From Macrostomum lignano (Eukaryota), in NCBI GenBank assembly GCA_002269645.1, contig NIVC01000728.1:186001-250000 (forward strand): a stretch of 64,000 nucleotides of DNA, in the 5' to 3' direction. A program made the translations under genes and the position numbers. The notes beneath the pieces are model-generated. The model saw only the letters and a list, made by a program, of their open reading frames with translations. It ran no database searches and had not been told where the DNA came from. Below, one piece after another: positions 1 through 64,000 of this stretch (the first letter of the stretch is position 1; each line of letters begins with the position of its first letter).

Positions 1-129
1 GATTGGATTGTTTTTCGAGTAGCCATCGACCGCCTTGAGAATGTCAGTCAGGATGATCTGGTTGGATGGGCTGAAGTCTAGCTTACTATTGTCCAACCAA
101 TCAGCGGCTTTGGTCAGTGTTAGACCCAT
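1..129 (-). CDS. Possible coding exon running off the left edge (MGLTLTKAADWLDNSKLDFSPSNQIILTDILKAVDGYSKNNPI...)
   Basis: Open frame from ATG at 129 to the window edge, with AG acceptors just upstream. No recognisable domain. Confidence 0.3.
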   Translation of the reverse strand, partial: MGLTLTKAADWLDNSKLDFSPSNQIILTDILKAVDGYSKNNPI

Positions 130-1410
130 GACTGGCACCAATTTTAATCTATTGCTGCAAATTTCATAGTGAAAAAGTTTGCACATGTAGATAGAAACAT
201 AGTCGGCGAAAAAATTGCCATTAAAGCAAAAACTTAGCTACTTAGACCATCAGCTAAGTAAAAATGATTTGAATGTAGTCTTTGTATACTATCTTTTATG
301 AAAGAAACATGAGGGTCTTTTATGAGAGTCACGAATTTATTATATTTTTATTATCTAAAAAGCGAGACTGATAAGAGTTGCAAATAAAACCCTTTTTAGT
401 TAAATAAATTCTAAAATATAAAGTAAGAAAGATACAAATAAGAAATAAAGTTTTAGATGTCTTTAATTTTTCAGCTCCAAACAAAAAATATTTACCTGCA
501 TTTTATTCATGAGGTGGGATCTCGAAACTAATATCAGTACTCAATACAATACAAAGAAATTAATCTTGCACTTAAATAAAAAATGGCTTCACTAATTCAG
601 GAACATATCCAATACACTAAACATGCTGACTTAAAATATAAGAAAATGAAATATTATTCCAAGTTAGAAGTATATCATTATACCATAAAAATGTAAAGAA
701 CAATATTCCTATCTAGATCATTATAGCAACCAGAAGGCTTTCTTAAAACCAAGCTAGAAAATAATTACTTGAAACTTCCAGTATAAAATCACAAAATTTA
801 ATAATATCTCTAAATCAGAAAAATCAACCGCAGTAAAGTTGATGCTCACAAACAGACAACTAAGGAAATTATAAAAATGAACAAAAACCAAGAAATAACT
901 CGCTTAAATGAAATATTGAAGGTAGCACTTTAACTAAGTGCTTCACTGTGACTGAATTCAGATTACAATTTCTTTGCAAATTGAATCCATCCTATCTTTC
1001 TCGGTTGTCCTGCCTACATATACAAAGACTGATTAAATTTTAGTTGGAGTCAATAAATATGTATTTTTTTACATTATTAGGGCTGCATTCAGATTTCTAA
1101 GCTCTTGAGCACAATGTTTTTAATATATTTGTTTTACGCTTTATAAAAATTCAGTTTTTTAGTGTATAAAGCCGTTGAAAAATAATTTTTTTTGTTTTTT
1201 TCTACACGTTTAATCCAAAAGCCACGTATATGTATATTTGTTTATCAATATCTATATGTATTATACATGTATATGTACAATGTTTTTTAGAGAGAAAGAT
1301 GATGTAAAACCAAAAGCTGTGCACCTGAATTATACAATCGTGTATTTCAGTTTAGTAACATGTAATTTTTATTAGGAAAATTGGAAATGCCGCATTTGGT
1401 TAGGCATAAT

Positions 1411-1626
1411 CAGTGGCGTAGCCAGGAATTTCAATTGGAGGGGGCGGGTTGGCTTGGTTTGCCATGCCTTATGCACTTATGCACTCATTTTAGCGTCGCA
1501 GGCACTCATTTTGGCGTCTCAGGCACTCATTTTAGCGCCGGAGGCACTCAATTGCCTCATGGTTTTTGGTACCTGCCGCGCCCAACCTCACCTCCAGGCG
1601 ATTGGGGGGGGGCCGCTACGCCACTG
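1411..1626. mobile_element. hAT-type MITE
   Basis: Perfect 12-bp TIR CAGTGGCGTAGC/GCTACGCCACTG and perfect 8-bp TSD GGCATAAT (1403-1410, 1627-1634). Internal ~21-bp repeats (GCACTCATTTT). Confidence 0.85.
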
Positions 1627-1938
1627 GGCATAATATCTTTAAATAATTTTTATTTGTAATTGTACCAAAATAGAGGGTTATTGAAACTTTGTAATATTAA
1701 GTGAAAAAATAAAAACAGTCCTCCGGAATTAGAAATGATTAAAATTGAGACTAGTTCAATCATGCTTGAAGCTGCATTTCTGTCATGCTGATCAGAGTTC
1801 CGAGAATCAAAGTTAAATTACTGTGAGCTATTATTTTATTTTTTTAGTCAATGGTAATTAATAGATTATTGTCTATTGATTGATTAGTAGATGTCGATAT
1901 CAACACTTTTATGGTATGGCAGCCGTATCATTCCCGCA

Positions 1939-18971
<17,033 letters not shown>

Positions 18972-19360
18972 GACAATCGGTTGCGAGATTGACACCAAAA
19001 TTCGGCGATTGCATTTGGTTAAAAAGGTGTGAAAGCGTCCACGGATGCATAATATAGCAGGATCGCTAAAAGCTTGAAGTTTTGGTTTCAACCATAGACA
19101 AGAGCCCGCAACCAGCCGCTGAGTCTCAGAAAGCATAAATTTCACATTTGAGCATCAGGAACAAAGACTATATGTTAAGCAGGAACAGGTTGGCTTGCAG
19201 TTTGAGACAGAACTTGAGATTTATTTATCTCATAAACTTCATTTATTTTTTAACTGTGTAGCAGCCATTTTCACTCATAAATTCACTAATAGACGTACTG
19301 ATAAACTACTCATAAATTCACAAGTAAGTTCACTCAATCGCTAACAAATCATTCATCGAT

Positions 19361-20831
19361 TCACGGCCCGCAGCGGGCGTGCAGCAGGGCGAACTCCGCA
19401 GCGCTCAGAGTCCAATTAGCGATGGCGTAGCAGACCAGATTACCGTTGAGTCCGTAACCGACCGAGGCGTGATAGCCCAGCCTGAGGCAGGAGGGTGCGT
19501 ATGTGTAAGCTTGCGCACTAATCGTAGCCGAGGTATAGACGCTGCCCTGCCCAAACAGGCTGTCGAAAGCGCCATCTCGCATGGCGATCCCCAGAGAGAC
19601 GTTCACCAAGCTGCCGTCAACGGCTCCGAACGACTGGGTGGAGGTCAGCTTCAGTTTATTATCGGGGCTGGTCATGCTGTGCTCCAGTAGCAGAGCTCCA
19701 CTTTTCTCGCCAAACAGACCCGAATAATAGCTGCTAGTGGGAGTGGCGCAGTCGAACAGGTAGTGATAGGTAGACATGTAGAAGGTGCGGCGTTGAGCTC
19801 TAACGTAGAAGCTGAAACTGCTCAGATCGCTGCGAGACATTGGAGTTAGTAGCGCCTGCGACTGCGTGTCAAGGTCAATGTAGGAGCTTGTCGTGCCGTC
19901 AAATGCGGCGCCAGAAGAGCTCCGAGTTACAGCCGATGATGGAGTCAAGTTGTACTTGCTAGGGCCCGTGCCAGCTTGGTTAGTGTAGCTCTGACAAAGG
20001 TCATAGAATGCCACCAAGTTGGAGATTAGAGCGGCTGTAGGGCTCGACGTGCTTGTTTGCGATGTCGCTGTTGGAGTACCAGATGTTGTTGCAGCTGTAG
20101 CTTCAGTTGACTCGTGGCTGAGGCACTGTTTGCACAGCTTGTAGGCCTCTGCAAACTGGCAACCAGTAGCAAGTGAGGCGCACGGAATGCTGCAGACAGT
20201 CTGGCCAGGTCCCGTGCTGCAAGAGCCTTCGCAGAGCAGATAGAAGAGCACTGATTGGAGAATCAGCAGTAGAATCAGTCGGTTCGAGGCCTGTGGTTTA
20301 TTTACGGATGCTTACCAAGCTATAATCCGGACGCAAATGTTTAGAAGGCTCCCGATTCCGATTTTGAAGTTTCTAACACAAGGATTTCCTACCGGGAGGT
20401 TTCCTATCGGGAGGTTGCTATAGGAGGTTTCCTATTGGGAGGTTGCTACCGGGGGGTTGCTATAGAGAGTTTGCTACCGGGAGGTTCCTATAGAAAGGTT
20501 GCTACCGGGAGGTTCCTATAGAGAGGTTGCTACCTGGAGGTTGCTACCGGGAGGTTGCTACCGGGAGGTTGCTACCGGGAGGTTGCTACCGGGAGGTTGC
20601 TACCGGGAGGTTACCGGTAAATTCTAGTGGTCCTTGCGTAAGGTATGTGCACTCTCTGTGCCATGGGGGATTGGTCTCACGACAGCCTGCTGATTTCACG
20701 ACAGCTCCTAGTTAGTTTTCTTGCACGAGCCATAAGTAATTGTGTAATCGAAGTTCGGAGCAACAGTCGAACACGTTACCGCTGAGCTGCTTTTCTCTGC
20801 TCCAAAAATTGAGAGGTTTGAAACTCACCAT
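19361..20831 (-). CDS. Secreted protein: signal peptide, six-Cys module, Ser/Thr linker, ConA-like/LamG-type domain
   Basis: The first exon contributes only the ATG (20831-20829, ATG|GTGAGT). Splicing to CCACAG|20290 gives MASNRLILLLILQSVLFYLLCEG (signal peptide). LVAFYDL..GAAFDGTTSSYIDL..LRLG..GLNGNLVCYAIANWTLSAAEF fits the LamG-like jelly-roll pattern. Confidence 0.8.
20385..20615. repeat. 14-bp minisatellite (CCGGGAGGTTGCTA)
   Basis: Seen directly, in the intron of the LamG gene. Confidence 0.9.
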
Positions 20832-22071
20832 AGCAGCAGAAGAGTTGCTTGCTTGTTTACGAATGTCCGACTCCAATAGGCAACACTGGTAAAAGTCAAT
20901 TGCAGTCAATTGCAGTCGAGGAGAAAGTAGGGAGTTTGCTTGGGGCTGCTTCTGACTAGATTGAACTGGTGCGGAGTTTTATGCATCCTGGATACAGAGA
21001 AACTAAGCAGTCCATTGGCTGGCCGTTGTTAGTTCTTGTCATTCATCAAATTCTCTTCCCCTGCCCCTGCATAAACTCTCCTAGTTTCCCCCTCAGCTTC
21101 CGATTTGTCTTCTCCATCCGACCTCACCTTCCTGTAAGCTGTAATGGAGTCGACTCGCTTAGGTTTTTTTACAGTTTTAAAAAACGTCGTCATCCACCAT
21201 ATTCGTTGGCTTGTACCGGAGCAAACAGATTCTTATGGATTATTCCTAAGCCTTTTAACAAAATTTGCACAGAGAACTTTCGTGTTTGACCTTCAAGATT
21301 GATTTTTTTAATCAGAGTGCATCAGAAACTTTATTGTACGACCTCATGCGTCCTGTGGCTAAGCGGGAGTATAACAAAGTCTTAGATTGGTAAAAACCGG
21401 GACAGCCCATTGAAGTATATTAAAGATCTGATCTAATCTACCGAGAGGGGAGCCGTAGCCCAGCGGTAGCGCAGCTGCTCTGGTGTGCCAGCGACCCAGG
21501 CTCGATTCCATGTGCAGTCGCATTAATTTGGGGCTGAATTGGAATCTCGGCGCACGCGAAGGCGTATTCAGCATGCCAGTGAAGTATGAGACAGACTAGG
21601 CCCATGGGCTAAGGTCTGCGATGCTTCACGCCTGCCCCTATCTTCAGCAGGTCAAGGCTGGTGGGAGGTCTGCACCCTCTATTTGCCTCTGGCAGCCGCA
21701 GACCCCCCCCCCCACGCTGTCTCGCAAGTCGACCCAGGGTACTCGTCCCCGCGTGTGTTCAAGGCAGTCCCTAGGGCTGCTGGACAGACTGGGCTCCGGC
21801 GCTGGCGACCCTATCCAGTGGCTTCGGCCGAATTTGGGTATGCGGGTCTGGCTCGCCAACCTGCAGGCCGTGGTACTGCTCAACGTACTCTCTAATGCCT
21901 AAGGTGTTGACCGTGCCGATGGGCTGGAAGGCCGGGGAGTAGTCCGGTCGCAAGCGGTCCCCCTCCTGGTGTCGGGCCAGCCTTGAGGGTGCTATTGGCC
22001 TACTGCCCGGTCAGGTGGAGCGGCCGGGTGGGTACCGCGCCCCTTTGAGGGTAGCCCACCAACCTTTTATC

Positions 22072-23575
22072 ATGGCCTTCGAGCCGACTATGGATAAACA
22101 AGCTATTTCTAGGGACGGGGACCCTTCTAAACCCCAACCTCAGTCCGAAGGACCGGCCGGCCCTGCTGGCAGATCCCAACCGACTGATTCAACTGTGGCA
22201 AAGGAAGGACCGGCTGGCTCTGCTGGCAGATCCGACCAGAGCTACCAAACTCAAAATACCCTAAGACCTGCCAGCTCCGCTGGTGGATCTAAGGGAACCG
22301 CGAGCTCTGAGCCTAAAGGACCGGCCAAATCTGGCAGATCCGATGAAGCTCAGCGGGCTCGGCTTGAGCGCAAACGCGCTAAACAACGCGCCAAAAGGCA
22401 GGCCAAGAAGGGAGCTGCGGGGCCAAAGCGGCGGCGTCCACCATGGATGCTGAAGCGACTGGAGTCCCAAGGCAACCAGGCGGGCCGGCCGGTGGAAGCT
22501 CCAGTAGTTCAGCGGCGGCGCTCCCTGGAGCTGCTGCCGCGGCTGCTGAGGCCGAAACCACGGCGCAACAAATGGCCACTGCCAACAAGGAGGTTCCTTC
22601 GGGAGCTACCTTTGCGGCGAAGGCCAAGGCCAAAATCCCGGGAGTGATCATCCAAGGTCGCGACCAGGACTGGACCACTGATCAGCTTCAAAAAGTGTGG
22701 AGTGCTGTTGACTCCTATCTGATTGAGCTGACTGTCGAGGAGGGAATCTCCATCGGCGTTGAGCGGATGGTGCTGCGAAGCACATTCGTTCTTATTGCTC
22801 CTAGCAGCGAGGAGGACGCTCGGCGGCTGCTCCAGCGGCTACCGACGGTCTCCTTGGATGCTGACCTTGGTGGAGCTCTTTTTCTTCGCGAGGGCCAGCG
22901 TCCAAAGACGATACCCTATGTGGTTTTCGTCCCTGCTAAGAGCACCGCAGCTGGACCAGACGTTATTCGCCGGGTCCTACTGCGTCTGAACCCCGACCTC
23001 CCTGCTAGTGGACTGGTGTATCACCGCAAAGTCCGCAGGGGGGAGACGGGCAACTCAATTGTCCTCGGCCTTTCCAGCACTTGGGCGAGTCGGTACCCTA
23101 ATGGATCCTCTTTCCAGCTGGGTGCCCTCAAGCTCAAGTTGCGCCGAGGAAAGTCTGCCAAAGGGAAGGCTACTGCCAACCCCGGCATCTCCGGCAAGAG
23201 CGGGGCGCAGTCTAAGGCCCAAGGAAAGGCGCAAGCCGATCCCAAAGCCAAAGCTGCATCTCGCCCCTCTGCTAGCAGCAGTTCGGCGACCGCGGTAACG
23301 GCTCCGGCCGAGCCCCGGGAACCAAACCTGCCAGTCGGAGAAGGAGTTGAGGACGAGGCCGGGTCTTCGGAATCCGAGCTCTCCTCGGCCACCTTGGTGG
23401 GGTCTGAAGGTAAAGATGCAGGTGAGGAAGCTTCCTCCATCCTGTCATCGGAGCCTGAGGACTCTGCTGGGGGGCCGGTGGGGGTGAGGAGGCCATGGAC
23501 GTCGACCAACTCCCATCTCCCAGTCAAGCCCCAGCGGCCTGGGACGAGGACGATCTGTTGTCCAAGTCTCCTTGA
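22072..23575 (+). CDS. LINE ORF1 (low-complexity N-terminus, DUF4780-like domain), two apparent frameshifts
   Basis: ORF segments 22015-22647 and 22443-23591 join with +1 base near 22440 and near 23485. RVLLRLNPDLP resembles LOA/Lian ORF1 domains (recalled, not searched). Confidence 0.65.
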
Positions 23576-23614
23576 TGGCCCTGGGCTCTAGCCAGATATT
23601 GCATTTAATACAGT

Positions 23615-26600
23615 ATGACTAAGCTCCACGCTGCCAAAGGAGCGACATTCTGTCTGCAAATAAATTTACAGCATTGCGTATCTGCGTCAGTAAATCTGAT
23701 GAAGATTGCTGAGCTGTACAGGCCAGGCCTCATCCTGATCCAGGAACCCTGGATGCGCAACGGTAAGTTGCCCAACATTCCCTCTGGCTACTCTGATTTT
23801 TATGTGTGTGGCCCGGGGAACAGCCGCCCTAGAGCGGCTATCCTCGCTGCTAGCCATCTCCAGGCTTGGCTGAGGACTGATCTCTCTGATGGAGACCTTT
23901 GCGTCATCCAATCTAATCATTTCTCTCCGCGTACGTGTCTTGTTGCCTCGGTTTATATCCCAGGCGACAGAGACCCTGCTCCCGAGAGTTTACTGCGCCT
24001 TGCGCAGTACTGCGAGTCCCAGAACGCTGAGCTGTGCTTAGGGGGCGACCTCAACGCGCACCACAAGCACTGGGGCAGCAAAGATACCAACACTAGAGGA
24101 GAGGAGCTTCTGGCCCTCATCTCTAACACAAACCTCATGCTCTGCAACCGCGGCAGCACTCCTACCTTTAATAATGGCAGATGGACCGAGGTCCTCGACG
24201 CCACACTCGTTACCCCAAGACTCTTTGACAGAGTCAAGGAGTGGAGAGTCTGGTCTGAGGAGCCCTCCCTGTCTGACCACTGCTTTATCGCCTTTAATAT
24301 CGCGGACACTAAAACCCAGTCTCCGATCACTTGGAGACGCAATATCCGCAACACTGATTGGGCGGCCTACAAGGCTGCCCTTGATCTGCACCTGCAGGAA
24401 CTCACGGACTTACGTCCGATTGAGACCTGCGAGGATGTGGATCATATGGCTGAGACGCTGACAGGTTGCATTATTGCAGCCTACGAAGCGGCTTGTCCTG
24501 CTCGCGCCTACAGAGGCAAGACCTCGGCGCCGTGGTGGAACCCGGAGCTGGGGAAACTCAGGCGGAAGGCCAAAAGCCTTCATCGCCGTGCCATGAAGAC
24601 CGGAAACCCGGAGGACATGGAGCTTTTCCGGCAAGCCTCCCGCAATTTCAAATCTGAAGTGCGCAAGGCCAAGGAATGTAAGTGGCGCCAATTCTGCAAT
24701 GAATTGGATCAAGACAGACCTACTTCTAGGCTTGTCAAGGCCCTTACAATGGACAAAATGTCCAAATTAGCCATGATAAAAAAAGATGATGGCTCTCTTA
24801 CTAAAGACCCTGAAGAAGTGCTTCAGCATATGCTTAGCACATTCTTCCCGAGGGTACCTACTGCTAGACCGGAGCCCAACCATTCGATGGATGGAGCCAC
24901 CCTAGCGGCGGGCATTGTCACTGAAGACCTAATCGCTCGTGCGGTCAGAACCTTCAAACCCTTCAAATCTCCTGGACCTGATGGTATCTACCCTGTTCTC
25001 CTTCGTGAAGCAGCCAAGATACCCTCGTTCCTGAGACTCACCCGCAATCTTATGCGGGCCTCTATCCAGCTGGGATACGTTCCCAAAAGCTGGACTGAAG
25101 CTCGAGTAGTCTTTATTCCCAAACCTGGGAAGGGTGACTACCAAAGCGTCAAGGCCTTCCGGCCAATTAGCTTAACGTCAGCAATGCTTAAGCTCACTGA
25201 GAGGCTTATTCTCTGGCGGCTGCTCTCCTGCGAGCTGACAGCGATGCCCCTCAGCAATAATCAGCACGCCTTCCGTACCGGGAGGTCGACTGACAGCGCC
25301 CTGCATGCGATTGTCGAAAAGATTGAACGGGCGGTACTGGGTGACGGTTACGCCCTGGCTCTCTTTCTTGACATTGTTGGCGCCTTCGACAACGTTATCT
25401 TTGAAGCGTTTCAGAGGGCCCTTCAAAATCGCAAAGCTCATGCTACCCTCATACGGTGGATCATGTACATGATCTCCAACCGTACGGTCACTGCCCAACT
25501 TCTTGGGCAAACTGCCTCCACCAGAGTCTGTAAGGGTGGACCCCAAGGCGGAGTCCTCACCCCGACGCTCTGGAACCTGGTCATGGACGCTCTTCTGAGT
25601 GACTCCCGACCTGACCCCGTCTTCAAAGTCGGGTATGCTGATGACGTCACGGCCATTGTGGCAGGACCGTCTCCCAGCACGCTCAGGGATCTGATGCAGA
25701 GCTTTATCCGCAAAGCAGAATCCTGGGCCAATGACAATGGTTTGGAACTCTCTGAGCCCAAAACCGTTGCCATTATGTTTACCAGCAGACTACGCTGGAA
25801 CATACGTCCTCTGCAGCTCTACGGCAGAGATATTGCCTTCGCGCACCAGACCAGATGTCTCGGGGTCACACTTGACCACCGGCTCAACTGGTCCTTCCAC
25901 GTGAAAGCAAAAGCTAAGCGTGCCTCAGCCATCCTGGCCCAGCTCCGACGAGCACTTGGCACTTCTTGGGGTCTATCCCCAAAGCGGCTTTGGTGGATCT
26001 ATACTTCCGTAGTTAGACCTGCCATTACGTAAGCCTCTGTTGTCTGGGTTAGCGCTACCCAGGTCAAAAGCCATGCAGACCTGCTCAACACGATCCAAGG
26101 CAGAGCGTGTAGGCTCATCTGCAACGCCACCAGGTCCACGCCCTTTGCTGGCATGGGGGCCTTTCTTAATCTTCCGCCTCTTGACCTCTTCATCAGGGGT
26201 GAGGCGGCTAGAACGACGCGGCGTCTAATTGATGCCGGCGTCAAATTCATTTACATGAGAGCACCTGCTAAGCGGAACCTTGTCCCGCATAGCGATCTGT
26301 GCCTCAACTTTCTCAACGAGTGTCAGGCCAATCGCGTCTTCACCGATGGCATTGCCTCAACGCTCAACCTGAGACAGCGCTACTCCGTAGCTATCGACTC
26401 GCGCGATAACATCAATGACCATTGGAACCCTGGTGAGCTTCATTGCTACACCGACGGTTCTAAGCAGTCAGCCAACACCGGCTTTGGTGTTGGAATCTTT
26501 CTGAACGGGAGGGTCATCGCTACCCACGCTCAATACACTGGGGTCAACTCCAGTGTTTTCCAAAATGAAGTTCTGGCCATCAGCTCCTGCACTGCAGAGC

Positions 26601-27354
26601 TTCTCGCCACTGGCGTTACTGGTAAGAACATCATTTTCCATTCGGACAGCCAAGCTGCCTTGCACGCCATCAGTGGCTGCAGCACCAACTCTGCTACAGT
26701 CCTTGACTGTATCAAACTCCTCAATGTGTTGGGTTCCGCCAACAAAATTACCCTTAAGTGGGTTCCGGGGCATGTGGGGATCCGAGGAAATGAGTTGGCT
26801 GACACCCTTGCAAAAGTTGGTGCCTCCGGCTCCTCTCTCGGCCCCGAACCTCTTGTCCCGATCCTGGCTGTGTCATCGACTCGCGCATCAAAGCGTGGAT
26901 CAGGACTCAGCACCGCTCGACTTGGGCGAACCGCACGAACTGCAGGCAATCCAGAGGCGCTGTCCCTCAGCCCTCTCACCAGCTCCGGAAGCTCCTCTTG
27001 CGCCTCTCGCGCAGAGACATCCGGGCTGCCACCATGACCCTCTCTGGTCACGGCTGCTTCTCCAGGCACCAGTACCTGCAGGGCAACGCCACCAACGCCA
27101 CCTGTAGTTTCTGCAACTCAGGTGACGAAACCGCTGAGCATTTCGTCAGCATCTGTCCCGCCTTCACGCGGGCCAGACTCACTTACCTCGGGCCACACAC
27201 ATCTATTACTGAAGCGTGCAAACCCGAAAACTTTAATCAGCTCATGCGCTACCTTCGGGCCACCCGCAGGGCTGAACTCTCCTTTCCAGAGAGCACCATA
27301 GCTGCTGGCGACACTGGGGGACCTCCCTGGGCGGCGCCAACCCTCCGTCCATAG
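23615..27354 (+). CDS. LINE ORF2: APE endonuclease, reverse transcriptase, RNase H, CCHC finger; one stop and one frameshift
   Basis: QINLQH, IQEPW, GGDLNAHH, SDHC (APE). FKSPGPDG, FRPISL, LDIVGAFD, GYADD (RT). YTDGSK, NEVLAI, SDSQAAL, WVPGHVG.GNELAD (RNase H). CSFC..ETAEHFVSIC. TAA at 26030-26032 replaces the Tyr of ITYASVVW. Frameshift near 26862. Confidence 0.93.
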
Positions 27355-28770
27355 CGACGCGTCGGCCGTTCAGGGACTAGCGGAATGGGCGCCCGCGCCT
27401 TCCCGCTGTGTCCCCTCCGGGACAGCCCTGCAGCTAAGTCAAGTAAGTCAAGTGGAATCTCGGCTTGGCTCTGCTCGTGCAATTAACGGCCTTGAGAGCC
27501 AACCCCCCAAGGCGCAGTGAAGTGTACATGCCTAACGATAATATAAAGTTAGGGCCGCTGTACACTCCTGTGTGAGTGTGTGCCTGCGTACGTATCCGCG
27601 CGCTTGTATGCCTGCTCAGGGGAGTCGGCGGAATGGGCAGTAATGCCTCTCGCCGGTTGTGTGCCTATGTCGCTTAAAGTGCACCAGGGTGTACACAACC
27701 CCCCTGCCTCTAATAAAAAAATCTATCTACCGTACTTTTCTTGCGAATTGAGCAGTTTTGTGCTTGTCCACACCATCAGGTGGAGGCCAAGTTTTATGGG
27801 TTCAGATGACTTTTACTCGGCTTTGCACGGAACTGATGCTTCGGCTGATGGCGCCTGAGAACTGCCAGGGACCATCAGTAGCCATCGATCGCTTTGTCAA
27901 CGCCTGGCTGAAAGATTTTTTCGATAAGAAAGACGCAGCAGCTTTTTCAGCTTTAATGCTAGCCATTTGCTAAAAAGTAAAGTGTAGCATTGTGTCCCCT
28001 GGAAGCTAGGAGCACACAGGAGAAAGACGTGACGCTAAGAGTCATCGATAGTAGTGCAAGACATTCTAGTGGCTGCAATTGCAGCGGACTTTGCTTTTAT
28101 TGTGTACTAGAAATACACCAGAGTGCTAACCGTTGGGAGGGTACGTCGTAACTTAAACACTGTTAGAGCAGTACATAAAATATTCAAAGTGCATTTCAAC
28201 GCGCAAAGAACGCGTCTAACAATGTCAGTAAATGTCTAACGGGGATAGGTAACTTGTAACTCTATAGAATCGTAAATAATAAATATGGCGGATAACATTG
28301 CTAATGAAAGTGAAATGTAATAGAGGTGAAAAAATCTAGCTCAATCAAACAACCCCCCAAATAGATAGATAGATATGATTAAAATACACTAATAGAAGTA
28401 GATAAAAAACGCATGACAATAAATGGTCGCATTTTATCAAGGCTTAGACGCCTAGACAGACCCATGAACTACCTTTCTGTGACTATTAGCTGACATGTGA
28501 TTTCAGTATAACTTACTAATTAGTAACTATCCCAATGTATATATATATATGCTAAAATATGATACGCTACAGAAAAAGTCGTTAATTTATCATCAATTAC
28601 CATGGCTCGCTTCCAGCCTACGAAGGCTGTTTCAGAGTATTGCTAATAGAGTTAAACTATTCGAAATCTCGAGAAAAATAAATTCCTTAAATCTACTAAC
28701 TGTTCGAGATGATTTTAAAACCCAGAGCGTCCACTTATACTCTAGAAACGTCACAGGTCGATGCTCAGAC

Positions 28771-31700
28771 TCAGCCATCTTCATCAACTACTTTCGAGCT
28801 TCCAGTCATCGGGTAGCTCTCCGATGCTTTGTGGTTGCCGTCTCCATCCTCGGCTTCGGACGCGTTGGCGTTGCTCTTGTTGCCATGGCGACGCTTAGAC
28901 CAAGCCCGGTGGATCAGGTCCAATGGGAAAGTGTCCATTGGTCCCAGGGACAGCCAATGGCGGATGGTGTAGCGAGTCACGTGACCGGAATCCACCAACC
29001 GGTGATCGCGGATCGGAGTGATGGCCTTCGCCAGACTCTGGTTGAAGTTTTTTACAATTGTTGAGTCAGAGGTGTGTCAGGGAATTCAATCTAATAGCCT
29101 GTTGCACCTTCATGTAACTAGGTGTCTGTGGCGCCAAACAGGGTGTCAGAATCACCGAAACAACTTGTGACAGAAGCATTTGACTGGCCGGATGTCATGA
29201 CACCAAAACTGGGGTGTCAGGTCAGCAAAACTGGGGTGTCAGGTCAGCAAAACTGGAGTAACAGGTCACCAAAACTGGGGTGTCATTTCAACAAAACTAG
29301 AATGACAGGACACCAAAACTGGAAATTTCAGGACACCAAAACTGGAAATGTCAGGACACCAAAACTGGAATGACAGGACACCAAAACTGGAATGACAGGA
29401 CACCAAAACTGGAATGACAGGACACCAAAACTGGAATGACAGGACACCAAAACTGGAAATGTCAGGACACCAAAACTGGAATGACAGGACACCAAAACTG
29501 GAATGACAGGACACCAAAACTGGAATGACAGGACACCAAAACTGGAATGACAGGACACCAAAACTGGAAATGTCAGGACACCAAAACTGGAATGTCAGGA
29601 CACCAAAACTGGAAATATCAGGACACCAAAACTGGAATGACAGGACACCAAAACTAGAATGACAGGACACCAAAACTGGAATGTCAGGACACCAAAACTA
29701 GAATGACAGGACACCAAAACTGGAATAACAGGACACCAAAACTGGAATGACAGGACACCAAAACTGGAAATGTCAGGACACCAAAACTGGAATGACAGGA
29801 CACCAAAACTGGAATGACAGGACACCAAAACTGGGATTTCACGTCACCAAAAATGGGATTTCACGTCACCAAAAATGGGATTTCACGTCACCAAAAATGG
29901 GATTTCAGGACACCAAAACTGGGATTTCACGTCACCAAAAATGGGATTTCACGTCACCAAAAATGGGATTTCAGGACACCAAAACTGGAATGTCAGGACA
30001 CCAAAACTGGAATGTCAGGACACCAAAACTGGGATGTCAGGACACCAAAACTGACTATCAGGGGCATAAAAGTTGGTGTCAGACGCATTAAACTGTGCGT
30101 CAGAGGTACCAAGTGTGGGGGTTGGCTATTATCTGCAGGAGAGGCTTACTTTGTAGGACACGATAGCGTACACAGCCAAGGCCGGAATCATGCCCAGCTG
30201 GATCGCGCAGATGCCCCAGCCGATCAGTTTGCCTCCGGTGGGATAAAAATAGAAATAATTATTACCCTCGGTGCGATTAGCGAACAGCTCGGGATGGTAC
30301 TCGGTGTACTTGTAAAAGTACAGAAAACTCGACGAATCCATCAGTATGACAATGTTGAACACAATGATCACCTGAAATTTAAATAATGCTTTTTCAAATA
30401 ACAACATGTTTTCTGCTTTTGTTTGCATAGTGCTTCTGAATTTTGTACTTTTCTTTTCGTCTTAATGATAGTTTTGCGTAAACATACAGTAAATACGCTC
30501 GTAGGACCCTGAATTAGTACTTTTGATATTTAGTTAAGACCTATTGTGTTGTCCCTCACTCTCCCTCATTGTCCCTCACTCTCCCTCATTGTCTCTCACT
30601 CTCCCTCATTGTCCCTCACTCTCCCTCATTGTCTCTCACTCTCCCTCATTGTCCCTCACTCTCCCTCATTGTCCCTCACTCTCCCTCATTGTCTCTCACT
30701 CTCCCTCATTGTCCCTCACTCTCCCTCATTGTCTCTCACTCTCCCTCATTGTCCCTCACTCTCCCTCATTGTCCCTCACTCTCCCTCATTGTCTCTCACT
30801 CTCCCTCATTGTCCCTCACTCTCCCTCATTGTCCCTCACTCTCCCTCATTGTCTCTCACTCTCCCTCATTGTCCCTCACTCTCCCTCATTGTCTCTCACT
30901 CTCCCTCATTGTCCCTCACTCTCCCTCATTGTCCCTCACTCTCCCTCATTGTCTCTCACTCTCCCTCATTGTCCCTCACTCTCCCTTATTGTCCCTCACT
31001 CTCCCTTATTGTCCCTCACTCTCCCTTATTGTCCCTCACTCTCCCTCATTGTCCCTCACTCTCCCTCATTGTCCCTCACTCTCCCTCATTGTCCCTCACT
31101 CTCCCTCATTGTCCCTCACTCTCCCTCATTGTCCCTCACTCTCCCTCATTGTCCCTCACTCTCCTTCATTGTCCCTCACTCTCCCTCATTGTCCCTCACT
31201 CTCTTCCATTCTCTTACTCTCTGTCAATCTCCCCCACTCTCCTGCACTCTCATCCACTCTGTCACTCTTCTCCACTCTCCCTCACCCTTACTAACTCTCC
31301 TTTACTCTCCTTCACACCCTCACTTTCTCAGTGACTCACCAGAATAAAAACAGGCGAGATAAACTTCCAACACAGGCGCCAAAATATTCCGGGCGAAAAT
31401 CCCAGATTATCCTTAATATCTTTGCAGAACTGATCCAAGCCTTCGGCAAGGTTAGGAAAAATAGAATAAATTAGCTTCGTAAAATCAATAATGCTTAGTA
31501 GAATTGCTAATAGCATAAAAATGATTAAAGCACACTTACCGTAGAACCAAGAGACTGCAATTGCCTGAGAAAAAGCCACAACAATAATGGACAAACCAGC
31601 CGAGAAATTGTTCAATAAATTCCAGATGTACATGCCTCCCTGCGGAATGATCGCGTGACTTATAACGCAAATAGGTGCCTACATGATTCAAGGCCATTTC

Positions 31701-34700
31701 TCAAGGTCACTTTTTTTACTAGACTCATCCAGGTTGTACATCTATTCTCAGGAGGGGCGGGGGCAACAAGCTGTGTATTCCTCAAGGTCACTTGTCGCTG
31801 ATTGGCTAGATTATGCTAAATAGCAGATTCCTATGCAGGAGACCAACAAACCGTGCATTCCTCAAGGTCACTTGTCGCCGATTGGCTAGAATATTCCAAA
31901 TAGCATATTTCTATGCAGGGGACCAACAAACCGTGTATTCCTCAAGGTCACTTGTCGCCGATTGGCTAGAATATTCCAAATAGCATATTTCTATGCAGGG
32001 GACCAACAAACCGTGTATTCCTCAAGGTCACTTGTCGCCGATTGGATGGAATAATCCAAATAACAGGTTCCATGCAGGGGTCCAACAAACCGTGGATTAC
32101 TTAAGGTCATTTGTCTCCTGTTTCTCAGGGTCACTTGTCGTTGATTGATTCAATTGACGTTATAAAATATTGAATATACTCCAGTCATCGCGAAAAAAAT
32201 TAACCGCAGCCGGAATAGCAACTTACCTGGGTGCACAAAAAGATTGACATGAAGAAGGCGAACACGATCACACAGACGGTGAAAATCTCGCGAACATTTT
32301 TGTAGCGACGCAGAGGCTTCTCAATGAGATCGCCGACGCCAGTCAGTAGGCACTCCATGCCGCCCATCTGGGGAGAATTATGAAATTAATCTTGATTACT
32401 TGGGCTTTCAGTATATTCAATATGACAAAAATGAATTCAAATTGTTTAAATATGCGTATGCATTGTTTATCTCTTCAACAGGCCAATACACAAGCCTTAC
32501 AGTGACTTTCTAAATGTCAATGCAATTCTCAATTTAAGGCATTTTTAAGGTCCTCGCCTTCTCTTTAAATTGAAAGAAATATTTGCTAAAAGCATTTCAT
32601 CCTAGTGTTGAATGTTAAAAGGTTTGCAAGCGAGTGTGATATTGGCCTAGAAGCTTGAAATCTTCCACCTGACATTGGCAATAGTGCTTCTGCGACCTCT
32701 CCTTATATCCTCCACTTTAACAGACTACAATAGGCTGATGAAGTTCATCTGTCTGCCAGAGATTCTTGAGCGCGCGGATCCTTACCGCACTATCCAGCCC
32801 CAGCGTGATGAGCAGGGAGAAGAACAGGATTGACCATAGAGGCGCCACTGGCAGGGTGCCAATCGCTATCGGATAGACCTGGAAGACCAGACCGGGTCCT
32901 GTGGAAAAAAGTACAAAACAATTTTTTTTAATAATTGACTTCTCGTTCTGCGTTATCGTGCGACTCACACTCAGCCCCAAAGACACAGAGAGTGTACATG
33001 CCTGACGATAGGAAAGTCAAAGGGCCGCTGTACACCCTGTGTGAGCGAGTGTATGAGTGCGTGCCTGCGTACAGCATTGGGGCACTTGTGTGTGCTCAGG
33101 AGCCAGCGGAACGGGCAGCATTGCCGTCAGAGCTGGCTGTGGGACGTCAGGTAGCCTGCAGCATTCAATTTTAAGACCCGAAGTACTGTGTCTTATTTCA
33201 AGGTCAAACGTCGTTGATTGGCTGTAACCTTTCTTATCATATACATATTTATCTTGATCTCAAGGTCACTGGTTCACTGATTGGTTCAAATCAATTCTGC
33301 CTTGGCTTTATTCCTAAAATAGCAATTCTCAAGTACGGTATGCCCCAGATTAGATACACGTAACATAATTTTAGCAAGTTAATTACCCTCAGCAGTGACC
33401 TGATCCACCGGTTTCCCAGTGATCTCGGACATGTATCCCAGGTAGGAGAACACAACAAAACCGGCTAGGAAGCTGGCAGCCGCATTGGCGGCCGCAGTGA
33501 TGAGGCAGTCTCGGTAGCAGTTGTTCTTCGGCCGGCTGTAGCTGGCGTAGGACAGGTGGACGCCAAAGCCGGCGCCTGTTGAGTAGAACACCTGGATTGC
33601 CGCCTCGATCCAAGGCTGTGTGAGGAATTTCTCACTGCTTCATTTTGTTTTTAGTGACATCTTAGTGACCAGATGGAGATCAATGTACAGTTTGAGAAAA
33701 GAGAATATGTGAAAAGGGTAGGGATGAGAGAGGGCAGAAAAGAAAGGTGAGAAGAGAGGGGAGAAGATAATAAAAAATTATTATAATTGATGCATCTTTC
33801 TAGGGTTTGGTGAATATTAATAGGGTTTGGTGAATCTTCTTAGGGTTTGGTGAATCTTTCTAGGGTTTGGTGAATATTTTTAGGGGTTGGTGAATCTTCT
33901 TAGGGTTTGGTGAATCTTTCTAGGGTTTTGTGAATCTTTCTAGGGTTTTGTGAATCTTCTTAGGGTTTGGTGAATCTTCTTAGGGTCGGTGAACCTTTGT
34001 TGGTTCGGTGAATCTTTTTAGTTTTCTTGAACCATTTAAGAAGTTGATGAATATCTTCGGGTTCGGGAATATTTTTAAACTTTGTGAATCTATGAGGCTT
34101 GAGAAGCATTTGAGGGTTGGTGGAGGATTCAAATTTAAAGTTTCAAGTCCTCAAGCAGCATCAATTCTTTAGTAAGTCCCCCAATGAACTCACATCGATA
34201 GAGTTCAACTTGGACAGGTCCGGGTTAATAAAGTACTTTATGCCCTTGCTGGCACCGGGCAGTCTGGCCCCATTGACGAGCAGGATGGACAACAGGATGT
34301 AAGGCATTGTGGCGGTGATGTACACCACTTTGCCGGAGGTCTTCACTCCCTTCCACAGGGAGAAGTACAAGCAGGTGAACACGATCATGCAGCAGATCAC
34401 CAGCAGCAGGCGCGGCTGGCCCAGGTTGCTCAGTCCGACGCTCTCGTGGATGGCGAGGACCCCGCGCCTGAGAAATCGAGATGCGAATTCCGGGAGGTTG
34501 AGAGCTGGTTGACAATATAATGTTGGTTATGAATGTACATTGCTGCAGGTCACTTGCACTAATAAGTTTGACCTGTTTAATATGAAAATCAAGAGGTGAC
34601 CCACTGAATGATCAGGAGGTGACCCACTGGATGATCAGGAGGTGACCCACTGGAGGATTAGGAGGTGACACACTGGATGATCAGGAGGTGACACACTGGA

Positions 34701-36310
34701 TGATCAGGAGGTGACACACTGGATTATCAGGAGGTGACACACTGGATGATCAGATGACCCACTAGAGGATCAGGTGACCCACTGGAGGATCAGGAGGTGA
34801 CCCATTGGATGATCAGATGACCCACTAGAGGATCAGGTGACCCACTGGAGGATCAGGTGACCCACTGGAGGATCAGGAGGTGACCCACTGGATGATCAGA
34901 TGACCCACTAGAGGATCAGGTGACCCACTGGAGGATCAGGTGACCCACTGGATGATCAGGTGACCCACTAGAGGATCAGGTGACCCACTGGAGGATCAGG
35001 TGACCCACTGGATAATCAGGTGACCCACTAGAGGATCAGGTGACCCACTAGAGGATCAGGTGACAGAGTCTGTTCAACAGCAAGACTGACAACTCACTCA
35101 AAGAATTCCTCAGATGCGAGAACGTACTTGGCGCTCCGATTCTGCATAGTAAGGTTCTTGTACTGCTCAACCGTGACGCACCACTCCGTATTAAATGCGT
35201 TGTCGCACTTCATCCAGGGCAGAGTGGTCGTTGAGAATGAGTTGAATAAGAACAAGAAGCACCAAGCTATGATGACGTTGTAGTAGAATGCAACCAGATA
35301 GGTCATGAGGTTCTGGGCCAGACCGATGCCCCTGGCCAGAGGGCAGATGTCCCACACTCGGATGGGGCCGTGCTGGTTCACCTGGCCCAGCACCAGCTCC
35401 ATGTAGAACAGGGGCACCGCCTGTGAATGGAGGGAGTGAGGCGAGTTGTTGATACAACGGTAGCTTCAAGTGGTCCATGAGTGAGGGTAGTGAAGGGAGC
35501 GAGGGTAGTGAAGGGAGTGAAAGAAGTGAAGGGAGTGAGGGTAGTGAAGGGAGCGAGGGTAGTGAAGGGAGTGAAAGAAGTGAAGGGAGTGAGGGTAGTG
35601 AAGGAAGTGAGGGGAGTGAAAGGAGTGAAGGGAATGAAGGGAGTGAGGGTAGTGAGGGAAGGGATTGTGAAGGGATTGAAGGGAGTGAAGGGAGTGGAAG
35701 GAGTGAAGGGATTGAGGGTAGTGAAGGAAGTGAAGGGAGTGGAGGGAGTGAAGGGAGTGAATGGAGTGAATGGAGTGGAAGGAGTGAAGGGACTGAAGGG
35801 AGTGAAGGGACTGAAGGGAGTGAAGGAGTGAAGGGAGTGAAGGGAGTGAAGTGAGTGTAGGGAGTGAAGGGAGAGGAAGGAGTGAATGCAGTGAAGGGAG
35901 TGAAGGGAGGGAAGGGAGTGAAGGGAGGGAAGGGAGTGAAGAGAGGGAAGGGAGTGAACAGATCAGTGCAAGATTCAAAGTCGAGCGGTTGCCACCTGAA
36001 AGATGTTCATGAGGAAGTAGGGCAGCAGGAAGGCCCCGCCGCCGTATTTATAGCACAGGTAGGGGAAGCGCCACACGTTTGCCAAATCCACGGCAAAGCC
36101 AATGATTGACAGGAGAAAGTCGATCTTCGTGCCCCAGCTTTCTCGCTCGTCAACGGCGACTTCGACTTCGAATTCGGGGTCGTCTTGGGCGACGTTCGAC
36201 GCAGTGGAATTGCCGCCAACGCCGCCACTCGACAAAGGGGCCAGGGGGGATCTCTCCTCGGCGGCCGGGGAGTCCGCCGATGCGGCCTCTGGCGAACTTT
36301 GATCGCTCAT
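28771..36310 (-). CDS. SLC6A2/3-like: SLC6 Na+/Cl- dependent monoamine transporter, dopamine/noradrenaline/octopamine type, 10 coding exons
   Basis: Exons 36310-35996, 35420-35098, 34467-34194, 33615-33387, 32898-32786, 32367-32227, 31639-31540, 31440-31340, 30371-30150, 29037-28771, phases compatible. Motifs [33 protein letters not shown] (TM1 Asp), [39 protein letters not shown]. Confidence 0.95.
29200..30056. repeat. 22-23-bp minisatellite (CAGGACACCAAAACTGGAATGA)
   Basis: Seen directly. Confidence 0.95.
30545..31200. repeat. 20-bp minisatellite (CACTCTCCCTCATTGTCCCT)
   Basis: Seen directly. Confidence 0.95.
31775..32150. repeat. 80-bp tandem repeat (~4.5 copies) carrying TCAAGGTCA and GATTGGCT
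   Basis: Units start at 31781, 31861, 31941, 32021 and 32101. Confidence 0.9.
32970..33130 (+). mobile_element. SINE A2 fragment
   Basis: AGTGTACATGCCTGACGATAGGAAAGTCAAAGGGCCGCTGTACAC...TCAGGAGCCAGCGGAACGGGC. Confidence 0.65.
33795..34030. repeat. 20-bp minisatellite (TAGGGTTTGGTGAATCTTCT)
   Basis: Seen directly. Confidence 0.9.
34595..35066. repeat. 20-23-bp minisatellite (GGTGACCCACTGGAGGATCA)
   Basis: Seen directly. Confidence 0.92.
35478..35958. repeat. 9-bp purine-rich repeat (GAAGGGAGT)
   Basis: Seen directly. Confidence 0.92.
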
Positions 36311-36329
36311 CTGTGCCTGGCGGGCGTTG

Positions 36330-36640
36330 AGTGTGCCATTTTTATTGGAAATGTGCCATTTTTATGGGAAATGCGCCATTTTTTATAGGAAATGTGCCAT
36401 TTTTTATTGGAAATGTGCCATTTTTATGGGAAATGCGCCATTTTTAATAGGAAATGTACCATTTTATGGGAAATTTGCAATTTTTATGGGAACTGTGCAA
36501 TTTTAATGGGAAATATGCCATATTTATGAGAAATGCGACAATTTTTAGGGGAAATGCGCTACTTCTAGACGAAATGCGCCATTTTTATAGGAAATGTGCC
36601 ACTTCAAAGGGAAATGTGCCATTTTATGGGAAATATTCCT
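36330..36640. repeat. ~22-bp degenerate minisatellite (GGAAATG[CT]GCCATTTTTAT)
   Basis: Seen directly, immediately upstream of the SLC6 start exon. Confidence 0.85.
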
Positions 36641-37069
36641 TTTTATATAGAAATTATTGATTTTTTCGGATGTCGCAGATAAGACCTGGTGCTTCAACTT
36701 GACATTACCCAAGCTGATAAACACGAGTCACATCATCTTAGTAGGCCAGAACACAGTGATTTAAAAATACTGCACTTACAGAATGCTTGAGAAGTTCCAA
36801 TACATTTTTTGTCGATCTGATTAAGTGTTGCACAATGGCAGTAGCAGACAACCAGTACACTATATATATAACTGACGAAAAATCTAGCACTGTTCTCAGG
36901 TCAAGTGGCTTTAACGCTAAGGTGCTGCTCTTTTGTCAGTTGTCTGAATGATTGATTGAATTATTAGACTTAAAAGTTGCAATTCTAATTGACAGCTGAG
37001 CAATTTTGAGCCGATTGCATTTTTAATTTAATGAATTCTGCATTGGGGAAAATTTTGGATCTGAAGTTG

Positions 37070-38340
37070 TGGGATTGTGAAGCTTGAGGATTGTGAAGCT
37101 TGAGGATTGTGAAGCTTGAGGATTGTGAATCTCGGGGATTGTGAATCTTGGTGATTGTGAATCTTGGTGATTGTGAATCTTAGAGATTGTGAATCTTAGA
37201 GATTGTAAATCTTGGTGATTGTGAATCTTGGTGATTGTGAATCTTGGTGATTGTGAATCTCGGGGATTGTGAATCTTGGGGATTGTGAAGCTTGAGGATT
37301 CTGAAGCTTGGGGATTCTGAATCTTGGGGATTGTGAAGCTTGGGGATTGTGAATCTTGGTGATTGTGAAGCTTGGGGATTGTGAATCTCGGGGATTGTGA
37401 ATCTTGGGGATTGTGAAGCTTGAGGATTCTGAAGCTTGGGGATTGTGAATCTTGGTGATTGTGAATCTTAGAGATTGTGAATCTTAGAGATTGTAAATCT
37501 TGGTGATTGTGAATCTTGGTGATTGTGAATCTTGGTGATTGTGAATCTTGCGGATTGTGAATCTTGCGGATTGTGAATCTTGAGGATTGTGAATCTTAGA
37601 GATTGTAAATCTTGGTGATTGTGAATCTTGAGGATTGTGAAGCTTGCGGATTGTGAAGCTTGAGGATTGTGAAGCTTGAGGATTGTGAAGCTTGAGGATT
37701 GTGAATCTTAGAGATTGTGAATCTTAGAGATTGTGAATCTTGGTGATTGTGAATCTTGGTGATTGTGAATCTCGGGGATTGTGAATCTTGGGGATTGTGA
37801 AGCTTGAGGATTCTGAAGCTTGGGGATTGTGAATCTTGGTGATTGTGAATCTTAGAGATTGTGAATCTTAGAGATTGTAAATCTTGGTGATTGTGAATCT
37901 TGTGATTGTGAATCTTGGTGATTGTGAATCTTGCGGATTGTGAATCTTGCGGATTGTGAATCTTGAGGATTGTGAATCTTAGAGATTGTAAATCTTGGTG
38001 ATTGTGAATCTTGAGGATTGTGAAGCTTGCGGATTGTGAAGCTTGAGGATTGTGAAGCTTGAGGATTGTGAAGCTTGAGGATTGTGAATCTTAGAGATTG
38101 TAAATCTTGGTGATTGTGAATCTTGGTGATTGTGAATCTTGGTGATTGTGAATCTCGGGGATTGTGAATCTTGGGGATTGTGAAGCTTGAGGATTCTGAA
38201 GCTTGGGGATTCTGAATCTTGGGGATTGTGAAGCTTGGGGATTGTGAATCTTGGTGATTGTGAAGCTTGGGGATTGTGAATCTTGGTGATTGTGAAGCTT
38301 GGGGATTGTGAAGCTTGGGGATTGTGAAGCTGGGGAATTG
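37070..38340. repeat. 16-bp satellite, left block (GATTGTGAATCTTGGT / GATTGTGAAGCTTGAG)
   Basis: Seen directly, with higher-order internal duplications. Confidence 0.95.
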
Positions 38341-39094
38341 TAAAAAGCACCCTAATATATCAAAGGTTATGTCTCATGGGTTTTAACTCACCAAAACTGG
38401 TAGCTATGAGCCCAAACCATTCGCACTTTGTCAAATTGTCTTAGTGCACTAACATGTTCTGCAGCTGGCTTCTTTCCAAGAAGCAGAAGACACACACTGC
38501 AGCACACAGAGAGCCAGCTGGTGTTTGACTATGCAATCGGTAGAGGGTGCAGATAAAAGCCAATGAAGGGACTCACCTGTGCTGCGTTCAACCGATTATT
38601 GTGAACAAAGGGGGCCAAGAGGCCACAAGCAGCTAACCAGAGACAATAAGAAATGAAAGTTGAACCAAGAAATACAAGAGCTGGCCTTAAATATTTGCTG
38701 TGAGGGTGAGAACTGGCTGCCCTCTGCCGCGCCAACGTCTCTCTCTGTCTGTCAGGCACTTCAGGCATCCAATGCAGGCATGAAAGCCTGACAGAGCTCT
38801 GCAGCCCTGAAGCACTCAATCATTTTTCTTGTAAAAAAACATCGGCTCTCTTTGGGCCCTCCTACTCTCGGGCGCCTCATTCTCATGGCGGAGGTGAAGC
38901 GAAATCCGAGATTGACAGGTCCATGAGGACCTGGTGGATTCGTTCGCTCTCTACTCCTCGATCTTGTCCACTTTCAGTCAGATGCAGGTTGTTACCTGCC
39001 TCAAATACGGATTCGAAAATTGATATCTTTTATGCAATCTTTTCACAGATACGTAAAAATTTCAATATCCGAAAATCTAGAAAAAAGTCTAGAT

Positions 39095-40335
39095 TGGGGA
39101 TTGTGAAGCCTGGGGATTGTAAAGCTTGGGGTTGGGGATTGTGAAGCTTGAGGATTGTGAAGCTTAAGGATTGTGAAAGTTAGGGATTGTGAAGCTTGGG
39201 GATTGTGAAAGTTAGGGATTGTGAAGCTTGGGGATTGTGAAGCTTGTGGATTGTGAAGCTTGGGGTTGGAGATTGTGAAGCTTGGGGATTGTGAAGCTTG
39301 GGGTTGGGGATTGTAAAGCTTGGGGATTGTGAAAGTTAGGGATTGTGAAGCTTGGGGATTGTGAAGCTTGTGGATTGTGAAGCTTGGGGTTGGAGATTGT
39401 GAAGCTTGGGGATTGTGAAGCTTGGGGTTGGGGATTGTAAGGCTTGGGGATTGTGAAAGTTAGGGATTGTGAAGCTTGGGGATTGTGAAGCTTGGGGATT
39501 GTGAAGCTTGGGGATTGTGAAGCTTAAGGATTGTGAAGCATGGGGATTGTGAAGCTTGGGGATTGTGAAGCTTGGGGATTGTGAAGCTTGGGGATTGTGA
39601 AGCTGGGAGATTGTGAAGCTGGAAGATTGTGAAGCTGGGAGATTGTGAAGCTTAAGGATTGTGAAGCTTAAGGATTGTGAAGCTTTAGGATTGTGAAGCT
39701 TGGGGATTGTGAAGCTTAAGGATTGTGAAGCTTAAGGATTGTGAAGCTTAAAGATTGTGAAGCTGGAAGATTGTGAAGCTGGGAGATTGTGAAGCTTAAG
39801 GATTGTGAAGCTTAAGGATTGTGAAGCTTTAGGATTGTGAAGCTTGGGGATTGTGAAGCTTAAGGATTGTGAAGCTTAAGGATTGTGAAGCTTAAAGATT
39901 GTGAAGCTTAAAGATTGTGAAGCTTGGGGATTGTGAAGCTTGAGGATTGTGAAGCTTAAGGATTGTGAAGCTTGGGGATTGTGAAGCTTAAGGATTGTGA
40001 AGCTTGGAGATTGTGAAGCTGGGAGATTGTGAAGCTTGGGGATTGTGAAGCTTGGGGTATTGTGAAGCTTGGGGATTGTGAAGCTTAGGGTTGGGGATTG
40101 TGAAGCTGGGAGATTGTGAAGCTTGGGAATTGTGAAGCTTGGTGATTGTGAAGCTTGGGGATTGTGAAGCTTGGGGTATTGTGAAGCTTGGGGATTGTGA
40201 AGCTTGGGGTTGGGGATTGTGAAGCTTGGGGATTGTGAAGCTTAAGGATCGTGAAGCTTAAGGATTGTGAAGCTTAAGGATTTTGAAGCTTAAGGATTGT
40301 GAAGCTTAAGGATTGTGAAGCTTAAGGATTGTGAA
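39095..40335. repeat. 16-bp satellite, right block (GATTGTGAAGCTTGGG)
   Basis: Same unit and orientation as 37070-38340. Confidence 0.95.
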
Positions 40336-40344
40336 GCAACGGAA

Positions 40345-40505
40345 AGGGAACAGAGGAATGAGAAGAGGAAGGATGAGATGAGAGATAAGAAAAGAGAGAG
40401 CTGAGAAGAGACAAACCTTGAGGGGGCCGTATTGCTATTGTGAAGTTTCTAAGGACTTAAAAACCGGATAGAGAAGCTTCGTAGACCGGAGTTTACCAAT
40501 CCCAG
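40345..40505. mobile_element. Partial GA-rich hAT MITE (right end)
   Basis: GAGAGCTGAGAAGAGACAAACCTTGAG..TATTGCTATTGTGAAG..CCGGATAGAGA..CCGGAGTTT. Confidence 0.6.
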
Positions 40506-41110
40506 CATTAAACATCTTGCGATAGAAAATCTTTTCAAAGCACACTTGCTTTGTGACCAAATAGTGACTGGCTAGATTACCAGTGTCTGTAAAAGTTTCA
40601 TCTAAGGCCAGCGTTGGAGGCCCGTAGTATTTATAAACATTCCGAAATTAATCAACTTTCATCACTGCGCCCGGCTCTTCTGTCAGTCTGTCTGTCCGTC
40701 TCAAAAGAGACGCAATTAACTCGGCTCACGTAGGCAATGCAGATAGCAAAAATTGCTTGAAACAGTACGTCTACTAGAAGAAGAAGACACTTCAAAGACT
40801 CTGCAGGGTTCTTATAGTGTTTATTGGCCAACCAATATTGCTGTGGTTATTGTTTTAAGCAAGCCTGTTCTCTAGTAAAGGCCGCGAGACAACATTTCTT
40901 TTTTATGACATCAACTGACAAACACTGAAAGTAAATTGCGAACCATTTTTTCGTGGGAATTAATAAATAATGTTAAAAAATATGATTCACTGAAACAGGA
41001 AAGAGGAGATGCTTTGACAGCTTTCAGAATGCATAGAAAAACAAATACAATGCACAATTACAAAAGCAGAGATCAGCTTTAAGCAGGGAAACTTTTGTCA
41101 GTGAAGCTGA

Positions 41111-41451
41111 TTTTTTAGAGGCAAGGGGGTTGTGTGCACCCTGACGCACTTTAAGCGACGTTGTCACACAACCGGCGAGAGGCATTACTGCCCCATTCCG
41201 CCGACTCCCCTGAGCAGTCACACGCACAGGCACACACTCACACAGGAGTGTACAGCGGCCCTCACTTTATTTATCGTTAGGCATGTACACTTTACTGTGC
41301 CTTTGGGGTTGGCCATCAAGGCCGTTAATTGCACGAGCAGAGCCAAGCCGAGATTCCAATTAAGCCCCAAATTAATGCGACTGCACTTGGAATCGAGCCT
41401 GGGCCGCCAGCACAACAGAGCGCCGCGCTAGACCTCTGGACTACGGTCCCC
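41111..41451 (-). mobile_element. SINE family A copy
   Basis: Homologous to 2395-2755 over head, centre and tail. Confidence 0.85.
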
Positions 41452-41625
41452 TTCATTGAAAGTTAATCAGCTTGATCAGGTAAAACCGATCAATTGGAAA
41501 GTCCCCATTCGCTGCGCCAATGAAGTTCTGTAGCCAGAATACTTGATTGTCTTTTAACCAGAGAGAAAGAGAGCAGAGCCGGTCTGTGAAAGACTGCAGC
41601 TTCTTGTATTTGCGAGTTTTCGGAT

Positions 41626-41870
41626 TGATTGGCTGTATTGCCTATGGCCGAGTGCAGCTCTGTGGCAGTGGCTTTGATTGGCTGTATTGTCTATGGCCGA
41701 GTGCAGCTCTGTGGCAGTGGCTTTGATTGGCTGTATTGTCTATGGCCGAGTGCAGCTCTGTGGCAGTGGCTTTGATTGGCTGTATTGTCTATGGCCGAGT
41801 GCAGCTCTGTGGCAGTGGCTTTGATTGGCTGTATTGTCTATGGCCGAGTGCAGCTCTGTGGCAGTGGTTG
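41626..41870. repeat. 49-bp tandem repeat (5 copies) containing GATTGGCTG
   Basis: Seen directly. Confidence 0.92.
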
Positions 41871-42309
41871 CTTCAGCGAATGGGGACTCTCCGCTTGAGC
41901 AGCTTCGTTATCAACTTCACTGAAAGAAACTATAGTAGCTAGAGCAACCAGAAGCTAACAAAAAATATGAAAATTAACCAGCGAGTAGAATTTAGGCAAT
42001 GATTAAGCAGTCACTTAGGGCATGAAATTTAAACTAATTGAATAATACAACAAAACAAAATTCGTTCATTGACAACAGAAATGGAAAATAATGAAGTATT
42101 AATTTACACTGCAAAGCGTCGTTGACAATCAATGGAATTTTATCAAATTAGTACAAATTCTTATCATACTACTACTGAAGTAGTAAAGCAGTAGTATCAA
42201 GTAGTTTTAGCAATTGGAAATATAACGAAGAAAAACACATTAATGTTTCGTGGATATGGTGGCGATGTTTACTGGTCACAGTATAGTGTTGTTCATGCGC
42301 TCTTATCAC

Positions 42310-42610
42310 CCCCAGCAACAATAGCGAGCCCCTAACAACCAATAGCCAGACCCTAGCAACAGTAGTCAGGCCCTAGCAGCAGTAGCCAGACCCTAGCAAC
42401 CATTAGCCAGACCCTAGCAACCAATAGCCAGTCCCTAGCAACAACAGCCAGGCCCTAGCAACAATAGCCAGTCCCTAGCAACCAATAGCCAGTTCCTCGC
42501 AACAATAGCCTGTCCCTAGCAACAGTAGCCAGTCCCTAGCAACAGTAGCCAGTCCCTAGCAACAGTAGCCAGGCCCTAGCAACAGTAGCCAGCCCCCAGC
42601 AACAATAGTA
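42310..42610. repeat. ~20-bp minisatellite (CCCTAGCAACAGTAGCCAGT)
   Basis: Seen directly, immediately 3' of the rhomboid stop codon. Confidence 0.88.
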
Positions 42611-42618
42611 GTCCTCAG

Positions 42619-44471
42619 CTAGCCAGCATGCCGAGTCCCCCCTCCGCAGGCCAGTCCGCCAGCAGCCGAATACCATCCGGTGTTGAAGACATTCCACAGA
42701 ATCGCAAATGCGGCCAAGCCGGCAAAACCTGCTAGACTGACTCTCAGCAGGCAGCGCTGGCACCAGCGTCTCCGCTGTCTGCCGCCATTTTCAGCGCTGT
42801 CCTCGTCACCTTCGCCGTCGTCATCCAGGTCGAAGCTGAGCAGCTGGGTGCCGACCAGACAGCCCCAGGCCAGGCCGGCAGGCTGAGCACAGTAGGAGCT
42901 CAGACTCAGCCAATGCTTGTCCCCAGCCAGTATGGCAAACCGGCGCCAGTGCCGCTGGTAAATCGCAACGGCAAAATCGGCGTAAGTGAAGCCGACCAGC
43001 AGAGCCAGGCGCAGCATTGAGGAGGCCAACAATTGGCGAAGTTTTCCTCCGCCAGTTTTCAAGTTGCCGCCTCCTGATTCTGTTGTTGGCGCCGTGATTT
43101 GGTGCCACTCGGCGCTTAACTGGCCCCAGTTGGCCAGCGCCAGGCCGATGTGCGCCCCAACTAGCGCGTAGGTGGCGCCGGCGGCGCCAATCAGAACGGC
43201 GCTTGGCTCGGCGACGGAGGAGAGCAGAGAGCCGAGCAGGACGCCGCCTAACATGACGGCGCCTACGCGAAGGCCGCCGTGGGCCAGCTGCAGAGGCAGG
43301 CCCAGCAGCAGCAGCATCAGCGAGTTGAACACCAGATGGTGCCAGCCGTCGTGCAGTAGAGAGTAGGTTGCGAACCGCCACACCTGGGTGTTGATCGAAT
43401 GCATTTGTAGCCGCTACCCCCTCTGAATACCCTTCAGTGAATTCCGCTACCCCTCTGAATACCCTTCAGTAAATGCCGCCACCCTCAGAGGGTCTTTAAC
43501 CTCCGTAATCGTCAGCAGCTCCTCACCTCGTGCCGCCGGGCTGGGCAGAAGGCCAGCGGGCTGCTGTAGGGCAGGCCGGACGCCCAGCCGACCCGGTTCC
43601 AGGCGGGCCCGGCGTTGAGCTGCACCGCGCTGACGCAGAAGCCGATCCAAACAGCCAGCAGAGCCAGCGGGATGAACACGGGCGGCGGGTGGCATCTGTA
43701 CAGCTCGATGTACGCCTCTTCGGGCACCTCGCCGGGTTCATCGTCGTCATCGAAGTCTCGCTCGTCAGCAACCAGAACTGACCCGCCGCCGCCGCCGCCA
43801 CCGCCGTTTCCCCGCTGTTGCTGTCGTTGTCGTCGACGTCGTCGAACTACTCGACGTTGTCGGAGGCGCCGTTCCGCCGCGGCGACCCCGGGATCGGCCG
43901 CGCGGACCAGCCGGTTCACCAGCCGCTTGGCCGGCGCCACCTCCGACCGCATCCGGTAGGTCATGCCGGCGTAGAAATCCGGCCAGCTGGTCCGGCCGCT
44001 CCTGTCCGTGTCCGCCCGCCGAAGCAGCCGAATCAGCTTGCGGCGTCGGCCGCCGGCGGCGCCGACCCGATTGAACAGGTCGAGGAACAGCCGGTTTGGC
44101 ATGCCGCCAGCCTCCGAGTAGGGCTGGAACTGCCTGCGGTAGCGCCGAGTCAGCCACTGACGGTAAGCCAGCTCGCTGCTCTGTGCTGGCTGAGGTGCTG
44201 GAAGCGACTGGGGAGGCGGCGGCGGCAAGGGCAAGGCGGCGCAGAGGCCGCCTCCTGGCGGCTGCGGCTTCCACAGCAGGCGTCGGCAGTCGAGCAGGAC
44301 GGGTGTACCCGACGAAGATGCCGTCGGCGCCGCATCGCCGACGGTTGAGCTCCAGTTTGAGCAGCCGGGAAACGAGAATGTCAAGGGCTGCTCAATGGCG
44401 CTGTCGAGCATAGCGCCGCTGTTGTCCGGGTCTGGCGGCTGCTGCTGATCGGCAGGCAGAGAATGCGCCAT
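42619..44471 (-). CDS. RHBDL3-like: RHBDL1/3 (ventrhoid)-type rhomboid with EF-hand, predicted inactive pseudoprotease, 2 exons
   Basis: Exons 44471-43527 and 43383-42619 (phase 0). EF-hand-like ADTDRSGRTSWPDF, YRCHPPPVFI, EVWRFATYSLLHDGWHHLVFN. TM4 reads LIGAAGATYAL and TM6 reads SYCAQPAGLAWG. Confidence 0.92.
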
Positions 44472-45240
44472 GGTGACTGCTGCTGCTCCGGTGTTGTGAG
44501 ATCTGCTCAGTCTGCTGCCGCTGTAGTTCGGTTCTCCCCAGTTTTTACAGTTTTTGCTCCCCCCACTGCTGTGGCTTTTGGGCTATGACGAGATCTGAGG
44601 GGATCGATATCCCCCTCCGCTACCCTCCGCTCTCCTCTCTTTACCCCGAGCGCTGATCTGGGATCGATATTCGCATTTCTTTTTCATTTCCTTTCCTATT
44701 TTCTTTCCTGAGAAGCAAGAAATGACTGCAGGACTCTTGCATTCTCTCTCTCTCTCTCTCTCTCTATGCTCGTCTGCTTCTTCTGCAGTGAGCCTTTAAG
44801 TAAATTGCCCCCAGCTACCAGCATGTGTTCTGTTTGCATTGTAGCTTTCGAGACAGCTCGTACGCCTGAATATGCATGTATATATAATTAATAAGCAGAT
44901 CCTTCGTGCTCGTTTAAGCTACTTACTGGACAGTAGAATATAGGCAATTTTATAGATTTTTTAATAGAATAGAGACAAAAAATTGACTACTACGAGTATA
45001 ATAGAAAAAAATGTTTTATTTAAGAATCAATTCTGAAAAGTTCAGTGAATGCATTGAGTAAATTAAGTTTGTGACTTTTTATCCGTCTTCTCGACAAACT
45101 ATTGATATGATACTTGCAGTAGTTGAGGGGCGTAGACAGGAGTTATTGGGGGCGCCAGCACCAAGTGGCGCCAGCACCAAGTGGCACTATAATTTTTGTC
45201 AGCCTGTTAAGAGGGGCCACGGCAGTTCAGCTGATGACAG

Positions 45241-46812
45241 TCACAGCAGCAGCAGTAGCAGGACGCAGGCTGTCAGAACGGCCAGGGCAGCGAAGGAGGC
45301 GAAAATCCAGGTCGCTGTCTGATCTCCGCTGGTCTGGTTGCAGCGGGTCACATCCGGCTGTTTGGAAAGTGAAGATTTGTAGATTTACAGAGATAAAACT
45401 GAAATCTGTAACTTCTGCCGAAAGTAGTAAAATAGGAATCGTTGGTTTGAGGGAAAATAAATCAGAGAGCTGGTTTTCGAAGTTTTATTACTTTGAGAAT
45501 AGTCAGCTATTCTACTTATTAAGTAGCAATACAAGCCTATTAGGCCATTTTAGAGAATAAATTGGGTTGGGTTTTTTAGTTAGAGGCAGGGGCTGTGAGC
45601 ACCCTGGCGCACTTTAAGCGACATTGTCACACAACCGGCGAGAGGCATTGCTGCCAATTCCGCCGACTCCCCTGAGCAGGCACACAAGCGCGCGGATACG
45701 TACGCAGGCACACACTCACACAGGAGTGTACAGCGGCCCAAACTTTATTTATCATTAGGCATGTACACTTCACTGTGCCTTGGGGGTTGGCCCTCAAGGC
45801 TGTTAATTGCACGAGCAGAGCCAACAAGCCGAGATTCCAATTTAGCCCCAAATTAATGCGACTGCACTTGCAATCGAGCCTGGGCCGCCAGCACGTCAGA
45901 GCGCCGCGCCAGATCACTGCGGCTACGGCCCATTCAAAGTTAAGGTTTCCGCAAATTGATGCGATATCCGACCTGCGGCCAGTTATACTCATACCGCAGA
46001 CCTCCGAGCACACATTCACAGAGGGTGTACAGCAGCCCTGCACACTCTGCGCCTTCAAGGGGAGTGCCCCCCTGCCAAGCGTTCTTTGCAGCAATTCTGC
46101 CCCCCCCATTTCAAGGGTATGAAAAAGCTGTAATGATTTATAGTCCCACGAAAATAAACTCAAAACAATACTCAACGATAATCCATCCACCCTGTTCGGT
46201 AAGCCAGGTGCACAGACGCGTAGCAACGAACGCACCGAATGCGTCCACAATTTTTTGCGCATAGTCCAGGTGGCCTTGGCTGGCGCAGTCGGCGGCAAAG
46301 GCGCCCGCCATGGCGAACAGGGCGACAACTTTGCCCCAGTGGATGCTGTCGCGGCACAGCTGGTCGCAGAACATCACAAAAGTCCGTCTAGAGACTTCCT
46401 CGGAGTGCATGGCCAAGTTCAGCTGACGGTGCACATTATTGAACAGGTCCGGGTACATCGTCTCCAGCTCTTCGCCAACTAGGCGAAGCTCTTCGCCGAC
46501 TTCGCTGTACTCGGCTGGCGGGCCGAGGGCATCCAGCTGGCGCTGGGTGAGGGCGCCGCTCCGTCTGAGCCGATGATTGACGTATTCGAGGCACAGGGCC
46601 TTGCCTTCGGCCACCAGGTCATCTGGGTTGGGTCCGGCTTGCGAGGCTTGGGACGAGTCCTGTTGTTGCTGGGGGCCGCTGGCTCGGCCTGTGCTCGGCG
46701 AAGATGGACGGCGATGGTGGTGGTGGTGAAGGTAAGACGGTTGCGAGAAGCGGAGGCTGCGCTGACGTTGACTGATGGCGCTATGGACGCTGGAGATTCG
46801 CCGGTGAGGCAT
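45241..46812 (-). CDS. BOK: Bcl-2 family protein BOK, 2 exons
   Basis: MPHRRISSV, BH4 LVAEGKALCLEYV, BH3 LRLVGEELE, PDLFNNVHRQL, BH1 HWGKVVALF, BH2 WLTEQGGW. The last exon 45357-45241 encodes the hydrophobic tail WIFASFAALAVLTACVLLLLLL*. The exon 1 donor (~46178) is weak. Confidence 0.9.
45572..45931 (-). mobile_element. SINE family A copy in the BOK intron
   Basis: Homologous to 2395-2755 and 41111-41451. Confidence 0.87.
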
Positions 46813-46924
46813 TTTTTGGGTTCTCTGCGGTGTTTGGCTTTGGATTTGGATTTGGATTTGGATTTGGAGAATTCCGGTTCGGCTTTAATCACGGGACAGT
46901 TGGGATGGGGTAGATTGAGTTGTG

Positions 46925-47110
46925 GGTAGGTAGGTAGACGGGTAGGTAGGTAAACGGGTAGGTAGATTGACGGGTAGGTAGATAGACAGGTAGGTAGGCA
47001 GATGGGTAGGTAGGCAGATGGGTAGGTGGGTAGACGGGTAGGTAGGTAGACGTGTAGGTAGATAGACGGGTAGGTAGACGGGTAGGTATGCAGATGGGTA
47101 GGTAGCTACA
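46925..47110. repeat. (GGTA)n-derived degenerate microsatellite
   Basis: Seen directly. Confidence 0.85.
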
Positions 47111-47657
47111 AATTTAAGTAAGTATATAGGTAGGTAGACAGTTAAGTAGAAGATAGGTTAATAGTTATGTGGACAGATTCTGTAGAGTGGCAGATAGACG
47201 GGTAGTTAGACTAATATTTCTCATGTGAAGCTCTATAAAAACGCTCTATTTATATCAAGTCCAGGCGCAAAAACAGAGAGCTGGCGAGGTGGCACAGCGC
47301 TCCATTTCTTATCTAATCTGGGAGAGTTCTAGGGGAGCAGCAAAAAATGTAAATACAGAATAACGGTGGGACTCGACTCAAACTCAGGGCCCAATGCCGC
47401 GAAAAATAGGGTCTCAATCGGATAAAAAGGCATTAATCCTGGCTCATTAGTATCGAGTTTCCACTATGACATGTCTTCAACAAGTCCTTGTTCTGTAGGT
47501 TATGTTCTAAGCTTCATGAAAAATATGAATTCGAAGCTTATAAAGCCTTAAATACGTGTATGTTTTGTACGACCAATAATGATCGGCTTCGATAGTGCAT
47601 TTTTAATGGTTGCGCGAAACTCCGCCCTACTGCTGTCTATGATTGAAAAGCACTCAC

Positions 47658-48936
47658 CCCTATAGAACAGAGTTTTGAGTATGGAGGTCAAGCTCAGCTG
47701 CTGGCTCCATCTGCGCACTGAGCTGATGCACCAGTCCGTGTGGCTGCCGCTTCGCCACCTGTTCAGCATGGCTTTGTGCCTCTCGCTCTCCAGAATGATC
47801 TCCATGTAGGGTGGTAGGCGCGAGATCCGCCTGCTGGTGTCCGGGTTGTAGGCGCCGCGGCGCTGAACTGGCGCGCTGACTGGCGCGTGGCGCTGAGGCT
47901 GTTTTGATTGCGGCGGCATTTGACTGGTAATGAGGGGAGGGGGTGAATGCATGCGGCAACCCTTTTGACCAAGCTATCAGATCTACTTATCAATAATAAT
48001 AATTGATTACACCTGCCCCAATGGCCAGATGTGCAACCGACAGCTCAGCCGCAGCTATTGCGCGGCGCATCTGAAGGCTGCGTGAGGCTGTTCAGTCCAA
48101 GGACTGGGGGGTCGCCACACACCCTCAATTACCCCAGCTAATGCTGGCACCCATTTTACAGCTGGGTGAACTGAAGCAATGCAGAGTTAAGTGTCTTGCT
48201 CAAGGACACAGATTGTTCTAAGTGGGCCGAGAATCGAACCCCCGACCTTCAAGTCGTGAGTCCGACGCTCTGATCAGTAGACTACAAACCCTCTCATCGT
48301 ATTTGAACCTCTTTGATAGATCAAACCATCAGCTTTGTTGATCAAGCTATCAGCTCTGTTGATCAAGCTATCAGTTCTGTTGATCAAGCTATCAGCTTTG
48401 TTGATCAAGCTATCAGCTCTGTTGATCAAGCTATCAGCTCAGTTGATCAAACCATCAGCTTTGTTGATCAAGCTATCAGCTCTGTTGATCAAACCATCAG
48501 CTTTGTTGATCAAGCTATCAGCTCTGTTGATCAAGCTATCAGCTCTGTTGATCAAGCTATCAATTCTATTGATCAAGCTATCAAGCCTGATGCCTGTTTA
48601 CCTCAAGTCTTAATTCAGCCCAATGGACCTAAACCTTTTCGAATAAGCGCACTATGCTACTGATCTCAGTAGGCATTCCCATTTAAAATACTAAATGCAG
48701 CAAGTTTATTGTTTTTTGCTATCCTGTTTCCCAAGCGACGCAAAAAAGTAATTTGGAAACCGCAACAAAGGAGAGGAAAGGAAAGAGTGCAGTGGCCTCC
48801 GCACTTCCTTCTTATGGCTATAAGTCAGGATAAGAAATGGGAAGGTGGAAGCTTGGAGACAGTATTAGAGCTAAAGGTGTGCGACACTGACTTACGGGGG
48901 GGGGGCAACTTCGCAGCAGCCGGCAGCTGATGCCAT
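47658..48936 (-). CDS. Unknown spliced ORF (>=102 aa) upstream of BOK
   Basis: Exon 48936-48896 (ATG..|GTAAGT, phase 2) joins exon 47923-47658 (CCAG|..|GTGAGT) in frame: MASAAGCCEVAPPPQMPPQSKQP...RRISRLPPYMEIILESERHKAMLNRW...LFYR. Confidence 0.55.
47991..48290 (-). mobile_element. tRNA-derived CORE-SINE (family B)
   Basis: tRNA head, then GTGTCCTTGAGCAAGACACTTAACTCTGCATTGCTTCAGTTCACCCAGCTGTAAAATGGG, matching the CORE domain pattern as recalled. (ATT)n tail. Confidence 0.85.
48310..48585. repeat. 21-bp minisatellite (TGTTGATCAAGCTATCAGCTC)
   Basis: Seen directly. Confidence 0.93.
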
Positions 48937-49080
48937 TTCATCTGCTATCCATGCTGCTATGGGTAACGTTCTAATAAATAAAGCCACTGCACACGACTGC
49001 TTTTCTTCTAAGGCGAAGAAAGGAAAAGATGAAAGCTAAAATGCCATTGAAAAAGTTTATCTCAGAAGTATTGAAGGGGA

Positions 49081-49240
49081 GGGGCAGAGCGACTCAGTGG
49101 TGAACGCGTCGGACTCTTGCGCGCCACAACGGCACCTGGTTCGATTCACACTCATAAGGGCCAACCCCCAAGGTACAGAGAGTGTACATGCCTGATGATT
49201 AGAAAGTCAGGGCTGCTGTACACCCTGTGTGAGCGTGTAG
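49081..49240 (+). mobile_element. SINE A2, 5' part with tRNA head, 3'-truncated
   Basis: GACTCAGTGG (A box-like), GGTTCGATTC (B box), then the family A central hairpin. Confidence 0.7.
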
Positions 49241-50360
49241 GAAACTAACCGGACCAGAAACTAACAGGACCAGAAACTAACAGGACCGGAAACTAACAGG
49301 ACCGGAAACTAACAGGACCGGAAACTAACAGGACCGGAAACTAACAGGACCGGAAACAAACCGGACCGGAAACTAACAGGACCGGAAACTAACAGGACCG
49401 GAAACAAACCGGACCGGAAACTAACAGGACCGGAAACTTAATGGACCGGAAACAAACCGGACCGGAAACTAACAGGACCGGAAACTTAATGGACCGGAAA
49501 CTAACCGGACCGGAAACTAACCGGACCGGAAACTTACAGGACCAGAAACTAACAGGACCGGAAACTAACAGGACCAGAAACTAACAGGACCGGAAACTAA
49601 CAGGACCGGAAACAAACCGGACCGGAAACTAACAGGACCGGAAACTTAATGGACCGGAAACAAACCGGACCGGAAACTAACAGGACCGGAAACTTAATGG
49701 ACCGGAAACTAACCGGACCGGAAACTAACCGGACCGGAAACTAACCGGACCGGAAACTTACAGGACCAGAAACTAACAGGACCGGAAACTAACAGGACCA
49801 GAAACTAACAGGACCGGAAACTAACAGGACCGGAAACTAACAGGACCGGAAACTAACAGGACCGGAAACTAACAGGACCAGAAACTAACAGGACCAGAAA
49901 CTAACAGGACCGGAAACTAACAGGACCGGAAACTAACAGGACCAGAAACTAACAGGACCGGAAACTAACAGGACCAGAAACTAACAGGACCGGAAACTAA
50001 CAGGACCAGAAACTAACAGGACCAGAAACTAACAGGACCAGAAACTAACAGGACCGGAAACAAACCGGACCGGAAACTAACAGGACCGGAAACTTAATGG
50101 ACCGGAAACAAATCGGACCGGAAACTAACAGGACCGGAAACTTAATGGACCGGAAACTAACCGGACCGGAAACTAACAGGACCGGAAACTTAATGGACCC
50201 GAAACAAACCGGACCGGAAACTAACAGGACCGGAAACTTAATGGACCGGAAACTAACAGGACCAGAATCTAACCGGACCGGAAACTTAATGGACCGAAAC
50301 AAACGGACCGGAAACTAACAGGACCGGAAACTTAATAGACCGGAAACAAACCGGACCTGA
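49240..50360. repeat. 16-bp minisatellite (GGACCGGAAACTAACA)
   Basis: Seen directly. Confidence 0.95.
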
Positions 50361-50811
50361 ACCCGGCGATTTTAAACGCCTTTTTCTTACCAGTACGAGC
50401 TACACAATTCTAAGCAGTGTAAAACTCCCTAAAGGCTGTATAAACGATTAATTCATTACTTACCGATATGTTAATGCGTGTGCCTTCAGCTAATGGCTAA
50501 ATTTTCGTTTTGAGCTTCTGTCAAGCGACTGAATTTTGATATATTTTATAGCATACATGTACAGACATTCTATCACCGAGCTGTCAAAAAAGAAAATTTT
50601 CTACCCAGCAGATAGCCAGCGCGCAGTCAGTGACAGCCGGTAAAAATCACATGCCCCCCCTCCCAGCTTAGCTGTCAGCACTGCACCAGGCTGTGCCCGC
50701 CTCTGAAGCATTCATCTAGGGCCTCGTCCCGGCAGAACCCCCTGCCTGTTCCATTCCATACTGTATGCATACGCACGGGTTTCCTGTTGCTTCGAACTGC
50801 TCATGGACAAT

Positions 50812-50817
<6 letters not shown>

Positions 50818-50905
<88 letters not shown>
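50818..50905. repeat. (GA)n microsatellite
   Basis: Seen directly. Confidence 0.98.
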
Positions 50906-50908
<3 letters not shown>

Positions 50909-51727
50909 GCTGCTGGCATCTTTTTTGTACTGATGTCTATGGCCGAACAACCAACTTGGTTTCCTTTTTCGTCTATGTCAATCTTTCGTCTATGGCAAAC
51001 TCCGGCCCGCTAAGCCTCTCTATTCGGGTCCTCGGGTCCTTTGAAACTTTACAATGGCAATCCGTCTCGCTTAAGGCTTGTCTCTTTTCAGCTCTCTTCT
51101 CTCTTCTCTCTCTCTCCTTTCCTCTCTGATTTGTCCAGACGTTTTCATACGGAGCTCCATGAACAATAGGAAAATGGAAGATAGACAATTAGAAGCTTCT
51201 TTTTAGGAGGCCCGCTAACGAACCTATAGAAACTCTAGAGTGAGAGAAGACGGGTTCTGTCAAAGTGATAACAGCGTGAACTGCGCTGGGATCCTTCTGG
51301 GATTTTGTGTTGCACCCCCGCTGTCTCTGCCATAGATAGTAGACAGCAGGAGAGTCAAATCCCTGCATTGCCAAATTCCCCTTAGCTACCAGCCGGCCTG
51401 CGTGATAGTCGAATAGCCTATGGTCTATTAATAGCGCACTGCCACCATGCGCGCACCCTACAGTTGCTATCGCACGGCTGCAGCAGCCAAGTAAGTCTTT
51501 CGTCCGTCCCCCTACGATATCCCAAGCCCCCACCGGCCCCTATGCGCGCCAGAACGCTAGCGGGCTGAAAAGTCTATGGAAGCAATCAATAAGTTGAACG
51601 CCCGACCATTGGGCGGCGCGGAACCCGGCCACCTCAGCGGCTCGAGGTGCCGTAAACCTAAACGCGGTTAGAATAATGCATTCTGAGTCGAGATTTTGCA
51701 ACAGGGAACGAGCCTATTCAACGGAAG

Positions 51728-53088
51728 ATGGGCAAGTCGAAGGATTCGCACCTGCTGGCATTTCTGGGCGGCGTGCCGGCGCTGTCACTGGTCCTGCTAG
51801 TTTACACAGCCCTGGGCGCTGTCGCCATCATGTGCATCGAGAATCGTCAAGTCCCAACCGCGAACCGCGGCATCAGCCCCGATCGGGCGGACACGGACTT
51901 CCTCTTCCGGCTGTACGAGATTCGAACTAGCAAGCTCATCTCTAGGGAGAAATTCGCCGAGACTGCAATTAAAGAGATGGAGAAATGGCAGGAGGTGAAG
52001 GCTAATCTAGAGTGGGACTTTTGTTCAGCGTTTCTGTACTGCTTCACTCTGCACACTACTATAGGTGAGAAGTGAGAACCATTGTAAATTTACTAAATCT
52101 ACGATGCTGACAAAAGCTAACGGATAAGAGCTACGCTCGGATAGCTCGCATTATAGAGCACCAGTTCGCCAGATAAAGAATCCATCTCATGGCCGCGGGC
52201 CAGATAAGAGAGGAATAAAGAGAAGAATAGAGGGGAGTCAAGTGAAGAGAGGAGAAAGGAGAGAGGAAAGAGGAGGGGGAGAGGCAGAGATTAGAGAGAA
52301 AGAGGAGAGAGAAGAGAGGGGAGGGTAGAGGCTAGAGAAGAGAGAGAAAAGATAGAGAAAAGGGGAGAGAGAAAAGGGAGAAGAGAGGGGAAAGAGGAGA
52401 GGAGAGAGAAGAGGGGAGAGAGGATAGGCCAGAGAGGAGAGAGAAGAGAGGAGAGAAGGGAGAGGAGAGAGAAGAGAGGAGAGGAGAAAAGCTAGAGAGT
52501 ACAGGGTGCAGTCTGGTCAATGCTAAGTATGTGGCTCTCATCACAGCTGCTGTCTCACACTCAATCCTTCTCAATCTGACATCCTATACAGGATACGGAC
52601 ACGTGTCGGCCCGCAGCTCCGCAGGCAAATGGTTCAGCGTTCTCTACTCCCTAGCTGGCATACCGCTCTGCCTCGTGTACATCGGCCGTCTGGCTGCTCT
52701 ACTCGAACGCAAAATTGACGCCAAACTGCGCGCTAACGCTTGGCGCGGCGCAGGCCTGACGTTGGACGCCACGGCGGCCATATTCGGTGCCTACTGCTGC
52801 CTTGGCGCCTGTCTGTTTGCCGTCACAGAGAGCTGGAACCCCATGGACGGTGCCTACTTTGCAGTGATCTCGGCCACTAGCGTCGGCCTTGGCGACCTGG
52901 TGCCGGGGCACGCCAACCCCGTCCGCACAGTCGCCTCGGTGGCCTATCTGACACTGGGCCTCGCCCTGTGCACCCTGCTGCTCAACCAGCTCAACGAGCG
53001 GCTGGCCAGCTGGCTTGCCGACCCGCAGCCGGCGCCGGTGCACGCCGAGTACAGCTACCAGGAGGAGGGTAACAGCAAGGAGCGCTGA
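51728..53088 (+). CDS. KCNK-like: Two-pore-domain (K2P/TWiK) potassium channel, 2 exons
   Basis: Exons 51728-52064 and 52592-53088 (phase 1) join to give WDFCSAFLYCFTLHTTI|GYG. Also GIPLCL and second pore DGAYFAVISATSVGLGDLVP, four TM segments. Confidence 0.93.
52160..52500. mobile_element. Partial GA-rich hAT MITE (left part plus GA tract)
   Basis: GCCAGATA..CATGGCCGCGGGCCAGA followed by a purine tract, as at 7890-7990. Confidence 0.55.
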
Positions 53089-53179
53089 TTGCTACCCGTC
53101 ATTCTACGGCGGAAAATGCTGAAGAATTTCACTTTTTCTGACACTTGATTACCAGAATCAGCTAGAAGGCTTACAGAAT

Positions 53180-55876
53180 GATCTGTGGAAAGTTTGGGAG
53201 CTCACAGAATGAGTTGGAGAAGTCTGAGAGCTCACAGAATGAGCTGGAGAAAGTCTGGGAGCTCACAGAATGAGTTGGAGAAGTCTGGGAGCTCACAGAA
53301 TGAGCTGGAGAAGTCTGGGAGCTCACAGAATGAGCTGGAGAAGTCTGGGAGCTTACAGAATGAGCTGGGGAAGTCTGGGAGCTTACAGAATGAGCTGGGG
53401 AAGTTTGGGAGCTCACAGAATGAGCTGGGGAAGTCTGGGAGCTTACAGAATGAGCTGTGGAAAGTCTGGGAGCTCACAGAATGAGCTGTGGAAAGTCTGG
53501 GAGCTCACAGAATGAGCTGTGGAAAGTCTGAGAGCTCACAGAATGAGCTGTGGAAAGTCTGGGAGCTCACAGAATGAGCTGTGGAAAGTCTGAGAGCTCA
53601 CAGAATGAGCTGCTGTGGAAAGTCTGGGAGCTCACAGAATGAGCTGCTGTGGAAAGTCTGGGAGCTCACAGAATGAGCTGCTGTGGAAAGTCTGGGAGCT
53701 CACAGAATGAGCTGGGGAAGTCTGGGAGCTCACAGAATGAGCTGGGGAAGTCTGGGAGCTTACAGAATGAGCTGGAGAAGTCTGGGAGCTCACAGAATGA
53801 GCTGCTGTGGAAAGTCTGGGAGCTCACAGAATGAGCTGTGGAAAGTCTGAGAGCTCACAGAATGAGCTGCTGTGGAAAGTCTGGGAGCTCACAGAATGAG
53901 CTGCTGTGGAAAGTCTGGGAGCTCACAGAATGAGCTGCTGTGGAAAGTCTGGGAGCTCACAGAATGAGCTGCTGTGGAAAGTCTGGGAGCTCACAGAATG
54001 AGCTGTGGAAAGTCTGGGAGCTCACAGAATGAGCTGCTGTGGAAAGTCTGGGAGCTCACAGAACGAGCTGGAGAAGTCTGGGAGCTTACAGAATGAGCTG
54101 GGGAAGTCTGGGAGCTCACAGAATGAGCTGGGGAAGTCTGGGAGCTCACAGAATGAGCTGGGGAAGTCTGGGAGCTCACAGAATGAGCTAGAGAAGTCTG
54201 GGAGCTTACAGAATGAGCTGTGGAAAGTCTGGGAGCTCACAGAATGAGCTGTGGAAAGTCTGGGAGCTCACAGAATGAGCTGTGGAAAGTCTGGGAGCTC
54301 ACAGAATGAGCTGTGGAAAGTCTGAGAGCTCACAGAATGAGCTGTGGAAAGTCTGGGAGCTCACAGAATGAGCTGTGGAAAGTCTGAGAGCTCACAGAAT
54401 GAGCTGCTGTGGAAAGTCTGGGAGCTCACAGAATGAGCTGCTGTGGAAAGTCTGGGAGCTCACAGAATGAGCTGCTGTGGAAAGTCTGGGAGCTCACAGA
54501 ATGAGCTGCTGTGGAAAGTCTGGGAGCTCACAGAATGAGCTGGGGAAGTCTGGGAGCTCACAGAATGAGCTGGGGAAGTCTGGGAGCTTACAGAATGAGC
54601 TGGAGAAGTCTGGGAGCTCACAGAACGAGCTGGAGAAGTCTGGGAGCTCACAGAATGAGCTGGAGAAGTCTGGGAGCTTACAGAATGAGCTGGGGAAGTC
54701 TGGGAGCTTACAGAATGAGCTGGGGAAGTCTGGGAGCTCACAGAATGAGCTGGAGAAGTCTGGGAGCTTACAGAATGAGCTGTGGAAAGTCTGGGAGCTC
54801 ACAGAATGAGCTGTGGAAAGTCTGGGAGCTCACAGAATGAGCTGTGGAAAGTCTGGGAGCTCACAGAATGAGCTGTGGAAAGTCTGAGAGCTCACAGAAT
54901 GAGCTGCTGTGGAAAGTCTGGGAGCTCACAGAATGAGCTGTGGAAAGTCTGGGAGCTCACAGAATGAGCTGCTGTGGAAAGTCTGGGAGCTCACAGAATG
55001 AGCTGTGGAAAGTCTGGGAGCTCACAGAATGAGCTGCTGTGGAAAGTCTGGGAGCTCACAGAATGAGCTGCTGTGGAAAGTCTGGGAGCTCACAGAATGA
55101 GCTGCTGTGGAAAGTCTGGGAGCTCACAGAATGAGCTGCTGTGGAAAGTCTGGGAGCTCACAGAATGAGCTGCTGTGGAAAGTCTGGGAGCTCACAGAAC
55201 GAGCTGGAGAAGTCTGGGAGCTCACAGAATGAGCTGGGGAAGTCTGGGAGCTCACAGAATGAGCCGTGGAAAGTCTGGGAGCTCACAGAATGAGCTGTGG
55301 AAAGTCTGAGAGCTCACAGAATGAGCTGGAGAAGTCTGGGAGCTTACAGAATGAGCTGGGGAAGTCTGGGAGCTCACAGAATGAGCTGTGGAAAGTCTGG
55401 GAGCTCACAGAATGAGCTGGAGAAGTCTGGGAGCTCACAGAATGAGCTGGAGAAGTCTGGGAGCTTACAGAATGAGCTGGAGAAGTCTGGGAGCTCACAG
55501 AATGAGCTGGAGAAGTCTGGGAGCTCACAGAACGAGCTGGAGAAGTCTGGCAGCTCACAGAATGAGCTGGAGAAGTCTGGGAGCTCACAGAATGAGCTGG
55601 AGAAGTCTGGGAGCTTACAGAATGAGCTGGAGAAGTCTGGGAGCTCACAGAATGAGCTGGAGAAGTCTGGGAGCTTACAGAATGAGCTGGAGAAGTCTGG
55701 GAGCTCACAGAATGAGCTGGAGAAGTCTGGGAGCTCACAGAATGAGCTGGAGAAGTCTGGGAGCTTACAGAATGAGCTGGAGAAGTCTGGGAGCTCACAG
55801 AATGAGCTGGAGAAGTCTGGGAGCTCACAGAACGAGCTGGAGAAGTCTGGGAGCTTACAGAATGAGCTGGGGAAAG
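53180..55876. repeat. 30-34-bp satellite, ~2.7 kb (GGAGAAGTCTGGGAGCTCACAGAATGAGCT)
   Basis: Seen directly. It lies between the convergent K2P and ATAD2 genes. Confidence 0.97.
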
Positions 55877-57075
55877 TTTAAAGGGCAAGAATATGAGTCA
55901 GTTATAACGAATTTAATGAGGCAAATATTCAGTACTTTTACAAATATTTTCTTGTCACTTTTCTTTACTAATTAGCTTCACTTTCCGACTAAGCAGGATT
56001 ATTGAAAATGCAAATTAAGTAGTCAGCGTTTTGAGCATAAGTTTACAATCTATCATATTCTAGCTAGGTAATGTATAATCTTAACCGCTTTTTTACCAGG
56101 CAAACAGAAACGCACATACGAATTATTCCTTACAATTTTGTAACATACCGCAATATTAATTTATTACTGAAATTATTTCTGTTCTAAAATGATTTTCTAC
56201 CATAGCTTAGATATTTAACAACTAGGTTTTTTCACTTGGCCAGCACTTTTATCCTGAACTCAATAAATAAATAATTAATTAACAAAATAACAATGAATTT
56301 TCATTATTTTCATTTTCAACAGACACGTGACGTGACAAACAGCTCGCGTGAGTGGGATATTGTAAAACTTTTATTTAAAATTTAAATGCTTTGTCAAAGA
56401 CTTATGCATGCTTGAAATGGTTAACCCTGTTTGAGATGCTTGCTTTAATCGACAACTTTTTATTATAAGTTGGATTATATTTAATGTTATATTAACATAC
56501 AGATTATTGGGCGATAAAAGCATTGTCTGTATTTTATTAACTACAATAATAATAGTTCTAAATTTCATACAAATTTACAATTAAAAAGACTTGAAGGAAT
56601 AAAATTGAAATTTGAAAGCTTATTATTAAACAACAGCAACAAAAAAGCTGACACAGGTGGGGACTGAGAGAAACACAGACTGAGAGATTTTAGTTTGGCA
56701 AAGGTAAGAATAAAACGATTAAATTAATTTAAATAGAAATTAACAAACTTATTACAACTGAGCAAAGTTTATAAGGGAATTTATTAGCTGAAAAAATTAG
56801 CATACATAATTAACCTAAGCACACAACAAATGGACGATTATATGGATATATAATCATTATTAATAGCACACAAGCTTAATTAAATAAACACACCTAACAT
56901 GACACACGAATAAAAACAAACTTGTGTGCTAGAGAGACGCAAAAGAACTGCAGCACCTATATAAATGGCTTTTCTGTGGTATTGAGATATAAAAAATTAA
57001 ATTAAATCGTTTTAACACTACTGAATACTGAATGCTGCAGTAGCATTGTTTGCATTTTAAACCCAGAAGCCTTTA

Positions 57076-57410
57076 GTCAGTCAGTCAGTCAGTCAGTCAG
57101 TCAGTCAGTCAGTCAGTCAGTCAGTCAGTCAGTCAGTCAGTCAGTCAGTCAGTCAGTCAGTCAGTCAGTCAGCCAGTCAGTCAGTCAGTCAGTCAGTCAG
57201 TCAGTCAGTCAGTCAGTCAGTCAGTCAGTCAGTCAGTCAGTCAGTCAGTCAGTCAGTCAGTCAGTCAGTCAGTCAGTCAGTCAGTCAGTCAGTCAGTCAG
57301 TCAGTCAGTCAGTCAGTCAGTCAGTCAGTCAGTCAGTCAGTCAGTCAGTCAGTCAGTCAGTCAGTCAGTCAGTCAGTCAGTCAGTCAGTCAGTCAGTCAG
57401 TCAGTCAGTC
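57076..57410. repeat. (TCAG)n microsatellite
   Basis: Seen directly. Confidence 0.98.
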
Positions 57411-57555
57411 AACTAAAAGTGACAGGCTTATATTCATATCTGTGGTAGTTGGGATTAAAGGGAAATTTTTGGTATTTTATAAAATAGTTTTATAGCAAAA
57501 AATAAGCTATATTATAGAACCTTAATCGATGCCATGAATTTAGAAAATAACAAAA

Positions 57556-60500
57556 CTAAGCAATTGTCTGGATGAAGTTTTCAATAGAGGCGCACACTTG
57601 ATCAGCAAACTGTGGCTGCTGCTGTTCGGCAGTGGAATTAGCAGTCCGCAGTCCGGCCAGACAGTCGCTCAGTCGAGTGTAGGCAGAGTCCAGCTGCTGC
57701 CTGGTCAGACTAGCCGTCCGACTGACCAGCTGGTTCAGCAGGTTCTGCAGCCGGTTTCTAACCACCATGGCATCCGGCTGACGATACGGAGAGCCACCGG
57801 CAGCTGACGATGACGGCTGAGCAGCCGGCGGCTGCTGCTGCTGTGGAGGGCTGGCAGAAGCTGACAAAGACCGTCTAGTAGTGGGAGTTGCAGCAGCAGC
57901 AGCGCTTGCTGTCTCAGCTTCAGCATCATTTGTCGCCGAAGTGGCAACAGTGGCGGATCTGCGGCTGTACCGATCGGCGCGAGACACTCCGCTACCACTG
58001 TTGCTGCCGCTCAAGCAGCCGTTGCCATGCTGTTGCCGGGTTGGTCCGTTAGTAGACGGGTGAGTTGAAAGCGAGGATTTCTTTGTCGCAGCAGTTTGGC
58101 CGGTAGCGGCGGCGGCAGGTGCACCGTCGTCGCGTCGACGATCGCGAATTTGTTTACAGTCGTCCTCGAAGTCGGAGTCCATCTCCGCTTTCACGATGGC
58201 CTGGGCGACGTCGCGTAGGGCGCAGGCGCGGTGTCGGATGGCTACGGACTCGTCGTCGGTGACCGGGTTGTACTCCAAGGCGTTGCGAGAGATCAAGTCT
58301 ACATCGGCTAGAAAGTCCTCGGCGCAGCAGTAGTCGCCGCGATCGATCTTGTCCATCACGGTGGCCAGGTCCATGGGATTCTTGATGATGTCGTAATAGT
58401 CAGCGACGTCTGTCACCGGCTTAGCGAATACGAAGAATCGGCGGTCTCTGAGGGGTCAAGGAGGCAAATGGATTATGGGCTTGAAGGTTCAGGATGATGG
58501 ATCAGATGGTTCAGGATGGAAGATCTGAAGGTTCAGGGTGGTGGATCTGAAGGTTCAGGCTGATGGATCTGAAGGTTCAGGATGGCGGATCTGAAGGTTC
58601 AGGCTGATGGATCTGAAGGTTCAGGATGGCGGATTTGAAGATTCAGGATGGTGGATCTGAAGGTTCAGGCTGATGGATCTGAAGGTTCAGGATGGCGGAT
58701 TTGAAGATTCAGGATGGTGGATCTGAAGGTTCAGGCTGATGGATCTGAAGGTTCAGGATGGCGGATCTGAAGGTTCAGGCTGATGGATCTGAAGGTTCAG
58801 GATGGCGGATCTGAAGGTTCAGGCTGATGGATCTGAAGGTTCAGGATGGCGGATTTGAAGATTCAGGATGGTGGATCTGAAGGTTCAGGCTGATGGATCT
58901 GAAGGTTCAGGATGGCGGATCTGAAGGTTCTGGAAGATGCAAGATGATTGCTCATGATGGTATAATTGTAGCACACTTTAGTTTCAGAATTATGGTGGTT
59001 CTAAAAGTTTTAGAATATTGTGAAATTCAAAGGATCAAAATGAGAGGAGCCATAGTCTAAAAGCACGCAAGACGGTTTCACCCGACTCACCTAGCCAGCT
59101 TGTTGCAAGTATCGCGCAGAAATATTCTCAACTCTCGCAGTTGCCCCTCCTCTCTACGGGCGAGTCGCTTGGCTTCAGCCGGGGTCAGCGCGGGCGGCGG
59201 ACTGGCCGGAGCCAGCGGCAGCGGCGGCAGCGACTCGGCTGGCGGAAGTTCTCCGCCGCTGCCGCAGCCGACACCGCCGTCGGCATCATCCAGCACCGTG
59301 GCAGCATTGAGCACCATATCGCTGAAGAAGGCCCGTCGCTGAGCGTCAGTTGGACTTGTCACCCGGACGGTGACCAGGTCCTCAGACGAGCAGTCCAGCC
59401 AGTCGGGTGGCTGAAATGAATCGCCGATTTCGTCAGCGTCCAGATTGATGCACTCGCGAGTCATGAGCACCAGCAGCGGCAGCGAAGGATCGAAGTCACG
59501 AAGGCTTGCCAGCAGGCAGCGACGCACCGTGTCCGACAGGCCGCCAGTTGACGAGTCGCCGAACAGCGAGTCGCAAGCCGGCACGTACAAGGCGGCTGGG
59601 GCGGCGCGACGGAGCTCGCGAAACAGATCGGCCACGGCCTCTTCCGGACAGCGGACACTGGCCGAAGCGTACAGAGCGGCCGGATCTAGGCAGTGAGCCG
59701 GCAAGGATTCCATTCGGTGCAGAATGGCCGGGCCCAGATACTTGGCTAGACAGTCGCCAGTCTGTCCAAGCAGCATGACTAGCCGGCGTTGGCTTCCACT
59801 CGGCCGGCCGGCCGGCCTGGCGGCCAGCAGCTGACGAAGCCGGTCAGCAGCGTCCGCGGCCGCATCCGAATAGAGCGGATTCAAATAGGCCGGGGGCGGC
59901 CGGGCCACGGCCGGCGTGGATCGCTGTCCGGCTGGCCGGACTCGGACAAGAGCGGCGGTCAGATCTCCGGCGCTAACTGAGATTCTGGCATTATCCAGCA
60001 GCAGTTTATCCTTGCTGTAGTAGATCTGCGGATAAGCTCGGCGAAGCGCGGACAGGCCGGCCTCGGTGCTCAAGGCTTTCAGATCCGCGCCGCAATAGCC
60101 GGCTGTAGACTCGGCCACCGAGCGCAGCGTCTCCTCGGACAGTTGAAAGTGTCCGAGATGTAGACGAAGAATTTCCAAACGGGCTGCTTCGTTAGGCAGC
60201 GAGAAACGAAGCTCCCGATCGAATCGGCCGGGACGGCGCAGCGCGGGATCGATGCTGTCCAGCCGGTTGGTGGCACCGATCACGATCACCTGGGGCAGCC
60301 ATAGCAACCATTATGAATTATGAAGAATGATGAAAAATAAATACTACTGATGTACCTGTCAATAGCAACCAACACTAGCATTTACCCAGCGCCCATAGCA
60401 ACCAAGACTAAGATGTACTTAGCGCCCATAGCAACCAAGACTAAGATGTACTTAGCGCCCATAGCAACCAACACTAAGATGTACTTAGCGCCCATAGCAA

Positions 60501-62863
60501 CCAACACTAAGATGTACTCAGTGCCTATAGCAACCAACACTAAGATGTACTCAGCGCCCATAGCAACCAACACTAAGATGTACTCAGTGCCCATAGCAAC
60601 CAACACTAAGATGTACTTAGTGCCCATAGCAACCAACAATAGGATGTACTTAGCGCCCATAGCAACCAACACTAAGATGTACTTAGCGCCCATAGCAACC
60701 AACACTAAGATGTACTCAGTGCCTATAGCAACCAACACTAAGATGTACTCAGCGTCCATAGCAACCAACACTAAGATGTACTCAGTGCCCATAGCAACCA
60801 ACAATAGGATGTACTTAGCGCCCATAGCAACCAACAATAGGATGTACTTAGCGCCCATAGCAACCAACACTAAGATGTACTCAGCGCCCATAGCAACCAA
60901 CACTAAGATGTACTCAGTGCCTATAGCAACCAACACTAAGATGTACTCAGCGCCCATAGCAACCAACACTAAGGTGTACTCAGCGACTATAGCAACCAAA
61001 AACAGTGACGTATATAGCGCCCATAGAAACCAACAATAGGATGTACTTAGCGACCATAGCAACCAATAAAACTAGATAATTGTGCTCAATGCATCCATCA
61101 GTAACAACACAGAGGAATATAACAGCAATAATCTAATATATTCTCAATATATTCGAAAATAAAAGACACACCTCCCCGCGAGCATCCAAGCCGTCCATCA
61201 GCGCCAGCAGAGTGCTCACAATGGAACTGTGAATCTGATCCTGTCTAGTCGATCTTACTGGCGCCAAGCCGTCAATCTCGTCAAAGAAGATAATACTAGG
61301 CCGCATCTGATAGGCCTGATCAAACAGCAGCCTGAGCTGTCTCTCGCTCTCTCCAACCCATTTGCTCAAACAGTCGGCGCCTTTGCGCATAAAAAAGGCA
61401 ACTTTGCGCCTGGCGTCGGCCCGGCCGCATTCGTTAGCCAGAGCCCTGGCAACCAGAGTCTTGCCGCAGCCAGGCGGCCCGTAGAACAGTACGCCGCGGG
61501 GCGGATCGACTCTCAAATGGGCGAACACCTCCGGGTACAGCATAGGAAATACTAGCATCTCTTTCAGCGAGCGCAGATGGTCGCCGAGGCCGCCAATCGA
61601 TTCGAATGTGACGCCGGTGTCGATCGACATCGGATCGACGTCGGCCAGACTGGCGCCAATCTTTGACCGGTCCCGACGGATGCCCCGTTCCGCATCCTGC
61701 ATGGCCAGATTCATCGGCAGACAGCGCAGTCTAGCCTTGGCCATGCTGCGATTCTTTCGACGCAAAAATCGACGCTCATCGTTGGCATTGTCGTCGGCTG
61801 AGTCAGAGCCGGAGGACGACGACGAGGACGACTCGGTGCTAGACGAGCCGTGCCGATTTCTTTGAAGCGATCGGCGACGTCGGCGACAAGCTCGACCGGA
61901 CGACGAGCGCTGGCGACGCCGGTAAGACGCTTCCCGGCTGCTGCCGACGCCGCCGACTCCGCCTCCGCGACTCCGACGTGGCATGGCTTCGTAGGCCGAC
62001 GTCTGGTAGACGTCGGTGCGCCGCCTGTGCTGTCTGAGCTGGTACGGCCGACGCTGCTGGCCGCCGCCGCCTCCCCCGGCAGCGTCCTCCTCGGTGGCGC
62101 CCTCTTCCTCGTCGTCTTCTTCTTCCTCTGCCTCTCTGTTGCGGCGTCGACCCTTGGCGCTGACTTGATTCTCGACGGCAACTAGTTGGCCGTACATGTC
62201 GCGGATGAACTTCTTGCGCGGCCGTTTCACCCGGGTGTACATATCGGAGAACTGCTGCTGCTGCTGCTCGTCTGTCGCATTCTTCGACACCGTCGCCGCC
62301 TCAGCTGCCTGCTCTGCATCATCCTCCTCGTCATCTTCGTCGACGTTTTCATCAACGTCACTCTGTTGAAGGTGCCGACGCGGCCGCTTCTGCTGTCGGC
62401 TGCGCCGGCGCGACAGTCGTTCAACGACGCGTCGAGGCTGCCGGCTACGTCTATCTAAAGACTCTCCATCGTCGTCTTCGCTGTGACCCAGCCCTCCGTT
62501 GCCAACCAATTCGTGCTCATCCTCGTCATCTTCATCCTCCTCATCCTCTGTGCTGACGGCGTATCGCAGGCGACGCTTCCGACTGTCGCCAATATGAGCA
62601 CCATTCTCACTGGCGGCTAGTCTTCTCGGGCGACCATCTGGCCTGGAGTCATAGTCCTGCTGCTGCTGGTGATGATGGCTATGATGGTGGTGATGGTTAT
62701 GATGATGAGGCTGCTGCAGAGGCTGCAACTGACGCTGCGGTGATGTGGCACTGCCGCCAGATTTTCGATTGTTAAACACTGGAGAGGCGCTGGCATTGCT
62801 GCCGGCGCCGCAGCCTCTGCTGCCACTTATCTCGAGGGCATCGGATCGCCTCGTGTGTACCAT
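57556..62863 (-). CDS. ATAD2: ATAD2/Yta7-family AAA+ ATPase with bromodomain, 3 exons
   Basis: Exons 62863-61172, 60292-59091, 58447-57556, phases compatible. Walker A GPPGCGKT, FFMRKGADCLSKWVGESERQLRLLF, Walker B FFDEIDGLAP, PALRRPGRFDRE, degenerate second AAA, bromodomain DYYDIIKNPMDL...NALEYN. Confidence 0.97.
58478..58930. repeat. 22-bp minisatellite (GGATCTGAAGGTTCAGG+5), alternating variants
   Basis: Seen directly. Confidence 0.93.
60345..61060. repeat. 33-bp minisatellite (CCCATAGCAACCAACACTAAGATGTACTTAGCG)
   Basis: Seen directly. It fills ATAD2 intron 1. Confidence 0.95.
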
Positions 62864-62961
62864 GTGGGCTGGATTAAAAAAAACAGCAAAACATCTGGCT
62901 ATAATATACTTCAGGATTTGATCTAAAAGTATAGAGACATATCAAAGTAAACAGCTACATG

Positions 62962-63326
62962 AAGGGGGGCCATAGCCCAGCAGTCTAGCGCAGGCTCTGG
63001 TGTGCCAGCGACCCAGGCTTGATTCCAAGTGCAGTCACATTAATTTGGGGCTGAATTGGAATCTCGGCTTGGCTCTGCTCGTGCAATTAATGGCCTTGAG
63101 AGCCAAACCCCCAAGGCGCAGTGAAGTGTACATGCCTAACAATAAAAATAAAGTTAGGGCCGCTGTACACTCCTGTGTGTGTGTGCCTGCGTACGTATCC
63201 GCGCGCTTGTGTGCCTACTCAGGGGAGTTGGCGGAATTGGCAGTAATGCCTCTCGCCAGTTGTGTGCCTATGTCGCTTAAGGTGCGCCAGGGTGCACACA
63301 ACCCCCCTGCCTTTTCTTTCTTCTTC
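62962..63326 (+). mobile_element. SINE family A, full length, with pyrimidine (TTC)n tail
   Basis: 14-bp TSD TAAACAGCTACATG (62948-62961, 63327-63340). Homologous to the other family A copies. Confidence 0.9.
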
Positions 63327-64000
63327 TAAACAGCTACATGTATTTGTGTGTTTTGTGTTAAGTGTCTATCATAGGGTCAATATTTTAAGTCAATTAGTCA
63401 ATTTGTCTTTTTTAGTTTTATAAAATCCTTTTGTGTAGATTTCTTTGCATGTCTTTGGTGACTGTCTTAAAGTTTTATAATGAATGACCTTCCTGATTTA
63501 TAGATACATCTCTATAATTATAAATGATTTATTACAAATTTATGTACCACCTATATATTTATATATCTATATACCTCAATACAAAAACTAAAATAACTTA
63601 TATATATATATACAAAGCTTTTTATCTAGGCCTATACTTTTAATATTTTCTGCTAGCTAATTGCCAAAGAAAAAAGCTAAGCCAAGATCTAATTAGTTAT
63701 ATACTTTCATTTTGTATTGAAAATCTACTTAATCTAATTGATTTAAACTAGTAATCCTATCCTATAAATATAATATATTGAAGATAACCATTATATAGAA
63801 TATTCTGGCATATAATATATATATGCATAGTAGATTTGTGGATAGGGCTTTGGCATATAGATTAGCATATATAAATATATGACATTGCAATATATTAATA
63901 AAATAATAAGAATTTTTTTTGATTTATAATTTTTTTTAAAAACATTTAAACAATTGTTGAAATAATTTTTTATCAAAAATATAGGCCTTATATATCAAGT

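Follow-up and report, generated by a model that had tools for sequence, protein, structure and literature searches.

Rhomboid proteases use a Ser-His dyad, and among the rhomboids that do not cleave, the iRhoms and Derlins play important regulatory roles in signalling and in protein quality control. To our knowledge, the known rhomboid pseudoproteases all belong to ancient families. The iRhoms have retained the TM6 His, in a GPxx-H arrangement, and sporadic inactive secretase-type rhomboids form a recognised category (PMC7065720). The Derlin/Dfm1 pseudoproteases need their WR and GxxxG motifs (reviewed in PMC12615303). A 2014 paper noted that an EF-hand S54 protein of Taenia solium lacks its active site and remarked that this might be a sequencing error (PMC4070553); a first-pass annotation of the locus described here held that the recognised inactive rhomboids have other architectures, but the architecture does have this precedent. 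We found no paper connecting Macrostomum with rhomboids, and no rhomboid is named in the supplements of the M. lignano neoblast/germline transcriptome paper.

The gene lies within a 64,000-nucleotide stretch of Macrostomum lignano DNA (the window) and comprises two exons on the minus strand, which encode a seven-TM rhomboid of 569 amino acids with both dyad residues replaced (Table 1). We are highly confident that the product is a dead rhomboid homologue, distinct from the iRhoms and independently derived.

Table 1. Features of the M. lignano rhomboid gene and its product, with positions in the window (slashes mark exon-intron junctions).
Feature	Position	Strand	Remarks
Exon 1	43527..44471	-	Codons 1-315; from 5' to 3', disordered N-terminus (aa 1-98), N-domain and EF-hand remnant, R/Q/G/D-rich linker, CHPPP-TM1, most of loop L1
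EF-hand-like loop, D154-T-D-R-S-G-R-T-S-W-P-D165	43977..44012	-	Degenerate; homologous to 'DANRDGRITYEQ' / 'DKNRDGRITFEE' of orthologues
Low-complexity R/Q/G/D-rich linker, aa 201-250	43722..43871	-	In place of neodermatan 'LEPDGVWPTS' linker motif
C260-H-P-P-P264	43680..43694	-	Just before TM1; retained
Intron	43384..43526	-	143 nt, GT..AG, GAG/GTGAGG ... CACCCAG/G
Exon 2	42619..43383	-	Codons 316-569 and TAG stop (42621-42619); WR motif, TM2-TM7, C-terminal tail
WR motif, W317, R318	43375..43380	-	Loop L1; retained; columns 99% conserved
TM2 H326-x4-H331-x3-N335	43324..43353	-	Retained; aligns with 'HFSLMHILFN' of GlpG
Gln347	43288..43290	-	Glu in 100% of 94 active relatives; third loss at an invariant site
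Ala383 (GCC)	43180..43182	-	Catalytic Ser position of TM4 GxSG motif, here GAAG
Lengthened TM4-TM5 loop, aa 404-432	43033..43119	-	'QLSAEWHQITAPTTESGGGNLKTGGGKLRQ'; lineage-specific
TM6 A481-Q-P-A-G485-L-A-W-G489-C-L-V-G493	42850..42888	-	GxxxGxxxG spacing kept around lost His
Gln482 (CAG)	42883..42885	-	Catalytic His position of TM6
Acidic/basic TM6-TM7 insertion, aa 499-522	42763..42834	-	'DLDDDGEGDEDSAENGGRQRRR'; absent from all relatives
20-nt tandem repeat, ~15 copies	42310..42608	.	Begins 11 nt past stop codon

The start codon of exon 1 has the context CACCATGG, and alignments of this exon with relatives are collinear, including the conserved N-domain 'YRQW..F.PY..GG.P'. Removal of the intron restores the exact family consensus (...ARRHE/VWRF...), and unspliced read-through from exon 1 meets a stop after four codons. 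The ORF had been described as intact in the first-pass annotation; it is indeed free of in-frame stops, but the span consists of two exons around an intron rather than a single ORF. We rejected the idea that the 143 nt are a disrupting insertion, on the strength of the donor (GAG/GTGAGG) and acceptor (CAG/G), the restored consensus, and an identical junction in the UniProt model A0A1I8JQ84. The intron contains a 32-nt tandem repeat (2.3 copies) with no other copy of the unit in the window. Overlapping ORFs on both strands had no family match above threshold and were discarded as by-products of high GC, and an Rfam search of the window gave no match. The 20-nt repeat downstream of the stop codon is probably part of the 3' UTR. 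A retrocopy origin was considered, given a single intron at a non-conserved position that differs from those of all four introns of the cestode relatives; the M. lignano mean is about five introns per gene.

Local sequences around the two catalytic positions are 'LIGAAGATYALVGAH' for Ala383 and 'SSYCAQPAGLAWG' for Gln482. The catalytic Ser of GlpG aligns with Ala383, and in a BLASTP alignment with the active Lingula RHBDL2, GAAG lies opposite GASG and CAQPAG opposite AAHIGG. Conservation was read from a 103-sequence alignment that includes 94 active relatives, all of which (100%) have Ser in the one column and His in the other; either residue is absent in only 10 of 191 homologues, namely Macrostomum, eight sequences of a single tapeworm clade (seven cyclophyllidean genera), and one annelid. 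The Ser-to-Ala and His-to-Gln replacements first read from the DNA are therefore confirmed, both in their codons and in their assignment to the catalytic columns, as are the WR, HxxxxHxxxN, and PPP-TM1 motifs, all three of which are present in the reading and in the alignment. Gln482 is followed directly by Pro483, where active relatives have I, L, or V, and G485, G489, and G493 are retained in columns that are 98-100% conserved. With Ala in place of Ser and Gln in place of His, the protein is, to judge from its sequence, unable to act as a Ser-His intramembrane protease. A single base separates each of the two codons from one for Ser or His, and the dyad could thus have been lost recently.

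The TM2 His and Asn, which in GlpG help to form the oxyanion hole, are still in place, and Thr386 and His472 are nearby, as might be expected of a protease in which another nucleophile or base close to the active site had taken over. We regard continued proteolysis of this kind as highly unlikely, since there is no Ser, Cys, or His in TM4 around residue 383 or in TM6, Thr386 is a full helical turn away, and His472 precedes TM6, in the L5 loop. We know of no rhomboid that works without the Ser-His dyad.

That the Ala and Gln codons each lie a single base from Ser (TCC) or His (CAC/CAT) also raises the question of assembly or consensus errors in a gene that truly encodes both catalytic residues. 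Such errors are very improbable, because A0A1I8JQ84, a model of the same locus, retains 'HWLSLSSYCAQ' in frame, giving Gln at 482, and shares with the window an identical off-frame 'SDWRRRRHLRASWG', so that codon 383 must begin with G and cannot encode Ser; this model derives from an older M. lignano assembly, which may share some of its sequencing data with that of the window and is to that extent not a wholly independent check. Single-base errors would also fail to account for the divergence of neighbouring sites (G385A, Pro483, E347Q). A0A1I8JQ84 differs from the window by 47 indels or frameshifts and about 4% substitutions over 1.7 kb, a pattern of an indel-ridden long-read assembly rather than of pseudogene evolution, and we rejected the notion that it represents a decayed paralogue. 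A codon-position test on a frameshift-aware alignment of the two had only nine usable substitutions, distributed 4/0/5 over positions 1/2/3.

By its predicted fold the protein is a secretase-type (6+1 TM) rhomboid. It matches Pfam PF01694 (E = 1.7e-19; 70.8 bits, cut-off 22.6) over profile positions 2-99 only, the match ending at residue 410 because the TM4-TM5 loop is lengthened, and the Pfam scan returned no other family at E<=1. The AF2 model has seven TM helices with a core pLDDT of 80-89 (helices of the exon 2 part: 329-350, 352-373, 382-399, 437-460, 477-502, and 515-557), and the best Foldseek matches are iRhom1/2 and GlpG, with a TM-score of up to 0.64 on GlpG. Rhomboid membership is thus indicated by PF01694, a six-helix core with a seventh TM, the WR motif, and the TM6 GxxxG; the features of an active S54 peptidase are represented by the TM2 His and Asn, the catalytic Ser and His being absent. 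The hallmarks of iRhoms are missing: G381-A-A-G384 stands where GPxG would be, there is no iRhom N-terminal domain, and the TM1-TM2 loop, between the end of TM1 near residue 285 and the start of TM2 near 329, spans only some 43 residues, WR helix included, and hence contains no IRHD. The Pfam families of Derlin, UBAC2, TMEM115, and RHBDD2/3 do not match, and the original view that the protein is not of the iRhom, Derlin, or UBAC2 type holds. Among the best 150 of 1450 phmmer matches (E<=0.001) in 1.84 billion representatives, those fetched or named at source were RHBDL- or rho-type, and every named match of the profile search was RHBDL2.

The protein is most closely related to RHBDL-type rhomboids that carry an EF-hand and occur in flatworms and other lophotrochozoans, and strong matches to the N-domain (E 1e-15 to 1e-6) come only from neodermatan members. 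Group HMM scores were 178 for lophotrochozoan/flatworm RHBDL groups, 147 for RHBDL1/3-like proteins, and 119 for vertebrate RHBDL2, the core scores of the two best groups being tied (178.4 vs 178.7); the initial label of RHBDL1/3-type was thus too specific. In a neighbour-joining (NJ) tree the Macrostomum protein forms a long branch, its union with the dead cestodes has 0% bootstrap, and the active Mesocestoides protein is sister to the dead cestodes with 93%. Phylogeny with active relatives, a check proposed at the outset, thus separates the protein from the dead cestodes, but its own position has a bootstrap of at most 19%. These values support the earlier description of the protein as independently evolved, the dyad having been lost independently of the tapeworm loss and of the known pseudoprotease families. 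Within the cyclophyllidean clade His was lost and Ser was lost twice, and the gene is intact in seven genera (eight sequences). A Taenia/Echinococcus dN/dS of 0.13 shows purifying selection on the dead tapeworm gene, and this clade corrects the 2014 remark on a sequencing error in T. solium.

Word-index searches and an exhaustive phmmer search of 1.84 billion representatives recovered only A0A1I8JQ84 as a close relative. Neither an orthologue from a second Macrostomum species nor any intact close relative was present in the collections searched, and neither genomic ORF had an exact match in public assemblies. M. lignano has active paralogues, A0A1I8GEZ3 and A0A1I8H955.

The EF-hand had been reported as retained, and a recognisable remnant does survive, but it is degenerate. 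In the canonical 12-residue EF-hand loop, positions 1, 3, 5, and 12 provide the ligands, position 12 being Glu, while position 6 is Gly and position 8 hydrophobic. The loop DTDRSGRTSWPD keeps D1, D3, S5, and G6, but its positions 8, 11, and 12 are occupied by Thr, Pro, and Asp, respectively. Pfam EF-hand models match five orthologues at 1e-5 to 3e-3, whereas the Macrostomum protein has no match to them at E<=1. Calcium control via the EF-hand has probably been lost, and this degeneration casts doubt on the Ca2+-sensitive role proposed earlier. Residues 221-250 of the adjoining low-complexity linker have a pLDDT of only about 49-60.

Changes in the protein are unevenly distributed. It keeps 36 of the 42 columns that are at least 85% conserved in active relatives, and retention drops with column conservation (0.86, 0.51, 0.41, and 0.11), so decay has not been uniform. 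The gene is real and intact, and on balance we favour the view that it encodes a functional, non-cleaving pseudoprotease that binds transmembrane clients, although we infer both the production and the function of the protein. The protein would still be made and would bind type-I transmembrane clients without cutting them. Client binding is proposed because the WR motif of L1, the TM6 GxxxG, and the helix-admitting region of TM2/TM5 are kept, as they are in functional rhomboid pseudoproteases. Candidate clients are the substrates of the active paralogues, for example, EGF-like ligands, and binding could retain them, re-route them, or pass them to degradation.

A serious possibility, if not the one we favour, is relaxed constraint, in which a redundant RHBDL paralogue has lost catalysis and is drifting toward a pseudogene, its frame open since little time has passed. 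Of the 42 highly conserved positions, six differ in the Macrostomum protein, the median for active relatives being one; E347Q, Y359M, G385A, and Q339L are the losses beyond the dyad. Drift could likewise account for the long and weakly placed branch, the degenerate EF-hand, and the low-complexity insertions, and it is made easier to envisage by the presence of at least two active paralogues and by a partly duplicated genome, duplicated blocks being extensive in Mlig_3_7 (PMC5730564); some 15 billion sequences contain no close relative and no transcript-derived protein. The 569-codon frame is less readily reconciled with drift, having no in-frame stop where shuffling predicts 12.8 (0 of 2000 shuffles were stop-free). 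The canonical splice sites are intact, and the losses spare the structural Gly, Pro, Trp, and Arg residues while variable sites are saturated. The coding sequence has a GC content of 66.5% and a GC3 of 75%, well above the intron (52%) and the flanks (45%), a contrast that neutral drift would erode, and the dead relative in tapeworms is maintained by selection.

A conserved proteolysis-free role of the flatworm EF-hand RHBDL group, in the binding, trafficking, or gating of transmembrane clients, would explain why Macrostomum and the cyclophyllidean tapeworms independently lost the dyad yet kept the protein; we put this forward as speculation and think it rather unlikely. Pseudoproteases would in that case have arisen from secretase rhomboids for a second time, much as the iRhoms did but with no IRHD. 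A dead RHBDL in Macrostomum near active paralogues, together with a dead tapeworm clade under selection, would constitute a natural experiment on the rhomboid fold without cleavage. M. lignano allows RNAi and transgenesis, so that a post-cleavage role of the fold is directly testable. Should the gene prove to be silent or drifting, what remains is an ordinary instance of paralogue decay.

The gene is a further example of a known phenomenon, that of pseudoproteases, and its nearest counterparts are the neodermatan EF-hand RHBDL rhomboids, which are annotated as 'Rhomboid-related protein 2' or 'stem cell tumor' and include both active members (Mesocestoides corti, Spirometra, and Cichlidogyrus Ciccas_000729) and dead ones (Taenia solium KAL5965265.1, Echinococcus granulosus, Hymenolepis, and Anoplocephala). 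The best BLAST matches of both the N-domain and the core fall in this group, with which the protein is collinear from 'EEYRQW..F.PY..GG.P' through the EF-hand site, CxPPP-TM1, WR, and TM2-TM7 to 'WN(I/V)F..G(Y/W)'; identity to the Taenia protein is 32% over 520 columns. The dead cyclophyllidean members share the absence of the dyad, and those of Taenia and Echinococcus also the Pro after the former His. Unlike this group, the Macrostomum protein lacks the 'LEPDGVWPTS' linker motif and carries extra insertions, its EF-hand, in contrast to those of orthologues, is not detectable by Pfam, and its gene has one intron, at another position, instead of the four common to cestodes.

With the active RHBDLs (Lingula anatina XP_013403003.1, to which it is 35% identical over 310 residues, vertebrate RHBDL2, A0A1I8GEZ3, and A0A1I8H955) it shares the 6+1 TM arrangement, WR, HxxxxHxxxN, the TM4 GxxG, and the TM6 GxxxG; it differs in the changes of Ser to Ala, His to Gln, and the invariant Glu347 to Gln and in its longer TM4-TM5 and TM6-TM7 loops. 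Derlin, UBAC2, TMEM115, and RHBDD2/3 likewise have a non-catalytic rhomboid fold, the function of which depends on WR and GxxxG (PMC12615303), but they are distant in sequence, whereas the close homologues of the Macrostomum protein are all RHBDL-type. Like the iRhoms (RHBDF1/2 and Drosophila rhomboid-5), its best structural matches, the protein is a dead secretase-type derivative with seven TMs that has kept WR and GxxxG. Unlike them, it has GAAG without a Pro before the Ser position, no TM6 His, and neither the IRHD nor the iRhom N-terminal domain. The likely mode of action of iRhoms, in which transmembrane clients are bound without being cleaved, provides the model for the Macrostomum protein.

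The rhomboid of the window is a 569-aa protein, once spliced from two exons (see table), that has lost both catalytic residues. In a 103-sequence alignment, the dyad columns hold Ser and His in 94/94 active relatives; here they hold Ala383, with which the catalytic Ser of GlpG aligns, and Gln482. BLASTP against the active Lingula RHBDL2 likewise places GASG opposite GAAG and AAHIGG opposite CAQPAG. The first-pass annotation had located the two substitutions, Ser to Ala and His to Gln, at exactly these codons, and the alignments put both on the dyad columns. Catalysis through a Ser-His dyad is impossible for this protein, and residual activity by way of some substitute residue is very improbable, TM4 and TM6 being devoid of any replacement Ser, Cys or His. 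Only 10 of 191 homologues lack Ser or His: the window rhomboid, eight tapeworm sequences (one clade, seven cyclophyllidean genera), and one annelid protein.

The WR motif, H326xxxxH331xxxN335 and CHPPP-TM1 are all present, as first described. The frame is open, as had also been claimed, but it is not a single ORF: unspliced, the exon 1 frame runs four further codons to a stop, whereas the spliced junction (...CPARRHE + VWRFATY...) gives the family consensus RR.E.WRF, gapless and with nothing missing in alignments to relatives. The intron coincides with none of the four positions common to cestode genes, which could reflect intron turnover or a retrocopy origin. It contains a 32-nt tandem repeat (2.3 copies) found nowhere else in the window, with AGGTG at both boundaries; recent gain or a retrocopy history is possible.

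Features of the window (window coordinates) and tapeworm orthologue loci (coordinates within each locus)
Feature	Coordinates	Strand	Details
Rhomboid exon 1	ATG at 44471, to donor before 43526	minus	315 codons; ATG in CACCATGG context
Rhomboid intron	43526-43384	minus	143 nt; consensus donor GAG|GTGAGG, acceptor CACCCAG|G
Rhomboid exon 2	ends TAG 42621-42619	minus	254 codons
Ala383 at catalytic Ser	43182-43180	minus	GCC, within LIGAAGATYALVGAH
Gln482 at catalytic His	42885-42883	minus	CAG, within SSYCAQPAGLAWG
ATAD2-like gene	62863-57556	minus	three large ORFs: AAA ATPase, AAA-lid, bromodomain matches; very long exons
Bcl-2 family ORF	46812-46138	minus	PF00452, E 7e-24; directly upstream of rhomboid
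SLC6 (sodium:neurotransmitter symporter) exons	36289-35328	minus	downstream of rhomboid
LINE (non-LTR retrotransposon)	22443-27107	plus	APE + reverse transcriptase, intact 805-aa ORF 23615-26032; intact RNase H ORF 26153-27037
Tandem array, 20-mer x15	42310-42608		begins 11 nt past rhomboid stop codon
Tandem array, 49-mer x5, near-perfect	41625-41867		downstream of rhomboid
Tandem array, 16-mer x20	40000-40337		downstream of rhomboid
Taenia solium orthologue (L001)	1501-4261		
Echinococcus granulosus orthologue (L002)	1501-5369		
Mesocestoides corti orthologue (L003)	1501-6602		

The minus-strand genes run, from high to low coordinates, ATAD2-like, Bcl-2 family, rhomboid, SLC6. ORFs overlapping the rhomboid on both strands gave no above-threshold family match, and Rfam gave none anywhere in the window. 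Very strong strand skews mark 8001-10000 (GC +0.39 with AT +0.45), 30001-32000 (GC -0.36) and 34001-40000 (GC +0.34 to +0.43), probably satellite or simple repeats.

Among some 15 billion proteins searched, the sole close relative was A0A1I8JQ84, a UniProt M. lignano protein model. A purpose-written frameshift-aware protein-to-DNA alignment matched it to the window over 496 codons at 82% identity, with 47 frameshifts and the identical intron spliced out; the SLC6 exons that the model appends to its C-terminus occur further downstream in the window (36.3-35.3 kb). This comparison shows A0A1I8JQ84 to be the window locus as read from a poorer assembly. Pseudogene decay was rejected as the source of the frameshifts in favor of long-read assembly error, since indels nearly match substitutions in number. 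The public model is thus chimeric as well as frameshifted, joining rhomboid to SLC6 exons under the title 'Protein kinase domain-containing protein'. It carries HWLSLSSYCAQ in frame, giving Gln at 482 as well, and SDWRRRRHLRASWG off-frame, identical to the off-frame translation of the window, so that the first base of codon 383 is G and all Ser codons are excluded. This agreement makes a window assembly error unlikely, and we regard a sequence artefact at the dyad codons as highly improbable; both assemblies may draw in part on common sequencing data, making the check partly dependent. A codon-position test of the pair had only nine usable substitutions.

The only Pfam match of the protein is the rhomboid domain PF01694 (70.8 bits), which stops at residue 410 because the TM4-TM5 loop is lengthened in this lineage. 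In an AlphaFold2 model (mean pLDDT 65, TM core 80-89) the N-domain is helical and there are seven TM helices; iRhom1/2 and GlpG are its top PDB matches in Foldseek. The iRhom matches are expected, as iRhoms are to our knowledge the only 7-TM rhomboid-like proteins with solved structures. The protein belongs to the rhomboid family, in the RHBDL-type secretase branch. Its best full-length relatives are flatworm 'Rhomboid-related protein 2' proteins, collinear with it through an N-domain motif (ELAYRQW..F.PY..GG.P), EF-hand site, CxPPP-TM1, core and C-terminal WN(I/V)F. The N-domain (aa 96-200) found strong matches only in these neodermatan proteins (1e-15 to 1e-6); a weaker form of the motif in Lingula and one other active protein indicates that the architecture predates flatworms. 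The label 'RHBDL1/3-type' was not upheld: core-only group HMMs scored 178.4 (neodermatan-active) and 178.7 (other lophotrochozoan), a tie, against 147 for RHBDL1/3-like and 119 for vertebrate RHBDL2. In neighbor-joining (NJ) trees the protein sits on a long branch, with <=19% bootstrap for any grouping. Active paralogues in M. lignano number at least two (A0A1I8GEZ3, A0A1I8H955). The top-scoring representative match, a 916-aa fly 'Protein rhomboid' (Pseudolycoriella hygida KAJ6641132.1), has four tandem rhomboid domains and is either an annotation-merged tandem gene array or a genuine multi-domain protein.

Among neodermatans, the monogenean Cichlidogyrus, the basal cestode Spirometra, Mesocestoides and one further relative keep both Ser and His. 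The TM6 His is missing in all cyclophyllideans examined (Taenia and Hymenolepis, two species each, Hydatigena, Echinococcus, Rodentolepis and Anoplocephala), and the Ser also in Taenia, Hydatigena and Anoplocephala. These dyad-deficient sequences form a clade (100% bootstrap, NJ) with the active Mesocestoides as sister (93%), and the window rhomboid never joins it (0%); the Macrostomum and tapeworm losses are therefore independent, bearing out the earlier 'independently evolved'. We are highly confident that the window rhomboid is an RHBDL homologue, not an iRhom, that lost the dyad independently. For Taenia, Echinococcus and Mesocestoides the exon structures and coding sequences were recovered exactly; between Taenia and Echinococcus, dN is 0.076 and dS 0.58 (dN/dS 0.13), so purifying selection maintains this type of protein in a form without the dyad. 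A 2014 protease survey of T. solium could not locate the active site of an EF-hand S54 member and suspected sequencing error (PMC4070553); the pattern across cyclophyllideans indicates a genuine loss instead. The T. solium model (L001 2653-3509, exons 3-4) has a 16-residue TM2 insertion, QQAAQKMTTTLSTTTIGQ, at a phase-1 junction that is phase 0 in Echinococcus and Mesocestoides (HQ|GIWH). A mis-called donor is the probable cause, and it would account as well for the first TM2 His seeming to be lost in this model.

Whether the Macrostomum gene is itself maintained is less certain. Its frame has no in-frame stop, against 12.8 expected from shuffles (stop-free shuffles, 0/2000), and its splice sites are canonical. 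CDS GC is 66.5% and GC3 75%, compared with 52% in the intron and 45% in the flanks (adjacent AAA/bromodomain ORFs, GC3 63-69%); such contrast counts for a live gene because neutral drift would fade it. The protein keeps 36 of 42 highly conserved columns, and its match to the consensus drops sharply as columns become less conserved (0.86, 0.51, 0.41, 0.11; active mean 0.94, 0.70, 0.48, 0.29), so substitutions have spared structural Gly, Pro, Trp and Arg sites. Relaxed constraint or decay would instead fit the long branch, the low-complexity insertions (linker, TM4-TM5 and TM6-TM7 loops), and changes beyond Ser and His: invariant Glu347, Tyr359, Gly385 and Gln339 are altered, and Pro follows the former His. 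The EF-hand, reported as retained, is a mere remnant: EF-hand models gave no match at E<=1, whereas five orthologues match (1e-5 to 3e-3), and in the loop DTDRSGRTSWPD position 8 is Thr, position 11 Pro and position 12 Asp. Calcium regulation has probably been lost. No orthologue was found across ~15 billion proteins and public-assembly look-ups of its ORFs, and the M. lignano literature consulted yielded no sign of its expression. On balance we lean toward a functional pseudoprotease and hold decay to be a tentative alternative.

If made, the protein would act like other rhomboid pseudoproteases, by analogy, since WR and the TM6 GxxxG are both kept. Type-I client TM helices would be admitted and left uncut; the likeliest clients would be those of the active paralogues, such as EGF-like ligands, whose trafficking, stability or availability might be altered. 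The value of the case is that dyad loss has recurred within one protein group whose tapeworm branch offers measurable selection, and that M. lignano is open to experiment.

The protein fails all iRhom-defining features tested: as the first-pass annotation had held, GPxG is missing (the motif is GAAG) and so is the IRHD (TM1-TM2 loop ~43 aa), and its N-domain bears no relation to the iRhom one. Lemberg and Freeman reportedly recognized, in 2007, inactive rhomboids that fall outside the named families. An annelid RHBDL-type protein (Dimorphilus gyrociliatus CAD5123641.1) with GSAGG (Ser to Ala) and an intact TM6 His may be a further sporadic inactivation. Rhomboid pseudoproteases rely on the WR motif, TM6 GxxxG and a membrane-thinning fold (PMC12615303; PMC3149277), and it is in this presumed mode of action that the window rhomboid would resemble iRhom and Derlin. 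Inactive members beyond the named families are already a recognized category (PMC7065720), to which the window rhomboid adds a member rather than a new kind of protein.
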